Source of the DNA: Acidobacteriota bacterium
Lineage (GTDB): Bacteria; Acidobacteriota; UBA890; WLXD01
Direction of reading: 5' to 3'
NCBI GenBank assembly: GCA_963666215.2
Contig: CAXWPL010000005.1
Coordinates: forward strand, 64,001 to 128,000
Length of the DNA stretch: 64,000 nt
Shown one piece after another: positions 1-64,000 of this stretch. The translations under genes were made by a program, and so were the position numbers. The notes beneath the pieces are model-generated. The model saw nothing but the letters and a program-made list of their open reading frames with translations, was not told the origin of the DNA and ran no database searches. How positions within the stretch are numbered: position 1 is the stretch's first letter; the number at the start of each line of letters is the position of its first letter.

Positions 1-1611
1 TACGTCGCGCGGATCTTCGAGTCAGGGGACGGTCCCGAGCTGCGAGTCGGGTACCTGGGCGTCGACACGCGTCAATTCGTCGCCCGAGACGGCAGGCGAG
101 CCGGCGACACGCCCTGCCTCGTATGCGTTGCGGGTCTCCGCCCCTACAAGGGAGTGGACGTCTTGCTGAAGGCGTGCGCGCTGCTGCGCGAGCGCGGCGT
201 CGACTTCAAGGTGAGAATCGTGGGCGACGGTCCAATGCGAGCGCGGCTAGAGAGAGAGGCCGAGCGTAAGGGCCTGACGCCGAGGCTCCAGTGGGAGGGC
301 GATCGCACCGAGGGGGAAGTCGCCGCGATCCTCCGCGACGCGGACATCTTCGCGCACCCGAGTGTGGTCGCGCCCGACGGGCAGATGGACGGCGTGCCGG
401 TCGCTATCATGGAAGCGATGTCAGCTGGAATACCGGTCGTCAGTTCGCGCCTTTCGGGGATCCCCGAGCTCGTGGTGCACGAAGAAACGGGACTCCTGGT
501 GGACGCGGATAACCCTCCGGCGCTGGCCGATGCAATCGAGCGTCTGCTCGCAGACCCGGCAGCCCGAGCGAGCATGGGGCGCCGCGGCCGGGCTCGGATC
601 GAGACCAGATTCGATCTGAGAGCCAACTCGCTCGTCTTGGGCTCGTGGTTGGCAGAGGAGTCGGCGGCACCCGAAAGGGCGCTTGCTCGAAGGATCCCCG
701 CTTTTGTGGACGCCAGGTCAGTAGCCGTCGTCGAGGTGCGCTCAGGGCCCGATTCTCACGTCGAAGTGGTCAGCTGCCAGACGAACGAAGGCAAGCAGGA
801 TCTCGTCCTCAAGGAGCATCTGCCGCGAGAAGGAGAGTCGGCCGCACCGGCAGCACGAGCCGCCCAAGAAGCCGCCGAGCTTCGAAGAGCAGCTGACCAC
901 CTCAGGGCGTACTCGGGGCTCGGGGTCCCGACAGTCTTGGCTCGCGACGGCGGCCTGCTGGTCCTCACTCGTAGCACCGGCCGTCGGCTCGACGAGCTCT
1001 CGCTGGACAGTCACTGTTCGCCCAACGTGCTTGCGTCCGGCGCGCGGACGGCCGGTCGCTGGCTCAGGGCATACCACCGCCCAGAATCGGAGAGGCCAGC
1101 AGCAGGCCGGTCAACGACGGAGCTTCTCGAGGTGCCTACCGCCGACTTGGCCGCCGCGACCGGCCTACTCGGCCGATCACTGACTCGCGCGGCTACTACG
1201 GCGGTCAAACAGCTCGCGGAGCGGCTCATGGCGCGCGACGGCGATCCCCTCGCTCGACCGACCACGGTTCACGGCGACTACTGGCCAGGAAACATCCTAC
1301 TCGACAGGGATCGTGTCGAGGTGATCGATTTCGAGGGCTCGCAGACGGGCCTCGCGGCCTACGACATCGAGTATTTCCTCGTCCATCTCGAGCGTGTCGG
1401 GCGGCGCCGCGGACGGGCTGAGCTGGAGCTTGTGAGTCAGAGCTTGCGATCCGGATATGGCTCCTGGTCGACCGGCGGTTGGCGAAGCTGGGGGCGCTTT
1501 GCAGTCGCGGCGCGGCTCGCCGCCGTGGCTGCCGGACGTCACCACTCCTTCCGGCAGGCCCGCTGGATCCGACGGATCGTGCGCAACACTCTTCGTGGAG
1601 AGATCCCATGA
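1..1611 (+). CDS. GT4 glycosyltransferase fused to a C-terminal APH/choline-kinase-like phosphotransferase (5' end outside window)
   Basis: Frame +1 is open from base 1. GT4 motifs: GLRPYKGVDVLL, DGVPVAIMEAMSAGIPVV, GIPELV. Kinase motifs: LVLKEH, HGDYWPGN, VIDFE. Confidence 0.85.
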   Translation, partial: YVARIFESGDGPELRVGYLGVDTRQFVARDGRRAGDTPCLVCVAGLRPYKGVDVLLKACALLRERGVDFKVRIVGDGPMRARLEREAERKGLTPRLQWEGDRTEGEVAAILRDADIFAHPSVVAPDGQMDGVPVAIMEAMSAGIPVVSSRLSGIPELVVHEETGLLVDADNPPALADAIERLLADPAARASMGRRGRARIETRFDLRANSLVLGSWLAEESAAPERALARRIPAFVDARSVAVVEVRSGPDSHVEVVSCQTNEGKQDLVLKEHLPREGESAAPAARAAQEAAELRRAADHLRAYSGLGVPTVLARDGGLLVLTRSTGRRLDELSLDSHCSPNVLASGARTAGRWLRAYHRPESERPAAGRSTTELLEVPTADLAAATGLLGRSLTRAATTAVKQLAERLMARDGDPLARPTTVHGDYWPGNILLDRDRVEVIDFEGSQTGLAAYDIEYFLVHLERVGRRRGRAELELVSQSLRSGYGSWSTGGWRSWGRFAVAARLAAVAAGRHHSFRQARWIRRIVRNTLRGEIP

Positions 1612-3113
1612 GCGGCGCGCCTGCGGATCTGAGCGCTCGTGTGACAGCCGATGCTGCTCGCGGCGTCGGTTGGGTGGCGACGACGGCGCTGGTGACTCGG
1701 GTATTGGGGTTCGTGGCCCTCGCTATCTTGGCACGGATCATCGCGCCCGAGTACTTCGGTCTGGTCGCGATCGCGACGGCTGTCCTTATCTTTGTCGATG
1801 CTCTCGGGGACGTAGGCGTCAGCGCGGCGCTGGTCTATCTGCCATCTCGCGTAGCTGCAGCCGTCCGCGTCAGTCTCGTCGTGAATTGCGCGTTGTCGGC
1901 GGCGTGGTTGCTCGCCGGCTGGCTGTCTGCCCCGTGGCTTGCCCGGTTCTTTGACGAGCCGGATGCAACGATGGTCCTCCGCGCGATGCTCTGGATCGTC
2001 CCGCTTCGATTCCTCGGCAACACGCCAGATGCGTTGCTCCGGCGAGATCTGCGATTTCGCGCGAGGGTGCGGCCGGAGCTCGCCGGCGCCCTCCTCAGGG
2101 CGGTGGTCTCGGTCGGTGCTGCGGTCGGCGGCGCGGGTGTTTGGAGCCTGGTGGTGGGTCATCTCGTTGGCCAGGCGGTCACCACGGCTCTTCTGTGGCG
2201 CGCTGTGACGTGGCCGCCGCGGGCTCGCCTCGAGGCAGGCGTCGCGCAGACGATGCTGACCTATGGCGTCGGCATCACCGCGGTCGACGTCCTGGCGGCG
2301 TTGACCCACCATTTCGACCTTCTCGTCGTCGGCCGCACGCTCGGTGCCACGGCCCTCGGCTACTACCAGATCGGGGCCCGCGTGCCGGAAGTGAGCCTCG
2401 GGCTGCTCGCCTGGGTCACGGCCAAGGTCCTTTTCCCAGCGTTCTCTCGACTGCACGCCGGAGGAGTTGACACCGGTCCATTGTGGCTGGGCGCGCTTCG
2501 GGCGATGGCGTCGATCGCCCTCCCGGTAGGGATCACGCTGGCGATTCTGGCCGAGCCAATCGTTATGCTCCTTTTCGGCGAAGCCTGGCGGCCTTCGGTC
2601 CCCGTGGTGCGCGCTCTGGCGCTTTACTTAACGGTCCGTGCGCTCGGCACGCATGCCGGCGATGTCCTGAAGGGTACGGGCCGAACGGGTCTTCTAGCGA
2701 TGCTCGGAGTGATCAAGGCGGCAATGCTGATGCCACTGCTGATAGCGCTGGCGCCGCACGGCATCGCAGCCGTAGCGACCGGTCTGGCGGCCATAGGCGC
2801 GGTAGGGTCGCTTCTTACCGTGGCGGTCGTCGCCCGGCTCTCGAACGTGCGGGCGGCTCAGATCGTCCGAGCGCTGGCGCCTTCCTCTGTCGCGACGGCG
2901 GGGCTTGCGGTCTGGCTTGGCGGAGCCGTGTTTCTCCGATGGTCGTCAGGCGCGTACCTGATCCCGACCGTGATCGCCGGGATGCTGCTGTACGCACTAG
3001 TCCTTCGGATCTCCGACCCCCGACTGTATGAACGGATCGTCGACGGGATTGTCAGTGTCACCGCGCCAGCCTTCGCGATCGTGCCTGCCGGTTCGGGTGG
3101 TGGCAAGTCATGA
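1608..3113 (+). CDS. Wzx/WzxC-type polysaccharide flippase
   Basis: ATG at 1608 overlaps the upstream stop. LARIIAPEYFGLVA, LLRRDLRFR, GVWSLVVG and many TM segments. Confidence 0.9.
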   Translation: MSGAPADLSARVTADAARGVGWVATTALVTRVLGFVALAILARIIAPEYFGLVAIATAVLIFVDALGDVGVSAALVYLPSRVAAAVRVSLVVNCALSAAWLLAGWLSAPWLARFFDEPDATMVLRAMLWIVPLRFLGNTPDALLRRDLRFRARVRPELAGALLRAVVSVGAAVGGAGVWSLVVGHLVGQAVTTALLWRAVTWPPRARLEAGVAQTMLTYGVGITAVDVLAALTHHFDLLVVGRTLGATALGYYQIGARVPEVSLGLLAWVTAKVLFPAFSRLHAGGVDTGPLWLGALRAMASIALPVGITLAILAEPIVMLLFGEAWRPSVPVVRALALYLTVRALGTHAGDVLKGTGRTGLLAMLGVIKAAMLMPLLIALAPHGIAAVATGLAAIGAVGSLLTVAVVARLSNVRAAQIVRALAPSSVATAGLAVWLGGAVFLRWSSGAYLIPTVIAGMLLYALVLRISDPRLYERIVDGIVSVTAPAFAIVPAGSGGGKS

Positions 3114-4150
3114 GCGGGTACGCAGCGAACTCGTGCGCCCCGCGCCTCTCGGTCTGGCCGCCCAGGCCGCCGTTGGATCCGAGCTTCGTGAGCGATCTGC
3201 AACCTGCGCACGGCGTGCGCGCCCGGGTTGGCCGGGTCTTCCGGCAGCAGCTCTCGGCGAGTCTGGCCCGGCGGCTCGCACAACCTCTGCCGAGCGCAGT
3301 GCCCTCCGACCGCGAGCTGCTAGGCGCGGCGCTCGAGTTGCTGCCGGAAGATCGTGCGACGCGGGGCCACGTCATTGTCGCGGACGTGCACGATCCCGAA
3401 CGCCAGCGACTGCTCGCGTTTGCGCTCGACGACGATGGCAGGCCGCAAACGGTTCTGAAAGCGGCCGCCAGCGCGGCCGGTCGCGCCACGATTCGGGCTG
3501 AAGCCGAGGCTCTCCTACGGCTCGGCAGGAGTAGGCGTCTCCAGCGCAGCGCGCGCGCTCCGCGAGTCTTGGGGTTCACCGAAGGGGCCGACATGACAGC
3601 GCTCAGACTTTCGGGCCTGAACGGACCTTCCCAATACGCGCAACTGCATTCCGGGCTGTTCCCGGCAGGCAATATCGAGTCTCACTTACTGCAGGCCTGC
3701 CGCTGGTTGATCACGTTTCAGGACGCGACGATCTGTGATTCCCAGGACGGCGAACTGCCCGCCGCCGCGGCACACGGCGACTTCTGGCCAGGGAACGTCC
3801 TGGCGCTCCGCGATGGCGTGGGTGTGGTCGATTGGGAGAGATTCTGGCCCGCCGCGCCCGTGACGCAGGATCTCTTCCACTATCTGATCTCGTACGCCTT
3901 CGTCCTTCCAAGCCTCGCGTGTCGGCGTAGAGAGCCGGCCGCAGCTCTGCACGCCGCCTTTGTCGCAAACGGCCCGCTCGGGCGCGCCACGAGGCTGGCG
4001 GTCGACATGTTCGGCAGCGCGAGGGGAATCCCGAGGCGCCGAATTTGGCGAGCGCTCGCCGCTCAGCTCAGGTGCCCGTCCGCCGTCCCCGAGCTCCGAC
4101 TGCGGGACGCCGAGCTGCTCGCAAACGCGATCGTAGGAGGGCGAGCATGA
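3110..4150 (+). CDS. APH-family phosphotransferase
   Basis: VLKAA, HGDFWPGN, VVDWE, QDLFHYL. ATGA coupling at both ends. Confidence 0.8.
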   Translation: MSGYAANSCAPRLSVWPPRPPLDPSFVSDLQPAHGVRARVGRVFRQQLSASLARRLAQPLPSAVPSDRELLGAALELLPEDRATRGHVIVADVHDPERQRLLAFALDDDGRPQTVLKAAASAAGRATIRAEAEALLRLGRSRRLQRSARAPRVLGFTEGADMTALRLSGLNGPSQYAQLHSGLFPAGNIESHLLQACRWLITFQDATICDSQDGELPAAAAHGDFWPGNVLALRDGVGVVDWERFWPAAPVTQDLFHYLISYAFVLPSLACRRREPAAALHAAFVANGPLGRATRLAVDMFGSARGIPRRRIWRALAAQLRCPSAVPELRLRDAELLANAIVGGRA

Positions 4151-6564
4151 AGGTAGCTTGGGTGATTGACGCCCTCGGCAGGGGAGGTGCTGAGGCTCTC
4201 GTGGCCCAGTACGCCGAGGCCGCGCGCTTCACGGGTATCGAGCTGCACGTGTTTGCCCTTCGGGCGTCGGGTGGCTCGGCCAACGCCACGCTGCTGCGCG
4301 ACAACGGGATCCCCTTGACCTGGATCAACTCTCGCAACCTGCGAGATCTCCGCGCCTGGCGCCTGCTGGTCGCCGCGCTCGAGGCGGCTGAGGTCGAGTT
4401 CATCCACGCGCACCTGACCTACGCCACGATTTGGTCGGCCCTGGCATCCTGGAAACTGCGCGTGCCGATGACGGCTTCGCTTCACGTCATGCCTGGTGGA
4501 AAGGACTCGACATGGGCGGATCGCGCGAGAGAACGCCTGATGTGTGCTCTGCTGCGTGCACGGGCACAGAAGACGGTCGCCGTCTCAGAGGCGACCGCGC
4601 GGGCATATGTCGAGCGCGGACTTCTTCGCCGCGAGGGGCTCGAGGTGGTTCGGAACGGCGTGCAATTGCGCGCTCCGGCGACCGCCGCGCAGCGCGCCGA
4701 AGCTCGCGCACAGTTCGGGATTCCGGAAGGCGCCCGGGTTCTTGTGAGCGTCGCGCTACTTCGGGAGGCAAAGGGCATCGGCGATCTGCTCCAGGCGATG
4801 CCACGCGTGCTCCGTACCCATCCCCGGACCATCGCCCTCATCGCCGGCGACGGACCCGATCGGCAGCGCCTTGAGGCGATAGCAAACCAGTTGGGGCTGC
4901 GCGACTGCTGCCGGTTCGTCGGTTTTCTCGAAGACGTCAGCCCGGTCCTGAGGGCAGCGGATGCGTTCGTTCACCCGTCGCGCGAAGAGGCCATGCCGGG
5001 CGCTGTCCTGGAGGCGCTGGCGGCGGCCGTCCCCGTCGTTGCAACCGCGGTCGGTGGCACGCAAGAGATCCTGACAGATGGTTCCGGAACGCTCGTGCCG
5101 CCCCGCTCGCCAGCCGCACTGGGAGAGGCCATCGTCGCGGCGTTCGACGATCCGCAGGGCACGGCGACGACGGCTCAAGAGGGGAGAGCGCGTGTGGCTG
5201 CCCGCTTCTCCGTCGGCCAGTGGGCGAAAGACCTCGCGGATCTCTACGGCCGGCTGGCGTCGGGCTGCCGACCGGCACCCGAGCAAGCCGATCGAGGCAT
5301 CGCGGCGGGATTAAGGGTGGCGGTGGTCGAGCCGGTCGGTCGCGGAGGCCTGATTCAGTACGCGTTCCAGCTTTGTCGCGCGCTCGCCGAGCAGCGCCTA
5401 CAGGTGGAGCTCATTACGTGCCGCGACTGGGAGCTTGCCAATGTCCCCAGGACCTTCGAGGCCACGACCCTGTTCGGCGAATCCGACGTGAAGCGGCGCC
5501 CTGGGCAGACCGGTGTGCGGGTGCGGCCATTCCTCCGCCTGCGCAGAGCGTTCTCGCACTACGGAAGATGGCTGCGGCTGTTGGGCTACGTCGGTTTGCG
5601 CCGGCGATACGACGTCGTCCAGCTCGGCGACATCCGCTTTCCCTTCGATGTCGTCCCGATCGTCTGCCTTCGGCTGCTGGGAGTGCGGCTGACCGATATC
5701 TGTCACAACGTCGAGCCCTTCGCCGTTGGCGGCCCGCGAGGGGGATCCTTCGGATTTGGAAGCTGGAGCCAACCGCTGTTGCGCTTGGCGTACCGGCAGT
5801 TTTCAACCGTCTTCGTCCACTATGCGGTCAATCGAGATCGCTTCCTCGCCCGGTACGAGGTCGACCGGGATCGAGTCGTCGAGATACCGCACGGCAACGA
5901 AGCGATCCTTGAGGAGGTCGCCAGCGGAGAGGGTGCCGGCGCCCTGCGGGCGGATCTCGGGATTGGCGTCGGTGATCCGGTCGTGCTGCTTCCGGGGACG
6001 CTCTCGCGCTACAAGGGCGTCGATACGTTGATCGAAGCCCTGCCGTCCCTTCTGGACCGCTTTCCCGACGCCCGAGTCGTGATTGCCGGCCATCCGTTGC
6101 CCGACTTCGATTTGGCCCGTCATAAGAGCCTGGCAGCAGCTCTCGGCGTGCATGACAGCGTCTCCTGGAACACCCGCTACCTGGAGGCCCAGGAGATCGC
6201 CTCCTGGTTGCAGATGGCGCAGTTGGTCGCGCTGCCCTACAGGCAGGCCTACCAATCCGGTGTCGCTCACCTGGCGCAAACGTTCGGCGTTCCCGTCGTC
6301 GCCACGCGAACGGGCGCGTTCGCCCAGATCCTCGAGGACACCGGATCAGGCCTCTTGGTTCCGCCCGACGATCCGCCAGCGCTGGCCAAGGCTCTGAGCG
6401 GGCTGCTCGCGGACGACCAGCTGCGGCGCGAAAAGGCACGGAACGCGACGCGCGCGGCGCACGGCCCCTTCGCGTGGTCAGAGGTCGCCGGCATCGTTCG
6501 CCGCCGCTACGAGGAGCTGCTCGCGGACGCCATCCCCCCACTCACGCGGGAGGGTTCGTCGTGA
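4147..6564 (+). CDS. Tandem double GT4 glycosyltransferase
   Basis: Two full GT-B units: MKVAWVID...GRGGAE...EAMPGAVLEA, then LRVAVVEP...YKGVDTL...QSGVAHLA. Confidence 0.88.
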   Translation: MKVAWVIDALGRGGAEALVAQYAEAARFTGIELHVFALRASGGSANATLLRDNGIPLTWINSRNLRDLRAWRLLVAALEAAEVEFIHAHLTYATIWSALASWKLRVPMTASLHVMPGGKDSTWADRARERLMCALLRARAQKTVAVSEATARAYVERGLLRREGLEVVRNGVQLRAPATAAQRAEARAQFGIPEGARVLVSVALLREAKGIGDLLQAMPRVLRTHPRTIALIAGDGPDRQRLEAIANQLGLRDCCRFVGFLEDVSPVLRAADAFVHPSREEAMPGAVLEALAAAVPVVATAVGGTQEILTDGSGTLVPPRSPAALGEAIVAAFDDPQGTATTAQEGRARVAARFSVGQWAKDLADLYGRLASGCRPAPEQADRGIAAGLRVAVVEPVGRGGLIQYAFQLCRALAEQRLQVELITCRDWELANVPRTFEATTLFGESDVKRRPGQTGVRVRPFLRLRRAFSHYGRWLRLLGYVGLRRRYDVVQLGDIRFPFDVVPIVCLRLLGVRLTDICHNVEPFAVGGPRGGSFGFGSWSQPLLRLAYRQFSTVFVHYAVNRDRFLARYEVDRDRVVEIPHGNEAILEEVASGEGAGALRADLGIGVGDPVVLLPGTLSRYKGVDTLIEALPSLLDRFPDARVVIAGHPLPDFDLARHKSLAAALGVHDSVSWNTRYLEAQEIASWLQMAQLVALPYRQAYQSGVAHLAQTFGVPVVATRTGAFAQILEDTGSGLLVPPDDPPALAKALSGLLADDQLRREKARNATRAAHGPFAWSEVAGIVRRRYEELLADAIPPLTREGSS

Positions 6565-7727
6565 CGAGCTCGCAAGCGCTTATGTGGGCCGGCCTGATCC
6601 TGACGGCTTACCTGTACGTCGGGTATCCATTGATACTTGCGCTCCTCGCGTGGCTTCGTCCTCGACCCGTGCGACGGGCTGACGCCCGCCCACGGATGAC
6701 GGTGATCATCGCCGCCCATAACGAGGAGCGGTGGATCGGTCAAAAGGTCACCAACACGCTTTCGCTCGATTACCCTCCTGAGCGCCTCGAGGTCGTGGTC
6801 GCGTCGGATGGCTCGACCGATCGCACGGAGTCGATCGTCGCCTCCTGCCGTTCTCCACGTGTACGGCTTCTTCGTCTCGCCCGGCTTGGCAAGGCGAACG
6901 CGCTCAACGAGGCCGTCGCAGCGGCCGAAGGCGACGTCGTGGTGTTCACCGATGCCAACTCCAGAGTGCGCCCGGACGCCCTGCGCAACATCGCCAGGAA
7001 CTTCGCCGACCCGGATGTGGGCGGAGTGTGCGGGGCGAAAGTGACCTTGGCCACCGACGGTGATAGCACGCAGGTCGGGGAAGGTCTGTACTGGAGATAC
7101 GACCAGTGGCAGAAATCTCTCGAGACCCGCGTCGGCAGTGTCTTCGCTGCAGACGGGACTCTCTACGCTGTCCGTCGGTCACTCTACGTGCCGCTCGTGG
7201 AGCTGGCGCAGGCAGACGACATCGCTATCTCCGCTCGGGTTGTTTTACAAGGCCGACGACTGGTCTTCGAGCCTGAAGCGATTGCCGAGGAACCGGCCCC
7301 CGGGCATGGCGTCTCGGAGCTCAGGCGCAAGATCCGCGTAACCAATCACAGTCTCCGAGCGCTGCTCGGCCTCGGAGCTCCGCTTTGGACTCGAGGCCTC
7401 TATTCGTTCGAGGTCATCTCGCACAAGCTGCTGCGCCATCTGTCGCCGTTCTTTCTTCTGGCCGTTCTGCTCGGTGCCGGCGGCGCGGCCATAAGCGACG
7501 GCTTCGCGCGGCTCGTGCTCGTCGCTGCCGCGGGCTTCGCGGCGCTGGCTCTCTTCGGTGCGGCAGTCAGGGAGCGGAGCTGGGGGAGCGCGCAGCTCCT
7601 GTCGTTTCCGTACTACTTCGCGCTGGTGAATCTGGCCGCCTTTCTGGGAACGATCAGTGTTGCTCGAGGGGTTCGAGTGGCGAGCTGGTCGCCCCGCGGT
7701 GGTCTCGAAAGGGGAGGATGCACATGA
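6561..7727 (+). CDS. GT2 membrane glycosyltransferase (PgaC/IcaA-like fold)
   Basis: IIAAHNEE, SDGSTD, GKANALN, FTDAN, ADD, HKLLR. TM helices at both ends. Confidence 0.9.
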   Translation: MTSSQALMWAGLILTAYLYVGYPLILALLAWLRPRPVRRADARPRMTVIIAAHNEERWIGQKVTNTLSLDYPPERLEVVVASDGSTDRTESIVASCRSPRVRLLRLARLGKANALNEAVAAAEGDVVVFTDANSRVRPDALRNIARNFADPDVGGVCGAKVTLATDGDSTQVGEGLYWRYDQWQKSLETRVGSVFAADGTLYAVRRSLYVPLVELAQADDIAISARVVLQGRRLVFEPEAIAEEPAPGHGVSELRRKIRVTNHSLRALLGLGAPLWTRGLYSFEVISHKLLRHLSPFFLLAVLLGAGGAAISDGFARLVLVAAAGFAALALFGAAVRERSWGSAQLLSFPYYFALVNLAAFLGTISVARGVRVASWSPRGGLERGGCT

Positions 7728-8641
7728 TGGCAAGAAGCCTGGCTCGCTGGACCGTGTGGGCGACCGCAGTCACCATGGTCGGGGCGCTCTGCAGCCCCGA
7801 GACAGCAATGGCGCAGCAACAGTCCGTCGGGGTCGAAGTGAAGGTCCAAGGCAGCATCAACGACAACTTCTTCCAATCGCCCGACGACGACGCGCCGACC
7901 GAGGTACGCGCTCTCCGTGTCGAAGCGCGTGCCTTGTTCAAGCCCGTCGCCAGGGGAGCGGTGACCTTCGTGCTCGGCGGTGGTGGTACGGGATACGAGG
8001 GAGATACTCTCACTGCGACTTCGATCTTCGGCAGTTTCGTAGTCAATAGTCGCGCGCATGATCTCACGGCGACGGTAGGGCGCGAACAAGATCGGTTGAT
8101 CTTCGATGTCGGCGATGGCGTCGGCACTGCCGACATCTTGTTCGTGGTTGCAGACTACGGCGTACGTGTTCCGGGTGGCTTCGAGCTCAAGGCCCGGCTC
8201 ACGCTGCAGTCTCAAAGCTTCGAAACACCCGAGCACGACAACACGCTGATCGGCGTCGGGTCCGCGCTTCGCTTTCATGGGTTCGGCAGATCCTTTTCGC
8301 CTGAAATCGGCGTGTTGTTCGGAGGACGCTCGGCCACCGATCGCGGGGACGATCACGATCAGACCGATTACTACGTCAAGGTGCGTTCGGCTCCGACCGC
8401 CGGCATCTACATGAGCTTCCGCTACCGACACCGTTTGAGGGAGTACTCGATCACGGACTCGCTGGATCGGAACTTCGGCCGCGAGGACTCGCGCGATCAG
8501 TTCACCGCTCTCGCGGTGTTCCCGGCCAACAAACCACTCGCTGCGACGGCCTACTTCGCGCGACAGGACGCGACGTCCACTCTCCCGACTCGGACGTTCG
8601 AGACCACCGTGCTCACCCTGGGGCTCCGCGTGCGGTTCTGA
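7724..8641 (+). CDS. Predicted outer-membrane beta-barrel protein associated with the polysaccharide cluster
   Basis: Signal peptide ending AMA, alternating beta-strand pattern, C-terminal LGLRVRF. Confidence 0.7.
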   Translation: MMARSLARWTVWATAVTMVGALCSPETAMAQQQSVGVEVKVQGSINDNFFQSPDDDAPTEVRALRVEARALFKPVARGAVTFVLGGGGTGYEGDTLTATSIFGSFVVNSRAHDLTATVGREQDRLIFDVGDGVGTADILFVVADYGVRVPGGFELKARLTLQSQSFETPEHDNTLIGVGSALRFHGFGRSFSPEIGVLFGGRSATDRGDDHDQTDYYVKVRSAPTAGIYMSFRYRHRLREYSITDSLDRNFGREDSRDQFTALAVFPANKPLAATAYFARQDATSTLPTRTFETTVLTLGLRVRF

Positions 8642-8670
8642 AGGAAACCGTAGAACGGGCACTGAAGCTC

Positions 8671-9759
8671 CTATAGATCGCAAGCGGGGGAGAGAGATTC
8701 TTCCGTGTCGCGTGGTGGTGGGAGGAGGTTGTAGACCTCGCGGGCAACGTAGCGCTTGAGGCAGCGGATGATTTCCTTCTTGGAGAGGCCTTCGGTGGTG
8801 CGGCGCTCCACGTAAGCGATGGTTGGCACGTGCCATCGCATCCGGACGATCACAGCGCGGTAGAGGGCGGTATTGGCCTGCCGGTTTCCCCCTCGGTTGA
8901 GCCGATGGCGGCCGCCGGTCTTGCCGGATCCGGCCGGTATTGGGCAGACGCCACAGAGCTTGGCGAAGGCCGCTTCGGAGCGGATCCGGTCGGTGTTGTC
9001 GCCGGCAGTCACGAGGAGCTCGCCGGCGATATCGGGCCCGATCCCGAACGCGTCGAGCAGGCGGGGTGCAGTCGCGGTAGTGAGTTTCTCCAGGCGTTTG
9101 GTGTGGGTCTTGATCTCCTCGTGCAGATCAAGCCACCGTCGGGCGAGCGAGCAGAGCACGTGACGCATCGTCACGTTGGGATCAGCCGGGTCCCCGTCGC
9201 CGTCGAGCCCGACACAGGTCGTCATCAGCTTATGGTCGCTGAGCGGTTCCAGCTTCGCTCGCAACTCATCGGAGGCCGTCACCAACGTCGCCTTGAGCGT
9301 CACGATCGCCTGGGTATGGGCTTTCACGGCAGTGTTGCGGGCGATCCGGGTGAGGCGGATCGCCTCAACGGCACCGTCGGAGACCTTGGGAGTTGCCGTG
9401 GCCTGCCCGGCCAGGACCTGACGGGCTGCATGTTCGGCGTCGATCGGATCGCTCTTACCGGCGAGGCGGCGTTGCCCTGCTCGAGGTGGCCGACTGACCT
9501 CGATCACTGTCTGTGCGTGGCGCCGCAAGAACCTGGCAAGGCCCATTCCGTAGCTGCCGGTCCCCTCCACCCCGAAGACGTGGACACGACCCAAGGTCTT
9601 GGCCCACGCCAACAGCCCCGCGTAGCCGCTGTTTGTGACCGAGAGGTAGTACTCGCCGAGACGGCCACCAAGGCCGTCAATCACGACGGCGACGTGTTCG
9701 TCCTTGTGAGTGTCGACACCGACGATGACATCGGTGCGCTCGAGTGCGATGCTGGACAT
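8671..9759 (-). CDS. IS110-family recombinase/transposase
   Basis: DEDD motifs GVDTHK, GVEGTGSYG, KSDPIDA. C-terminal domain with SEAAFA, PAGSG, RLNRGGNRQAN, IIRCLKRY. RBS GAAGGAGG upstream. Confidence 0.96.
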   Translation of the reverse strand: MSSIALERTDVIVGVDTHKDEHVAVVIDGLGGRLGEYYLSVTNSGYAGLLAWAKTLGRVHVFGVEGTGSYGMGLARFLRRHAQTVIEVSRPPRAGQRRLAGKSDPIDAEHAARQVLAGQATATPKVSDGAVEAIRLTRIARNTAVKAHTQAIVTLKATLVTASDELRAKLEPLSDHKLMTTCVGLDGDGDPADPNVTMRHVLCSLARRWLDLHEEIKTHTKRLEKLTTATAPRLLDAFGIGPDIAGELLVTAGDNTDRIRSEAAFAKLCGVCPIPAGSGKTGGRHRLNRGGNRQANTALYRAVIVRMRWHVPTIAYVERRTTEGLSKKEIIRCLKRYVAREVYNLLPPPRDTEESLSPACDL

Positions 9760-9935
9760 GGCTGTTGGCCTCCTTCACGGGTCAATGGTCCAGCTCGTCG
9801 GTCGGGCGGCCAGGACAAGACTGTGATGGGACCTGTTCAGATCAGGCTCCTATGAGGTCACTGCCCGTCCGGCTGGCGAGCAGCCTGATCGGTGCGCCAC
9901 CCCAGCCGACCGACAGGTCAGTGCAAGGACACCAC

Positions 9936-11344
9936 GGGGATGTCCCACCGTCCGTTGAACTAAGGCGACGGTGAAGTGGTTGGGGATTGTTACGCAGTAC
10001 GGCGCTCCTGCTCAAGGTGAGCGTCGACGGCGGCGTTCAGTGCGGCATCGAGCTTGGCGATGTCGCGGTAGCCACGGACCCTCCGGAAGTGGCTCTCGGC
10101 CTCGATGAGCGCGGTAACCGCCCATCGAACGATCATGCTCCCGGAGCGCCATCTCTTTACGTTGCGGCTGACGTGTTTGATCGTGCCGTTGAGATTCTCG
10201 ATCGTGTTCGTTGAACGCAACGTTCGAAGCAGCGGCCCCTGCACTCCGAGCCGGGTGACGGTGAGCGTCTCTTGCATTCCTTCTCTGAGCGAGGCCGCGG
10301 CACCCGGGTGATCCGTCTCCAGCTCTTTGGCCACGGCGTCGAGCTGCTTGGTCGCTGCCGCTGCCGTCTCCGCCTTCCAGGCCTTGCGGATCTTCGCCGC
10401 GAACCAGGGCCGGATATGCCCTGGCAGATGTTCCAAGACGTTCTTGATCTTGTGGACACGGCAGCGCTGGATCAGGGCCCACTCGCCGAACGTGTCGCGC
10501 ACTGCTTTACGGAGGCCCTTGGAGCCATCGATTACCACCAACCGCGCCCGTTCGACGGGCATGCCGCGTTCAATCAACTGCCGCAGCAGCGATCGGCACA
10601 CACGTGAACTCTCGGTGGTGCCTTCTACGACGCCCAGAACATGCTTGACGCCGTCCGTATCGATGCCCATGGCGATCACCAACAGGTGCTTGCCCATGTG
10701 CGTACCGTCGATCACCAGCACCGGCAAGTCCACCTCGTTGAGTGGTTGGGCCAGGTACTGCTGCACCTGCCGGGCGGTACGCGCTACGAACCGCCGCGAC
10801 ACACTCGAGCGACTCGTCCCGGATGAAGTTCGGCCTTCGGGCAGCTGCTCCAACGAGCGCTCATACTTGCGCGTCGTGACGCCGCACAGGATCTGCTCCA
10901 CGGCGCGCTCTTCGAGCGGGTCGGTGGCCTTGAACCTCTCCCAGTGCGGCAGCGGCAGCTCTTGGCCATCGACGCTCCGAGCCCGCGGCTTGCGTACCTT
11001 GACCCGCCGGCCGCCCATCACCAGCGAGCCCTCGTCGTAGCCGTGTCGGTACGCCCGCCGCTGCTGTGACCGTGCGTGGCGTTCTCCGCATAGCTCAGCT
11101 CTGTCTTCTTCCAGCAGCGAACCCAACACCCCGAAGCCCGCGTCCATGACCAGCGCTCGTAGATCCGATCGCGCCGCTACCACTGCCTCCAGGAGCGGGT
11201 TCTCTTGGCGCTCCGCTTTCCTACTTGTCTCTGTTCTGCGACTCTTGCTCATGACGGTGATCCTCCATGCCAGTGGATTGACCCCGACACACTATCGAGG
11301 TCGGATCACCGTCACCCTTTTTCAACGGAGCCTGTGACATCCCC
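9936..11344 (-). mobile_element. IS256-family element, 1409 bp
   Basis: Imperfect IRs GGGGATGTCCCACCGTCCGTTGAA / TTCAACGGAGCCTGTGACATCCCC. 8-bp target duplication GACACCAC at 9928-9935 and 11345-11352. Confidence 0.93.
9990..11252 (-). CDS. IS256 (Mutator-type) DDE transposase
   Basis: GVTTRKY, SRSSVSR, VIDGTH, VIDGSKGL, QRCRVHKIKN, STNTIENLN. Confidence 0.93.
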   Translation of the reverse strand: MSKSRRTETSRKAERQENPLLEAVVAARSDLRALVMDAGFGVLGSLLEEDRAELCGERHARSQQRRAYRHGYDEGSLVMGGRRVKVRKPRARSVDGQELPLPHWERFKATDPLEERAVEQILCGVTTRKYERSLEQLPEGRTSSGTSRSSVSRRFVARTARQVQQYLAQPLNEVDLPVLVIDGTHMGKHLLVIAMGIDTDGVKHVLGVVEGTTESSRVCRSLLRQLIERGMPVERARLVVIDGSKGLRKAVRDTFGEWALIQRCRVHKIKNVLEHLPGHIRPWFAAKIRKAWKAETAAAATKQLDAVAKELETDHPGAAASLREGMQETLTVTRLGVQGPLLRTLRSTNTIENLNGTIKHVSRNVKRWRSGSMIVRWAVTALIEAESHFRRVRGYRDIAKLDAALNAAVDAHLEQERRTA

Positions 11345-11465
11345 GACACCACGGTCGGTCAACTTATCGGTCAGGCCGACCGGAGCAGCGCCCCAGCATC
11401 ATCACAGTCAACTTAACTTTCCGAACCTTGTCCCCGGGCAATCTTGCTTCGAGGCAGACCGCTCT

Positions 11466-12164
11466 TCAAGGGGTGGTGGCCACCTGCCAATCCATCAACG
11501 ATCGGGTACGCAGCAGTCGGTAGTGTGCTGCTCGCAAGCGGTGTCGTCCGAGTCGGAAGAGGTTGAGGATGACACCTTGCACAGCCAAAAACTGTTGAGC
11601 TTGCGACGCTGACTTGAATCTCCGCATCTGGCGTTCTCGTTGTCGAGTGGGCTGGTGCGAGGCCTCGCATCGGTTGTTCGCGTAGCGCGCAGTGACATGC
11701 TCGACCGAAGGCATCACGACATGGTGCGCGGCCCCATAACTTCTGAGCTTGTCGGTAATCAACCATCGGGGTGCACTCCCCTGCCCTTTCAGCAACTTGC
11801 GGAAGAAGCGCTTGGCCGCGCGAGCGCTACGTCGCCGCTGGACCAAGATATCGATCACATCTCCGTCCTGGTCGACCGCTCGCCACAGGTAGTGGCGCCG
11901 GCCGCGGATCCTCACGAAGACCTCGTCCAGGAACCAAGTGTCACCCAGACGACCTTGCCGCCGCCGTAGCTTGCGAGCGTAGTCAGGGCCGAACTTCGCA
12001 CACCACCGTCGAATCGTCTCGTAGGTGACCTCGACTCCGCGCTCGGCTAGGAGATCTTCCACGTCTCGGAAGCTCAGGCAGAACCGGTGGTAGAGCCAGA
12101 CGGAGTGGCTGATGATCTCGATCGGGAAACGGTGTCTGCGATATCGGCTGACGGCGTTGCTCAT
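11466..12164 (-). CDS. IS6-family DDE transposase
   Basis: YRRHRFP, SFRDVEDLLAERG, WFLDEVF, YLWRAVDQDG, ITDKLRSY, NNRCEASH. Confidence 0.96.
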   Translation of the reverse strand: MSNAVSRYRRHRFPIEIISHSVWLYHRFCLSFRDVEDLLAERGVEVTYETIRRWCAKFGPDYARKLRRRQGRLGDTWFLDEVFVRIRGRRHYLWRAVDQDGDVIDILVQRRRSARAAKRFFRKLLKGQGSAPRWLITDKLRSYGAAHHVVMPSVEHVTARYANNRCEASHQPTRQRERQMRRFKSASQAQQFLAVQGVILNLFRLGRHRLRAAHYRLLRTRSLMDWQVATTP

Positions 12165-12204
12165 GGCCGTACTCTGTCAGCAGCGCCTTTAAGTTGACAG
12201 TGCC

Positions 12205-12413
12205 CCTCGAACGGCCCCCGTCGGCAGCTTCCCATCCCCGCTCGATGTCGGCGACGATCGCTCCAGGGCAGCGGGATCCATGGGCGCCGCGGACGACGCT
12301 TCCTCGTCAGGGATAGGTACCGCCTGACACGCCGCCGCTGCGATCATCGCCAACCCGAGCAACGATCCAGCGAGGTCTCTTGGCTTCACGCTCATTCCCA
12401 CCATCTCCTTCAT
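12205..12413 (-). pseudogene. N-terminal remnant of a lipoprotein, truncated at the IS6 end
   Basis: Lipobox-like LLGLAMIAAAAC signal. The reading frame shifts and runs into the IS6 IR. Confidence 0.5.
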
Positions 12414-12603
12414 GGTCCCCGGGTTGTCCAGAGCAGGCGGCCCATTCGACGGGCAAGTTCGCGCCTCACCCAAGCTATCAGAGCCGTGCGACGTCGCCCA
12501 CGGAGCGGCACACGGCGTGCGTACCTTGAAAGAGGACGTCGCCGGAGCTGGTGCTTTCGAGACAAACGCATCGACGATCGCACACCCGGTCGGTGACCCA
12601 CGG

Positions 12604-12798
12604 CTACCCGAAATGGCCCACGAGACGAGGACCCCGTGCCGTGGCCACCCGCAGGGGCAGCTTGCGCCACAGTCCGATCGCAAGCCGGTAGCGCGAATTG
12701 TCTGGAGAGATTCGAGGCAGCTCGGATCCCTTGGCCACGCGGTAGCGGTAGCGTGCCGGTTCGGGGTCGAAGCCGAAGCGACGTTTGAAGTGGTAGGC
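12604..12798 (-). pseudogene. C-terminal remnant of a FemAB-like (XrtA/PEP-CTERM-associated) GNAT protein
   Basis: AYHFKRRFGFDPEP...ISPDNSRYRLAIGLWRKLPLRVATARGPRLVGHFG* resembles that family's C-terminus. It is cut at an IS256 IR scar. Confidence 0.65.
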
Positions 12799-12819
12799 GG
12801 GGATGTCACACCGTCCGTT
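12799..12819 (+). repeat. Orphan IS256 terminal IR fragment
   Basis: GGGGATGTCACACCGTCCGTT matches 9936-9956 at 20 of 21 bases. Confidence 0.85.
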
Positions 12820-13335
12820 CTTGGCCTCGGAAGTCTTGGCGGGGTCGTCGCCGAGCGGCTCAGCGCCCTCGGCGTGAACGTGCTCGGCCTGTGCCGCAGC
12901 GGTAAGCCGCGCCCGCACGTTTCGCGCGTTTTTTCGCCGGACAACTGGCGCAGCATGCTTCCCTTGTGCGACGCACTGGTGCTCACCACGCCGCTGACAC
13001 CCCAGACCCACGGCATGCTCGACGCCGCGGCGCTCGCCGCACTCCCAGCGGGAGCGGTGTTGGTGAACGTCGCTCGCGGCGAGTTGGTTGACGAGCGTGC
13101 TCTGCTCGAGAGTGTTCGCCAGGGGCGCCTGCGCGCCGCCGTACTCGACGTCTTCGACCGCGAGCCCCTACCAGCAGACAGCCCGCTTTGGACCGAACCG
13201 CGGATCTGGGTGACGCCTCACGTGGCCGCCCCGAGCGAGGTCGATCTAGTGGCCGACGAGTTCGCCATCAACTACAGCCGGTTCATCGATGGCGCGCCGC
13301 TCGTAAATCTCGTCGACAGAGAGCGCGGCTACTAG
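12817..13335 (+). pseudogene. C-terminal (NAD-binding) part of a D-isomer 2-hydroxyacid dehydrogenase
   Basis: VLGLGSLG, PLTPQTHG, VNVARG, LDVFDREPL, TPHVA, VDRERGY. The substrate-binding N-terminus is missing. Confidence 0.8.
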
Positions 13336-13355
13336 CCCGGTAGGCGCTGCGGAGA

Positions 13356-14639
13356 CTAACCCCGCGCCTGGACCTGTTCGGCGATGGTCTCGATCGCACG
13401 GTCGATCTCGTCATCGGTGCTGTAGAAGTGGGGCGACAGACGGATGCCGGCACCCGGACGATGATCGACCATCACGCGTCGCTCGAGCAAGGCGGCCGCG
13501 ACTTCCTCCGAATGCGGCACGAGCAGCGAGACGGCCCCACCGCGGACCGCCGGGTCGAGCGGCGTGTTCACTTTCCATCCATGCCCGAGCGCGGCCTCGA
13601 CGAGTCGTTGCGTCTGACGCTGCGACTTGCGCCGAACGGCTCTCAGGTCGAGCTCGCCGATAATCTCCAACCCGGGCTCCGCTGCCGCCAGAGCGGGTAC
13701 AACCGTCGTTCCATTCAGGAAGCGCCAGCTCGCGTCGTCGCGATAGCGCTGCGACGCCGCCTTGAAGGCGAACGGATCTTGATTGGCGAACCAGCCGGTA
13801 AGCGACGGCTCCAGGGACGGCGCGAGATCGGGGCGCACGTAGAGGTAGGCGACACCCGGTCCGCCGCACAGCCACTTGAGCGTCCCTCCTACGGCCAGAT
13901 CGACACCGGTGGCGGTGACGTCGATCGGCATGATGCCTGCCGACTGGTACGTGTCCAGAAGGACGTGGGCGCCCACAGAATGCGCGCGCTCGACGATGGC
14001 GGCGACGTCTTGGCAGTAACTGCTCCTGAAGATCACGTGTGAGATCGGAACGAGCTGGGTTTGCTCGTCGATTGCCGCCAGCATGGCTTCAAGCGGCACC
14101 GTCAATCCGTCCTGCGACGGCACCAACTCGAGCTTCGCGCCTAGGCGCTCCTGCTGACCGTAGAGGTACAGCATCGACGGGAAGTTGAGCTCGGAGCAGA
14201 CGATCTTATTCCGCGGCCCGGTGAAGTCGAAACACGAGGTGACGACGGCGGACGCCGTTGTCACGTTGGGGTGGGTCGAAACACTGCCGGCCGGCGCGCC
14301 GATCAGCGGCGCCACCTTGTTGCCGACACGCTCGGCCGCCATGAACCAGCTCTCCTCCCAGGCACAAACACCGAGCTCCTCCCATTGCTGGACGTAGCTC
14401 GCCAGCGCCGGACGAACGCCCCGCGGCATGGCACCCAGGGAGTTGGAGATCAGATACGTCGACGTCTCCAGGATCGGAAATTCGTTACGCCGGGCGAGCA
14501 GCGCCGCTTCGGCCGCAGCGTCGTCCTGGGCGATCGGCTGCCGGCCCGGGCTCGACATCACCGGCTCGACGATGACTTGTGATCGAACACCGGCAAGCGC
14601 TTGCGGCGCTGCCGACGCATCGTCACGGTCCAAGCTCAT
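13356..14639 (-). CDS. PLP-dependent aminotransferase class V (kynureninase-like)
   Basis: YLISNSLGAMP, LNFPS, LDTYQSAG, GGTLKWLCGGPG, IRLSPHFY. Confidence 0.88.
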   Translation of the reverse strand: MSLDRDDASAAPQALAGVRSQVIVEPVMSSPGRQPIAQDDAAAEAALLARRNEFPILETSTYLISNSLGAMPRGVRPALASYVQQWEELGVCAWEESWFMAAERVGNKVAPLIGAPAGSVSTHPNVTTASAVVTSCFDFTGPRNKIVCSELNFPSMLYLYGQQERLGAKLELVPSQDGLTVPLEAMLAAIDEQTQLVPISHVIFRSSYCQDVAAIVERAHSVGAHVLLDTYQSAGIMPIDVTATGVDLAVGGTLKWLCGGPGVAYLYVRPDLAPSLEPSLTGWFANQDPFAFKAASQRYRDDASWRFLNGTTVVPALAAAEPGLEIIGELDLRAVRRKSQRQTQRLVEAALGHGWKVNTPLDPAVRGGAVSLLVPHSEEVAAALLERRVMVDHRPGAGIRLSPHFYSTDDEIDRAIETIAEQVQARG

Positions 14640-14830
14640 GGCGATGTCTCCGAAAGGGTGCGGGTGGGGTTTCGACAGGGCTGTGAGGCAATCGGCCGAC
14701 GCCTGCCGAGCCGGTAAACTACTGTGCGAGTGGCGACAAGCCAACCGCCAATCCGCGCGGGACATGCCGAATCTAACGGCCGCGGGGGCTCACCCACCGG
14801 CGAGCTTCATCTGCTCGCGCGGAGTTGTCG

Positions 14831-15739
14831 ATGGACTCAGCGAACGAGATGGGCGCCAAGAGCGGGCAAAGCGCACAGCGCGCCCCGGCGGAGCACCCGG
14901 CACTGCGCATTGGTCAGAGCGCCGATCCCGACGACGCCTTCATGGCCTGGGGTCTCGAGCGCTGCCTTGCGGAGCGCGGACTGCGGGTCGACCTGACCTT
15001 CGGCGACATCGAGCAGCTCAACCGCTCGGCACTCTCCGGTGATAGCGACCTCACGGCAATCTCTTTCGCCGCGTACGCCGAGCTCGCACCGCGATATCGA
15101 CTGCTGCGATGTGGCTCGAGCTTCGGCGACGGCTACGGACCGATCGTCGTCGGGCGCTGTCCAGCGAAGGCTGAAGGCATCGAATCGCTCGCCGGCCTGC
15201 GCGTGGCGATTCCGGGGCAGCACACCACCGCCTACTTGCTGCTGCGCATCTACGCCAGCCGTGCCGAACAGACCTTCGAAGCGATCGAGATGCCGTTCGA
15301 TCGGATCCTCGATGCAGTAGCGGAGGGAACGGTCGATGCCGGCCTGATTATCCATGAGGGGCAACTGACCTACCGCGAGCTAGGGTTCGAGCTTCTGTTC
15401 GATCCACCAGCCCGCTGGGCGAAAGAGGAAGAGTTACCTCTGCCGCTGGGAGGCGTTGTGGTCCGCCGTGGTCTCGACCCACAGATCCAGCTGGCACTCA
15501 GCGCGGCGTTCCGCGAGAGCATCGACGCTGCTTTCGATAACCGGGACGAGGCGCTGCGCTTCGCGGCCGGCTACGCCCGTGACCTGCCGTGGAGCACGCT
15601 GAAGGAGTACGTGGAGCGTTACGTCAATCGGGCAACAGCCGACATGGGCGCTGACGGCGAAGCCGCCCTTCAGCGGCTATACGAACGGGCCACGGCAGCC
15701 GGGATCATCCAACGTTCTCCGCCGCTCGATCTTCTCTGA
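14831..15739 (+). CDS. mqnD: 1,4-dihydroxy-6-naphthoate synthase (MqnA/MqnD family, futalosine menaquinone pathway)
   Basis: SADPDDAFM, DIEQLN, SFGDGYGP, PGQHTTAYLL, IIHEGQLTY, PLPLG. Confidence 0.85.
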   Translation: MDSANEMGAKSGQSAQRAPAEHPALRIGQSADPDDAFMAWGLERCLAERGLRVDLTFGDIEQLNRSALSGDSDLTAISFAAYAELAPRYRLLRCGSSFGDGYGPIVVGRCPAKAEGIESLAGLRVAIPGQHTTAYLLLRIYASRAEQTFEAIEMPFDRILDAVAEGTVDAGLIIHEGQLTYRELGFELLFDPPARWAKEEELPLPLGGVVVRRGLDPQIQLALSAAFRESIDAAFDNRDEALRFAAGYARDLPWSTLKEYVERYVNRATADMGADGEAALQRLYERATAAGIIQRSPPLDLL

Positions 15740-15748
15740 GCGCTGCCC

Positions 15749-16429
15749 GTGACTCTGCCGCCAAAGCTCGTTCTGTTCGACCTCGATGGCACCCTTGTCG
15801 ATTCGCAGCGCGACCTTGCCGCCGCGGCCAACGCGCTGATCGCACGCTACGACGGCACGCAGCTCGACGAGGCGACGATCGGCGCAATGATCGGCGAGGG
15901 CGCAGCGGTGCTGGTTCGACGAGCGCTGACGGCGGCCCTTCAAGAGGTCGATGGAAGCGCGATGACCGAAGTCGGCGAGCAGCAGTTCCACGAGTTCGAT
16001 CGCCTGTACGCCGACCGAATCCTCGACACTACTTGCCCCTACGCCGGCATCCGCGAGCTTCTCGAGCGCCTGTATCCGATACTCCCGCTCGCCGTGCTGA
16101 CCAACAAGCCGGCGCGGCCCGCCCGTCAGATCCTCGACGGACTCGACCTCAGTCGTTACTTCCAGGCGGTCGTTACGGGGGACGACGGCGCTCGCAAGCC
16201 GGACCCTGCGAACCTGCTGCGGCTCGCCAACACCGCAGGCTACGAGGCAGCGCAAACGTTGCTGGTCGGTGACTCGTTCATCGACTTCAACACGGCTCGC
16301 CGCGCCGGTGCCGGAATCGCGATGGCGCGTTACGGCTTCGGCTACGAGAATTTCCCGGCCGAACACCTGCAAGGCGACGAGCTCCTACTCGACGCGCCGC
16401 TCGAGTTGGCAAGCGCGCTCGACGTCTAG
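15749..16429 (+). CDS. HAD-IA phosphatase (phosphoglycolate phosphatase-like)
   Basis: FDLDGTLVDS, LTNKP, KPDP, VGDSFID. Confidence 0.88.
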   Translation: MTLPPKLVLFDLDGTLVDSQRDLAAAANALIARYDGTQLDEATIGAMIGEGAAVLVRRALTAALQEVDGSAMTEVGEQQFHEFDRLYADRILDTTCPYAGIRELLERLYPILPLAVLTNKPARPARQILDGLDLSRYFQAVVTGDDGARKPDPANLLRLANTAGYEAAQTLLVGDSFIDFNTARRAGAGIAMARYGFGYENFPAEHLQGDELLLDAPLELASALDV

Positions 16430-16601
16430 CGGCCTGCGCCACACTTCCGGCGCCGCCTTCCATTGCTTCCCAGGCGTCGAGCGCGTCCTGCGACGCCGGC
16501 CTGATGAGTCTTCGGAAGCACCCCTGCCATTGCTAGACTTTCCTGGTCGTCATGACCCGCTGAAACTCTGCTAACCATTTCTGAAGTCAACTGGAGACAA
16601 C

Positions 16602-19520
16602 GTGAGACTCCTGACTGCCGCGCGACGTTTCCGGCCGGGCCGGTGCCTGTTGGTGTTCGTCGCGGTCGCACTGGCTGGCAATACCGGGGCACTTCCGGCG
16701 AGCGCGGCGGCACAAGAGCGGCTGTCGATACCTCTGCGTCTCCAAGAGCCCGCCGGTATTGCGCGGAACTCCGAACCTGTGACCGCTGGGGTGCCGCTGC
16801 CACGCAGCGCCGCCCTGCGCGACGTGGGGACGCTCGGTCTGCTCGACGAGCGCGGGCGCGACGTCGCAGTGCAAGCCCGCGTCCTGTCGCGCTGGGACGC
16901 GCCTGTGGGCGACGAGCGGGCTCCGATTCGCTGGTTGCAACTGCATTTTCAGGCCGACGTTCCCGCACATGGCGTGCGCGCATTCCAGGTCGTTCGCCTG
17001 GACGCTGACGGCGCCTATCGCCCGCGCGCGCAGGTCGGCATTGCGAGCGCCGAGCGTGGCGGCGTTGTTGTGAGAACCGGCCCTCTGTCTTTTTACGTCG
17101 ACGACGGGCCGTTCCGGCTGCTCGATGCCGTCCAGCTCGACCTCGATGGAGACGGCCGCCCCGACGTCGAACCGCTGCAACGCGGACACACCGGCGGCGT
17201 TCAGATCGGCCGGGTTGACGGCACCATCTACGAGTCGCGGCTCGACACTGCGTCGCGCACGCAGGTGCGCGTCGAGGAGAACGGCCCCCTGCACTCCGTG
17301 GTTCGCGTTGACGGAATCTTTCACTCTGCTACCAACGCTCGGGCCCGGCGAGACGACGGTTCGGCGGCTCTCGAGCATCTCGAGTACACCGCTCGCATCC
17401 ACGCCTATGCCGGCAAGTCGTGGGTGCGCGTTTTCCTTGCCGTGCGCAACCCCGACCGTTTTCTCACCACCCGGCACAACAACGGCGGCGAGCCGCTCGA
17501 ACATCAATTCGAGAGCTTCGAGCTACGGCTGCCGCTATCGAGCGGAGATTCTCGAGGCACGGCGCTCGCAAGCATCGGCGGCGAGGCTGTAACCGAGCGG
17601 GAGTTCCCCGCCAAGCAACGCGTTCAGCCACTCATCTCCGAGGCGTCGCTCGAGCACGGCGAGGAGCTGAGCGTCTACCAGGATTCGAGCGGCGGGCCGA
17701 ATTGGCAGGATAGCGACGACGGCTCGTGGGGCACTCGATTCGCGGGCTACCGAATTCGGCACACCACCGACGCGGCAAACCAGGGCAGCCGCGGCGTTGC
17801 CGGCGCCGCACGGGAAGTCAGCACTGGTGCCCAGGCAAGCGGCTGGGCCAACCTCGAATTCGGCAGTTGGGGCGCCGCTATCGCCATGCGCCACTTCTGG
17901 CAGAACTTTCCCAAGGGACTGCGGGTCGGCGGCGATGGGACCCTGATCCTCGAACTGTGGCCGGCCGCCTGGAGCGACACACATCGACTCGCCGGTGGCC
18001 GCCAGAAAACGCACGAGATCCTGCTCGACTTTCACGGCGACGTACCCCCCGGCCCCGGCAATCCGGATCGCAGCGCTGTAGCCGTGGCGAGACGCGGTCC
18101 GGCCGACCTCTCCGCGAGCTTCGCGGAGCCTCTCTACGCCACCGTACCGCCCACCTGGACGCGCGAGTCTTTGGCTCTGGGACCGATTTCGGTGCGCTCG
18201 AGCCCGCACGGATCTCTGGGCAACGATCCACTGCTGACTCGACTCGAGGCCACTGCCGACGCCGCCGCCGGGTTAGCCAGCGGTGCCGACGGGGTTTATT
18301 CCGAGCGCAGCAAAACCGACGCCTACGGCTGGCGCAACTGGGGCGACAGCTACCGCGACGGCAGCAAGAGCCGGCGGTCGTTCGGCAACAACGAGTTCGA
18401 CTTCGCCTACGGCCTGCTGCTCGAGTACGTCCGCAGTGAACGGCCGGAGAGACGTTTCTTCGACCTCGCCGAGTCGATGGTGCGCCATCTATCGGATATC
18501 GACATCTACCACACCGACGAGGACAGCTCGGCGTACTCCCGAGGCATCAGGCAGCACGACTACAGCGGCGCCAGGAACCACAGCGCCGCCCCACTACTGA
18601 GCCATGCGTGGATCCGCGGACTGCTGACCTACTACCTGCTAACCGGCGACCGTCAGGCGCTCGAAGCCGCCCAGGAGGTCGGGGGCTGGATCGAGGGGAT
18701 GATCGACGACAGCGGCGAGCTCGACTTCAACAAACAAAGCCGCTCACAGGCCTGGGCGGCGCTAGCACTGACCGAGCTCTGGGAGGTCACCGGAATCGAG
18801 CGCTATCGCGAGCGCGCACGTAGCCTGCTGCGGGCCGAAATTGTCGACGAGCAGAGCCTGAGGGGCGCGCTCTACCCGTGCGCGGCGCTCGACTGGGAGG
18901 GCGAGCCTGGCGACGTTGCCAAGCACGAGGTAGCCATCTGGCACAACGGCTACGTTGCTGAAGCGCTCGGGCGCTATGCCTTCGATGTGCGTATGGCGGG
19001 CCGTCCAGACGGGGAAATCGAGCACGCCCTGTCCCGCTTGCTCGACGCAATTAGCCGCTGCGGCTTCGCCACCGACGCCAATGGGCTCTTTGTCGACGGC
19101 GACTCCAAGCGCGACAACTCCATCGGAAGCCGGCGCTACGCCGCCCTCGTCATCGACCGTCTGTACGACGACGGCACCTATCGCATGGAGCTGCCCAACA
19201 ACCATCTGCTAACCAACGGCTACGCCTACGGTGCTCTGCTGAGCGAGAGCCGCGAGCGCCAAGGCGAGTACTTGCGGATGGCATACGAGACCTGGCGCTG
19301 GACGATGGGGCCCACCAGCGCTCCGGGCGTACCACGTGATCCGCCGCGCTACTGCTGCCCCGCCACACCAGCCAAGAACGCCGCTATGCGCATGCGCTTC
19401 GGTCAGGTCTTCCTGTGGCTGGCGCAGAGGCTCGGTCCGAACGGTCTACCAACCAAGCCCAACACACCTGCACAGCGTTCCTGCAGCGAGCCGTCGAGCA
19501 CTTCGCTTCGATGGGAGTAG
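16602..19520 (+). CDS. Large secreted protein, YetA/exo-rhamnogalacturonan-lyase-like; its C-terminal about 25 codons derive from an IS481 remnant
   Basis: Signal peptide, EPVTAGVPLP, EENGPL, WQNFPKG, YGWRNWGD, NNEFD, HLSDID, alpha/alpha-barrel-like C-terminus. Confidence 0.65.
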   Translation: MRLLTAARRFRPGRCLLVFVAVALAGNTGALPASAAAQERLSIPLRLQEPAGIARNSEPVTAGVPLPRSAALRDVGTLGLLDERGRDVAVQARVLSRWDAPVGDERAPIRWLQLHFQADVPAHGVRAFQVVRLDADGAYRPRAQVGIASAERGGVVVRTGPLSFYVDDGPFRLLDAVQLDLDGDGRPDVEPLQRGHTGGVQIGRVDGTIYESRLDTASRTQVRVEENGPLHSVVRVDGIFHSATNARARRDDGSAALEHLEYTARIHAYAGKSWVRVFLAVRNPDRFLTTRHNNGGEPLEHQFESFELRLPLSSGDSRGTALASIGGEAVTEREFPAKQRVQPLISEASLEHGEELSVYQDSSGGPNWQDSDDGSWGTRFAGYRIRHTTDAANQGSRGVAGAAREVSTGAQASGWANLEFGSWGAAIAMRHFWQNFPKGLRVGGDGTLILELWPAAWSDTHRLAGGRQKTHEILLDFHGDVPPGPGNPDRSAVAVARRGPADLSASFAEPLYATVPPTWTRESLALGPISVRSSPHGSLGNDPLLTRLEATADAAAGLASGADGVYSERSKTDAYGWRNWGDSYRDGSKSRRSFGNNEFDFAYGLLLEYVRSERPERRFFDLAESMVRHLSDIDIYHTDEDSSAYSRGIRQHDYSGARNHSAAPLLSHAWIRGLLTYYLLTGDRQALEAAQEVGGWIEGMIDDSGELDFNKQSRSQAWAALALTELWEVTGIERYRERARSLLRAEIVDEQSLRGALYPCAALDWEGEPGDVAKHEVAIWHNGYVAEALGRYAFDVRMAGRPDGEIEHALSRLLDAISRCGFATDANGLFVDGDSKRDNSIGSRRYAALVIDRLYDDGTYRMELPNNHLLTNGYAYGALLSESRERQGEYLRMAYETWRWTMGPTSAPGVPRDPPRYCCPATPAKNAAMRMRFGQVFLWLAQRLGPNGLPTKPNTPAQRSCSEPSSTSLRWE

Positions 19521-19843
19521 CGGTGCGCCGAGTGATGACAGACAACGGGCCTGGCTACGTCTCGAAGCGCTTCAATCGCCTATGCCATCAACTCGAGATC
19601 CGGCACATTTACACCCGGCCCTACACCCCCAGAACCAACGGCAAAGCCGAACGCTTCATCCGCACACTCAAGGAGCAGTGGGCCTACGGCACCTGCTACC
19701 AGACCTCAGCTCGACGTACTCGAGCTCTACGGCCCTGGCTCAACCACTACAATCGTCACCGTCCCCACGCCGGCATCGGCATGACACCGCCGATCGCTCG
19801 GCTCTCAGGGGTGAGTTCGTGAACAACCTACCTAGAACTCACA
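19445..19843 (+). mobile_element. 3' remnant of an IS481-family element (integrase core and right end)
   Basis: VMTDNG, TRPYTPRTNGKAERFIRT, YNRHRPH. End reads GTGAACAACCTACCTAGAACTCACA (..ACA terminus). 5' part absent. Confidence 0.85.
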
Positions 19844-19892
19844 TCTAGTGCGGATCGGCCGACCCGTCAACCGCCTTAACCACCAAAGTTCT

Positions 19893-20798
19893 CTACATCA
19901 TGCGGGCGAGGATTCTTTGCGACTGCTCGGAAGTCAGCGCTGGGTCGCGGAAGCAGAGAGGACCGCCGTCCTCGAGCACCGGTTCGCGGTCTTCAAGCGC
20001 TGGCTTTTGGTGCTCGAAGAACTGGCCGATGTAGATATCGTCGCCCCAGATCAGCGCCTTCTCGCAGGCGGCCTTCCAATCGCTCACGTCGTGGCCCTCG
20101 TCCTCGAGCTTGCGCACGCGAGGGCGGAAGAAGGCGTAGTCGTTGTCGTGGTTGAAGGTCACACAAGGACTGAAGATGTCGATGAGCGAGAAGCCTCGAT
20201 GCTCGATGGCCTTGCGCATGAGCATGGCGAGGTGCTTCGGATCACCCGAGTAGCCACGGGCCACGAATGTTGCTCCGGCCATGATCGCCGACGTGATGGG
20301 ATTGATCGGAGCCTCGACGTTGCCGAACGGGGTCGACTTGGTCTTCATCCCCTCGCGGCTCGTGGGTGAGACCTGGCCGGTGGTCAGGCCGTAGATCTGG
20401 TTGTTCATCACGAAGTAGTTGATGTCGATGTTGCGCCGCGCGATGTGGGTGAGGTGGTTGCCGCCAATCCCGTAGCCGTCGCCGTCACCGCCGGTGGCGA
20501 TGACCGTGAGCTCATGGTTGGCGAGCTTGGCTCCCGTAGCGTGCGGTAGCGAGCGTCCGTGCAGCGTGTGCATGCCGTACGCGTTGAAGAAGCCCGGGAA
20601 GTTCGACGAGCAACCGATTCCACTCACAACCAGCATGCGGTGGGGTTCGAGCCCCATTTCAGCGGCCACGCCGGCGAGCGTTTTCAGCACGCCAAAATCG
20701 CCACAACCGGGGCACCAGTCGGGCTCGACCTTGCCCTTGAAGTCCTTCGCGGTCAGCTGAACCATCGTCGAATCAGGCACGTCGGCCTCCTCGGGCAT
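19893..20798 (-). CDS. korB: 2-oxoacid:ferredoxin oxidoreductase beta subunit
   Basis: WCPGCGDF, SGIGCS, HGR, GGDGD, IYGLTTGQ, SPCVTFN. Confidence 0.93.
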   Translation of the reverse strand: MPEEADVPDSTMVQLTAKDFKGKVEPDWCPGCGDFGVLKTLAGVAAEMGLEPHRMLVVSGIGCSSNFPGFFNAYGMHTLHGRSLPHATGAKLANHELTVIATGGDGDGYGIGGNHLTHIARRNIDINYFVMNNQIYGLTTGQVSPTSREGMKTKSTPFGNVEAPINPITSAIMAGATFVARGYSGDPKHLAMLMRKAIEHRGFSLIDIFSPCVTFNHDNDYAFFRPRVRKLEDEGHDVSDWKAACEKALIWGDDIYIGQFFEHQKPALEDREPVLEDGGPLCFRDPALTSEQSQRILARMM

Positions 20799-20900
20799 CG
20801 CATTCGTTAGTCATCATATCTTGATCACTCGAGCTCACCGTTGACGCTTCCGGGTGTGACCGAGCGTCGTGGGTTTTCTGAGGCGCGACGTCGAACCGGC

Positions 20901-22730
20901 TCATACGACGATCTCCTGCTCTGGCACGAACACGCCGTCCGCGCCTACGTCGCCGGCCAGGTGCTCGAGCACGCCGGCCACGATGTGATGCGGCTGGAAG
21001 GGCTCACCGTCGTACTTGCGGATGTGGCCATCGGCGGAAAATCCGGTCTCGCTGCGCAGGTAGCGGGCGAACTGGCCGGAGAAGTTGTTCTCGACGATGA
21101 GCGTCTTGGCTGCTCCGCCTAACGCCGCCATCACGGCCTTGCCGTCGAACGGCACGATCCACTTGATCGACAGATGATTGGCGCTTGTGCCCATCACGGC
21201 GAGTTGGCCGATCGCCTCCTGGATCACGCCGTGGGTCGAGCCGAAGCCAATCAGAGTTACGCTGGCGTCCGACTCCCCCTCGAGCGCTGGCGTCTCTAGC
21301 ATCTTCAGAACATCGTCCATCTTGCGGGCGCGTTTCTCGACCATCGCGCGCCGCTTGTGAGGGTTGGTGTACTCGTCGGAGATCAGCACGCTGTCCTCGT
21401 CGTGCTCGTCGGTGGCGACAACATGCACGTAGCCCGGCACGCCCGGGATGGCCCGTGGCGAGATTCCCGATTCGGTCATCTCGTAGCGCTTGTAGCCCGC
21501 GCCCTCGCGAGTGGCCGGGTCTGCGGGACCGTCACCGTCGTTGGCTCGGCCTTCGGTGATCAGCAAACCGCGATTGATCTCCGGCTGCATGTTGATGTCG
21601 GCGGGATCAACGCTGAACGTGCCCTCGGAAATCAGCAAGTCCGAGAGCAACATGCCCGGGCACTGGCAGTGATCAACGAGATCGAACAGCTCGGGAACCG
21701 TGTTGTAGGCATCGAGCGCGTCGCGCGGCGCAACGATGAACTTCTCGAAATCCCCCTGGCTCGCACCCAGCATCTGCCAAAGGTCGGCCTGCTCTGTCTT
21801 CGTGGGAACTCCTGTCGAGGGACCGGCCCGCATCACGTTGATGAAGACCACCGGAATCTCCATCATCGCCGCGGCGCCCACCGCCTCGGTCATCAGAGCG
21901 AAGCCGCCGCCGGCAGTGGCGCACATCGAGCGTACGCCCGCATGGGCAGCACCAATCGCCATGTTGGCGACGCTGATCTCGTCCTCCACCTGGCGCACCA
22001 TGATGCCGCACTCGTGGGCGTTCTTGGCCATCCAGTGCAGCACCCCCGTCGCCGGGCTCATTGGGTAGGCACAGTAGAACTTCACGCCCGCCGCGGCGCC
22101 GCCCATGGCAAGCGCTTCGTTGCCTGTCCACACGGCCTGGGGCGTGCCGAGCTGCGGAATCGGCGTCGGGAACGACTCGAAGTTCGCCTTGGCGTAGTCG
22201 TAGCCAGCGCGGGCGACGTCGACGTTCTGCTTGACCACCTCGTCCCCCTTCCGTCCGAACAGCAGCCTCAGACCGTCCTCGAGCACATTGAAGTCGATTC
22301 CCAGCAGCGCGTTGATCACACCCACCGCGATCGTGTTCTGGATGAGCTTGTTGGTGCTGCCGTCGGCCAGCTCCTTGACCGGGACACCGCACATCCCGAC
22401 CCCATCGTGAGCCGGGGTGCCGGGCGCGATGGCGTCGCTGTTGAACACGACGCGTGTGCCGTCACCCATGTGGCGCAGATGGCGATCCATCGTGTCTTGG
22501 TTGAGGCACACGAGTAGATCCATCTTGTCGCCATGCGTGGCCACCGGCTTGTCGCTCACGCGCAGCGTCAGGAAGATGTGTCCGCCGCGAATAATCGACT
22601 GGTAGGCGTTGTAGGCGTACAGGTGAAGGCCGCGCCTGACGATCGTCCGAGCGATCAAGTTTCCGGGCGTCGCGATGCCCTGCCCGGCGGCACCGCCGAT
22701 CGCGATCGCCAGGTCGTAGGTGTTCGACAT
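20901..22730 (-). CDS. korA: 2-oxoacid:ferredoxin oxidoreductase alpha subunit
   Basis: GGAAGQG, YPMSPAT, QVEDEI, GGGFALM, RAGPSTG, VENNFSGQF. Confidence 0.93.
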   Translation of the reverse strand: MSNTYDLAIAIGGAAGQGIATPGNLIARTIVRRGLHLYAYNAYQSIIRGGHIFLTLRVSDKPVATHGDKMDLLVCLNQDTMDRHLRHMGDGTRVVFNSDAIAPGTPAHDGVGMCGVPVKELADGSTNKLIQNTIAVGVINALLGIDFNVLEDGLRLLFGRKGDEVVKQNVDVARAGYDYAKANFESFPTPIPQLGTPQAVWTGNEALAMGGAAAGVKFYCAYPMSPATGVLHWMAKNAHECGIMVRQVEDEISVANMAIGAAHAGVRSMCATAGGGFALMTEAVGAAAMMEIPVVFINVMRAGPSTGVPTKTEQADLWQMLGASQGDFEKFIVAPRDALDAYNTVPELFDLVDHCQCPGMLLSDLLISEGTFSVDPADINMQPEINRGLLITEGRANDGDGPADPATREGAGYKRYEMTESGISPRAIPGVPGYVHVVATDEHDEDSVLISDEYTNPHKRRAMVEKRARKMDDVLKMLETPALEGESDASVTLIGFGSTHGVIQEAIGQLAVMGTSANHLSIKWIVPFDGKAVMAALGGAAKTLIVENNFSGQFARYLRSETGFSADGHIRKYDGEPFQPHHIVAGVLEHLAGDVGADGVFVPEQEIVV

Positions 22731-22888
22731 CAAGGTCTCCGATCTTGCTTCGTGAAGTTCGATCTTCGCGTACGTCGCGCTTCGTCTGGTTTGGTTACTT
22801 GGTCATTTCTTCTGAGGGCCGACAGGCCACCGATTCGCCTCGGCGCAGTTGTCCGCGCAGCTGTCCGCGACGCAATTGTCTCTCGGCC

Positions 22889-23980
22889 TCACCCGGATGG
22901 CAACGTGGGTTCGGCTGATCGCGACTCGGCTCGAACGTCGCGGCACGTTCTCGACACCCAACGGAGCGCGGCCAGGATGGCGCATGCATACGTCAAAGCC
23001 GCCAGAGTGGCTACCGCTGGCGGCAGCCGCGACACCCTCCAGCCGAGCACAGCCGCCGCGATGGCCACGATCCAGAGCAAACGCGCCGTCGCCGCCATTC
23101 CGAAGCGTCGGGCCAGCTTGTGGGCAACGTGGTCTGACCCGCCGCCGACGAACGGACTGAAGCCACGGCGAAGCCGACCGACGACAACGAATCCCGTGTC
23201 GGCGAGTGGCACCGACAGGATGAGAAGCGGCGCGATCCAGCTGCTTGCCGGATGATCGCCAGGCTGCCGAGCTGCGATCCCCAGGACCGCCAGGCACATA
23301 CCGATGGGCAAACTGCCCGCGTCGCCGAGAAAAACGCGTGCTGGGGCGACGTTGTAAAGAAGAAAGCCGATGCAGGCGCCCGCGAGAACCGCACCCAGCC
23401 GTTGCGCCAGCTCACCCCCCGGCGCCGACGACAGGGCAACGAAACCGAGCCCGGCGATCGCCGCCACCCCAGGGGCAACGCCATCGCTGTTGTCGAGCAG
23501 GTTGAGCGCGTGAGTGATCGTCAGAATCCAGAGTAACGACAGCACCCAGGCCAGCCAGGCGGGCAGCGGCAAGCTCACGCGGACGCCCATCCCGACCAGC
23601 GCCCCGGCGGCGACGAACGTGGCGCCGAGCTTGGCCCACGCTCGCAGACGCGCGTGGTCGTCCCACACTCCGATCGCGCACATTGCTGCCCCGAGGCCCA
23701 CGATTACCCCTACAACCCCGCGTTCGCGCGCCGGTGTGATGGCGGCCATCGCCACGGCCACGGCCGTCCAAACCGCGACCCCTCCCAGTAGCGGGATTCC
23801 CGCTGACTCCTCAACTGCCGTTGCCGCGACCGGTCGCTGGGTGCCGCCAATCACGACGGGCCTGTCGCATGCACCCGACCGGTCCACCACGCCGAGTCGT
23901 CGTGCCAGGGCGGCGAACAGTGGCGTGAGCAGCAGCGAGAGCCCGCACGCCGCCAGCAACCCGGTAACCTGGTCGCTCAT
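22889..23980 (-). CDS. MraY/WecA-family polyprenyl-phosphate GlcNAc-1-P transferase
   Basis: PLLGGVA, GVWDD, NLLDNSDG, FLGDAGS, DHVAH. Confidence 0.85.
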   Translation of the reverse strand: MSDQVTGLLAACGLSLLLTPLFAALARRLGVVDRSGACDRPVVIGGTQRPVAATAVEESAGIPLLGGVAVWTAVAVAMAAITPARERGVVGVIVGLGAAMCAIGVWDDHARLRAWAKLGATFVAAGALVGMGVRVSLPLPAWLAWVLSLLWILTITHALNLLDNSDGVAPGVAAIAGLGFVALSSAPGGELAQRLGAVLAGACIGFLLYNVAPARVFLGDAGSLPIGMCLAVLGIAARQPGDHPASSWIAPLLILSVPLADTGFVVVGRLRRGFSPFVGGGSDHVAHKLARRFGMAATARLLWIVAIAAAVLGWRVSRLPPAVATLAALTYACAILAALRWVSRTCRDVRAESRSAEPTLPSG

Positions 23981-25893
23981 CGCGGCTCGGGCTCGGGCGC
24001 CGGTTCTTGCGAGCCAGGCACATCGTCCAGTGCCTGGCTCTGTGAGCTGATCTCGATCTCGAGCTGTTGCACACGGCGTTCGAGAACCCGGCGCTCTGGC
24101 ACCGTCACCGACCTGGCCAGCGCGGCCTGGAGCTGCTGCAGCGCGCGCGCGGACTGGCCCAGGCGATAGAACAGCTCACCACGCGCTCGGAATCCGACCG
24201 ACGACTGGGGCCGCAGCAGGCTCAGCGCCTCGGCGGCCCGCAACGCGCGCCGCAGCTGTCCAGCTCGGGTGAAATGGCCGACCAGTGCGCTGTAGGCACT
24301 CGCCGAATCGATCCAGGCCGGCAACCGACCTCCCAGCTTCGACAGCCCGTCGACGCTCACGACTCCGGTTCCGAGCCACTCGATGTCGAGCAGCTGTTCA
24401 GTCTCGAGGTACGTGCGCCCATCGTTAGGGTTCAGCCGCAGGGCGGTCTGGAGATGCGCACTGGCCAAAAGTCGATCGTCGCGTGCGAGCGCCAGGCGAC
24501 CGAGCTCTCTGGCCACCGAAGCCGAGCTCGGCTGCAGGGTACGCGCGATCTCCAGATTGCGGGCTGCCTCGCCGAGCCCTTCCGACCCTGCATCCACGCC
24601 GGCAGCGATCTGCAGGCGGGCAAGCTCGAGATAGGTACTTGGATCCAACGGCTGCAGGTCAACGGCGTGGGCAAGCGCCGCCATTGCCCGATCGCGATTC
24701 GCGCGACGCTCACGCCCAGTGGGCAGCCAACGCGTCCTGCGGTCGAGCAGGTTGGCCATCGACGCCCAGTACACCGCCTCCCTGGGCTGAAGATCGAGCG
24801 CCAGCTGCTCGAGAGTGACGGCGTGCGCCACGACCGGCGGATCGCCGCTATCGGAGAGGGACATCGCCTGCGCGTGCAACACGTCGGCGCGAACTGACCT
24901 GAGCGGCCCCCAGCGTGGCAGTAGCCAGCCAACAAACAAAATCAGAGCCGTCATCGCGACCGAAGCGACGACACGGCTCAGCGACGCCCTCAACCGCTGG
25001 CGGGCCTGGCGAACCTGCATGCTACTCAACACCAGACCGAGACCGAGTGTGAACAGCAGAAGTAGAGCCTGGTGGCGGTCGAACACTCGTGAGGCACCGA
25101 CTGCCGCTCGTACGATGTCAGCCTCGGCGCCGGCCCCATCGATCGCGCGGAGCTGCATCGCGTGCCAGGCAGTGTAGCCGCCTAACGCGATCGCCGCCGA
25201 AGTCGCCGCTGTCGATGAACGGATCGATCTGCTCCATTGTGTCGGACGCGGCGCCCGAGCCGACACAGCGGCGCCACGCCACCACGCGATCCAGCCCCAC
25301 GCCACGAACAGTGACGCCAAAGGCACAGCGACAACCGCCAGGGAAACGCCAAACACCGAAGGGAGCCGCAGAGCGAACACGAGATTGGCCGCGATCATCG
25401 CAACAACCAGTCCTTCGGCCACGGCGCTCGGCCGTCCGCGGTCGACCGCGCGTTGACGGTCAAGGGCGAAAAGAACCCGCCGGCCATGACGGCAGCCCGC
25501 CGAAGAGCTCGCCACAGCAACCACGACGCCGAGCAAGACCCACCGATAGAGTCGGTCTGTTGTCACCGTCACACCCAGCTGAGCGGCGATCAGGTGTCCG
25601 AGCAACGCTCCGCCGACGAGGCACACCAGTCTGCGCTCGTAGCTCAGAGCGCCCAAATCGCTCAGACAGGCGAGACCGGGGATGCGGCGCTGCCGAACGT
25701 CGGAGACTTCGGGAGGCGCTTCCGACATACCCGTGAGGATCATGCAAATTGAAAGCACAAAGAACGCGGCGATAACACCGGCCACCGCACCGATAGGGAC
25801 GAACGACGCTCCAACCCCTGCATACAACGCGGTGCCGCCTTGCGCATGTTGCTTCGCGGCGCCGCGCTCGCCATCGCATCCGACCTGACGCAC
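23977..25893 (-). pseudogene. C-terminal part of an O-antigen-ligase-like membrane protein with TPR tail; N-terminus apparently deleted
   Basis: TM segments (GALLGHLIAAQLG) followed by TPR-like repeats (AVDLQPLD, ALRLNPND). No convincing start. Abuts a GT4 stub. Confidence 0.55.
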
Positions 25894-25919
25894 GAGATGC
25901 TGCTCGAAGCCGGCTCGGC

Positions 25920-26014
25920 TGACCCGCCGCCTGCGCGCCGGCCAGAAGGCGTACGTGGTGCTCGATCCCGCCGAACACCGGTGGGTAGTCCTTGAAGACG
26001 TGGAGGATCCGCAC
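25920..26014 (-). pseudogene. N-terminal stub of a GT4 glycosyltransferase
   Basis: MRILHVFKDYPPVFGGIEHHVRLLAGAQAAG, after which homology stops. Confidence 0.75.
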
Positions 26015-26016
26015 GA

Positions 26017-27177
26017 TCAGGATTCCGAGCCTGCGGGTCGCGAACGGAGGGCGTCCTCGTAGGCTTCGAGCGAGCGGCGAGCCACTTCCGCCCAGCTCCC
26101 CTTCGCTGCGCGCTCCCTTCCCCGCCGAGCGAGCGCCGCGCGACGCCCATCGGCAGCCAGAAGGCTGGCCAGAGCGCTGGCGAGAGCGTCGCTCGAACGT
26201 GGGTCGAAGACCTCCGAGACCTCGCCCAGGACTTCGTCGAAGACGGCGATCGATGAGCGCAACACGGCCGTGCCACTCGCCATCGCCTCGAGCGCGGGGA
26301 ATCCGAAGCCCTCCTGAAGCGAGGGCATGATGAACAGAGCGGCTCCGGAATAAGCAGCCCGCAGCTCAGCCTCGCTCAGCACTCCGAGCAGCACGACGCC
26401 TGCGCGCTCCGCTATCGCCTGCTCTTCACGCCGAATGGCGCCAACGATCACCAGGGAATGACCGCGGCGCGTCCTGGTATCCAACGTCGCCCAGGCCCCC
26501 AACACGCTGCCGATGTTCTTGTGCCGGCGCACGTTTCCGAGAGTCAGCACATACCGCTCTGGCAAGTCGAGCCCTCGATTGCCCTCGACACCGTGCTCCG
26601 CCAGGAAGCGCGGATCAACTGCGGCAGATGTGACGCGCAGACGATCGCGCACGCCCGGACGGTAGCGGAGCAACTCGCGTGCGGTCGAGGCTGACAACGT
26701 CAGCAACGAGTCCGCGCGTCGCAGCACGGCGTTCAGCAAGAGCCGATACGCCTGCCTCCGCAGGCCGCCCAGTCCGAACGCGCGGTCGAGCGCGACAAGG
26801 TCATACACGGTAACTGCCAGCGCACACTTGAGCCTCAGCGGCGCCATCAGGAAGGGAACGTGCAGGAGATTCCAGCCGTGCCGGCGCGCCAAGTGCGGCA
26901 TCTCGCGCTGCTCGAGAACGGTGCGCGTAGGGCAGTTGGTGGGAAGCGTTCGGACCCCGGCGTCAGCGAGCTCCTCGAGGTCGTAGCGCGCGCTCCAACG
27001 GCTGGGGTCGTAGAGAAACTGCAGCTGCAAGCTCTGGGGAAGCTCGGCGAGAGCGAGCGCGAGGTTGAACGTATAGCGCGCAATACCCGGGTATCCATCG
27101 GCAACGTATCGCCCATCGAGGCAGACGCGAGCGGAGACGGCCGGATGTTTCCTCCGAGGTTGCCGATTACCGCCCAA
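26017..27177 (-). CDS. GT4 glycosyltransferase (start uncertain)
   Basis: RVCLDGR, GIARY, VTVYDL, HKNI, EGFGFPALEAMASG. Confidence 0.85.
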   Translation of the reverse strand: MGGNRQPRRKHPAVSARVCLDGRYVADGYPGIARYTFNLALALAELPQSLQLQFLYDPSRWSARYDLEELADAGVRTLPTNCPTRTVLEQREMPHLARRHGWNLLHVPFLMAPLRLKCALAVTVYDLVALDRAFGLGGLRRQAYRLLLNAVLRRADSLLTLSASTARELLRYRPGVRDRLRVTSAAVDPRFLAEHGVEGNRGLDLPERYVLTLGNVRRHKNIGSVLGAWATLDTRTRRGHSLVIVGAIRREEQAIAERAGVVLLGVLSEAELRAAYSGAALFIMPSLQEGFGFPALEAMASGTAVLRSSIAVFDEVLGEVSEVFDPRSSDALASALASLLAADGRRAALARRGRERAAKGSWAEVARRSLEAYEDALRSRPAGSES

Positions 27178-27256
27178 ATCTCAGAGTGCTCCCCGGTGAA
27201 CAAGCTGGCCACGGCCAGGCAACTGGCCCTGGGCCGGCATGATCACCTGCGGTTTC

Positions 27257-27271
27257 CTTACGATTCTTTAC
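27257..27271 (-). promoter_or_regulatory. CpxR-box-like direct repeat
   Basis: Minus strand GTAAA-GAATC-GTAAG fits GTAAA-N5-GTAAA and lies upstream of the cpxR-like gene. Confidence 0.55.
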
Positions 27272-27350
27272 CTTCGGACCTCGCTGCCAACGTCCGCGGC
27301 TCTGCTAGGCTCAATTGAGCACAACTACGGTCGGGCGAGCACACTACGAC

Positions 27351-28088
27351 ATGGCCGAACAGACCATCCTGATCATCGACGATGATACCGAGCTCTGCGA
27401 GCTGGTTGGCGAGTACGTCGGCGCCGAAGGCTTCGAGACTCTCGCCGAGCATGACGGCGAGCGCGGGATGCAGATGGCAGTTGCCGGCGCCGCGTCGCTG
27501 GTGTTGCTCGACGTCATGCTGCCCGGCTCGAACGGCTTCGAGCTGCTGCGCCGGCTACGCGCAGAGTCTGACATTCCGGTGATCATGCTGACGGCGCGTG
27601 GCAACGACATCGACCGCATCGTCGGTCTCGAGATCGGCGCCGACGACTACCTGCCCAAGCCGTTCAACCCCCGCGAGCTCGTCGCCCGGATCCGAGCCGT
27701 CTATCGACGCTCCGAAGCGGGTCTCGGCCGGCCGCCAAACCGCCTGCTGACCGTCGGCGATCTTACCCTCGACGTAGGAGCCCGAACCGTACGGCTCGAG
27801 GGAGAGCAGGTCACCGTCACGGCAGTGGAATTCGATCTGCTCGAGCGCCTCTTGCGGGTCGCCGGGACGGTTGTGTCGCGCGACCGCCTTGCCCGTGACG
27901 TGCTCGACCGTGAGTACTCCGTGATCGACCGGAGCATCGACATGCACGTCAGCAACCTGCGCAAGAAGCTCGGCCCGGTGCTAGGAGAAACAGAGCGAAT
28001 CAAAACCGTGCGCGGAGTCGGCTACCTGTACACGAACCCCTCCGTGCCAACGACCGAGCGGCCCGCGCCGCTCCTGGCCAGCGGCTGA
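27351..28088 (+). CDS. OmpR-family response regulator, CpxR-like
   Basis: IIDDD, LLDVMLP, GADDYLPKPFNPREL, DRSIDMHVSNLRKKL, TVRGVGY. Confidence 0.92.
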   Translation: MAEQTILIIDDDTELCELVGEYVGAEGFETLAEHDGERGMQMAVAGAASLVLLDVMLPGSNGFELLRRLRAESDIPVIMLTARGNDIDRIVGLEIGADDYLPKPFNPRELVARIRAVYRRSEAGLGRPPNRLLTVGDLTLDVGARTVRLEGEQVTVTAVEFDLLERLLRVAGTVVSRDRLARDVLDREYSVIDRSIDMHVSNLRKKLGPVLGETERIKTVRGVGYLYTNPSVPTTERPAPLLASG

Positions 28089-28093
28089 CCACC

Positions 28094-29566
28094 ATGAACA
28101 AGCTGTTTGTGAAGATTTTCCTCTGGTTCTGGCTGGCGATGGCGTTGGTGGCGGCGGCCCTCTTCCTGCCCACCGAGCTCGTCCAGGCGCAACGAGTGTC
28201 GAGCGAGTGGCGGGCGTTCAGTCGTCAGCGCATGGTCGTGTTCGGCCGTACCGCCGTCCATGCTCTGCACGTTGGAGGTCAACAGGGACTCCGCGACTAC
28301 ATCCAAGATGCAGAGGAGGAGACGTCGGGTATCTTCCCCTACGTCTTCGACGCGGAGCTCAACGAGCTCGCGGGCCGCAGGGTGCCGCCCGAGGCGCAAG
28401 AGGTGGCCTCCCTGTCTCTCGAGGGTGGCGAGGAACGCCCCACGGCCCGAGCCGCGGGAGAGCTCGGAGGGGTCTTTGCCGGAGGCACGTTCCTCGACCG
28501 TCGCGGACACCGCCACGTAATCGTCCAGTGGTTCCCGCCGCGTCTCAACCCGCCGGGGGCTCTGTCGCTGGCCGGCAGCTGGGCGGCCGTCGTGCTGATA
28601 TCAGGATTGGTCTGCTACGGGCTGGCCAGCTACCTGGCTGCACCCGTCTCCAAGCTCGGAGAAGCCACCCGTCGCTTCGCGGAGGGCGACTTGCAAACTC
28701 GAGTCGGACCGGAGCTCGGCACGCGCACCGATGAGATCGCCGACCTGGGCCGCGACTTCGACGACATGGCCGGACGTATCGAGTCGCTGTTGAACAAGCA
28801 GCAGCAGCTGTTGAGCGACATCTCGCACGAGCTACGCTCGCCCCTCGCACGTCTCTACGTCGCACTTGGCCTGGCGAGGCGGCGGTCTGGGCCGGAGGCG
28901 CGAGAGGCCCTCGACCGGATCGAGCGCGAGACCGAGCGACTCAACGAGTTGATCGGCCAGTTGCTGACGTTGACACGCCTCGAATCGGGCGATCCCGCAG
29001 CCAGGCTCGCTCCTGTCGAGCTTTCGGCCCTCGTCGGACAGATCGCCTCCGACGCCAACTACGAGGCTAGCGGTCGTGACCGCGGCGTACGTGTGATCGA
29101 GAGCGAGCGTTGCGAGTCGATGGCGATCGTCGAGTTGCTCGAGCGGGCGGTGGAGAACGTCGTCCGCAACGCCGTGCGCTACACCCCGGCGGGGACGTCC
29201 GCCGAGATCTCACTGCGCAAGCAAAACAACGGCGGCGGCGCGGCAGGCGAAGCGATCATCTCGGTACGCGACCACGGCCCGGGCGTGCCCGACGAGGCGT
29301 TGAGCGAGCTATTCCGTCCCTTCTACCGGACCGGTGACGCACGCGACCGCGGCAGCGGCGGAACCGGGCTCGGGCTCTCCATCTCGGAGCGCTCGATTCG
29401 TCTCCATGGCGGCACCATCGCCGCCGAGAATGCCAGCGGCGGCGGCCTACGCGTAGAAATGCGCCTGCCGCTAACTCTTCCGACCGCTGGTGGCGAGCGC
29501 CGCAACGGCGCGGCGAGCGCCGCATCGGCGCCCCACACGTCGTCAATCGCCGAGCCGGTCGACTAG
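28094..29566 (+). CDS. HAMP sensor histidine kinase, CpxA-like
   Basis: KIFLWFW, HAMP domain, DISHELRSPLAR, ENVVRNAVRY, DHGPG, GGTGLGL. Confidence 0.92.
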   Translation: MNKLFVKIFLWFWLAMALVAAALFLPTELVQAQRVSSEWRAFSRQRMVVFGRTAVHALHVGGQQGLRDYIQDAEEETSGIFPYVFDAELNELAGRRVPPEAQEVASLSLEGGEERPTARAAGELGGVFAGGTFLDRRGHRHVIVQWFPPRLNPPGALSLAGSWAAVVLISGLVCYGLASYLAAPVSKLGEATRRFAEGDLQTRVGPELGTRTDEIADLGRDFDDMAGRIESLLNKQQQLLSDISHELRSPLARLYVALGLARRRSGPEAREALDRIERETERLNELIGQLLTLTRLESGDPAARLAPVELSALVGQIASDANYEASGRDRGVRVIESERCESMAIVELLERAVENVVRNAVRYTPAGTSAEISLRKQNNGGGAAGEAIISVRDHGPGVPDEALSELFRPFYRTGDARDRGSGGTGLGLSISERSIRLHGGTIAAENASGGGLRVEMRLPLTLPTAGGERRNGAASAASAPHTSSIAEPVD

Positions 29567-30615
29567 CTACGCTCCAAGTCCGACAGCCACGCCTCAACGA
29601 GTCCCAGCTCACGCTGGGGAAAGAAATCGCCGGCGATCAGCGCCGCGTAGCACCTGCTCAGATTGACTCCGACCGCATCCACGCCAGCATCGAGGTCGAG
29701 GTCTCCGAGAGTTTCTACGAGCTCCTGGTTGCGCGTGTATCCAGGAATTTCGTCACGAAAATCACGCATCAGATCGTGCTCGTTGCGTTCCTGCACCATC
29801 TCAGCGGCGTGAAAAACGACGCCGACTCCGAGCTCCCAGACGCATCTCTGCGCGATGAGTCCACGCCAGATGTCGGTCATCCGGAACGAGCAGTAGCTGG
29901 GCAGGTAGAGCAGCGGATAGGCGTCTGGCCACCACCACGTGCACTGGCTGTTGAACGGGCACCAACTGCCTGGCGCCAAGGTCACGCTGGGGCCGCGCTC
30001 GAACTCGAACGGGCGATCCAGAACAAGGCGCCAAACCGCGTCGACGTCGGGCGACCCGTCCGCAAGCCCCTGCTGAATCGGCGCACGCACGACCGAAGGC
30101 TGCTCCAGATTCGCGCGGTCGGGCTGGCCGCGAACCTCTTACAGAGGCAGTCCCCGGGGCCAGATCAGCGCGTCGCTGAACAAGCCGTAGACGTTGACCC
30201 AGCCCTCTCGAGCGAACGTCCGCGCTTCGGTCTTCTGTGACCTCGGCGCCCAGTGCGACAGCGGAGCGTTGTCGTCGTCGGTCTCGAAAATGCAGCCGGC
30301 GTTGTCGTGGATTGCGCGCAGGTAGCCGAGGTTCTTACGGGCGTAGTGCCCGGTTGGCAGATCGCTCACCAGCTCGTAGGGCAGCCGCTGCTGTGCGGCG
30401 AGCGTCAGAAGGCGAGCGCTCGGCAGATCATAGCTGTCGGGCCCCTTCTGGTCGCCAATGATGTGCAGCGGCCGACCAGACCCGCGTAGCCGCGCCTCGA
30501 GCGCGACGACACTCGGCGTCGGAGGGTGAATCGTCGTGATGACGACGTGGAGACCGCTATCGGCCCCGACGGGCGCTGGGGTTGGGCCCGCGCCGCTGTC
30601 GAATCGCGCCACCAT
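29563..30615 (-). pseudogene. STELLO/DUF288-like glycosyltransferase with an in-frame stop
   Basis: VVITTI, YARKNLGYL, ETDDDN, IWPRGLPL, QQGLADGSPDVDA, PFNSQ, TDIWRG. Two same-frame ORFs are split by TAA at 30139-30141. Confidence 0.8.
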
Positions 30616-31382
30616 CAGGCCCGCCTCGCCTCGCGACGCAGTATCAGGAGATTGCGCAGAGCCTCGCCGAGGTTCGCACTACCGATGCTGCTGCTCGGAT
30701 TGCGATAGCTGATCGGTACTTCCACCCAATTGAGCTCGTGCATGAGGTAGCGAATCTCGGTCTGGAAAAAATGCGCTCGGCTGCGGACCCCCCGATCGAG
30801 CACGCGTTGCAGCGCCGCCCGAGTGAAGCACTCGAAGCCGCTGGTCATATCGCGCATCCGCGTGCCGAGCATCAGGTTGGCGAGAATCGTACCTCCACGG
30901 CTCACGACGAACCTCCAGGGAGTCGTCTGCATGTCGGAGCCTGACATGAAGCGGCTGCCGGCTACGAAGCTCGCTCCTCTGGCCATGGCGTCCAGAAAGC
31001 GCGGTATCTCTGCAGGCGCGTGGCTCAGGCCGCCGTCCATCTCGAGAATCCATTCGCATTCATCGTCCATCGCCTCGCGATACCCGCGGAAGTAGGCGTC
31101 GACGACGCAGCGATTCTCGGGAGCCCACACCAGCCGCACGCGCTCGTCGCGTTGCCCATGCTCCTCCACCAGGCCACGCGTGCCATCACGACTGACGTTG
31201 TCGAGAACGCAGTAAATCCGGTCGCCGCTGTCGAGGTGCTCGAGAACACCTGCGAGCAACGTCTCGATGGTGTTCTGCTCGTTGGCCAGCGGTACGACCA
31301 CACCAAGCTTGGGTCGTTGCAACGGTGCGTTCTCCGGAGACAGAGGCGTCGGCCAAGCGGCGTCGTCCCGCGAGGATTCCAC
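30615..31382 (-). CDS. GT2 polyprenol-phosphate glycosyltransferase (DPM1-like)
   Basis: VVPLANE, DNVSRDGT, EMDGGLSH, GSRF, DMTSGF. Confidence 0.88.
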   Translation of the reverse strand: MESSRDDAAWPTPLSPENAPLQRPKLGVVVPLANEQNTIETLLAGVLEHLDSGDRIYCVLDNVSRDGTRGLVEEHGQRDERVRLVWAPENRCVVDAYFRGYREAMDDECEWILEMDGGLSHAPAEIPRFLDAMARGASFVAGSRFMSGSDMQTTPWRFVVSRGGTILANLMLGTRMRDMTSGFECFTRAALQRVLDRGVRSRAHFFQTEIRYLMHELNWVEVPISYRNPSSSIGSANLGEALRNLLILRREARRA

Positions 31383-31482
31383 AAGGTGACGAAGAGTCGG
31401 TCCGCCTGGGTTCTTCTCTCGCTCGCGGCTCTTTCTCGGAGCAACAACCAGCTCAAAGGCCCCACGGTAAGCGCCGCTACCG

Positions 31483-32511
31483 CTAGACGTTCAGAGCTGC
31501 CTCGGAGTCGACCGTCTGGAAACTGGCTTCAGGCGTTGCTTCGGCTTTGCCGGCCCCATCGGCGCCATTCGCGAGAAACCACTCGTAGGTCCTTTGGAGT
31601 CCTTGTGGCAGCTCGACGCGATGGTTCCACCCGAGATCATGCAGCCGTGTGACGTCGAGCAGCTTGCGCGGCGCCCCATCCGGCTTGCCGGTGTCGAAGC
31701 GCAGGCTCGCCTCCGGGTAAACAACCGCGGCTACCCGTAGCGCGAGGTCGGCAATGGTCAGGTCTTCGCCGGTACCCACGTTGAGATGGGGCTCGCCGTC
31801 GTAGGCATCCATCAAGAACAGGCAAGCATCGGCGAGGTCGTCAACGTAAAGAAACTCGCGCCGCGGACTCCCCGTGCCCCAAATCGTGACCTCTGGCTCC
31901 CGCGCCAGCTTGGCATCGTGGAACTTTCGGATCAGCGCCGGGATGACGTGTGAGCTCTGCAGATCAAAGTTGTCGTGCGGCCCATACAGGTTCGTCGGCA
32001 TCGCCGAGATGAAGTTACAGCCGTACTGGCGACGATACGACTGGCACAACTTGATGCCAGCGATCTTGGCGATGGCATACGCCTCGTTCGTTGGCTCGAG
32101 AGGACTCTCGAGCAGCGCCTCCTCGCGCATGGGCTGGGCGCACTCGCGCGGATAGATGCACGAGCTGCCCAGGTACAGCAACTTGCGAGCCCCATACTCG
32201 TAGGCGGCGTGAACGACCGTCGCGTGGATCATCATGTTGTCGTAGATGAACTCGGCCGGCCGCGTGGAGTTGGCCAGGATACCGCCCACCGTCCCCGCCA
32301 CCAGGTAGACGTATTCGGGTCGATTGGCGCGGAACCAGTAGTTGACCGCGGCCTGGTCGCGGAGATCGAGCTGCGCGCGCGTCGCCGTGATCACGTCGGC
32401 AAAGCCCTCGCGCTCGAGCTGGCGCACGATCGCCGAGCCCACCAAACCCGTGTGGCCGGCCACGTAGATTCGCGCCGCACTCGGGACGCGGTCAGACTCG
32501 TTGGGTCTCAC
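31483..32511 (-). CDS. fcl: GDP-L-fucose synthase
   Basis: AGHTGLVGSA, GSSCIYP, YAIAKIAG, PTNLYG, GTGSPRREF, KPDG. Confidence 0.95.
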   Translation of the reverse strand: MRPNESDRVPSAARIYVAGHTGLVGSAIVRQLEREGFADVITATRAQLDLRDQAAVNYWFRANRPEYVYLVAGTVGGILANSTRPAEFIYDNMMIHATVVHAAYEYGARKLLYLGSSCIYPRECAQPMREEALLESPLEPTNEAYAIAKIAGIKLCQSYRRQYGCNFISAMPTNLYGPHDNFDLQSSHVIPALIRKFHDAKLAREPEVTIWGTGSPRREFLYVDDLADACLFLMDAYDGEPHLNVGTGEDLTIADLALRVAAVVYPEASLRFDTGKPDGAPRKLLDVTRLHDLGWNHRVELPQGLQRTYEWFLANGADGAGKAEATPEASFQTVDSEAALNV

Positions 32512-32818
32512 GCTTGATCCACGGCTGAGGGTCGGGTGACCCCGTGATGCGGGCACCAGTCGGGCTCAGGAGCCACGGGGCGCTTCAGGTGCCTTCGACG
32601 CGCGCCAGCCCGCGCCGCCAGATGGTAACAAACAGCTCCGAGGCCAGATAGCGGGCCGCCGGTTGCCCGGCCATGCGAACAGGCTCCGCTACTTGCTTCG
32701 CCTGCTCGTGCGTCGCTGTTGGCGCTCCCTGTCTTTGGCGGCGCGGCGGGCCTCCTTGTCTTGATCTGTCATGCGAATCTCCTCACGTTGGTGTCGGTTG
32801 GTGTCGATCGAACGGGCG

Positions 32819-33637
32819 CTACTCGATGACGACCCCCGCCGCATCAGGATCGAGGCCCGGATACTTCATCCCGAGCCGTTCCAGGGTGTCGACAAGGACC
32901 TTGGCGACCACCAGATTTCTGTACCACTTGCGATCCGCCGGAACCACGTACCAGGGGGCCTCTTCGGTGCTCGTTCGAGACAGGGCCGCATCGTACGCCG
33001 CAACATAGTCGTCCCAGAGTGCGCGCTCGGCAAGGTCGGCCGACGAGAACTTCCAGTGCTTCGTGGGTGTGTCGAGTCGCGCCTGCAGCCGCCGCCGCTG
33101 CTCATCCTTCGAGATATGCAGGAAGAACTTGACGATTGTCGTGCCCTCTTCGACGAGTCTCTTCTCGAACTCGGCAATCTGCGCGTAGCGTTGCTCCCAC
33201 ACCGAGCGCGGCACAAGCTCGCGAACCCGGACGATGAGAACATCCTCGTAGTGACTGCGATTGAAAATCACCAGCTCGGCGGTTCCCGGGGTCTGCTGAT
33301 GAACGCGCCAGAGATAGTCGTGCGCCAGCTCTACGGTCGACGGTTTCTTGAACGCCGCCACCCGCACACCTACCGGGTTCACGTGACGAAAGACGCTACG
33401 AACCGTGCCGTCTTTGCCTCCGGTATCCGTCGCCTGGAGAACCACCAGGAGCTTGTGCCGACCGTCCGCGTAGAGCAGCTCTTGGAGACCACCCAGGCGT
33501 TTTGTGAGCCGCATCAGCGAGCGCTGGCTAGCCGACTTGTCGCCGCCAAACCAACTGCCATCGCGAGGATCGCGGGCCGCCAGGTCGACCTCAGTTCCCT
33601 GCTCAACCCGATAGGGCGGATGCTCGAGCTCTTGCAT
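32819..33637 (-). CDS. ppk2: Polyphosphate kinase 2 family
   Basis: DTGGKDG, HDYLWR, FNRSHYED, KFFLHISK, PWYVVPADRKW. Confidence 0.93.
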   Translation of the reverse strand: MQELEHPPYRVEQGTEVDLAARDPRDGSWFGGDKSASQRSLMRLTKRLGGLQELLYADGRHKLLVVLQATDTGGKDGTVRSVFRHVNPVGVRVAAFKKPSTVELAHDYLWRVHQQTPGTAELVIFNRSHYEDVLIVRVRELVPRSVWEQRYAQIAEFEKRLVEEGTTIVKFFLHISKDEQRRRLQARLDTPTKHWKFSSADLAERALWDDYVAAYDAALSRTSTEEAPWYVVPADRKWYRNLVVAKVLVDTLERLGMKYPGLDPDAAGVVIE

Positions 33638-33727
33638 TGCGCGCCTGTCCCTCAATCAACGGCTTGCCATAACCCATCGCGCCGCCAACTCCGGACTCGG
33701 AGTTTGCCGTTTTCCGCCGTCTGCTCC

Positions 33728-35398
33728 CTATTGAAAAGCCCCACGACCCGGTTGTGTGATCTCGAACCCTTCGGCATCCTTCGCAGCCCGCACGAGGGCG
33801 CGCACGTCGGCGAGAAGCTGCCGTGCGTCATAGACGACGCCGTCCTTGATCGTATATTTGACGCGACCGACGCGCCCGACGGTGTTGTCGTCCATCAGCT
33901 TCACCGCTCCGATGCCGTACAGCACCTTGAGGTTGGCGACGGGATTCTGGTCGACAACCACGAAATCGGCAAGCTTCCCGACCTCGACTGAGCCCACCTC
34001 GTCGGCAACTCCCAGGGCTTCGGCACCCATCAAAGTAGCCGACCGGATGACTTCCAGGGGATGGAAGCCGGCCTCTCGCAGCAACTCCATCTCGCGCACG
34101 AACGAGAACCCGTAGAGGTTGTACGAGTAGCCCGAGTCGGTGCCGACGGCGACGCGACCACCGCGGTTCTTGTATTCGTTGACGAACGTCATCCAAAGGC
34201 GGTAGTTGTCTCTCCACGCGATCTCCTGCTCGGTGCCCCAGTCGAACCAGTACGACGCGTGCGCCGCGCGGTTCGGCGTGTAGAAGCGCCACAGCGCCGG
34301 CGTGGTGTACTCCTCGTGCCACTCGGCGCGCGCACCGCGCATGAAGTCGCGCGTGGTCTCGTAGGCGTGGAACGTGGGCGCAAGGGTGAAATCGAGCTCG
34401 AGCAGCTCGTTCATCACGGCGTTCCAGTGATCCGAGAACGGCGGTGCCGCCTGCTTCCACAGACGTCCGGCCTCGCCGAAGCGGTGCTGTTCGTCGTTGT
34501 AGTTGTAGTCGAGCGGATAGTTCTGGATCGCGCGGTCGGTGAACAGAGCCTCGGGCAGGCCGTACCAGTGCTGCATGGATGTCAGCCCCAGCCTTGCCGA
34601 GTCGATCACGTTCATCCAGGTCACGTTGAGCTGGGCGTGGTGCATGGTGGTGTAGAGATCATGTTCCGCGGCCGCTTCGAGCGCCGCCTTCATCAGGTCG
34701 GGCCGCAGGCCGAAGAACTTCACCCCGTGCGCTCCCACCGCGGCGATCTCGGCAACCCAAGCGCGAGCCTGCTCGGGAGTCGAGATCGGCCCATCGTGGC
34801 CCTGTCCGAACGACGCCGACGGCAGCAGCCGCGGAGCGGTGATCTCGTTGCGCTCGCTGCGCTCGGCGTGCTCGAGCATCCAGTCGATACCGTTGCCGCT
34901 GCCCGGATCGGCGCTGGTGGTGATCCCGTGCCCCATCCAGAGCTTGAGGATGTATTCGGCTGGCGTCTCGGGCCCGCTGAGATGCCCGTGCAGATCAACG
35001 AAGCCGGGAAGTACGTAGTGGCCCGCCAGATCGATGACCTCGTCGCCGGCCCGCGCCTGTGGTCTTCGATCTGGATCGATGGCTACACCAGGAAAACCAA
35101 CGTTCACGATGTCGGCGATGCGGTTGCCTTCCACGACGATGTCCACCGGTCCGAACGGCGGCGCGCCCGTGCCGTCGACCAACGTCGCACCGCGCAGGAT
35201 GAGGCGCTGGAACGGTCCACTACCCCGCGCCCGATCGGGTGCCGGCGGGTTCTGGGCAAGGCCGCCCGCAGCCGCCGTAGACACCGTGGCGATGGCTACG
35301 CTCACGAACAACAGCACCGCAAGCCGCAGGATGCGTGTGCGAGGTGCAAGCGACCTCGAGCAGCTGTGGATCTGTTTCATCGATGTCTCCTTCGGCAT
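33728..35398 (-). CDS. Secreted amidohydrolase-family protein
   Basis: Signal peptide, PGFVDLHGH, GTDSG, GSVEVGKLAD. Confidence 0.88.
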   Translation of the reverse strand: MPKETSMKQIHSCSRSLAPRTRILRLAVLLFVSVAIATVSTAAAGGLAQNPPAPDRARGSGPFQRLILRGATLVDGTGAPPFGPVDIVVEGNRIADIVNVGFPGVAIDPDRRPQARAGDEVIDLAGHYVLPGFVDLHGHLSGPETPAEYILKLWMGHGITTSADPGSGNGIDWMLEHAERSERNEITAPRLLPSASFGQGHDGPISTPEQARAWVAEIAAVGAHGVKFFGLRPDLMKAALEAAAEHDLYTTMHHAQLNVTWMNVIDSARLGLTSMQHWYGLPEALFTDRAIQNYPLDYNYNDEQHRFGEAGRLWKQAAPPFSDHWNAVMNELLELDFTLAPTFHAYETTRDFMRGARAEWHEEYTTPALWRFYTPNRAAHASYWFDWGTEQEIAWRDNYRLWMTFVNEYKNRGGRVAVGTDSGYSYNLYGFSFVREMELLREAGFHPLEVIRSATLMGAEALGVADEVGSVEVGKLADFVVVDQNPVANLKVLYGIGAVKLMDDNTVGRVGRVKYTIKDGVVYDARQLLADVRALVRAAKDAEGFEITQPGRGAFQ

Positions 35399-35579
35399 GA
35401 CTCAGGACCGCCCGCAGCGGAGCTGCCCAGAATCGCCCGTACCGGGGCGCACCGGATTGCCTTCGGCGGATCGGAATGGGAGCCCGATGATACGCGAGCC
35501 GCCTGCGACGATCGCCGCGCGACTCGCCCGCGGCTGCTCGTGCGGATCCGAGACCCGCCCATTTGCCGCACAAGAGTCA

Positions 35580-36848
35580 TCACAGTTGCTCCGATCGGCG
35601 GCTGGCAACCAGCGCCTGGTACGCGAGGCGCGCCTTCTCGGCCGCATCGGCCCGCCCCACTACGGCGTAGAGCTCAGCCAGAAGCCGCTGAGCTTCAGCC
35701 AGCGAGGGGTCGATCTCTACAGCCCTCTCGAGAGCCGTGATCGCCGCACTCTCCTCGCCCTCGAGCCTCAACGCCGCCGCGAGCCCGAGGTGCCCGGCAG
35801 CGTTGTCCAGCCGCGTTTGCGCCTCGATCGCCGCGCGAAAACGAGCTGCCGCCTCGCCCGCATCACCCGCCCGCAGCGCCTCAAGTCCTTGCCGATAGCG
35901 CAGTTCAGCGCGCGTCTCGGCCATCGCCTCCAGGCCAACCCGTCGCTGCTGGCGCCGCGCCGTGCTCAGGGCCGCGAAGGTCTCGAGCGACGCCCGCGCT
36001 TCGGCGTGGCCGCCCGCCGCGGCGTAGGCTCGACCCAGGTTGTAGAGCGCACCCGCGTGCTCCGGGTCGAGATACAGGGCTTCTTCGAAGGCCACGGCAG
36101 CCTCTTCCGCGGCGCCGCGTCGAAGCGCTACCCGGCCGTGAAGAAAATGGGCTTCGGCAAGCGTGGGGCGTTGCCGCAGCACGAGCTCGATATGGCGTTC
36201 AGCGTTGTCGGGCGCAGCCGCGTCGAGATCGAGTCGAGCCAGGTCGAGCCGCGCCTCGACCAGCTCTTCGTTGGCGGCCAGCGCTGCCTCGTACGAGCCG
36301 CGCGCGGCGTCGAAGCGTCCGTTCGATCGATGCACGAGGCCGGTGTAGTAGTGCGCGATCGCGTTCTCGGGCTGCGCCTCGAGCACGCGCTCGAACTCCA
36401 TGAGCGCCGCCTCACCTTGGTCTTCCTGCAGGAGGATCCAGCCCGCGTTGAGTCGCGGCTCGACCGCCTCGGGATCGACTTCCAGCAAGCGCGTGAATCG
36501 CTCGCTGGCTTCGTCGTAGCGGCCTAGTCGCATCGCCGCGACCCCGATTTGGAACGCGAGCCCGCGATTGAGCACTGCTGTCGATCGGATGAACGGCAAG
36601 TGGTCGGCGCGAGTCAACGTCGTGTGCGCCGAGGCCGCATCACCAATTTGCAGCTGCGCGACGCCGAGGTAGAACAGCGTGCGCTGCGACGCGTCGGCGC
36701 TCGCCGCAAGAGGCGTCAGCAGTCGGATGGCCTGCTCGGCGTCGCCCGCCGTCAGCGCGCGAATCGCGTCGGCGGTCGGATCCTGGAGCGACGGAAACAC
36801 CAGCATGGCCAGCAGCAAGCCGAGCTCGGCGAAAGACAATGCGGACAT
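35580..36848 (-). CDS. Tetratricopeptide-repeat protein
   Basis: Repeated TPR signatures (AHYYTGLV, AHFLHGR, ALYNLGRAY, AVEIDPSLAEA). Start uncertain. Confidence 0.8.
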   Translation of the reverse strand: MSALSFAELGLLLAMLVFPSLQDPTADAIRALTAGDAEQAIRLLTPLAASADASQRTLFYLGVAQLQIGDAASAHTTLTRADHLPFIRSTAVLNRGLAFQIGVAAMRLGRYDEASERFTRLLEVDPEAVEPRLNAGWILLQEDQGEAALMEFERVLEAQPENAIAHYYTGLVHRSNGRFDAARGSYEAALAANEELVEARLDLARLDLDAAAPDNAERHIELVLRQRPTLAEAHFLHGRVALRRGAAEEAAVAFEEALYLDPEHAGALYNLGRAYAAAGGHAEARASLETFAALSTARRQQRRVGLEAMAETRAELRYRQGLEALRAGDAGEAAARFRAAIEAQTRLDNAAGHLGLAAALRLEGEESAAITALERAVEIDPSLAEAQRLLAELYAVVGRADAAEKARLAYQALVASRRSEQL

Positions 36849-36959
36849 GGCGGACGAAGGCTGGTTGGAGGGCGGCACGATCGCAACTCTTGCGTCGTGC
36901 GGATTCTGACCTGCGCTCACGCTACAACAGACGCAGCGGCAGATCCCGACCTCTCGTCG

Positions 36960-37577
36960 CTAGCTTCTTTCGTTCGACGTACAGAGGTACGTGAACCAAG
37001 TCATCAGGCCGATGAATACCGCGAGGCCAGCGAGCGGCGCCAGTGCGCCGGCCCAACCTGTGCCAAGTCCGGTGGGACGACCCCACTGAAAAGCGATGGC
37101 GGCCAGCAGAATGCCGAAGAGCCCGGTACCACCCACCAGGCCGGAGCCGAAGAGCACACCCCGCTCGCGGCGCTCGGCTGCCTGCGTGTCGGTGCTGGCG
37201 GTCTTCTCCAGTCGCCAGCGCAGCAGGCCGCCGAAGAAGATCGGCACGAGTGTTCCCACCGGCAGGTAGATGCCCACCGCGAAAGGCAGGCTCGGCACTC
37301 CAGCCCCCTCGGCCACCAGCGCCAGCACTACGCCGATGCCAACAAAGGCCCACGGAAGAGTCGCGTCGAGCACCCCCTCGATGACGAGCTTCATGAGTGT
37401 CGCCTGCGGCGCCGGGAGCTCGGTGGTGCCAAAGCCGTAGCTGCCGTCGAGAACGATGAGCGTCAGGCAAACGAACATCGCCGACGTCAACACCCCGACG
37501 ATCTCACCGATCTGCTGGCGTTTCGGTGTTGCTCCGAGCAGGAATCCCGTCTTGAGATCCTGCGATGTATCCCCCAC
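36960..37577 (-). pseudogene. C-terminal remnant of an OPT-family oligopeptide transporter
   Basis: [49 protein letters not shown]. About two thirds of the gene is missing. Confidence 0.85.
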
Positions 37578-38209
37578 AGAGGTCCATCAACCGCGCGAGA
37601 GCTTTGACTGGGACCTGTGGCTAGGACCGGCAGAGGAACGTCCCTACAACCCCGCCTATGCCCCCTTCCGGTGGCGTGGCTGGTGGGATTTCGGCACCGA
37701 CGGCCTCTCGGGTGGTCTACGACTTCGCTGCGGATCGTTCTGATCCTTCACGCAACGGCGCCGCGGTGAAGCTCTTCTGGCGCGACGGAGACCTGCGTCT
37801 GCCGCTGCCGCCCGAGCTCGTCGGACGCCAGCCGTGGCCCTTCCCTCCGATTGGCGGGCAGCTGTGGATCGGCGACGACGGCAAGCTCGTGGCAGGTATC
37901 TACGGAGAAAATCCCACCGTTCTCGACGCCGAGCGTCAGCGTGAGCTGACCGAGAGCCCGCCGCCCGAACGCTATCCCCGCAGCGAAGGCGTGTACGCCG
38001 AGTGGCTTGCGGCCTGCCGCGGCGGCGACCCGGCAGGCTCGAGCTTCGCCGGGCATGCGGGCCCGCTCACCGAGATGGTCTTGCTCGGAAATCTGGCCGT
38101 GCGGCTGGCACAGCCCATCGAGATCGATCCCGCGACCGGCGCAATTCGATCGCCATCGGTTCCGGCCGAGCTACTGCGACCGACGTTGCGCAGCGGCTGG
38201 TCGATGTAG
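37572..38209 (+). pseudogene. Two C-terminal pieces of a Gfo/Idh/MocA oxidoreductase
   Basis: [10 protein letters not shown]...WRGWWDFGT, then a jump (frame change near 37700) to RVVYDFAA...EWLAACRG...LTEMVLLGNLA...RSGW. Confidence 0.8.
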
Positions 38210-38443
38210 CACCGCAGCTTCGCCAAACACAGCGCCGGTCAAAGCTGTGCCCTTCGGGAGGCGAGGCGCCCGACGCGGCTCGCGGCCAAGACGTCGGGCC
38301 TGAAATGGCGGGAGCGATGTCGACGTTGACGCCACACGACGGTTGACGTCGGGCGCCGTCGCCGACACATCCGCGCTTGACCCTCGATCCGGGTGCCCGC
38401 ACCGCTCCCGAAACTCACCGATTGCCGGAAGCAAGAGCCCCCG

Positions 38444-39865
38444 ATGAGCACGCAATCGGAACCGCTACGATCTCGCCGCTCGGAGGTGTGGGGCGACTTC
38501 AAGGCAGCCTTCCGCGGCACCCACGAGGAGGACTACACCGAAGGGCCCGTGGGAAGGGCGATTCTGCTTCTCGCGGTGCCGATGGTCCTCGAGACGGTCA
38601 TGGAGTCGGTGTTCGCCGTCGTCGACATCTTTTTCGTGTCGCGCATCGGGCCCTCGGCGGTTGCCACCGTGGCGCTCACCGAGTCGATGCTGACGCTGAT
38701 CTACACGGTAGCCCTCGGGCTGTCGATTGGCGTCGCGGCCACGGTGTCTCGCCGCATCGGCGAGAAAAACACCGATGGCGCCGCGCGAGCGGCGGTGCAG
38801 TCGATCGTGCTCGGCATCGCGATCGCCGCCGTCCTGGCGGTGCTGGGCGTCGTCTTCGCCGAGCAGCTACTCGGATTGATGGGCGGTTCGGAGGCGACCG
38901 TCAAGGAGTACTCGGGATACACCCGCATCATGCTCGGCGGCAACGTCACCGTGCTGCTGCTATTCCTCATCAACGCCGCCTTCCGCGGTGCCGGCGACGC
39001 TGCGATCGCGATGCGTGTGCTTTGGGCTTCGAACGCCATCAACATCGTTCTGGACCCGACGCTGATCTTCGGACTCGGCCCCTTCCCGGCACTGGGCATC
39101 GAGGGTGCCGCGATCGCCACCAACATCGGACGCGGCACCGCGGTGCTCATGCAGTTCTACTTGCTGACTCGCGGCGACGGCCGGTTGGCCATCGCTGCCC
39201 GCCACGTGAAGATCTTGCCCTCACTGATGTGGCGCCTTGTGCGGCTGTCGGGTACCGGGATGTTTCAGATCTTCATCAGCATGGCCAGCTGGATCGGACT
39301 CATCCGGATCCTGGCCGGCTTCGGTGATGAGGTGCTCGCTGGTTACGCCGTGGCTATCCGCGTGATCATCTTCGCCCTCTTCCCGAGCTGGGGCATGAGC
39401 AACGCGGCGGCGACAATGGTCGGTCAGGCGCTGGGGGCCGGCAAGCCGGAGCGCGCCGAAAGTGCCGTCTGGATAGCCGGCTTCTACAATATGATCTTCC
39501 TCGGCGTGACCGGTGCGATTTACGTGGTGTTCGCGCCAACGATCATCGGTTGGTTCACCACCGACGCCATCCCGCTGCAGACGGGAGTGATGGGGCTCCG
39601 TATCGTCAGCGCCGGCTTCCCTTTTTTCGCCTATGGGATGGTGCTCACGCAGTCCTTCAACGGTGCGGGAGACACGTGGACGCCGACGGTCATCAACCTC
39701 TTCTGCTTCTGGCTGTTCGAGCTGCCTTTCGCGTACGCCCTGGCTCACTTCCTGCGGTTCGGTCCTAACGGCGTCTTCATCGCCATGGCACTCTCGTTCT
39801 CGATGCTCGCAGTGGTGAGCGGCGTCGTCTTCAAGCGCGGGCACTGGAAAACCAAGGTCGTGTAG
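38444..39865 (+). CDS. MATE-family efflux transporter
   Basis: LAVPMVLE, FRGAGDA, NIVLDP, GIEGAAIAT, FNGAGDT, about 12 TM segments. Confidence 0.93.
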   Translation: MSTQSEPLRSRRSEVWGDFKAAFRGTHEEDYTEGPVGRAILLLAVPMVLETVMESVFAVVDIFFVSRIGPSAVATVALTESMLTLIYTVALGLSIGVAATVSRRIGEKNTDGAARAAVQSIVLGIAIAAVLAVLGVVFAEQLLGLMGGSEATVKEYSGYTRIMLGGNVTVLLLFLINAAFRGAGDAAIAMRVLWASNAINIVLDPTLIFGLGPFPALGIEGAAIATNIGRGTAVLMQFYLLTRGDGRLAIAARHVKILPSLMWRLVRLSGTGMFQIFISMASWIGLIRILAGFGDEVLAGYAVAIRVIIFALFPSWGMSNAAATMVGQALGAGKPERAESAVWIAGFYNMIFLGVTGAIYVVFAPTIIGWFTTDAIPLQTGVMGLRIVSAGFPFFAYGMVLTQSFNGAGDTWTPTVINLFCFWLFELPFAYALAHFLRFGPNGVFIAMALSFSMLAVVSGVVFKRGHWKTKVV

Positions 39866-40073
39866 TCAGGCGGTGCAACGCCAGCGGGCATCGCCGAGTC
39901 CTGCAGCAGATCGTTGTCGGCGTTGACCTTGCGTGGGATTGCGCTGCAACTCGCGGACATAGAACATGGCCAAGCTTCCGAGAGGCAGCCTAGAATTGAC
40001 CCCGAATCAACGAACGCAGGTGGCCGGTCGCGCGTCTTCCGGCCCTCGATCGGAAGCCTCAGCCAGGAACCCT

Positions 40074-41225
40074 ATGCACGCGATACCCAAGCTCGTCGGG
40101 CCCCTCGGCGGCGTGTTGTCTGCGCTCGCAGCAGCGTTCTTGTCTCTGATCTTGGCAGCTGATGTCGTTGGCCTGGCCAGCGCCAGCCAGCTGGTGCTGG
40201 CCCCGGCGCTGACGCGCCTGCTGCCAGCGAGCTTGGAACTGTCTACGCGCGACGTCGTGGACGTGCGGAGCGCACGGGTGTTGTCCAAGACGCTCGATTC
40301 CCGGATCGATCAGGAAACCAGTGTCGTCGCCATCGTCAGCGTCGCAGCGCCCTTCGAGCTCGTCGCCGAGCTCTACCCCACTCCCGAGTTTTCCGTGGAG
40401 GCGGCCGACGCCGTTGAGTTCGGTTGGTTCAGCGATCCGCCGACGCCCGACGATATCGCCACCATGACGCTCGACGACCGCGACTTCGCCGGGCTCAGCA
40501 CCTGCCGAGTAGGCAGCTGCAAGCTCAAGATGCCGAGCGATTGGATGCTGCGATTCGCGCCTGCGCCCGCGACCGCCGGAGGCGTCGGCGCTTTGCCGGG
40601 CGGAGCGGCACGCGCGGGCGCCGCGCCCGGAAAGATCGAAGCCGCCAGCATCTATCGCGAGCTTCTCGGAACCTACGCCGCCAGATACGCCGGCAGCGGC
40701 TTCGACCCCTCCTCGCTCACGCTCTACCACGACAAGTCCAACGAGCTCCGAGTTGCCGACGAGCTCGCCGGCATTCTGGAGGAGTCTCCCTACCTACGCC
40801 TGCAAGCGCCCGAGCTGTACGACTTTGTGGCCGGGCTCGCCGCCGCGCCCGAGGGAGCTCGGGCGCGACTTCTGTGGATGAAGGAAGACATCGGCACGAG
40901 CAAACGCGTCACGACGCTGGTGCACCAGATCGTCTACCGACCGCCAGGCCGCGAACGAGTAACGATCCTCAACAAGCAGCTCTACGGCAACCACTACTTC
41001 GAGGCCGCGCTGAGCATCACGCACGTGATTCCGCATTCGCTGGGCAGGGGCGCATATCTGCTACACATCTACCGCGCCCGCATCGATAGACTGCGAGGTT
41101 GGGGCCTGTTTCACGGTCGCATCCGCAGCGGCATTCGCAACCGGATCGGCGAGCGCATGGACCAGGCGCGCCAGCGCTTCGAGGCGGCCGCGAAGCAAGC
41201 GCAGTCACCGCGTCACCGTCGATAA
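40074..41225 (+). CDS. Secreted hypothetical protein
   Basis: Long ORF with signal-like N-terminus. CRVGSCKLK, WMKE, KQLYGNHYF. Function unknown. Confidence 0.7.
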   Translation: MHAIPKLVGPLGGVLSALAAAFLSLILAADVVGLASASQLVLAPALTRLLPASLELSTRDVVDVRSARVLSKTLDSRIDQETSVVAIVSVAAPFELVAELYPTPEFSVEAADAVEFGWFSDPPTPDDIATMTLDDRDFAGLSTCRVGSCKLKMPSDWMLRFAPAPATAGGVGALPGGAARAGAAPGKIEAASIYRELLGTYAARYAGSGFDPSSLTLYHDKSNELRVADELAGILEESPYLRLQAPELYDFVAGLAAAPEGARARLLWMKEDIGTSKRVTTLVHQIVYRPPGRERVTILNKQLYGNHYFEAALSITHVIPHSLGRGAYLLHIYRARIDRLRGWGLFHGRIRSGIRNRIGERMDQARQRFEAAAKQAQSPRHRR

Positions 41226-41238
41226 CCAGTGTAGCGCG

Positions 41239-41700
41239 CTAGGACCCCGCTTCGCTCTCGAGCTCGGGAGCGTAGACCTCGCGTAGGCGCTCGTGATAGT
41301 TCCCGAGCAGACCGCCCAATACCGCGTGCTCCTCGGTGACGGCGGCACGCAGATCCTCGGATGTCAGGTAGTCGTGCAGAACCGACGCCATGATCTTGGC
41401 GTCCATCAGGAACGCGGTGTGACCAACCTCGCCTAGCGCATCGGTCTCCATCTGTTTCGTGTGGTAGGTCCCCGTGGAGCTGTACACGCTCACACCAACG
41501 CCCGGGATGTCACGCGTCACCCAGCCGGTTTCTTCGTATCCAGCCGGGCGCTGCGGCTCAGGATTCAGGCGAGGGGCGCCGATCTCGCTGGCGAACCGAC
41601 CACGGGCATCGATTCCGACGGTGAGGCCAGCGACCCCACAAGCAGCACTGCGGAGGCAAGAGTCAGCTGACGGAGAGGGAAACCGCGACGTCGTGGTAGA
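41239..41700 (-). pseudogene. Internally deleted M20-like amidohydrolase/peptidase (N-terminal stub joined to C-terminus)
   Basis: GYEETGWVTRDIPG...YHT resembles an M20 C-terminus. The metal-binding N-terminal domain is absent. Confidence 0.55.
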
Positions 41701-41716
41701 TCGCAAGGGCAGTCCC

Positions 41717-44700
41717 CTAGCGCCTGCCACCCGGAGCATCTGGGCTGTTCAAGGCTGCAATGAGGTCGTCGAGCTCGGCCGCCAGCTCCGCGTGCCGGGC
41801 GCGCGCGTCGTGTCCAGGCGCTTGATCTGCCTGGTTGAGGTTTTGATACAGGTAGGAGAGCTGGTCTACGAGCATCGGCGGCGAGTACCGAATGGACGCC
41901 GTAATCAGCGCGTCGTGAATCCGCTGCAGGCGTGGGGACGGCGACACGCCGCCCGCGTCGGCAACCCGCTGTTTCACTTCCTCGGCCGCATGACGGGCGC
42001 GAGAGAGTGCGTCGCGGACCTGTAGCGAGAACTCCGTCTGCTCGGCCACCGCCGCCACCGAGACGCCACTGGCCGTCACTCGAGGATCCATCATCACCTC
42101 CACCGATCGCTCGAGCTGGCTGCCGGCGACGGTAAGCCGCACGCTGTAGGTGCCCGGCGGAACCAAGGGGCCACCGCGTCCAGCTCGCCGTTCGTCGGCG
42201 TCCCAGGCGCCCGCATAGCGCAGATCCCAGACGAAGCGATTCATTCCGGCAGCGCTGGGAAGTCGCGGCGTTCCGAGACTCTCGAGACGTGGCCCACGCA
42301 TTCCTGGCTCGGCTGGCTCAACAACGCTCTCCGCGTCCGAGTCGGCGACGTCACTCGAGAAGGCACGCACAAGGCGTCCTCGAGGATCGAAGATCTCGAG
42401 CTCGATGCGACCCTCCGCCTCGGCTGCGAGGTAGTAGTCAACCGTCGCCCCGAGGGGCGCATATTCGGGCTCGTGTGGCGCAGGCTCACGAGAACCACCG
42501 AAACCGCCGCCTCGTATCCGCAGCGCCGGTCGCGCCTCGAATAGATGCACCGCGCGGGTGGCGAGGTCAGCGGTGGCCTCATGCAGCGGAGTCAGATTGT
42601 CGAGAATCCAGAATCCGCGGCCCATCGTCGAGAGCACGAGGTCGCGGTGCACAACCTTCATGTCGGTAATCGGTGTCACCGGCAGGTTCAGCTGTAGCGA
42701 CTGCCAGTTGCTACCGTTGTCGAACGACAGGAAGACGCCGAATTCGGTACCCGCATAGAGCAGGCCGGCACGATCGGGATCCTCGCGCACCACGTGTACC
42801 GGGTGATCGTCGGGGATCCCGTTGGTCCCCGGAGTCAGCAACGTCCAGCTCGCCCCGTAGTCGTCGGTTCGAAAGGCGTACGGTCGGAAATCGCCGAGCT
42901 GGTAGCGCAGAATCGAGACGAAGGCAGTGGCTGCGTTGTGCGGCGAGACCTCGATCGTTTGCACCCGCCCGAAGCGCTCGATATCGGGAGGCGTTACGTT
43001 CGTCCAGTCGACCCCACCGTTGCGGGTGACGTGCACCGGGCCATCGTTGGCACCGGCCCAGATGACGCCAGGCTCGTGTGGCGACTCCTGGATGTCGTAG
43101 AGCACGCTGAAGTGCTCCTCGCCCGTTACATCTCGCGTGATGGGCTCGCCGGACGCCACCTGGGTCTCGGGTGCGAACTCGGTGAGGTCGGGTGAGATCT
43201 GGCGCCAGGTCTTGCCGCCGTCGTCGGTCACGTGGACATACTGCGAGCCGTGGTAAACGCGCGTCGAGCTGTGCGGCGACACGTGCACCGGCGCGACCCG
43301 TTGGAAGCGATACGGCAGATCCTTCGGGTTGCGACCGTAGAGATTCCAGAAGCCCACGTAGTACTGCTGCTCCTGTCCGGTGCGGCGGTCGTATACCCCG
43401 AAGCGGCCCTTGCAGTTGGCGTAGACGATGTCGGGGTCGCCCGGCTTCGGAACCGCCGGGCCGGTCTCGCAGCCGCCGTGCTCCTCCCAATAGGCGCTGT
43501 GACCACCGGGGCGACCACTCAGCGCCATGCTCGGCACCGAGATCGTCGTGTTGTCCTGCTGGCCGGCATAGAGGCGGTAGGGGAACTCGTCGCTGACGTC
43601 GACCTGGTACAGCTCCGCCGTAGGTTGATTGTGCTGTGTGGACCAAGTGCTACCGCCGTCCCGGGTGACATTGGCGCCGCCGTCGTTGGACTGCACGAAC
43701 AGGTCCGGGTCGTCAGGGTTGATCCACATGTCGTGGTTGTCGCCGTGCGGCACACGGCTGCTGTTCCACGTCTCGCCACCGTCCTCCGACTTCCAGAACC
43801 CCTCTGCCATGCCCCAAAGAATGTCAGGATCGCCCGGATGCGCCTCGAGGTTGGTGTAGTAGAAGGCGCGGTTGCGAATCGGCTGAAAGTCGGTGACCTG
43901 CCTCCAGCTGGCGCCGCGGTCGTCCGAGCGGTAGACGCCACCCTCGCTGCCCGGAGCCTCCATCAGCACGTACACCCGGTCGGGATCCGCCGCGGACACC
44001 GCCAGATCGGCCTTGCCGCGCAGCCCACCTGGCAGCCCGTTCGTGAGCTGGGCCCAGGTCGCGCCACCATCCGCCGACTTGTAGACGCCGCCCTCCGTGC
44101 CGCCGCTGATGATCGTCCAGGGCTTACGCTCGGCGCGCCACATCGTGGCGTAGATCTCGTCGGGGTTGTCGGGGGCGAACTCGAGGTCAACGGCGCCGGT
44201 TTGCGCCGACACGAACAGAACCTTGGCCCAGCTGGCTCCGCCGTCCGTGCTGCGGTAAACGCCGCGCTCCGGGTTCGGCGCAAACGGGTTGCCAATTGCC
44301 GCTACCCACAACCGATCGGGGTCGGTCGGGTGAATGAGCACCGCGCCGATGTTGCCCACGGCCTCGAGACCGACGTGGCGCCAGCTCTTGCCAGCATCGA
44401 TCGACTTGTATACGCCCTTGCCGATGATGACGTTGGAGCGCAGCCCATCCGACCCCGTCCCGACAACGACGATCTGCGAGTCGGAATCGGCAACGCGGAT
44501 CGCGCCAATCGAGCCGGTGGCGAAGAAACCGTCGGAAATCGGCAACCAGCTGCTGCCGTAGTCGCTCGTCTTCCAAACACCACCGCCCGTGGACCCGGCA
44601 TAGAACACCCCGGGGGTGGCGCGGTGACCGGCAACAGCGGTTACACGCCCACCACGAGACGGACCGACCATGCGATAGCGAAGGCTCGACCAAAGGCCCG

Positions 44701-44998
44701 GGTCGGGAGCAAACACCCCGGGGGTGGCGCGGTGACCGGCAACAGCGGTTACACGCCCACCACGAGACGGACCGACCATGCGATAGCGAAGGCTCGACCA
44801 AAGGCCCGGGTCGGGAGCGGCGCCGAGCTCAGCAGCGCCGTATCGGCGCGAAGCGCTCTCCACCTCCCCTTCGGCGCGCTGCGCACCCTGTACCGGGACT
44901 CCGCCAGCTCCGACAATGATTGCGACGGCAACGGCTACTCCAGGCAGTCTGGAAGCCGGAGCCGGGGGAACAACATGACCGATCGATTTGCGCCGCAT
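41717..44998 (-). CDS. Secreted VPS10/BNR (Asp-box) beta-propeller glycosyl hydrolase-like protein
   Basis: VGPSRGGR, many S/TxDxGxxW boxes, HGDNH, LYAGTEFG, NRFVWDLRY, PPGTY. Confidence 0.88.
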   Translation of the reverse strand: MRRKSIGHVVPPAPASRLPGVAVAVAIIVGAGGVPVQGAQRAEGEVESASRRYGAAELGAAPDPGLWSSLRYRMVGPSRGGRVTAVAGHRATPGVFAPDPGLWSSLRYRMVGPSRGGRVTAVAGHRATPGVFYAGSTGGGVWKTSDYGSSWLPISDGFFATGSIGAIRVADSDSQIVVVGTGSDGLRSNVIIGKGVYKSIDAGKSWRHVGLEAVGNIGAVLIHPTDPDRLWVAAIGNPFAPNPERGVYRSTDGGASWAKVLFVSAQTGAVDLEFAPDNPDEIYATMWRAERKPWTIISGGTEGGVYKSADGGATWAQLTNGLPGGLRGKADLAVSAADPDRVYVLMEAPGSEGGVYRSDDRGASWRQVTDFQPIRNRAFYYTNLEAHPGDPDILWGMAEGFWKSEDGGETWNSSRVPHGDNHDMWINPDDPDLFVQSNDGGANVTRDGGSTWSTQHNQPTAELYQVDVSDEFPYRLYAGQQDNTTISVPSMALSGRPGGHSAYWEEHGGCETGPAVPKPGDPDIVYANCKGRFGVYDRRTGQEQQYYVGFWNLYGRNPKDLPYRFQRVAPVHVSPHSSTRVYHGSQYVHVTDDGGKTWRQISPDLTEFAPETQVASGEPITRDVTGEEHFSVLYDIQESPHEPGVIWAGANDGPVHVTRNGGVDWTNVTPPDIERFGRVQTIEVSPHNAATAFVSILRYQLGDFRPYAFRTDDYGASWTLLTPGTNGIPDDHPVHVVREDPDRAGLLYAGTEFGVFLSFDNGSNWQSLQLNLPVTPITDMKVVHRDLVLSTMGRGFWILDNLTPLHEATADLATRAVHLFEARPALRIRGGGFGGSREPAPHEPEYAPLGATVDYYLAAEAEGRIELEIFDPRGRLVRAFSSDVADSDAESVVEPAEPGMRGPRLESLGTPRLPSAAGMNRFVWDLRYAGAWDADERRAGRGGPLVPPGTYSVRLTVAGSQLERSVEVMMDPRVTASGVSVAAVAEQTEFSLQVRDALSRARHAAEEVKQRVADAGGVSPSPRLQRIHDALITASIRYSPPMLVDQLSYLYQNLNQADQAPGHDARARHAELAAELDDLIAALNSPDAPGGRR
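44604..44818. repeat. Perfect in-frame tandem duplication (107 identical bp, 108-bp period, 36 aa)
   Basis: 44604-44710 is identical to 44712-44818. APDPGLWSSLRYRMVGPSRGGRVTAVAGHRATPGVF appears twice. Confidence 0.95.
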
Positions 44999-45225
44999 GC
45001 AACAACCTCCTAGGCGGAAAGGAACGGCGTCAATCTACAGACGTAGCCGAAGCTGGGCAACGCGCCGGCGACGCCGAAAGAGTGGTGGTCGTAACGGCTG
45101 ACGATCCATGCCGGGTGGCCGAGATCCCACGGCGACGGATTCAACGGAATCGCGCTTAGCTGTCTTATAGGGATTAAATCTATGATTTCAGGCTGTTTTA
45201 CATGATCTGAGATCTCGTGCGATTT

Positions 45226-45273
45226 GTCTTTTTGTTCAAGCAAGTATTGCTATGCTTGAATAGTCAAAAAGAC
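45226..45273. promoter_or_regulatory. AT-rich bipartite inverted repeat (candidate operator or hairpin)
   Basis: GTCTTTTTG-TTCAAGCA-N10-TGCTTGAA-TAGT-CAAAAAGAC. Confidence 0.5.
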
Positions 45274-45308
45274 GCGATTCGGGACCGGGAAGACAGACCT
45301 GCGAGCGG

Positions 45309-45390
45309 GTGGGTGAGCTCGCGCATTCACTGAAGTCGAGCAGCGCCAACCTGAGGGCCGCGCGGCTAGCCGAGCTCTGCGGCAACCTCG
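45309..45390 (+). pseudogene. Hpt-domain remnant
   Basis: ELAHSLKSSSANLRAARLAELC matches the Hpt phospho-His motif. No start codon or upstream domains. Confidence 0.7.
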
Positions 45391-45511
45391 CGTACTCCGC
45401 GCAGCACCGGCGAAGGGAGCCGGTCTCGATGACCCTTGACTCACTCGTCGACAAGTGCGGTTCCGCTCGACCCGCCCAACGACCTTCGAAGACGCGCCGC
45501 GTAGCCCTGAC

Positions 45512-46290
45512 ATGCGCTCACAGAACAAAGATCAGCCGCTGGTGCTGATCGCCGACCGCGATCCATCCGTCCGACGACTGGGACGCGAGGCGCTGGCCAG
45601 CGTCGGGCTGCGCACGGTCGTCGCCGCCGACGGACCAGAAGTGCTGGCCCGGCTTGACGACGAACAGCCCGAGATCGTCCTCCTCGACGCTGACATGCCA
45701 GGTGCCGACGGCTTCGAGCTGTGCCGTCGGCTGCGTGGCGATCCCCGCCATTCGGAAACACCGATTCTCATGCTTACCGGTCTGTCGGACGCTGCCTCGA
45801 TCGACCACGCCTATGACCTCGGAGCCACCGACCTCATTACGAAGCCGGTCAACTGGGTCGTTCTGGCGCGACGCGTCCGTTGTGTACTACGTGCGCAACG
45901 CGCACGTGTCGATCTTGCCCGCAAGGGGGCGCACCTGCAGCACGCCCAGCGAATCGCGCGCGTGGGGTACTGGGAAAGCGAGCGTATGGCCGAGATGACC
46001 TTCTCGGACGAGTTCCTCGAGCTCGTGCCGCTGCCGTAGGAGGCCGGAGTACGCGGCTTTGCCGAGTACCTCGAGCGTGTTTCCCCGGACGATCGCAAGA
46101 AGGTCGAAGGCAGACGGCGTAGAGCATTCGGCTCCGGCGCGGCGTACACGATCCACTACCAGATCACCGACGCGGACGGCCAGGAGCGCTTCGTCGTCGA
46201 GCAGGCCGAGGTCGAACGCGGCGCCCGCAAGTCCGACGCCAAGATCGTGGGTACGATCCAGGATGTCACCGAGCGCCGACAGATCGACGC
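45512..46290 (+). pseudogene. REC-PAS signalling protein with an in-frame TAG and missing output domain
   Basis: REC domain (VLLDADMPGADG, ITKP), AQRIARVGYWE, TAG at 46037-46039. The frame continues VSPDDR...VGTIQDVTERR and then ends. Confidence 0.8.
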
Positions 46291-46744
46291 TGCGCTGCAT
46301 CCAACCCCGCTGCCCAGGGCGGCGAGTAAAATCGAGCACAACACTGCCGTACTCGTCAGCGGCTCGTGGGTCGACCGGCGAGACCAGAACGTTGAATTGA
46401 ACCGGCACCTGAGCTCCGTCGCCGATTCCCATCGCCAGGTCGAGACGGCCGTCAACTGGAATTGCGAGCTCGAAGATCAGACGCGCGGGAGTGACGACTT
46501 GGATCGCTCGCCGATGGACGCGTCCGCGCACTTCGCTGACCACGAACGGCGCGGAGTCGGGCAGCTCCGGGTTGTGGTATTCGACCTCGTCCAATAGCTC
46601 GTCGAGATGGGTAGGAGCGTGCTCCTCGAGCGTCGACCGACTCGGCACCGTGGGCGCTGAGCAACCGATGGCCAGGCCAGCCAGGCCAGCCAGAACGGCG
46701 GCGAATCGTCGGCAAACGAGCGAGATCAAAGGACGAGGAATCAT
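46275..46744 (-). pseudogene. N-terminal remnant of a lipoprotein (resembles the N-terminal beta-domain seen before sulfatase domains)
   Basis: Lipobox LAIGC, then IPVDGRLDLAMG, VQFNVLV, GWMQRSVDLSA. Collides with the PAS remnant. Confidence 0.5.
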
Positions 46745-46848
46745 GCTGCTGCGGATGATAGCAGCCGGCCCTGTGGCCGTTCGGCGGCCGGCCGAGCTGG
46801 ATCGGGCGACTTGCAAGTTGGCCTGGCGACCGATTAGTTGTCTGGTCG

Positions 46849-47637
46849 ATGAGGCTAGCAACGTGGAACATCAACGGCCTGCGGGCGCGGCTCGATTTCG
46901 TCCTTCACTGGCTGGCGGCACGCGAACCGGACGTGGTCGGGCTGCAAGAGCTCAAGCTGCCCAACGATCAGTTCCCGCATATGGCGTTCGAAGCGCTCGG
47001 GTATCAGGCGATCGTTCACGGCCAGAAGGCGTGGAACGGAGTGGCAGTGCTCAGCCGTCAACCAGCCGAGCAGCTGCAGGCGGGGCTTCCGGGCCAAGCC
47101 GAGGCCGGCGCTCGCCTGCTGACTGTACGCGTGGGCGGGATCGACTTCACGACCGTCTACTGCCCCAACGGCAAGAACATCGATCACCCTGACTTCCCTC
47201 GGAAATTGGCGTGGTTCGACGCGCTCGACGCCCATTTCGAAGCTCGGCTAGCCTCCGCAGACAGCACGGCAGCCTCGGTGTTGTGCGGCGACTTCAATAT
47301 CTGCCCGGCCGCGATCGACTCCTGGAATCCAGAGCGGATGCAGGGACACATCTTCCACACCGAGGCCGAGCGCGAACGCTTCGACCGGCTCGTGAGCCGC
47401 GGCCTCGCCGACATCTTCAGAACGCGTCACCCACAGGAACGGTTGTTCTCCTGGTGGGATTACCGAGGCGGAGCGTTCCACCGCAAGATGGGACTGCGAA
47501 TCGACCTGATTCTCGGCACCTCGAATGTCGCCGAGCGTACGCGCGAGATCTGGATCGACCGCGAGTACCGCAAAAAACAAGATGGCATGACCGCCTCCGA
47601 TCACGCGCCGGTGATTCTCGATCTCGACGACGCGTAG
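46849..47637 (+). CDS. xthA: Exodeoxyribonuclease III
   Basis: ATWNING, GLQELK, WNGVA, YCPNG, CGDFN, SWWDYR, RIDLI, SDHAPV. Confidence 0.95.
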   Translation: MRLATWNINGLRARLDFVLHWLAAREPDVVGLQELKLPNDQFPHMAFEALGYQAIVHGQKAWNGVAVLSRQPAEQLQAGLPGQAEAGARLLTVRVGGIDFTTVYCPNGKNIDHPDFPRKLAWFDALDAHFEARLASADSTAASVLCGDFNICPAAIDSWNPERMQGHIFHTEAERERFDRLVSRGLADIFRTRHPQERLFSWWDYRGGAFHRKMGLRIDLILGTSNVAERTREIWIDREYRKKQDGMTASDHAPVILDLDDA

Positions 47638-47669
47638 CCGCTCCCCCGGAGCGGGCGGCGCGCAGAAAG

Positions 47670-47742
47670 TGCCCTCGCCAGGACTCGAACCTGGGCACCC
47701 GGCTTAGGAGGCCAGTGCTCTATCCACCTGAGCTACGAGGGC
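47670..47742 (-). tRNA. tRNA-Arg(CCT)
   Basis: GCCCTCG acceptor stem, TAGCTCAGGTGGATAGAGC, anticodon arm CTGGC-CTCCTAA-GCCGG, GGTTCGAGTCC. Confidence 0.95.
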
Positions 47743-47845
47743 AACGGCACCGGTCGAGCAGCGCCGGGGCCAAGTCTATCTGGGTCGGCGCGAGCCGGCG
47801 GGTCGATCGCAAAGGGTGGGACGCTGGAGAGGTGACCTTCCGGAT

Positions 47846-48165
47846 TCACCGCAGTGCCCCGGCGCGGTGCACCAGCCGGTGGCGGTGCCGCGAGTCCGCC
47901 AGACCCACTCCGATCTCACGCCAGCGCCGCTCGGCAACGGCGGCGGTCGGCGCCGGGGGTGGCCTGTAGCCCAGGAGGTACGAGGCGCGGATTGTTGCGA
48001 GTGCGCTGCGGTAAGGCGTCACGAATGTCCTCGGCGTCGGTCTCTCTTGCGGCGGCGGCCCCCCAGCCGCCCGCGCCAGCGGCAGCCATACCAAGCCGAT
48101 CGAGAGGGCGGTCAGGAGGAGGGCCGGCAACAGCACCGCCTCGGGTCGCGTAACGCGCCTCACTG
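47846..48165 (-). pseudogene. Internally deleted VWA-domain (acidobacterial VWFA-related) protein
   Basis: Signal peptide joined almost directly to IRASYLLGYRP...RWREIGV...HRAG, which resembles that family's C-terminus. Confidence 0.55.
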
Positions 48166-48310
48166 GCTTCGCCAAAGCCCTAGACTCCGAGTACCGAGGG
48201 CGCGTGCTACGCGCGAATCGAACGGCCGCGAGCTCGACCGTTAGTTTTCGAGCATATCGGCTGCCAACGGTGGCCACGAACACGTGACAACTGCGATCGA
48301 CGGAGCGGGC

Positions 48311-49768
48311 ATGGACACGATCAGCGAGAACGACTCGACGATCCTCATCCTGTTGCCCACGAATACCTACCGCGCCACCGACCTCCTGAACGCTGCGGCG
48401 GCAGTGGCGGCCAAGCAGGCGCTGCGGGTCCTCGTGGGCTGCGATCGCCGGCAGGCGCTCGAGGGGGAGACCCCCGAATCGACCGTGACGCTCGCTTTCG
48501 ACGAGCCGGAGATCGCCGCGCGACAGGTCGAGGCCATCCATCGGCGCCGCACAATCGCCGCGATTGTCGGTCTCGATGATGAGACCACGGAGCTGGCCGC
48601 ACTGGCTTCGGGGATGATTGGCCTACGGCACAACTCGGTGGAAGCCGTGCGCATCGCCAACAACAAGCTCGCCTTCCGTCACGCGATGCAGATCGCCGGG
48701 CTGCCCGCACCGCGATTCTGGCCTGTCGACATGGAACGTCTGGAGCCGCTCGATGAATTCGCCCGTCTCCGGATTCCCCACTCTATCGAGGACAATCCCG
48801 ATGTCTTCGACGTGCTCGCGCGCGAGGTCTCTTTCCCGTGCATCGTCAAGCCAACATTCCTCTCGGCGTCACGCGGCGTTATCCGCGCCGACGACACAGC
48901 TTCACTCCGCGCCGCCCTCGCGCGTGTCGGTCGACTTCTCTCAGAAGACTCCGTGGCTAGCGCTTGGCGCCGGCAACACGTGGCGACGGAGGAGTGGAAC
49001 CCGAACCTGCCAGCGGCGCCCGTCATGCTGGAGGAGTACATCGATGGCGAGGAACTGGCGCTCGACGGCCTGCTGAACGGAGGCGACCTCCGTGTTCTCG
49101 CGATTTTCGACAAGCCGGACCCTCTGGAGGGGCCCTTCTTCGAGGAGACGATCTACGTCACGCCCTCGCGTCGCTCCACGGCCGACCAGGAACGGATCGT
49201 TGAAGCGGTCTCCGGCGCTGCCGCCGCGATTGGCCTACGTGAGGGGCCGATTCACGCCGAAGTGAGGGTGGCGCGCAAGGCACCGCACAAGACCGCTCAG
49301 ATCACCGTTCTGGAAGTGGCACCAAGATCGATTGGTGGGCTCTGCTCCCGGATGCTGCGCTTCGCTTCGGGCATGTCACAGGAGGAGTTGATCGTGTCGT
49401 GTGCGCTCGACAACCCGGTCGGCGCACACACGGCAGCGCGCGCCGCGAGCCCGGGGGCAGCGTCGGGCGTCATGATGATTCCGATACCCAACGCGGGGCA
49501 CCTACGCGGTGTGACGGGTCTCGAATCGGCACGCCAATTTCCCGGCGTGGAGGAGATCACCATCTCGATCCGAACGGGTCAACGCGTTCGACCGCTCCCC
49601 GAAGGCAACCGGTACCTCGGCTTCATCTTCGTGCGCGCGAACACTCCAGAGGCTGCGGAGGCGTCACTGCGCCGGGCGCATCGTGCCCTCAGGTTCGACA
49701 TCGAGCCGGATACGGCGACGTCGACGAGCTCAGAGGGGCCGGCGGTTCCTTCACCCGACCGCCGCTGA
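48311..49768 (+). CDS. ATP-grasp domain protein
   Basis: NKLAFR, FPCIVKP, SASRGVIRAD, EEYIDG, FDKPDPLEGPFFEET, HAEVR, EVAPRSIGG. Confidence 0.88.
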   Translation: MDTISENDSTILILLPTNTYRATDLLNAAAAVAAKQALRVLVGCDRRQALEGETPESTVTLAFDEPEIAARQVEAIHRRRTIAAIVGLDDETTELAALASGMIGLRHNSVEAVRIANNKLAFRHAMQIAGLPAPRFWPVDMERLEPLDEFARLRIPHSIEDNPDVFDVLAREVSFPCIVKPTFLSASRGVIRADDTASLRAALARVGRLLSEDSVASAWRRQHVATEEWNPNLPAAPVMLEEYIDGEELALDGLLNGGDLRVLAIFDKPDPLEGPFFEETIYVTPSRRSTADQERIVEAVSGAAAAIGLREGPIHAEVRVARKAPHKTAQITVLEVAPRSIGGLCSRMLRFASGMSQEELIVSCALDNPVGAHTAARAASPGAASGVMMIPIPNAGHLRGVTGLESARQFPGVEEITISIRTGQRVRPLPEGNRYLGFIFVRANTPEAAEASLRRAHRALRFDIEPDTATSTSSEGPAVPSPDRR

Positions 49769-49819
49769 AGAACGGACCGTTTGGCAAGCCCTGGTAACGC
49801 GACAACGCGCGGCTCGAGC

Positions 49820-50509
49820 TTACTTGGCAGAGCTGTAGTAGGGATTGCTGCCGGCGGCGTGGTCGGTGGTGTCGAGCACCTCGACGATTTCGGGGATCTC
49901 CTGCTTGAGAAGCACTTCGATACCCTGGCGCAGTGTCACGTCGACCATGCCGCACCCCTGACAACCGCCCCCGAGCTTGAGGTAGACGCGCCCGTTGTCG
50001 TAGTCGATCAAAGAGACGTTGCCGCCGTGTGAGGCAACGCCGGGGTTGATGCGCTGGTCGAGCAATTCCTGAATCTGCGCCGCAACCGGGTCGTGCATGA
50101 GCGGCGGCCGGTTCGGATTGTCGACGACGAAACCGGCGCCGCGCACATCTTCGACAAAGTCGACCCTGCTGCCCTCCATGTACGCGAGGCTGAAGCGATC
50201 AACGAGGACCTCCAGCTTCTCCTGAGGGATCAGCGCATCGCCGCTATGCGCGTCGTCGAAGGTGAAGCCGTAATCGAACGAGGCCTTGCCCCCCCCCTGG
50301 ATGTAGATTCGCAGGCGCTTGCCGCTGGCCTCTTCGTGCTGCCCAGCAAACTCGCGGACCTTCGCCATCGCCGCCTGCGTCAGCACCACTGGACGATCGT
50401 CGCGGACTTCGGCCTTCACGCCCGCGCTCGCCGGAGCCGAAGACGCCACCGTCCCGGCTCTGTCTCCATGCCCGTTGCTAGCTGCCTGCTGATGGCCTTC
50501 TACCTTCAT
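49820..50509 (-). CDS. nfuA: Fe-S biogenesis protein NfuA (degenerate ATC domain + NifU-C domain)
   Basis: GFVVDNPN, INPGVASHGG, GGGCQGCGM, DTTDHAAGSNPYY. Confidence 0.9.
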   Translation of the reverse strand: MKVEGHQQAASNGHGDRAGTVASSAPASAGVKAEVRDDRPVVLTQAAMAKVREFAGQHEEASGKRLRIYIQGGGKASFDYGFTFDDAHSGDALIPQEKLEVLVDRFSLAYMEGSRVDFVEDVRGAGFVVDNPNRPPLMHDPVAAQIQELLDQRINPGVASHGGNVSLIDYDNGRVYLKLGGGCQGCGMVDVTLRQGIEVLLKQEIPEIVEVLDTTDHAAGSNPYYSSAK

Positions 50510-50684
50510 TGTCTACTCCGTCGCATCATGTCGGTTGGCCGACCGCTGGCCTGAGCCTTGGCTCGTTGGAGTGAATCGTACCAGGCTCCAGTCCCCTCCT
50601 TGGGTCGCGCGAGCGAATGCTGCGATGGCCCTCGATCGGCCGCGCTATTCTTGCCTCGGCCGCCCGACTGGCAATCAGGATTCA

Positions 50685-53163
50685 ATGAGCCCACCTACCC
50701 TACTCGTGAAGCTAGCCGATCGGCTGCACATCCGCCGATCTGAATACCGCGCGTTCACGCTCGCCTGTGTTGGCGCGTTTCTCGTGCTGTCGTACCTGGT
50801 TGCGGCGCGCGCGCTGCGCGAGGCGCTCTACCTCTCGCGCTTCGCGATCGAAACACTGCCCTACATCGTGGTCGCCACCACGGTGATCGGCCTGCCCGCC
50901 GTCGGTCTGTTCACTCGTCTCCTGGCACGGCAAGCCCCAGGCCGGGTTTATCGCAACCTGGCGCTTCTGGTAGCGCTTGGCGTCGCGGTCCTCGGCGGGC
51001 TCGCCGTTGCCGCTGCGCCCGGCACCCCGCGCTCCATCGCGATCGTGCTCTTCTACCCGTGGGCCGCGATCGGAGCGATGCTCCTGTCGTCAGGCTTCTG
51101 GGTGCTCACGGCCGACGCCTTCGCTCTACGGGATGCCAAGCGCCTGTTTGGCTTGATCGGAGCCGGCGGAACCGTTGGCGCGATGGTCACGGGCGCGTCG
51201 ATCAGCTGGATCACCGCCTGGGTTGGACTGCCGGGGCTGGTGAGACTGCTCTTGGCTCTACTCGCCGCCTCGTACGTACTGCAAACCGCGGCCCGCGACA
51301 TCACCGAGTCCGACCCGGCTGTGCCAGGCGCCGAGGCGCCGCGCGCAAGCCTGTCGGACGGCCTCGCAGCGGTTCTGGGTGACCGGCATCTGCGCACCAT
51401 CGCGGCCATCGTGGGCACCGCCACCGTCGCTTCGACACTGCGACTTCCAGTTCAAGGAGATTGCCCGCGCCACCTTTACGTCGGGCGAGTCTCTGGCGGC
51501 GTTCCTGGGCAATTTCTACGGCGTCACGGGGGTGATCGCGCTGCTGCTGCAGATGTTCGTGGCCGGGCGTCTGCTCCGTAGAGGTGGCGTCGCCGGCTCT
51601 CTAGCCGTCTTGCCGCTCGTTCTGATTCTGGGGTCAGCGGCGGTTGTCGCGTTCCCAGGGCTCGCGGTGGCCACCCTGATTCGAGGCGCCGACAACTCGC
51701 TGCGACGCTCGCTACATCGCTCGGTCATCGAGTACCTGTACGTACCCGTGCCGTCGGTTCTACGACGCAAGACGAAGGCGTTCGTCGACTCCGCGGTCGA
51801 CTCCGCCGCCGAGGGCACGGGGGCCGCGATCATCTACGTGCTCGTGACGCTCGCGGGCCTACCGTCGTCGACGCTTTCGATCGGCGTGGCCATCTCGGCG
51901 TTGGCTTTCATGTGCTTCGCACGCGTGATGGGGAGCCAGTATGTGGCCACGCTGTCGAATCGCCTGCAGGAACACGATGCGGACCCAACAGATACTGCGA
52001 GCCGCGACCCGGTCCTCGACACTGCTTTCGGGCACACCGAGCTATTGACATTTACACAGCTCGACCTGTCGCACCTGCTACCAGCGGCGGCGACACCAGT
52101 CGCTGACGAGGATCAGATGTCCGTTCCAAGCGCCGCGGCCAGGCGTGTGGGATTGTCGTCGCCCACGAGAGCCTCGGGAGCCTCGGATTCAGGGCGATCT
52201 GTGACATCTTCCAGCGTGGCCGACATTCGCACGACCCGCGTTCGGCTCGGCCCCAACGCGCCGACCACGGTAAGTGAAGCCGCCTCCACCGACCTCAGTG
52301 CTCTGCTGCGCTCGGCCGATCCTCAAACGCTCCGATACGCTCTGCAACTTCCGCAGGGCTGGCACGAATCGCATGTCCCGCTGCTGTTGCCGATGCTGGC
52401 TCGCGATGAGCTCTACGGCGCCGCCGGCCGCCGACTTGCCGCGCTGGGCGCTGCTGCCCTGCCGACGCTGCGTGACGCGCTCGCGTCCACGACAACCGAT
52501 TTTGTCATCCGCCGACGGCTGCCCGCGATCGTCGCGCACATCCGCACGCCGGATGCATTGGAGGTGCTCATCGATGCGCTGTCGGCCGATCGCTTCGAGG
52601 TGCGTTATCGCGCTGGCCTCGGCCTTGCTCGTGAGCGACGGAATGACCTCGCCGGACTCCACAGCTCCGAAGCGGGCGAGCACATCTGGGAAGCGGTCCG
52701 CCGCGAGCTCGGCCGTGAGCGTCCGGTATGGGAGCTGCAGCGCCTGCTCGATGAGGTCGACGACGCCGACGAGTTCGTTGCCGAGCGCTTGGGTCGACGC
52801 GGCGAGCTCAGCCTGCAGCACACCTTCCGCTTGCTGTCGCTGATGCTCGACACCGAGCCGGTTCTCACTGCCTACCGCAGCATCCTGTCGGGCAACGACG
52901 AAATCGGCAGCATCGCCCTCGAGTATCTCGAACAGGTACTGCCGAAGGACATCGGCACGTTGATCTGGCCCCACATTGATGCCGCACCAGAGGTTCACAA
53001 GACACCGCGCCCCATCGACGACGTAGTCGAGGATCTGCTGCAGACCGGAGCCACGCTTTTTGTCGACATCGCCGAGCACGAGCGCCTGCGCGCCGCGATC
53101 CGGGCAACCTTGCCAAGTCGTGAAGCGCCAGAGACTTCGCGAAAAAAAGACCCCAAGCCCTAG
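50685..53163 (+). pseudogene. Npt1/Npt2-like MFS nucleotide transporter with HEAT-like C-terminus, frameshifted near 51440
   Basis: REALYLS, FWVL, AKRLFGLIGAG. At VASTL the frame changes to DFQFK, then EYLYVP, KAFVD, IRRRLP, ALEYLE. Confidence 0.78.
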
Positions 53164-53209
53164 CCCCACGATCACGAGAGCTCGAGACGAGCGGAAGAGC
53201 GCCAGCCGC

Positions 53210-53959
53210 GTGAGCCCGACCCGACAAAGCCCTTCCGAACTGGCCGCGAATCGCCGACCTCCCGTTCGGCGCGTCAAGCTGTGGTTCGATTTCGTCTCCC
53301 CTTACAGCTACCTGGCGCTCGCCCAGGCCGAGAAGTTCGCCACCCGGCATCATGTCTGCTGGCAGCTGCGTCCGGTTGTGTACGGCGCACTGCTCGACGC
53401 TACCGGACTCGTCGGTCCGGTGGAAAGCGAGGCCAAGCGGCGGTACACCTACGGCGACGTACACCGGTGCGCCGAGCTCCTCACGGTTCCATTGGTGGGA
53501 CCGGCGCAACATCCGTTCCGCTCGCTCGAAGCGCTGCGCACGGTCTGTGTGTTTCTGGATGCCCCTGAGAGCCTGACCCTGGCGCGCCGGCTCGCCGCCG
53601 CCTGCTGGGCGGAAGGCAAGATGCTGACCGACACTGACGTTCTGCGGCGCGCGGTCCAGAGTGTGGGTCTCGACAACTCCGAGCTCGAGACGCGCATCGC
53701 CGAGCCAACAGTAAAAGCGCGCCTGCGTGCCTTCACCGAAGACGCACTTCAGCGCGGGGTGTTCGGTGTACCCACATTCGAATGGTCGGGCGAGCTGTTT
53801 TGGGGCCACGACCGCCTGCCACACCTGGCAGCGCGTCTCGACGGCCGCATCGGATCCGCCGTCGAGGCGGCAGCAGAGATGGCAAGACGTCCGAGCGGCG
53901 TTGATCGCAAGCTCGCGCGCTCGCGGCCGGTGGACCCGACGGCGAGCGCCGACGTCTAG
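53210..53959 (+). CDS. DsbA-family 2-hydroxychromene-2-carboxylate isomerase-like protein
   Basis: WFDFVSPYSYLA, GVFGVPTF, FWGHDRL. Confidence 0.9.
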   Translation: MSPTRQSPSELAANRRPPVRRVKLWFDFVSPYSYLALAQAEKFATRHHVCWQLRPVVYGALLDATGLVGPVESEAKRRYTYGDVHRCAELLTVPLVGPAQHPFRSLEALRTVCVFLDAPESLTLARRLAAACWAEGKMLTDTDVLRRAVQSVGLDNSELETRIAEPTVKARLRAFTEDALQRGVFGVPTFEWSGELFWGHDRLPHLAARLDGRIGSAVEAAAEMARRPSGVDRKLARSRPVDPTASADV

Positions 53960-53993
53960 CTAGAGTCGAGGGGACAGAGAAAATTCCATCCGC

Positions 53994-54764
53994 TCAGCCG
54001 TCGCCGCCATCCGAGGCCGCCGATAGCGCCGCACGCTCGACCTTCTCGAGTAGTGCATCGAGCTCCCGGCGACGACCCACCAGCCCAGCCAGTAGCGCCT
54101 CCTGCTGGCGCGCGAACTCGTCGAACATCAGCTCCATCTTGCGTAGAGGCCCGTGTGCCGCGCGCTGCAGGCCCTCAGCATCTTTGGCGTCAACCAACAG
54201 CGTGACTGCCTCGACGACGCCAACGAGCCCCCCTAGCGCCTCTACGGCGTAGTTGAGAGCGCCACGGACCGCTTCGCTTGCATCGCGCTGTCGAGCAGCC
54301 TGGCCCCTCAGGTGGGCCACCACTTCCTCGTCTCTGGCGGCCAGAGCCGTCATCCGCTCCTCGACAGCCTGTGCCCGCGAAGCGTCGTCGGCACGCGCGG
54401 CAACCAGCTCGGCGGCGAGGATCTCGTAGCGCCGATCGAGAACCTCCAAATGGTCGCGCAGAATCCAGCGCGCCAACCGTGCCAGCCCGAGGCGACCGCC
54501 TGCTGGAGGCCAGTTCACCGACGCCACCCCAGCAACAGGCTGGCGCGCCGTCGCCGCCACCCAGTCGCTTTCGATAAGGGGTTCGGACGCCTGTTGATGC
54601 GACTCGGCCTGGGTAGCAGCGGCCTCCGCCTGATCGGCCAACCGCCGGACTCGCGCGTCGAGCTCGCTGAGGCGCTCGCGAAACTCGGCCTCGGTTGCCT
54701 CGCGCTGCTGACGGAGTCGCGCCGCCGTCTCTTCGAAGCTGGCGGTCGATTCCGGGCCGCTCAT
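53994..54764 (-). CDS. Hypothetical coiled-coil protein
   Basis: Ala/Glu/Arg-rich heptads. Start overlaps the upstream stop (TGATG). Confidence 0.65.
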   Translation of the reverse strand: MSGPESTASFEETAARLRQQREATEAEFRERLSELDARVRRLADQAEAAATQAESHQQASEPLIESDWVAATARQPVAGVASVNWPPAGGRLGLARLARWILRDHLEVLDRRYEILAAELVAARADDASRAQAVEERMTALAARDEEVVAHLRGQAARQRDASEAVRGALNYAVEALGGLVGVVEAVTLLVDAKDAEGLQRAAHGPLRKMELMFDEFARQQEALLAGLVGRRRELDALLEKVERAALSAASDGGDG

Positions 54765-55969
54765 CAGAGCGCCGACGATGTCGACCGGCGCGAGCCCCGG
54801 GCGACCGGTCGCGACCCGGCGGGATCGATCAAGAAGAGGACTACATCCATGACGTTCGTGCGTGTCGGTCCGGTGATGAACAGGTCGTCAATCGATGCGA
54901 AGAAGGTATAGGAGTCGTTGTTGGCGAGAAACCGTTCGGCCACCAATCCCATGGCCGCAGCTCGGGCCACGCTCGCTCCGTCGGCGATCGCACCCGCAGC
55001 GTCGGTTGGGCCATCGGTGCCATCGGTGCCGAACGCGCAGCAGACGATGCCCGCGCTGCCCTGCAACTCGATGGCGGCCGCCAATGCGAGCTCCTGAGCC
55101 CGCCCTCCCTTGCCGGAGCCCGTGCACGTCACTGTGGGCTCACCACCCGCAATCAAACACACCCTCCCCCCCGCGCTGCCGTGTTGGCGTTGCACCTCGA
55201 GAGCCTGTCGCGCGAGCTCGCCCCCTGCCTCTCTGGCCTCCGCGGCGAGCGACATCGTCAGCACGGTGGCCGAATATCCGAGCCGGTTGGCCGCGGCAGC
55301 GGCGGCATCCACGGCCGCCTTGTTGTTTCCCACGATGACGTTGTGAACCCGGGCGAACAGCCCGTCGGTGGACTTCGGCGTCTCGGCAATTTCGCCGGCA
55401 ACACCACGGTCGAGTCGCTCTTTCACCGCAGGCGGAAGCCGTCCGGCCAGGTGGTAACGCCGAACGATGCTGGCGCAATCGGCGTACGTTGTGTCGTCGG
55501 CGGCTACCCGGCGCAGCAGGGCGAGCACGGCCTCGGCACCGGTCACACCGGCAGCGTCGGGTACAGGGTGGCCGGCCTCGTGCAACCGCACCTTGCGAGT
55601 GGGGGCGAGATACCCTCGTTTTACGATGACCTCGCCCGCCGTAATGCGACGATCGATCGCGTCGATTGACTCGACCGCGGCCGACATCGGCGCCCCCGCC
55701 TTTCCCGCACCAACCACCCAAATGCGACCCTGCGGACTCAGATCGACAAGCCTGTCGCCAATCATCAGCGTCAGCGTCGGCTGGCCGTCGCTTGGCGCGC
55801 CATCGGTGCCGACCTCCGGACTCGGCGGCGAATCCCCTGACACGACACGGAGATGTCGACGCACGGCGGCGGCGGGCTCGGCCGCGGCGATGGCCGCGGC
55901 CGCGATCTCGCGCAAGTTGGCGCGACGCCCCAGCAGACCGCACCCGGCAGACTCGCGCGCTTGCCTCAC
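54764..55969 (-). pseudogene. Glycerate kinase type-2 (MOFRL) with an in-frame internal deletion
   Basis: GAGKAG, AGHPVPD, ETPK, GGEPTV, GGRAQE and GTDGTDG are present. ISGGGS, SDV and SGPT are absent at the VAADD/TTYAD junction. Confidence 0.8.
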
Positions 55970-56015
55970 GCTGGCGCCGGTTGAGTACCGCCGCGCACAA
56001 TCCCCGAGCCGCAGC

Positions 56016-56561
56016 TCACGAGTAGGTCAGGACCGCGCGGCTGGTGTAGGAGCCAAGCTTGGCGCGCCCGTGGAGGAACCCGAGCTCAATCAGGAACTGC
56101 AGTCCCACCACAACTCCGCCGAGTTGCTCCACCAGCTCAATCGCTGCGGCCGCGGTGCCTCCAGTGGCCAGCAGGTCGTCGACAATCAACACCCGTTCCC
56201 CCGCCCCGATTGCGTCGACATGCAACTCGAGCGCGTCCTCGCCATACTCCAGGGCGTAGGCCGCACGAACGGTCTCGGAGGGGAGCTTTCCGGGCTTACG
56301 GGCAACCAGCAGGCCGGCGCCAATCTGGTAAGCCATTGGCGCCCCGAAGATGAAACCTCGAGACTCGATCCCGAGGATCTTGTCGGGTGGCTGGCCGAGC
56401 TGAGGCGCGTTCCACGAGCGACTCATCTCGTCGACTGCCAGGCGGAAGGATTTGACATCCTTGAGCAGTGTAGTGATGTCCTTGAACAGGACACCCTCGC
56501 GCGGAAAGTCAGGCACGTCGCGAATCGAGGCGCGCAGACGGTCCTCGATGGAATCACTCAT
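56016..56561 (-). CDS. apt: Adenine phosphoribosyltransferase
   Basis: PDFPREGVLFKDIT, ESRGF, RKPGKLP, YALEYG, VDDLLATGGT. Confidence 0.96.
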   Translation of the reverse strand: MSDSIEDRLRASIRDVPDFPREGVLFKDITTLLKDVKSFRLAVDEMSRSWNAPQLGQPPDKILGIESRGFIFGAPMAYQIGAGLLVARKPGKLPSETVRAAYALEYGEDALELHVDAIGAGERVLIVDDLLATGGTAAAAIELVEQLGGVVVGLQFLIELGFLHGRAKLGSYTSRAVLTYS

Positions 56562-56735
56562 CGTATCGGCTCTTCTTCGTCGCTCTCGGGAGACCAGGTC
56601 GACCGGCGACACACCGGCCGCCGTTCAAAATCTGGCCCCGAACAGCTTGTTGGCTGCCCGGGGCCGATGTGGCCGTTCGCCCGTCGCCCAGCACCGCATG
56701 CAAGCTGGACCGACTCGAAAAAAGGCGCACGTAGG

Positions 56736-56809
56736 TCGGGACGACTGGATTTGAACCAGCGACCCCGCGCTCCCGAAGCGCGTGCGCTACCAAGCTGCGC
56801 TACGTCCCG
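56736..56809 (-). tRNA. tRNA-Pro(CGG)
   Basis: CGGGACG stem, anticodon arm CGCGC-TTCGGGA-GCGCG, GGTTCAAATCC. Confidence 0.95.
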
Positions 56810-57078
56810 AGACCGCCCGACAGTCACCCGCCGAGCGGGCGAAATGTTAGCACGCTGCCTATCGGCACAAATGCGCATACGGAGCGCTGCGCCTCTCGTC
56901 GGCGCGGCCTCTCCGCGTGCTTGCAACCCCCGCCGCGGGACGCGAGAGTAGGCGATCGCCTGCCCTTGACTTCGCTTCCGCTGGAGGATCTCTTGGTGCC
57001 GCACTCGCACCGTCCATCCGCATCACGCCGCGCTATCATGCCGATCTCCGCCAGCCAACCGCGACGGGCGCGGTGAGC

Positions 57079-58089
57079 ATGCACCCCGACTCAGAAACCG
57101 CCAACAACGAATCCGCGAGCCTTCACCTCGCGGTACCGCAAACCCTGATGGGCGGAGTCCTCATGGGCATCGCCAACCTGGTGCCTGGCATCAGCGGCGG
57201 CACCATGTTGCTGGCGGTGGGTGTTTACTCCGACTTCATCGAAGCCGTCGCCGCGCTCACCTCGTTGAGGCCACGCCCGCGACACATCCTGTTCCTCGGG
57301 CTCGTAGGCGCGTCAGCCGGCGGTGGCATTCTGCTGCTGGCTGGTCCGGTCCGAGATCTGGTTGTCGAGCATCGCTGGGCGATGTACAGCGTTTTTGTCG
57401 GGCTGACCCTGGGCGGCGTGCCTCTGTTGTGGCGTCAGGCGCAGCCAGCCGATCGTGCCACCTGGAGCGGCGCGGCGGCCGGCTTGCTCACCATGGTCCT
57501 GCTGGCGTGGCTACAAACATCCGGCGGCCCCGGATCGAGCTCAGGCAGCGGCCCGCTGATGCTGGCATTGGCCGGCGCGGGCGGTGCGGCGTCGATGGTG
57601 CTCCCGGGAATCAGCGGCGGATACGTCCTGCTCGTGTTGGGCCAGTATGTGCCCATTCTCGGAGCGGTGGAACGCTTTCGAGTCGCCGTGGCCGCACGCG
57701 ACCTGGCAGCTGCCGCGATTCCTACAACAACCGTCTTGCTGCCGGTCGCCGTTGGGCTCGTTGTCGGCATCGCGGTCGTATCGAACCTGCTGAGGTATCT
57801 GCTTCGCGCCCGTCGAAACGCCACTTTGGGCTTCCTCCTCGGCCTTCTGGTGGGTGCCGTGGTCGGTCTGTGGCCCTTCCAACAAGGCGTAGCCCCCGCG
57901 CCCGGCGACACGATCCGCGGCAGGTTGGTGACTCCTGCCAACGCCAACAGCATCGATCCTGAAGATTGGCGGGTGGTCACCTTCCGGCCAAGCACCGCAC
58001 AGCTCGGCGGATCTCTCGCCCTCCTTGCGCTGGGCGCGACCACGACGCTGGCGATCGCGCGATTCGGGGAACGCTCAGCGAAGACGTAG
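57079..58089 (+). CDS. DUF368 membrane protein (undecaprenyl-phosphate translocase family)
   Basis: MGIANLVPGISGGT, and a second MVLPGISGG repeat. Confidence 0.9.
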   Translation: MHPDSETANNESASLHLAVPQTLMGGVLMGIANLVPGISGGTMLLAVGVYSDFIEAVAALTSLRPRPRHILFLGLVGASAGGGILLLAGPVRDLVVEHRWAMYSVFVGLTLGGVPLLWRQAQPADRATWSGAAAGLLTMVLLAWLQTSGGPGSSSGSGPLMLALAGAGGAASMVLPGISGGYVLLVLGQYVPILGAVERFRVAVAARDLAAAAIPTTTVLLPVAVGLVVGIAVVSNLLRYLLRARRNATLGFLLGLLVGAVVGLWPFQQGVAPAPGDTIRGRLVTPANANSIDPEDWRVVTFRPSTAQLGGSLALLALGATTTLAIARFGERSAKT

Positions 58090-58292
58090 GGCCGGGCGCA
58101 AACGCTGACGTAGAGCTCGCCGGTCGTCGAGCCGCGGCCGAAGGGGCGAGTCGGAGACCCGCGCAGAAGAGCCAGGCCAGTGTGGCGACAAGGACGACGG
58201 GTCGGACCGAATGGACAGGTCAGACGGGGCGGATGCCGAACGAGGCGTCGGGCCGGCGGGGGTTGAAATGCGATCCGGCAAGTAAATCAAGG

Positions 58293-58366
58293 TCGGGACG
58301 ACTGGATTTGAACCAGCGACTCCTGGTCCCCCAGACCAGTGCGCTACCAGGCTGCGCCACGTCCCG
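58293..58366 (-). tRNA. tRNA-Pro(GGG)
   Basis: CGGGACG stem, anticodon arm CTGGT-CTGGGGG-ACCAG, GGTTCAAATCC. Confidence 0.95.
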
Positions 58367-58450
58367 ACCCAATGGTGTTTGCTACGTGCCACTGTCGCCG
58401 ACGAGCGCGACTAGCGCAATCACCTTCACGCTCGCCGCGAGTGAAGAGGG

Positions 58451-58879
58451 CTAGTCAGTATCGTCATTCGCCCGCATGAGGGTCAAGATCGAGCCGATCT
58501 CCTGACGCACGCGGCCTAGCATCTCGGTGGTCTGCTGGTGGTCGTGACTGACTCCAGCGAGGGACTCCGGAGGGCCAGGCAGCGGAACCCGGGTGTCCAT
58601 CGGGTCTGTCGGAGATTGCCCACCCGCCTCCAGGCGCCGACGCGCACCGACGATGGTGTAGCCCTGTTCATGCAGCAGCTCTTTGATGGTCCGGATCAAC
58701 TCGATGTCGGCGGGCCGGTAGCGCCGCTGACCACCCTGAGTCTTTTGTGGGGCGAGCACCGAGAATTCCGTCTCCCAGTAGCGCACGACGTGAGACTCGA
58801 GCCCTGTCAGGGCGGCAACCTCGCCGACCTTGTAGAAGCCCTTGGCGTAGGCGAGCTGCGGACGAACGGGGTCGCTCAT
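58451..58879 (-). CDS. MerR-family transcriptional regulator
   Basis: YKVGEVA, HVVRYWETEF, GQRRY, LLHEQGYTI. Confidence 0.9.
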   Translation of the reverse strand: MSDPVRPQLAYAKGFYKVGEVAALTGLESHVVRYWETEFSVLAPQKTQGGQRRYRPADIELIRTIKELLHEQGYTIVGARRRLEAGGQSPTDPMDTRVPLPGPPESLAGVSHDHQQTTEMLGRVRQEIGSILTLMRANDDTD

Positions 58880-60336
58880 CTCGACGCTCCGCCACGGCTG
58901 GGGCCGCTCGGGGCTTCCGCGCGATGCCCTCTGCGAATCTTCACGATCACCGGAGTGCCGCTGAAATCGAATCGCTCTCGCAGTCGGTTCTCCAGAAAGC
59001 GCCGGTACTCCGGCGCCAGGCTGTTCTTGCCGCCGCCGGTGAAGACAACAAAAACCGGCGGCGAGGCAGCGACCTGCGTCAGGTACTTCGGGCGCGGGAT
59101 CCCGGGGCCGGTGTAGGGATCCAGGCGACGCGAGATCGATTCGAACATCGCGTTGAGCGGCCCGGTGGGCACGCGCTGTCGACGGTTGGCGCAAACCCTG
59201 TCCACCAGTGGCAGCAAGCTTGCCACGCCATCGGTCGTCTTCGCCGAGACGAACGCGAACAGCCCCCAGTTGATTCGCCCCATGCGGTGCCGGAGCTCGT
59301 CGATCCAGTCGGACGCCGGAGAACCCTCGATCGCAATCAGATCCCACTTGTTGACGATGACAATCAACCCACACCCGGACGTCTCTGCCTCGGCAGCAAT
59401 CGCGACGTCTTGGCGCGATAGGCCGATGGCAGCGTCGATGACCAGCAAGGCCACGTCAGCACCCCTCATCCGCTGTCTGGCAATCGCCACGCTCACGGTT
59501 TCGGCGAAGCTGTCGCGTTTTGCGGCACGTCGAATCCCCGCGGTGTCCACAATGACGTAACGCTTTCCGCCGCGCTCGATCGTGCTGTCGATAGCATCTC
59601 GTGTGGTGCCCGACACCGGGCTGACAATCACGCGATCGTCGTCAAGGAGAGCGTTCACCAGCGACGACTTGCCAACGTTCGGCCTGCCCACCACCGCAAC
59701 GCGCGGCGTTTCGGCAATGTCGACCTGATCTGCCATCGGTGGCTGTTCGGTTTCGGTGTCTCCATCGGTGGGCACCTCCACCGGCGGACCATCATCGACC
59801 GGAACCTCGCGAATGCTGTCGATGACCACGTCGAGAAGATCGGCCACGCCGAGTCCGTGCTCGGCAGAGATCCTGAACAGAGGATCGATCCCCAGCGAGT
59901 GAAACTCGGTGGCGTCGAGTCCTATCGACTTGGAGTCGCACTTGTTGACGACCAGAAACGTCGGTACGCCACGCTTGCGCAGCTCGAGGGCAACCTCCGA
60001 TTCGATCGACGCCGGGCCAGCACGTCCGTCGACGATAAAAAGCACGAGGTTGGCCGTATCAACCGCGACCAGCGCGTGATCCTGGATCAGCCGAACCAGC
60101 TCGTCGGACGACTTCCACTCGACGCCGCCGGTGTCGGTGAGCACGAACCGCCTGCCACCCCATTCAGCCTCGGCGCGATGTCGGTCGCGGGTCAACCCCG
60201 ATTGCTCGCCAACGATGGCGCGACGCGAGCCCAGGACACGGTTGAATAGCGTCGACTTGCCGACGTTCGGTCGGCCGATGATTGCGATCTCAGGTAACGA
60301 ATGGGTGTTCACGAAACTCGACCTTCGGGCGATCAA
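58876..60336 (-). CDS. der: Ribosome biogenesis GTPase Der
   Basis: Two GRPNVGKS P-loops, TRDR/TTRD, DTGG/DTAG, NKCD/NKWD, KH-like tail. Confidence 0.96.
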   Translation of the reverse strand: MIARRSSFVNTHSLPEIAIIGRPNVGKSTLFNRVLGSRRAIVGEQSGLTRDRHRAEAEWGGRRFVLTDTGGVEWKSSDELVRLIQDHALVAVDTANLVLFIVDGRAGPASIESEVALELRKRGVPTFLVVNKCDSKSIGLDATEFHSLGIDPLFRISAEHGLGVADLLDVVIDSIREVPVDDGPPVEVPTDGDTETEQPPMADQVDIAETPRVAVVGRPNVGKSSLVNALLDDDRVIVSPVSGTTRDAIDSTIERGGKRYVIVDTAGIRRAAKRDSFAETVSVAIARQRMRGADVALLVIDAAIGLSRQDVAIAAEAETSGCGLIVIVNKWDLIAIEGSPASDWIDELRHRMGRINWGLFAFVSAKTTDGVASLLPLVDRVCANRRQRVPTGPLNAMFESISRRLDPYTGPGIPRPKYLTQVAASPPVFVVFTGGGKNSLAPEYRRFLENRLRERFDFSGTPVIVKIRRGHRAEAPSGPSRGGASR

Positions 60337-60506
60337 AATGAATGGAAGCTGCGTCAGCGTCGCCCGTGAAACAGGCGTGGCCGGAGCGACCGGCCCCGCT
60401 GTAACGCTATGATATGCTGAGGTTTAGTCAGCGTGTGGACATCGGGTCGGGGCTATCGTGGCCTCACCGAATCCAAGCCTCGGCGCCGCCGAGCCGGTTC
60501 CGCGAG

Positions 60507-60797
60507 ATGGTCAAGGCAGACATCGTCGATCGCATCGCTCGGCAGGCTGCTATCCCCAAGATCAAAGCCGAACAGGCAGCCGAGCGTATTCTCGCCGCTC
60601 TCAAAGCCTCGCTGGCCCGTGGAGAGCGTATCGAATTGCGCGGCTTCGGTGTTTTCGAGGTGCGACCGCGAAAACGCGGTGTAGGTCGCAACCCTCGCAC
60701 GGGTGAGGAAGTCGTGATTCCCCCTGGTAACACGACCCGTTTCAAGCCCGGCAAGGATCTCAGTCGCTTGAACGCCGAGACCGACCCACCGCAGTGA
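60507..60797 (+). CDS. HU/IHF-family DNA-binding protein
   Basis: MVKADIV, IELRGFGVF, GRNPRTG, FKPGK. Confidence 0.93.
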   Translation: MVKADIVDRIARQAAIPKIKAEQAAERILAALKASLARGERIELRGFGVFEVRPRKRGVGRNPRTGEEVVIPPGNTTRFKPGKDLSRLNAETDPPQ

Positions 60798-61939
60798 GCA
60801 CGGCCGATACCGACGACTCCGCGCCGTCCACGGGCGCCGCGCCGAGGCGCGACGACGAGTTGTCGTGGACGCCCGTCTCTTCGCCAACCGCGCCGGTGGC
60901 AAGCTCGCCCGCCGCCGAACAAGCGGCACCCGCGGATTGGGCTCCCGACAGCTCACCAACACCCACGGTGCCCGTGCGCACAGAGCCGCCGGCGAGCCCC
61001 GTCGACTGGATCGACACCGGCCACGTGGCCGAGCCACGCGTTGTGCCTCGCCGTCGACCGGTGATGAACGTGCTGCTGTTCCTTGCCACGCTCGTCACAA
61101 CGACCTACTGGGGTTTTGTCAGCTACCAAGGCTTCTACGCCGTCGACGGCGGCGACATCGTGTTCAACCCGTTTGCCGCCCCCGGTCTGCTGCTCGCCGC
61201 AATTCCTCTCGGCCTTTCCGTGATCGCATTCTTGCTGGCGCACGAGATGGGGCACTACGTCGCCTGCCGCTACTACGACATCCCTGCGAGTCTGCCCTAC
61301 TTTCTGCCCTTCCCGTCGCCACCCTTCCTGTTGCCCGGAACCATGGGCGCGGTCATCCGCATCAAGGGCCCGATCTCCAGCCGTCGCGCGCTATTCGATA
61401 TCGCCGTCGCCGGGCCATTGGCGGGTTTCGTGGTGGCGTTGCCCATCCTCGCTGTGGGGCTCACCCAGTCGCGCGTAATCGACCCGCAGAGCTTCACCGA
61501 CGGTCGTATGCTGACGATGGGCGAGCCGTTGATCTGGGCTCCGCTTGCGGCGCTTTTTGCGCCCACGATGTTCGACGGCCAAGACCTGCATGTGCACCCC
61601 CTCGCGTTCGTCGGCTGGTTCGCCCTTCTGGTGACCTCGATGAACCTGCTCCCCGTGGGCCAGCTCGACGGCGGGCACCTGCTGTACGCCTTCAGCCGCC
61701 GTTGGCACCGTCCAATCTCACTGGCCGTTGTCGGGCTCATGACGCTGGCCGGGTTCTACCTCTTCCCGGGCTGGATCTTCTTCGCGCTGATGGTGTTCTT
61801 CGTGCTCGGCACCAAGCATCCACCGGTGCCACGCTACGACCAGTCCCTCGGCCCGATGCGAGTCGCGCTCGCGTTGCTGGCGGTGGTGATCTTCGTGGTT
61901 TCGTTCATGCTGGTGCCGATCCACGGGCTCGGCCTGTAG
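60794..61939 (+). CDS. Site-2 protease (M50) family membrane metalloprotease
   Basis: HEMGH, AGPLAG, NLLPVGQLDGGH. Confidence 0.92.
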   Translation: MSTADTDDSAPSTGAAPRRDDELSWTPVSSPTAPVASSPAAEQAAPADWAPDSSPTPTVPVRTEPPASPVDWIDTGHVAEPRVVPRRRPVMNVLLFLATLVTTTYWGFVSYQGFYAVDGGDIVFNPFAAPGLLLAAIPLGLSVIAFLLAHEMGHYVACRYYDIPASLPYFLPFPSPPFLLPGTMGAVIRIKGPISSRRALFDIAVAGPLAGFVVALPILAVGLTQSRVIDPQSFTDGRMLTMGEPLIWAPLAALFAPTMFDGQDLHVHPLAFVGWFALLVTSMNLLPVGQLDGGHLLYAFSRRWHRPISLAVVGLMTLAGFYLFPGWIFFALMVFFVLGTKHPPVPRYDQSLGPMRVALALLAVVIFVVSFMLVPIHGLGL

Positions 61940-62037
61940 CCTGACTGCCCAAAGGCGGCACGAGGGGCGCCGGCGAGTAACTACGGGCGGACGGCCGCGC
62001 ACGGCCTCGATCGACGCGAACCCGGGACGTAGAGACG

Positions 62038-63288
62038 CTAGCTCTTCGTCTCCGCTACCACACGTCTGATCTCGGCCTCATCCAGCACGCGATCAGAGCT
62101 CTTCGCGGCACGCAGAACGGCGCTGACGCGCTCTTCCGTGGGCTCGATGTGGTGTCTGGTCAGGCTGTGGATGACGTTCGAGGCGCCACTCATCGGGCCG
62201 ACCTCGATCTTCTGACGCCTTCCGACGAGCCCGGCGGGAACCCCGGAGTAAATCCGATCGGCGAGCCAAGTGTCTCCTTTGGCCTGCGCCTTGATCACGG
62301 CCGCCGCATGGACACCTGTCGCAGTGCGGAATGCGTCGCGGCCAACCACCGGGTAGTTGACCGGTAGCGGCATCCCCGTGGCTTCGGCGACGACGCGGCA
62401 ATACTCGCCGAGTCGGCTCAGATCATGGTCGATGAGGCCGGCGAGATGGCAATTGACCAAGATCTGATCCAGCGGCGTGTTGCCGCTTCGCTCGCCGATT
62501 CCCAGCGCCGTCCCGTGCACGCGATCGACGCCAGCATCGATGGCGGCCAGTGTGTTGGCGACGTCCAGCCCGCGGTCGCGATGCCCATGCCAATCGATCT
62601 TGACGGCCTCGCCCGTCCGTTCAACCACGCCGTGAACAAACCCGAGGAGCGCGCGCACCCCCTCCGGCGTGCTGTGACCAGCGGTGTCGCAGACGCAGAT
62701 CCGCCTCGCTCCGTTCTCGATTGCCGCGGTATAGAGGGCCCGAATTGTGTCAGGGTGAGCCCGCGTCGTGTCTTCCGTTACGTACATCACCGGCAGGCCG
62801 CGACCGACCGCATAGCGCACCGCGCTCTCGGTGTGCCTGAGTATCCGATCGAGACCCCATCCCTCGGCGTACTGGCGGATCGGACTCGAGCCGATGAAGC
62901 ACGCAGCCTCGATCGGCAGGCCGACGGCCTGAGCGATGTCGCAAATCGGTTCGATGTCGGCGACCAGCGTCCGCGCGGCGCAGTTCGGCACGATGGCCAG
63001 ATCCTCGTCGAGGATCTCGCGCGCCAGCCGAGTAACGTCTTGACGCTGCCGGGCCGAAGCACCGGGAAGCCCGAGATTCGCCGCATGGATGCCGAGATCG
63101 GCCATCAGATGCAGAATCCGGAGCTTCGTATCGATATCGGGGTCGCGCACCGAGGGCGACTGCAGCCCGTCGCGCAGGGTCTCATCGTTGAACTCGACGT
63201 GACGCTTCGGAGCGCCGCCGATGGTGTTCCAGTCGTAGATCAGCTCTTGAATCGAGTTGCCGCGGTCGCCCCCGTCGGTCGACGCCAT
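62038..63288 (-). CDS. LeuA-family (DRE-TIM) synthase lacking the regulatory domain
   Basis: DETLRDGLQ, EDTTRA, CDTAG, HGHRDRG, GIGERSGN. Confidence 0.88.
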   Translation of the reverse strand: MASTDGGDRGNSIQELIYDWNTIGGAPKRHVEFNDETLRDGLQSPSVRDPDIDTKLRILHLMADLGIHAANLGLPGASARQRQDVTRLAREILDEDLAIVPNCAARTLVADIEPICDIAQAVGLPIEAACFIGSSPIRQYAEGWGLDRILRHTESAVRYAVGRGLPVMYVTEDTTRAHPDTIRALYTAAIENGARRICVCDTAGHSTPEGVRALLGFVHGVVERTGEAVKIDWHGHRDRGLDVANTLAAIDAGVDRVHGTALGIGERSGNTPLDQILVNCHLAGLIDHDLSRLGEYCRVVAEATGMPLPVNYPVVGRDAFRTATGVHAAAVIKAQAKGDTWLADRIYSGVPAGLVGRRQKIEVGPMSGASNVIHSLTRHHIEPTEERVSAVLRAAKSSDRVLDEAEIRRVVAETKS

Positions 63289-64000
63289 CAGCGGCCTCTC
63301 CACGCCGGCTTGCGCTTCTCCAAGAACGCGTGCATCCCCTCACCCTTGTCTTCGGTGGCACAACAGAGCCCGAAATAGGTCGCCTCGATCGCCTGCCCTT
63401 CGTTGATCGCGGCCTCCAGCCCCTCATTCACCGCCGCCAAGGCGTAGCGCATGGCCTGCGGCGGCTTCGTCGCAAGCAGGGCGCCAAGCTCGCGAGCCCG
63501 CGTCATGAGCGCGTCGGCCGGAACCACCTCGGTCACCAGTCCGAGACGCTCCGCCTCCGCCGCGTCAAATTGACGCCCGGTGCAGATCAGCTCGAGCGCG
63601 CGCCCCTTGCCAACGAGGCGCGGGAGCCTTTGAGTGCCGCCGTGGCCGGGAATGATCGAGAGGTTGATCTCAGGCAATCCAAAGCGTGCCGACTCGGAGG
63701 CGATACGCCAATGACAGGCCAGAGCCAGCTCGCAGCCGCCCCCTAGCGCGTAGCCGTTGACCGCCGCCACCACCGGCTTGCTGCAGCGCTCGATACGGTC
63801 GAACGCGCGCTGACCAGCGAGCGCTGCGTTGCGCCCGTGGTAGGCATCGAGCGTGGCCAAGACGTTGATGTCGGCGCCGGCGACAAAAGCCTTCTCGCCC
63901 GCCCCCGTGATCACGATCGCTCGCACCTCCGAGTGGTTGTCGAGCCAATCGATCGCCGCGGCGATCTCGCTGATGGTCAACTCGTCGAGCGCGTTGAGCA
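63288..64000 (-). CDS. Enoyl-CoA hydratase/crotonase (5' end outside window)
   Basis: LNALD, AFVAGADI, GYALGGGCELA, FGLPE, GGTQRL, FLEKRKP. Confidence 0.93.
   Translation of the reverse strand, partial: LNALDELTISEIAAAIDWLDNHSEVRAIVITGAGEKAFVAGADINVLATLDAYHGRNAALAGQRAFDRIERCSKPVVAAVNGYALGGGCELALACHWRIASESARFGLPEINLSIIPGHGGTQRLPRLVGKGRALELICTGRQFDAAEAERLGLVTEVVPADALMTRARELGALLATKPPQAMRYALAAVNEGLEAAINEGQAIEATYFGLCCATEDKGEGMHAFLEKRKPAWRGR

Follow-up and report, generated by a model that had tools for sequence, protein, structure and literature searches.

The window analysed here, a 64,000-nucleotide stretch of an Acidobacteriota genome (contig CAXWPL010000005.1), contains a nest of insertion sequences on its minus strand, in which an IS256 element lies within an IS110-family element and the latter lies within the right inverted repeat of an IS6 element (Table 1). 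The strings and coordinates that a first-pass annotation had given for the IS110/IS6 locus all proved correct on rechecking. The IS110-family element measures 2,743 bp as it now is and 1,326 bp once the IS256 insert and one repeat copy are subtracted, and a search of the genome found no second copy of it elsewhere. Its transposase combines the DEDD RuvC-like N-terminal domain (PF01548, 1.4e-17) with the C-terminal Tnp domain (PF02371, 8.5e-17) and scores 170 bits against the NCBIfam model for the "IS110 family RNA-guided transposase" (NF033542), for which the cut-off is 140. The layout is that of an IS110 element, with a long leader upstream of the gene and the end of the element only 7 nt past the stop codon. 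The two ends, TGTGATG... and ...GGAGCTTC, are not mutual inverted copies, and terminal inverted repeats are absent.

The host element belongs to the IS6 family, as judged by an IS6-type DDE transposase (PF13610, E 1.3e-37; NF033587, 213 bits against a cut-off of 125), a length of ≈0.8 kb, and short terminal inverted repeats. Its 16-bp repeats span 804 bp end to end when the insert is discounted. Joining the two flanks of the IS110-family element (11407-11416 and 8658-8663) yields an exact inverted copy of the repeat at 12189-12204, whose plus strand, TTAAGTTGACAGTGCC, is the same as both flanks read across the insertion. The 15-mer target is present as four exact copies in the genome, the 12189-12204 repeat among them; neither the partner repeat nor any of the three other copies carries an IS110. 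The innermost element, 1,409 bp long (11344-9936), has the features of the IS256 family, namely a Mutator-type transposase, terminal inverted repeats, here imperfect, and a flanking 8-bp direct repeat, GTGGTGTC, at 11352-11345 and 9935-9928, the family norm being 8-9 bp. The genome holds 30 near-full-length copies of it.

Table 1. Features of the nested insertion sequences, in positions of the window
Feature	Position	Strand	Sequence or basis
Split IS6 right inverted repeat, outer 6 bp (right target of the IS110-family element)	8658-8663	minus	AGTGCC
Whole ISEc21-like IS110-family element	8664-11406	minus	Junctions read from sequence
Right end of the IS110-family element, with the transposase stop codon inside	8664-8674	minus	ATAGGAGCTTC; sequence
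IS110-family transposase gene, 362 aa, uninterrupted	8671-9759	minus	PF01548, PF02371, NF033542
Possible -35 box	8678-8683	minus	TTGCGA; TTGAC-like box conserved in right ends
Bridge RNA, 3' part	9784-9927	minus	Covariance model R1
Right donor guide and handshake bases	9819-9828	minus	CAUCACAGUC; complements 11409-11400
Left donor guide	9846-9853	minus	ATAGGAGC; identical to right end 8674-8667
Right target guide	9918-9924	minus	GCACTGA; reverse complement of 8665-8659
IS256 family element in the apical hairpin of the target loop	9936-11344	minus	Terminal repeats and 8-bp duplication
IS256 transposase gene	9990-11252	minus	PF00872; NF033543, 250 bits
Bridge RNA leader, 5' part	11345-11406	minus	Alignment to homologues
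Left target guide	11358-11366	minus	TAAGTTGAC; identical to left flank 11415-11407
Split IS6 right inverted repeat, inner 10 bp (left target of the IS110-family element)	11407-11416	minus	TTAAGTTGAC
IS6 family transposase gene, 232 aa	11466-12164	minus	PF13610, NF033587
IS6 left inverted repeat, intact	12189-12204	minus	GGCACTGTCAACTTAA; sequence check

A two-loop leader interrupted by IS256

Removal of IS256 together with one copy of the direct repeat leaves a leader of 230 nt. The reconstructed sequence aligns with no break to an uninterrupted homologue, L026 (82.9% identity, query 1-233), and at ≈80% identity to L046 and L023 (query 1-227). The first-pass annotation had read the leader with IS256 taken out, a step that the 8-bp direct repeat and the unbroken alignment to uninterrupted homologues justify. 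The left end (TGTGATGAT...) falls in the 5' part of the leader, as do the left target guide, the apical hairpin, and the first (5') strand of the stem that closes the target loop; the covariance model matches this part weakly and partially (E 0.37). The 3' part contains the donor loop in full, along with the right target guide and the second (3') strand of the target-loop stem. Covariance model R1 matches 9982-9784 at 107.3 bits (E 6.5e-28); true RNA sequence runs from ≈9935 downwards within this match, the remainder being the end of IS256. Rfam release 15 contains no relevant family for the leader at E values up to 1.

Single-sequence folds of the reconstructed leader were unstable and length-dependent and left the guides paired, and comparative folding was used in their place. 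Unconstrained RNAalifold paired the left donor guide to bases beside the right donor guide, and the alignment was refolded with the guides unpaired. Because the guides were held unpaired, the consensus structure is partly imposed; the helices concerned still pass the slide and shuffle controls. The fold was tested on 80 homologous leaders (alignment A1), with 49 pairs in four helices. Paired cells make up 86.8% of this alignment, as against 75.7% after shuffling and 30-43% with partners slid, compensatory changes are present in 36 of the 49 consensus pairs, and not one of 500 shuffles attained any of five measures. The reconstructed window RNA makes 44 of the 49 pairs of the two-loop consensus. 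Both the covarying helices and the covariance model match to the window thus speak for the conserved two-loop fold that the first reading presupposed. The helix it proposed to close the first loop, GACCGATA/TGUCGGUC, has to be replaced: the family consensus instead has a CUGAC/GUCGG-type helix, joining columns 27-34 with 81-87, and the GACCGATA/TGUCGGUC pairing would occupy bases that serve as guide positions in the relatives.

Since the IS110-family copy is both single and interrupted, it is probably a dead fossil. The original description of an RNA-guided IS110 element that parasitises IS6 ends therefore stands as regards guides aimed at IS6, and not as regards an active parasite. Continued mobility in spite of IS256 would call for a long transcript that folds, or for cooperation between the two halves of the RNA, and the intact 362-aa transposase frame, the donor loop, and both ends are all still in place for it. 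We nevertheless consider continued mobility unlikely, given that the target guides now lie 1.4 kb apart with the apical hairpin disrupted, that the genome has no second copy though perfect targets are free, and that deletion of the leader is described as abolishing circle formation in the related element ISEc21 (Siddiquee et al. 2024, Nat Commun, PMC11187229).

Guides, flanks and element ends

The left target guide lies at a position that is homologous across the family in the alignment; since it repeats the left flank exactly, its pairing partner would be the bottom strand. The right target guide complements the core C and AGTGC of the right flank, and with its final base it reaches the T that ends the element and pairs there; its position is homologous to that of GCGTTGA in the relatives that target IS3. 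In the donor loop, CATCACAGTC (9828-9819) complements 11409-11400 in reverse, a stretch made up of the left-end bases TGTGATG, the core C, and a GA that belongs to the target. In the target loop, the 5' guide (9 nt) reads as the top strand, to which the 3' guide (6-7 nt) is complementary. The donor guides also track the element ends among the homologues: in 105 of 106 unique elements an A/G position in the left donor guide fits the right end, and in 110 of 115 a G/A position in the right donor guide fits a C/T in the left end. At the crossover only one base, a C, is common to donor and target, the target reading GA-C-AG and the donor junction TT-C-TG.

As a control for chance, the leader was subjected to 20,000 mononucleotide shuffles, and matches of at least the observed length were counted. 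A match of equal length arose in 14 shuffles for the left flank, 187 for the right end, and 101 for the left end. For the right flank the count was 1,733 of 20,000, which is not significant as a single match; this match is weak alone because the longest one counted is a different 7-mer. All four matches together were reached in 0 of the 20,000 shuffles.

Target changes among the relatives

Guides were compared with flanks over 118 unique element/site combinations, with 200 shuffled pairings as the control. The left guide was identical to its flank at 7.63 of 10 positions, against 5.77 for the shuffled pairings (maximum 6.17), and the right guide matched at 5.67 of 7, against 5.00 (maximum 5.16). 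Separate guide classes pair with correspondingly separate flanks, and homologues on the same scaffold bear differing guides that fit their own flanks, which is the guide-target covariation put forward at the outset as a check on RNA guidance. The IS110-family element of the window thus shares with its group a covarying two-loop leader whose guides show the published polarity and covary with flanks and ends. The central claim of the first-pass annotation, that the bridge RNA of an IS110 element is programmed to recognise an IS6 terminal repeat, finds support in the protein families, the fold, the guide polarity, and the guides of the homologues alike.

Some lineages have IS6-type guides and adjoin IS6 transposase genes; that annotation had asked whether the flanks of homologues are consistently IS6 repeats. 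Most relatives are instead found in IS3 transposase genes, between the Asp and Asn codons of a YDNA motif. The rve and HTH_21 domains were recovered in 10 of 10 left flanks tested among the relatives. Among 26 elements with IS6-type guides and a located left end, 14 adjoin an IS6 transposase gene, always at the left-end side, and four of those 14 have a partner repeat ≈785 bp off; six of the 26 have long flanks with no recognisable IS6 close by. On a quick tree, IS6-repeat guides represent at least three target changes against a background of IS3 targeting. The IS3 and IS6 targets both contain GAC/A.TGCC (TATGAC/AATGCC and GTTGAC/AGTGCC, respectively), and because this string is common to the two, a few guide changes separate the sites. 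That short distance is one possible reason for the repeated retargeting to IS6. The target of L032 and L033 was considered as an R-Y-D-K motif of IS5 transposases and rejected, the flank being where a DUF4096 frame begins on the opposite strand, and no Pfam family was found for the targets of L105 and L111 in the flanking frames tried.

By manual count, the window guides depart from the commonest IS3-type ones at 6 of 12 left and 2 of 8 right positions. As they are unlike the Y-D/N-A guides of most relatives, we conclude that the window lineage was retargeted in nature. The closest relative, L043, is without its 5' end; over the 773 nt at the 3' side its DNA is 92% identical, and its right flank is IS3-like (AATGCC). 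None of 159 related loci (79 from genomes and 80 from metagenomes) is a second element with the same guides, and the best full-length identity to the window element among them is 76%. Related elements occur in many copies in some Vicinamibacterales genomes. One could suppose that an element programmed for IS3 landed once, off target, in an IS3-like IS6 repeat, and that the guide matches are coincidental; the GAC/A.TGCC present in both targets, the single copy in the genome, and the right flank of L043 would all agree with such an accident. It is very improbable, however, in view of the departures from IS3-type guides just counted, with guides that match the IS6 repeat in unbroken stretches of 9 and 6 positions, the recurrence of IS6-matched guide changes in other lineages, and the failure of every shuffle to reproduce the four matches jointly. 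Misplaced ends, described as frequent in IS110-family entries (PMC11187229), would turn the repeat-like flanks into parts of the IS110 element and the guide-flank matches into internal repeats, an explanation that is very improbable here given that the joined flanks exactly equal the other IS6 repeat, that the same 15-mer stands at three further places in the genome without IS110, and that the homologues keep the same ends, TG(T/C)GA... and ...ATAGG(A/G)GC-N-TC, but have unrelated flanks.

Relation to characterised elements and significance

RNA-dependent recombination activity has been demonstrated for both ISEc21 (PMC11187229) and IS621 (PMC11208160, PMC11208158). The first-pass annotation had taken IS621 as its comparator, which serves well for guide positions and polarity, but the closest characterised relative of the window element is ISEc21. 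The two transposases (358 aa in ISEc21, 362 aa in the window) are 46% identical over 340 aa, and the ISEc21 leader, described as lying upstream of the transposase gene as in the window element, is matched by the covariance model of the window's relatives at 62.4 bits (E 3.8e-17). In both elements the left flank ends in GAC and the right end in GTC, a target duplication is absent, and the target is another insertion sequence. The site of ISEc21, however, follows the Asp codon of an H-S-D motif in IS3 transposase genes, and the window element differs from ISEc21 and from most of its own closer relatives in occupying a non-coding IS6 terminal repeat rather than an IS3 gene. With the ISEc21 cluster, whose transposases are given as 345-385 aa (PMC11187229), it thus shares size and a homologous leader but not the IS3 transposase-gene target. 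For ISEc21 a promoter at the circle junction has been described, and natural redirection has been described in its relative ISMch6 (PMC11187229). In a circular form of the window element, TTGCGA would lie 17 bp from GATGAT of the left end (11403-11398), forming a putative promoter.

The IS621 bridge RNA, as described, has target guides of 8-9 nt (5') and 4-7 nt (3') (Durrant et al. 2024, PMC11208160; Hiraizumi et al. 2024, PMC11208158). The window RNA resembles it in having separate internal loops for target and donor, two in all, with comparable guide lengths and the same strand polarity, and in that 2-3 bases past the 3' guides fit the other DNA, like the handshake guides of those studies. 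The IS621 transposase is shorter, at 326 aa (a figure quoted in the preprint), than the 362 aa of the window. IS621 has a CT core, whereas the window element, its relatives, and ISEc21 lack such a dinucleotide and have a single C only. The CT core is a property of IS621 and its orthologues and not of the whole IS110 family.

IS4321 and IS5075 take the terminal repeats of Tn21-type transposons as their insertion sites. Like the window element, they are members of the IS110 superfamily and use a terminal inverted repeat that belongs to a different transposable element, and they differ from it in belonging to the IS1111 group, with the leader downstream of the gene, subterminal repeats, and another family of target transposon. 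A defined target logo has been described for IS4321 (PMC11187229). A search of the literature at the level of article texts found no report of IS110 elements that target IS6 repeats.

Taken together, the locus is very probably explained by an ISEc21-like IS110 element whose bridge RNA was aimed at an IS6 repeat, an element that had been retargeted and was later broken by IS256. The element consists of a DEDD/serine recombinase gene and, upstream of it, a leader of ≈200 nt from which a bridge RNA (seekRNA) with two loops is encoded. The first loop has a 5' guide that reads as the inner IS6 repeat and a 3' guide that complements the outer tip of the repeat; the second has two guides that fit the element's own right and left ends. 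We infer that a circle of the IS110-family element, acted on by its RNA-loaded recombinase, recombined with an IS6 copy within the right inverted repeat, the insertion point being the C between TTAAGTTGA and AGTGCC. The split of the repeat presumably disabled that IS6 end. Afterwards IS256, which is abundant in the genome, would have entered the apical hairpin of the target loop, and the resulting separation of the two target guides most likely killed the IS110-family element.

The IS6-aimed element is a case of natural guide reprogramming in a known kind of element. It illustrates how a bridge (seek) RNA is rewritten in nature: the scaffold remains ≈80% conserved, new bases come to stand at the guide positions, and the site of insertion shifts along with them. 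The ISEc21-like clade carries one scaffold to several target classes (IS3 coding motifs, IS6 repeats, and others) and is thereby a natural data set for the steps of retargeting and for mismatch tolerance. We see an even chance that this clade forms a guild of insertion sequences living on other insertion sequences. Its guides would then be directed at conserved coding motifs or at the ends of IS3 and IS6, and perhaps of IS5/IS1182, IS4/5, and IS21 elements, with switching between these hosts by guide mutation.

IS6-family elements such as IS26 are important in other bacteria. A split terminal repeat should disable that end of the IS6 element, which makes the finding relevant to competition among mobile elements. 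If the ISEc21-like clade does form such a guild, its members would be natural RNA-guided inactivators of transposons, with ready-made guides against IS6-type ends.

A nested insertion in an IS6 terminal repeat

Three insertion sequences lie nested on the minus strand of window positions 8658-12204, and the neighboring genes are ordinary (glycosyltransferase, 2-hydroxyacid dehydrogenase, and aminotransferase). The halves of the split IS6 right repeat, once joined, give an exact inverted copy of the left repeat. The transposase of the IS110 element between them scores 170 bits against NF033542, "IS110 family RNA-guided transposase" (cut-off 140), and the leader, the noncoding DNA 5' of this gene, is interrupted by an IS256 copy that is bounded by imperfect terminal repeats and has duplicated 8 bp of its target, GTGGTGTC.

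Features of the nested insertion sequences, in window coordinates
Feature	Position	Strand	Details
IS6 left inverted repeat	12204-12189	minus	outermost element
IS6 transposase gene	12164-11466	minus	232 aa; PF13610; NF033587, 213 bits (cut-off 125)
IS6 right inverted repeat, inner 10 bp of split repeat	11416-11407	minus	
IS110-family element	11406-8664	minus	between halves of IS6 right repeat
IS256 copy	11344-9936	minus	1,409 bp; within IS110 leader; transposase PF00872 and NF033543
IS110 transposase gene	9759-8671	minus	362 aa; PF01548 and PF02371
IS6 right inverted repeat, outer 6 bp of split repeat	8663-8658	minus	

The first-pass annotation had interpreted this arrangement as an RNA-guided IS110 element programmed against an IS6 repeat, which is right in substance, and all of its strings and positions proved correct when the sequence was read again. 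Its removal of IS256 with one copy of the duplication is legitimate, as the resulting 230-nt leader aligns unbroken to those of uninterrupted homologs (82.9% identity over positions 1-233 to locus L026 and ≈80% to L046 and L023). IS256 is strongly amplified in the source genome; counting the one at window 9936-11344, there are 30 near-full-length copies with 92-100% identity, 29 of them in other places. Another IS6-like copy lies in pieces ≈1.4 kb apart on contig C4:961628-963797 (L008, L012, and L013), which suggests a further nested insertion.

The bridge RNA and its guides

In the first, or target, loop of the window leader, the 5' guide TAAGTTGAC is identical to the left flank, and the 3' guide GCACTG (plus A) is complementary to the core C and right flank. 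In the second, or donor, loop, ATAGGAGC is identical to the element's right end, and CATCACAG is complementary to the core C and left end. The four matches together were found in none of 20,000 leader shuffles; the right-flank match by itself is not significant. The polarity is that published for IS621, for which two papers (Durrant et al. 2024, PMC11208160; Hiraizumi et al. 2024, PMC11208158) describe a 5' side of 8-9 nt directed to the bottom strand and a 3' side of 4-7 nt directed to the top strand. Two further bases, UC, beyond CATCACAG are complementary to the GA just before the core in the target and would act like the handshake guides of the same papers, which pair with the other DNA once strands have been exchanged.

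When 80 distinct leaders are aligned and folded with the stretches of all four guides held unpaired, two stem-loop modules result, each with a long outer helix, a two-guide internal loop, and a short apical hairpin; this structure is partly imposed in that guide pairing was forbidden, although the helices themselves were not. Paired cells amount to 86.8%, compared with 75.7% in shuffles and 30-43% with partners slid by one to three columns, and 36 of the 49 pairs show compensatory changes. None of five fold measures was reached in any of 500 alignment shuffles. The two-loop fold is conserved, and 44 of the 49 consensus pairs form in the reconstructed window RNA. The first loop is closed in the family by CUGAC/GUCGG-type pairs, and the closing helix drawn in the first-pass annotation is not conserved. 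A covariance model built from the alignment matches window 9982-9784 (107.3 bits, E 6.5e-28), a hit that takes in the entire donor loop together with the 3' half of the target loop; the target loop's 5' half, beyond IS256, is matched only weakly (E 0.37). A search of Rfam with the leader returned no matching family.

Because the IS256 duplication spans the loop and 3' strand of the target-loop apical hairpin, 1.4 kb now separates the two target guides. The transposase reading frame remains open. Despite four exact copies of the 15-bp target in the source genome (with seven at one mismatch, 14 at two, and none for a reversed control), the window element is the sole IS110 copy there; it probably arrived, inserted once, and was then inactivated. 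A TTGCGA box at the right end and a GATGAT box at the left end would stand 17 bp apart in a circle, and similar boxes are conserved in relatives. A promoter at the circle junction is reported for ISEc21 by Siddiquee et al. (2024, PMC11187229), and the two boxes are a candidate junction promoter in the window element.

Targets across the family

Searches with the transposase yielded 79 loci from a genome collection (from the best 80 of 410 confirmed relatives) and 80 from metagenomes (the best 80 of 466), with 56-78% full-length identity among the relatives retrieved; L043, a 92% relative, is cut off at residue 109. Conserved RNA motifs were located by regular expressions, and 118 unique element/site combinations were tabulated after exclusion of loci in which the motifs were missed: 13 metagenome loci that lacked the donor-loop motif, five that lacked target-loop anchors, and a few unusually spaced loci from the genome collection. 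In a plasmid collection, 1,673 records carry relatives, mostly below 60% identity (Klebsiella 803, Escherichia 199).

Guides follow flanks across the family. Over the 118 combinations, left guides agree with their own flanks at 7.63 of 10 positions versus 5.77 in shuffled pairings (maximum 6.17 in 200 shuffles), and right guides at 5.67 of 7 versus 5.00 (maximum 5.16). Of 106 unique elements, 105 have an A or G in the left donor guide that agrees with their right end. Of 115, 110 have a G or A in the right donor guide that agrees with the C or T at the left end, and four of the remaining five are G-T compatible.

The guides of most relatives follow the patterns (C/T)TG(T/C)TA(T/C)GAC and GCGTTGA, and these elements lie at sites of the form TA(C/T)GAC^AA(C/T)GC, where ^ marks the junction. 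For most of 58 tabulated loci, the flanks translate as G-D-S-Y-D^N-A-L-A-E-S, and among 10 left flanks picked from the 58 for open 200-residue frames, all contain rve, with a match that stops at the junction, and nine also HTH_21. The translation and the end of the rve match show that these elements cut IS3-family transposase genes where an Asp codon meets an Asn codon, immediately ahead of the region of the catalytic Glu. Loci L022-L180 (e.g. L039 2172-2771 and L026 790-1389) are mostly in IS3 genes, at Asp^Asn of a conserved Y-D-N-A-x-A-E, a site distinct from the H-S-D one reported for ISEc21 (PMC11187229).

Other guide classes accompany other flanks. In another rve gene, the corresponding site, N-D^N-P-Y-S-E, is occupied by L119 and, from a flank translation read by eye, by L116. 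L075 lies within a DUF772 transposase frame, the L052 group ≈0.5 kb past a DDE_Tnp_1/DUF772 frame, L068 176 bp past an IstB_IS21 gene, and L032 at the start of a DUF4096 frame; no protein family was found for the target in the flanks of L105 and L111. In one subclade, the right end falls 0.7 to 2.3 kb past the transposase stop codon (near 4714-4724 in each of L052, L053, L055, and L065, near 6365-6375 in L068, and near 4731-4741 in L075), so these elements carry extra DNA, resembling the "expanded IS110" of a 2026 preprint.

Besides the window element, 28 elements have left guides that fit A(A/C)(C/G)(C/T)TGAC, and for 26 of them a left end was identified. Fourteen of the 26 adjoin an IS6 transposase gene 59-76% identical to the window's. 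This gene invariably lies beyond the left end and may point either way, which means that both IS6 repeats are used; the partner repeat is ≈785 bp away in four of the 14. Two more are in short pairs of repeats that enclose no gene, four have flanks too short to judge, and six have long flanks without IS6 sign, the right flank deviating too in three of these six. In one Vicinamibacterales genome, both terminal repeats are occupied by an IS110 copy in some IS6 copies (seen ≈780 bp leftward of the left end in L081, L095, and L098) and in one 106-bp pair of IS6-like repeats (106 bp leftward in L093), with the left ends of the two IS110 copies facing inward. In the IS6 targeters of Vicinamibacterales (L080-L099), the right target guide, GGCUACUGAC, is exact for neither tip, AGTGCC nor AATACC, and looks like a compromise between two unequal IS6 ends.

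Target changes and relation to known elements

A quick maximum-likelihood tree was built from 102 distinct transposases of 133 extracted (identical sequences merged, those below 320 aa dropped; L044, badly extracted, sits on a very long branch). Targeting of IS6 repeats requires at least three changes on this tree, which is unrooted, and these could be gains or losses. The window element forms one IS6-targeting group by itself; the other two are L127-L129 (support 100) and a 10-member clade (support 99), and each of the three is nested among IS3 targeters. The rows nearest the window element all target IS3 or other sites, and the right flank of L043 is IS3-like.

ISEc21 is an IS110-group element that has been shown to depend on its upstream leader RNA (PMC11187229). 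Our covariance model matches the leader of the copy named there (62.4 bits, E 3.8e-17), the transposases are 46% identical, and the ISEc21 junctions, CATAGCGAC^ and AGAAGGGCGTC^CAGGGAAGC (an H-S-D^Q-G-S site), have the same "GAC^" and "-TC^" features as those of the window element. These three likenesses place the window element in the ISEc21 cluster, and, judged by sequence, it probably works like ISEc21 and IS621. Unlike IS621, it has no CT core; donor TT-C-TG and target GA-C-AG have a single C in common. Our literature search, supplementary tables aside, turned up no IS110-family element described as targeting IS6 repeats. This kind of RNA-guided element is already known, and the window element is another member with a new target. 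More interesting than the window copy is the pattern across the family, in which insertion sequences live on other such sequences and the target has changed several times.

Follow-up and report, generated by a model that had tools for sequence, protein, structure and literature searches.

One-base identity between target and element at an IS110-group crossover, with guide ends suggestive of a shifted handshake

Introduction

The window, i.e., the whole 64,000-nucleotide stretch of Acidobacteriota DNA analysed here, contains an IS110-family element at 8664–11407, with its sense on the minus strand, which is lodged in an IS6-family element, within the latter's right inverted repeat. At the crossover, target and element have a single base in common, as the earlier note had proposed from the window alone, and the same holds among relatives, at left junctions in 91 of 100 and at right junctions in 93 of 93, and at empty sites. 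It is likely that this IS110-group element inserted into the IS6 repeat by means of a bridge RNA encoded in its left end, with handshake pairing by the guide ends, and that an IS256-family element later broke the RNA gene. The term core is used here for shared sequence, not for a measured cleavage stagger.

Work on bridge recombinases presumes a dinucleotide core common to target and donor and chooses sites accordingly. Cores of about 1–5 nt are already in print as a general statement (Durrant), and in the accessible parts of the literature this was the only statement found that touches on a one-base core with a shifted handshake; bioRxiv supplements may list cores for each orthologue. In the seekRNA paper, the terms crossover, dinucleotide, single base and shared are all absent.

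Results

The element, its junctions and its host

The features at the two junctions are as follows.

8657–8663, minus strand: outer part of the split IS6 right inverted repeat, AGTGCCC; right target
8664–8683, minus strand: right end, with TTGCGA (−35-like), the left donor site and T-T-C; relatives' right ends compared
8664–11406, minus strand: IS110-family element including the nested IS256; junctions read, edges in agreement with 100 left and 93 right junctions of relatives
11407–11407, minus strand: position-9 C of the left junction, the sole base common to target and element; a relative's empty and occupied sites compared
11407–11416, minus strand: inner part of the split IS6 right inverted repeat, TTAAGTTGAC; left target, positions 0–9
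11466–12164, minus strand: IS6-family transposase gene (host element); Pfam DDE_Tnp_IS240, 1.3e-37
12189–12205, minus strand: intact left inverted repeat of the IS6 element, GGGCACTGTCAACTTAA, which doubles as an unoccupied target copy

Read on the minus strand, the left junction is TTAAGTTGA-C-TGTGATG (C at 11407) and the right junction is GGAGCTT-C-AGTGCC (C at 8664). The latter C is donor position 9, and the T at 11406 is the first element base past the crossover. The earlier note had claimed that a single C restores a perfect IS6 repeat, and this holds: the two parts (11416–11407 plus 8663–8657) match GGGCACTGTCAACTTAA at 17 of 17 positions only if one C is counted once. Every string quoted there was also found at its place in the window. 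The host has a DDE_Tnp_IS240 transposase flanked by 17-bp terminal inverted repeats and belongs to the IS6 family, in which terminal inverted repeats starting GGCACTG are typical. Besides this IS6 element's own left repeat, three more 16-nt copies of the uninterrupted repeat are present in the same genome. The right end of the IS110-family element comprises the −35-like TTGCGA at 8683–8678 and the left donor site ATAGGAGC at 8674–8667, followed by T-T-C as positions 7–9; it is very short, the recombinase stop codon lying 6 nt ahead of the position-9 C.

The remainder of the element consists of the recombinase gene and a left end in two parts, with the IS256-family element between them.

8671–9759, minus strand: IS110-family recombinase gene, 362 aa, intact; Pfam and alignment to IS621 chain 8wt6_A
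9760–9935, minus strand: left end, second part; alignment with relatives, nhmmer profile positions 87–224 at 9934–9792, E 1.7e-31
9936–11344, minus strand: nested IS256-family element, transposase at 9990–11252; Pfam Transposase_mut 1.5e-45, 8-bp duplication
11345–11406, minus strand: left end, first part; alignment with relatives, nhmmer profile positions 2–93 at 11405–11345, E 2.2e-5

The recombinase matches the Pfam models DEDD_Tnp_IS110 (PF01548, 1.4e-17) and Transposase_20 (PF02371, 8.5e-17), both above the cut-offs. Its candidate catalytic residues D16, E65, D104, D107 and S278 align with the IS621 motif positions in chain 8wt6_A, which are given as D11, E60, D102, D105 and S241 in the accessible text of Durrant 2024. 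By sequence comparison, the protein therefore has the RuvC-like DEDD domain and the Tnp domain with a catalytic serine that mark the IS110 group. The element also has the long non-coding left end upstream of the gene and the very short right end of this group; the left end measures 231 nt from the C at 11407 (230 nt of element proper), the nested IS256 and one duplication copy being excluded. The element is thus an IS110-group element of the bridge-RNA type, a kind that is already known.

The nested IS256 element

The IS256-family element, with a Mutator-type transposase, imperfect terminal repeats and a target duplication, is located in the target-binding loop's cap, where it separates the left from the right target guide. 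This split was absent from the earlier note. Because the IS256 inserted between the loop halves, 1.4 kb of raw sequence now separates them. The 8-bp duplication, GTGGTGTC, is found at 11352–11345 and 9935–9928, and the usual target duplication of the IS256 family is 8–9 bp. The terminal 25 nt of this IS256 occur in 31 further copies in the genome. The IS256-family element inserted in the target-loop cap after the IS110 insertion and broke the guide RNA gene, and the single window copy, unable to make an intact bridge RNA any longer, is probably immobile.

The element has no second copy in its own genome, and a search at E 1e-30 of 10 genomes from its family gave none either. No copy exceeded 78% over the full length in genome or metagenome contigs; two fragments at 90–92% were found, both without the left end. 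An uninterrupted version of the window element was therefore not found. The contigs of four public runs contained no joint skipping the IS110 or the IS256, no circle junction and no empty site, and those of three of the four carried the identical nested arrangement. One low-depth contig, from run X1, ends exactly at 11408, which is too weak for an empty-site variant.

Guide sequences in the left end

The left end was rejoined by a script, removing the IS256 and one duplication copy, before alignment, and the rejoined sequence is colinear with relatives, 16 in a first alignment and 55 in a second. A profile built from 31 intact ones matches the raw window by nhmmer in two pieces, both of which abut the IS256. 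The first part of the left end includes the right donor site TGTGATG (11406–11400), the −10-like GATGAT (11403–11398), the target-loop stem's 5′ arm and the cap's 5′ half. A single-sequence fold of the rejoined left end buries the guides and was set aside. An Rfam scan of the locus and one intact relative returned no bridge-RNA family, only chance microRNA and snoRNA matches at E > 0.3.

The left target guide, TAAGTTGAC at 11366–11358, has the same sense as the left half of the target as far as position 8. Antisense to target positions 14–9, the right target guide consists of GCACT (9924–9920), a G for position 9 (9919), an A for the handshake to donor T8 (9918) and C (9917), the string GCACTGA occupying 9924–9918. 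The donor guides match the right and left ends of the element likewise, with the polarity and 14-nt frame of IS621. The left donor guide is ATAGGAGCCT at 9853–9844, and the right donor guide consists of CATCACA (9828–9822), G (9821) and T-C (9820–9819, handshake to target A8 and G7); as one string, CATCACAGTC at 9828–9819, it is the reverse complement of the left junction at 11400–11409. The guides match the target over 9 + 7 nt and the element's own ends over 8 + 10 nt. As expected of the IS110 group, the guides of the donor-binding loop match the element ends in the window (ATAGGAGC and CATCACAG), and those of the target-binding loop match the insertion-site halves on opposite strands in both window and clade, with 8/8 (left) and 5/5 (right) positions matched in the window.

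The string TAAGTTGAC occurs three times in the window (0.11 expected; 0 of 100 shuffles reach three) and CATCACAGTC twice (0.12 expected; 0 of 100 reach two). ATAGGAGC also occurs twice, with 0.92 expected and 23 of 100 shuffles reaching two, and alone is not significant. The ATAGGAGC match is placed where relatives carry theirs.

Clade survey and empty sites

The survey covered 160 elements (159 relatives and the window element), of which 122 rows were kept, 31 elements being unparsed and 7 more rows ambiguous. It comprises 71 distinct guide sets and 103 distinct flank pairs (90 with both flanks), which overcount independent events because many loci come from few genomes. The clade spans marine Acidimicrobiia-like genomes, Vicinamibacterales and a Rhodococcus plasmid, and its targets are the catalytic-motif codon pair of IS3 transposase genes or the IS6 terminal repeat.

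The left target guide agrees with its flank at 6.13 of 8 positions (4.39 when shuffled) and the right target guide at 4.25 of 5 (3.54 when shuffled), with 0 of 5000 shuffles as high in either case. Guides of IS3-targeting, IS6-repeat-targeting and other lineages differ, tracking their flanks. The A/G variant of the donor guide is concordant with the right end in 90 of 90, and at position 12 the right donor guide and the left end are paired, again in 90/90 (A:T 69, G:C 21). The guide ends are uniform across the 71 sets (right target G-A-N, right donor G-T-C and left donor C-T, 70 each), where the position-9 G of both right guides and the donor-guide AGG[AG]GC served as anchors and are therefore invariant by construction. 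In the RNA alignment of relatives, the outer stem of the target loop shows compensatory changes at many pairs, and the cap stem is also supported. Donor-loop pairs are mostly invariant with little covariation, and RNAalifold has the left donor guide paired to the right one's end, which runs against an open donor loop.

A −35-like hexamer of the TTGAC type is present in 72 of 73 distinct right ends of relatives, and a −10-like hexamer lies 17–19 nt from it, beyond the joint that a circle would form, the distance being 17 or 18 nt in 71 of the 72; TTGCGA of the window is one base shorter than TTGACG-A of the clade. A promoter would thus be rebuilt, as judged in silico, across the right-end/left-end joint of a circle.

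At left junctions (n = 100), positions 7–9 read GAC in 91, GAT in 4, GTC in 3, GGC in 1 and TGC in 1, and at right junctions N-T-C in 93/93. For the clade, target positions 7–9 are G-A-C and the right end of the element is N-T-C; at positions 8–9 the target has A-C and the element T-C, and therefore only position 9 is common. A dinucleotide core identical in target and donor and spanned by all four guides, IS621-like in the narrow sense, was found in neither the window nor the clade. The earlier note had called for an alignment of junctions from many homologues, which shows the one-base pattern to be a rule of the clade, and for empty sites, which in relatives assign GAC to the target.

True empty sites were found in two other genomes. 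In one of them (G011), six unoccupied IS3 copies read ..TATGA-C-AATGCC, and four occupied copies have the left junction ..TATGAC/TGTGAG and the right junction ..GGGGCTTC/AATGCC, the latter read from the corresponding loci L058–L061. In the other (G012), the target has A-T and the donor T-C, i.e., T versus C at position 9, leaving no base in common. In 49 events, the flanks form an IS3 transposase gene split as [YWF]D/N[AGS], with open frames on both sides in 48. In four relatives, the left flank completes the Pfam rve model and the right flank begins at rve_3 position 16, which is consistent with contiguity but by itself is no proof; the empty sites decided.

Handshake-like guide ends

In the right target guide, the position-9 G is followed by A, and in the right donor guide by U-C. 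Both mismatch the cognate DNA and complement the non-cognate partner, i.e., donor T8 for the A and target A8 and G7 for the U-C, just as the earlier note had read the last base of the right target guide and the last two (TC) of the right donor guide. Its comparison with post-exchange pairing is borne out in that these terminal bases follow the IS621 handshake principle as laid out in the accessible text of Hiraizumi 2024. In the donor loop both bases behave in this way; in the target loop the first base does, and the second pairs with donor position 7 in 41 of 90. The handshake bases are invariant in the clade, and the pairing is therefore read from complementarity, not covariation. On this comparison, the clade pattern appears to be the known handshake of IS621 shifted one base toward the cut. 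The distinct guide geometry also proposed in the note holds only weakly: the donor-loop cap is shorter and a 2-nt bulge is missing, but the polarity, 14-nt register and target-loop spacing of IS621 are kept.

Discussion

Proposed mechanism

On the model of IS621 and CazIS110, the top strands would both be cut after position 9 and then swapped, the handshake bases would capture the incoming strand after top-strand exchange, favouring insertion and disfavouring reversal, and top-strand information would pass to the junctions. The IS621 guide map, its handshake guides and the top-strand cut after position 9 are described in the parts of Hiraizumi 2024 that were accessible, and two preprints (10.1101/2025.10.25.684509 and 10.64898/2026.08.31.748434) report, in their accessible text, that top-strand transfer dominates. 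Three left junctions read GTC, donor-type at position 8, and the outcome is therefore not always target-type. We tentatively put forward, as a possibility that may well prove wrong, that the crossover requires no base identity of target and donor, that guide pairing alone sets the joint, a guide G facing the position-9 C or T, and that the position-8 cross-match makes insertion nearly one-way. The proposed cross-match at position 8 would be hard-wired, target A with the donor-loop U and donor T with the target-loop A.

Alternatives concern the chemistry and the role of the guide ends. In the IS621 structural model, the bottom-strand cut lies between top positions 5 and 6, and in the present clade the bottom strands might likewise be cut and exchanged several bases leftward, with the mismatches at positions 6–8 repaired or segregated; the one-base core would then be a statement about sequence identity only, not about mechanism. 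Hiraizumi 2024 places bottom-strand cleavage between 9* and 10* and allows that mismatches may be excised and repaired, and the donor-type T8 in 3 of 100 left junctions is what partial heteroduplex conversion would give. However, unbiased repair predicts about half bottom-strand outcomes, i.e., A8 at the right junction, which was seen in 0 of 93, and the two preprints describe top-strand transfer as dominant, so that this chemistry appears unlikely. Rather improbable, too, is the reading that the A and U-C of the right guides are kept for the RNA fold or for protein contact, the non-cognate complementarity being a coincidence at three positions. The bases could be kept for such reasons: there is no covariation, 70 of 71 guide sets are identical at the handshake positions, the next position has no consistent pairing (41/90), and the IS621 equivalents G80 and G165 touch the protein backbone in the accessible text of Hiraizumi 2024. 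Yet all three positions fit the non-cognate and misfit the cognate partner, a pattern shown experimentally, according to the accessible literature, to drive exchange in IS621, and target G7-A8 and donor T8 are near invariant though the rest of the target is freely reprogrammed.

The earlier note had named as its own refutation a TT core with GAC belonging to the element and an IS6 repeat that was imperfect before insertion. GAC does precede TG[TC]GA in nearly all relatives, as a terminus would, but it is present in unoccupied IS3 copies, it is the in-frame Asp codon of the interrupted gene in the 49 events, the left target guide spans it and covaries with the preceding bases, and the three further uninterrupted 16-nt repeat copies in the same genome also speak against this alternative, which is excluded by the Asp codon in unoccupied copies and is given next to no weight. 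Equally hard to credit is that the guide-like matches are due to chance and that no guide RNA gene occupies the left end. In the window, the 8-mer ATAGGAGC by itself falls short of significance and Rfam has no matching family, but chance is excluded at the sequence level by the 9-mer and 10-mer tests, the permutation tests, the 90/90 concordances and the conserved covarying stem.

Implications

A large natural clade works with a single base in common, or with none in one documented case, and its handshake bases adjoin the cut. This pattern agrees with the recent view in which the product is defined by the top strand alone, and it suggests that matched cores are a habit of IS621 and no family-wide rule. 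If no identity is needed, bridge recombinases would not be confined to matched-core sites; since the donor-loop handshake is fixed, every reprogrammed target would then have to keep the short fixed string G-A-Y. The locus also illustrates clearly how mobile elements prey on one another, with an IS6 element entered by an IS110 element and that by an IS256 element.

Comparison with known systems

IS621 of E. coli, also of the IS110 group, has a recombinase with the DEDD motif and serine as in the window element, although protein similarity is weak (E 5.5e-6), and a guide RNA in the left end upstream of the gene. In both, the left guides are in the top-strand sense and the right guides antisense, the frame is 14 nt with the top-strand crossover after position 9, the two bases 3′ of each right guide complement the non-cognate DNA, and a promoter, putative in the window element, is split across the right-end/left-end joint. 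The target-loop spacer is 15 nt in IS621 versus 16 nt in the window element, the donor-loop spacer or cap is 26 nt versus 17 nt, and the 2-nt bulge of the IS621 right donor guide is missing from the window element. Positions 8–9 are a shared C-T in IS621, whereas in the clade they are A-C in targets and T-C in the element, and the handshake begins at position 7 in IS621 but at position 8 in the clade. Position 9 is a near-invariant T in IS621 and a C in the clade, where T is tolerated in targets; unlike in IS621, position 9 of the left target guide is not conserved in the clade.

IS4321 and IS5075, which belong to a different subgroup (IS1111), insert in the terminal repeats of Tn21-family transposons. 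Like the window element, they use the terminal inverted repeat of another mobile element as target.

ISCro4 is the same kind of system and gave the second structure match (9t56_A, E 1.5e-4). For IS622, 14-nt sites with a dinucleotide core and handshake bases at positions 6–7 are reported in the accessible part of a preprint (Perry 2025). IS622 and ISCro4 have a shared CT or GT core, and the design rules, as far as the accessible text gives them, need matched cores and unmatched positions 6–7; in the clade, unlike in these two, position 8 is unmatched too. CazIS110-1 of Caloranaerobacter azorensis is described as using mainly top-strand excision and integration in the accessible text of the preprint 10.1101/2025.10.25.684509, a mode that fits clade junctions carrying top-strand information, the likeness being one of published description. 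Elements of the IS1111 group have subterminal inverted repeats and a guide RNA downstream of the gene according to the accessible text of Siddiquee 2024, so that the guide region of the window element, upstream of its gene, is placed opposite to that of the IS1111 group (seekRNA).

Nested insertion of the IS110-family element

Read on the minus strand, the window contains three mobile elements nested in one another, with an IS6-family element outermost, the IS110-family element (8664-11407) within it, and an IS256-family element innermost.

Features of the nested elements
12205-12189, minus: IS6 left inverted repeat GGGCACTGTCAACTTAA, read from the sequence
12164-11466, minus: IS6-family transposase gene (Pfam DDE_Tnp_IS240, 1.3e-37)
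up to 11407 and from 8663 on, minus: IS6 right inverted repeat, split into TTAAGTTGAC and AGTGCCC, respectively
11366-11358, minus: left target guide
11352-11345 and 9935-9928, minus: 8-bp duplication GTGGTGTC flanking IS256
11344-9936, minus: IS256-family element in the non-coding left end of the IS110 element (Mutator-type transposase, 1.5e-45)
9924-9917, minus: right target guide
9759-8671, minus: IS110-family recombinase gene, 362 aa (DEDD_Tnp_IS110, 1.4e-17; Transposase_20, 8.5e-17)

The IS110 element occupies the gap between the two halves of the IS6 right repeat, and the 17/17 match between the two IS6 repeats is regained when one C is counted once. The uninterrupted 16-nt target has four perfect copies in the same genome, i.e., the left repeat of this IS6 (window 12204-12189) and three in paralogous IS6 elements (sequence C2, 6405, minus strand; sequence C4, 599776 and 963254). 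Four unoccupied copies would be expected if the element lost its activity early.

The IS256 terminus is fixed by its terminal 25 nt, which occur 31 further times in the genome. When IS256 and one copy of the duplication were set aside by script, the rejoined IS110 left end could be aligned, base for base, with the sequences that precede related recombinase genes. A nucleotide profile built from 31 intact relatives and searched against the raw window matches it twice (profile positions 2-93 at 11405-11345 and 87-224 at 9934-9792). Both matches adjoin IS256, and their overlap corresponds to the duplication; therefore, IS256 lies in the small cap hairpin between the target guides. The left end thus aligned appears to be a bridge-RNA gene broken by IS256.

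The IS110 element is single-copy in its genome, so that no second copy could supply the RNA; IS256 is abundant there, its end motif GGGGATGTCNCA occurring 56 times with both strands counted. Contigs from three public runs agree fully with the window over both borders of IS256, and a joint skipping the IS110 or the IS256 insertion was not found in the contigs of the public runs. This copy looks fixed and is probably immobile. In one run, a seawater metagenome, a single low-depth contig stops exactly at the IS110 left junction (window 11408), which might reflect a population variant or merely thin coverage.

Relatives and their target sites

The window copy is a defunct example, and its value lies in the clade rule that it brought to light. 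Searches with the recombinase yielded 79 loci from species-representative genomes and another 80 from metagenome contigs (54-78% identity, full length), giving 160 elements with that of the window. Loops were located by sequence anchors, in which the G at position 9 of each right guide and AGG[AG]GC of the donor guide were fixed, the other reported guide positions being left free; junctions and guides were then read. After the loss of 18 elements without a donor-loop anchor (mostly on cut contigs), 13 failing the target-loop pattern and 7 ambiguous rows, 122 rows were kept. They correspond to 103 distinct flank pairs, of which 90 have both flanks; since one genome often contributes many loci, the event counts are upper bounds on independent events.

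An IS3-family transposase gene is split between the codons [YWF]D and N[AGS] in 49 of the 90 events, with frames open on both sides in 48 of the 49. The split point is near the end of the integrase core, as in L041-L211 (L043:1127-1456, 2824-3003) and in L217, on a Rhodococcus rhodochrous plasmid. The bridge RNA of these relatives is directed at a conserved coding motif within a different transposon family, and every such insertion would thus knock out an IS3. A further 24 events are in IS6-repeat-like sites, like that of the window; when 25 loci were inspected, all except one belonging to these events, an IS6 transposase gene adjoined the junction in 12. The remaining 17 events are in other sites.

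Two groups of loci show unusual flanks or lengths. One Vicinamibacterales genome carries about 15 copies (L071-L086, L089) with the same flanks, ending in CCACCGCAGAC on the left and beginning with CTT[AT]CGGATAACGACG on the right. In these copies, the left junction and the right-end motif are ~1976 nt apart rather than the usual ~1350 nt, and so ~600 nt are extra after the recombinase gene, which may be a passenger or a composite repeat. L041 and L042, from one genome, have identical right flanks and different left flanks, which suggests inter-copy recombination or one-sided transfer.

One shared base at the crossover

The 14-nt IS621 frame consists of a left arm (positions 1-7), a core (8-9) and a right arm (10-14) (Hiraizumi 2024). 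In this frame, the window target reads TAAGTTG-AC-AGTGC and the would-be circle joint AGGAGCT-TC-TGTGA. Across the clade, positions 7-9 of the left junction (n = 100) are GAC in 91 cases, GAT in 4, GTC in 3, and GGC and TGC in 1 each, and the right junction is N-T-C in 93/93. Genome G011 provides real empty sites: six unoccupied IS3 copies all read TATGA-C-AATGCC, and four occupied copies (flank 99-100% identical) read TATGAC/TGTGAG at the left junction (slash) and GGGGCTTC/AATGCC at the right, the latter from the corresponding loci L058-L061. These empty sites and the clade junctions confirm the single shared base at the crossover that the earlier note had claimed. The alternative raised there, with GAC as part of the element, is ruled out by the unoccupied G011 IS3, in which GAC is present and encodes an Asp of the gene that the element interrupts.

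The unoccupied copy in genome G012 has TATGA-T-AACGCC and the occupied copies TATGAT/TGCGAGG, with GGAGCATC/AACGCC at the right junction of one occupied copy (L057). Position 9 also differs here (target T, element C), and no identical base is left there. At the insertion point, two other IS3 copies of G012 (L213 and L214, ~position 1910 each) are shorter by exactly 6 bp (AACGCC) and read TATGAT/TGCGCT, and the TGCGC kept resembles the TGCGA start of the element's left end. This could be the footprint of aberrant excision via a look-alike right-donor site in the flank, for which the "half-match" idea proposed in preprint 10.64898/2026.08.31.748434 is invoked, or an unrelated deletion.

Plain heteroduplex segregation would give A at position 8 in half of the right junctions, and it is seen in 0/93. 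Donor-type T is found at position 8 of three left junctions (L105, L110, L209; G-T-C instead of G-A-C), where either the target already had T or the heteroduplex was converted. In IS621, bottom-strand cleavage falls between 9* and 10*, which places it four bases to the left of the top-strand cut, and mismatches are suggested to be excised and repaired (Hiraizumi 2024); IS110 elements are described as moving chiefly by top-strand excision and integration (preprints 10.1101/2025.10.25.684509 and 10.64898/2026.08.31.748434). The natural junctions fit a top-strand cut after position 9 and a product with the top-strand sequence, the stagger not being readable from sequence.

Guide matches and handshake pairing

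The guide strings quoted in the earlier note are all present in the window, where the guide-like repeats of 9 nt (3 found vs. 0.11 expected) and 10 nt (2 vs. 0.12) are beyond chance and the 8-mer by itself is not significant (2 vs. 0.92). Among 53 distinct guide pairs, with one event each, the left target guide and its own left flank agree at 6.13 of 8 positions (4.39 when pairings are shuffled) and the right target guide and its own flank at 4.25 of 5 (3.54), values as high being reached in 0/5000 shuffles for either guide. Target and guides differ together from lineage to lineage. The donor guides follow the element's own ends: the A/G variant of the left donor guide is concordant with the right end in 90/90 events, and the right donor guide is paired at position 12 to the left end in 90/90 (A:T 69, G:C 21). 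Compensatory pairs are many in the target-loop outer stem, and the donor loop is too invariant for judging.

In IS621, bottom-strand positions 1-9 are paired to the left target guide, and the pairing of the right target guide with the top strand extends as far as position 8. Once the top strands have been exchanged, bases 81-82 (target loop) and 166-167 (donor loop) pair with the other DNA at its positions 7 and 6, the complex being locked when these handshake bases are paired with cognate DNA (Hiraizumi 2024). Among the 71 distinct guide sets of the clade, the right target guide ends G-A-N in 70, with G opposite position 9 and A unable to pair with target A8 but able to pair with donor T8. 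In 70/71, the right donor guide has G-U-C at its end, U-C being complementary to target A8 and G7, not to donor T8. The left target guide always has G-A at positions 7-8 and any base at position 9 (C 47, T 8, A 8, G 7), and the left donor guide ends C-U in 70/71, with U matching donor T8 and C opposite donor position 7, which is variable. For the target loop, pairing of the second handshake base with this donor position is seen in only 41/90 events.

The handshake-like character attributed to the guides by the earlier note is therefore borne out, in that the A of the right target guide and the U-C of the right donor guide mismatch their own DNA and match the partner's. The pairing itself is deduced from cross-complementarity at three positions rather than from covariation, because those guide bases never vary. 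The arrangement would be the known IS621 principle with its register shifted by one base in the direction of the cut; position 8, a shared core base in IS621, has apparently been turned into a handshake position.

Comparison with IS621 and other known systems

Cores of ~1-5 nt have been stated for IS110 elements (Durrant 2024), and handshake covariation has been reported across hundreds of orthologues (Hiraizumi 2024). In the accessible literature on IS110 and bridge recombinases, preprint supplements apart, we found neither a clade with a systematic target/donor difference at position 8 and cross-matched guides nor an insertion without any shared base.

The closest solved structure to the recombinase is IS621 (8wt6_A, E 5.5e-6), followed by ISCro4, and D16, E65, D104, D107 and S278 align with catalytic positions. 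An arginine stands, in a weak alignment, opposite IS621 N84, which is said to read the partner of core position 8 (Hiraizumi 2024).

Guide polarity and frame are the same as in IS621. The distance from position 9 of the left target guide to position 14 of the right is 16 nt vs. 15 in IS621, and that from position 8 of the left donor guide to position 14 of the right is 17 nt vs. 26; the two flipped-out uridines of IS621 have no counterpart here. The donor-loop difference is a cap hairpin of variable length inside the clade too (L044 has 11 nt more), and the distinct guide geometry proposed from the window is not seen.

Of 73 distinct right ends, 72 have a TTGAC-type hexamer at a distance of 12-15 nt from the end; a -10-like hexamer (CATGAT, GATGAT or GAGGAT) follows, counted over the would-be circle joint, at a spacing of 17-19 nt (17 or 18 nt in 71/72). 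The -35-like hexamer of the window, TTGCGA (8678-8683), is one base shorter than the clade consensus TTGACG + A, leaving 17 nt instead of 18 between it and the -10-like GATGAT. These predicted hexamers have the same layout as the split promoter described for IS621 (Durrant 2024 preprint).
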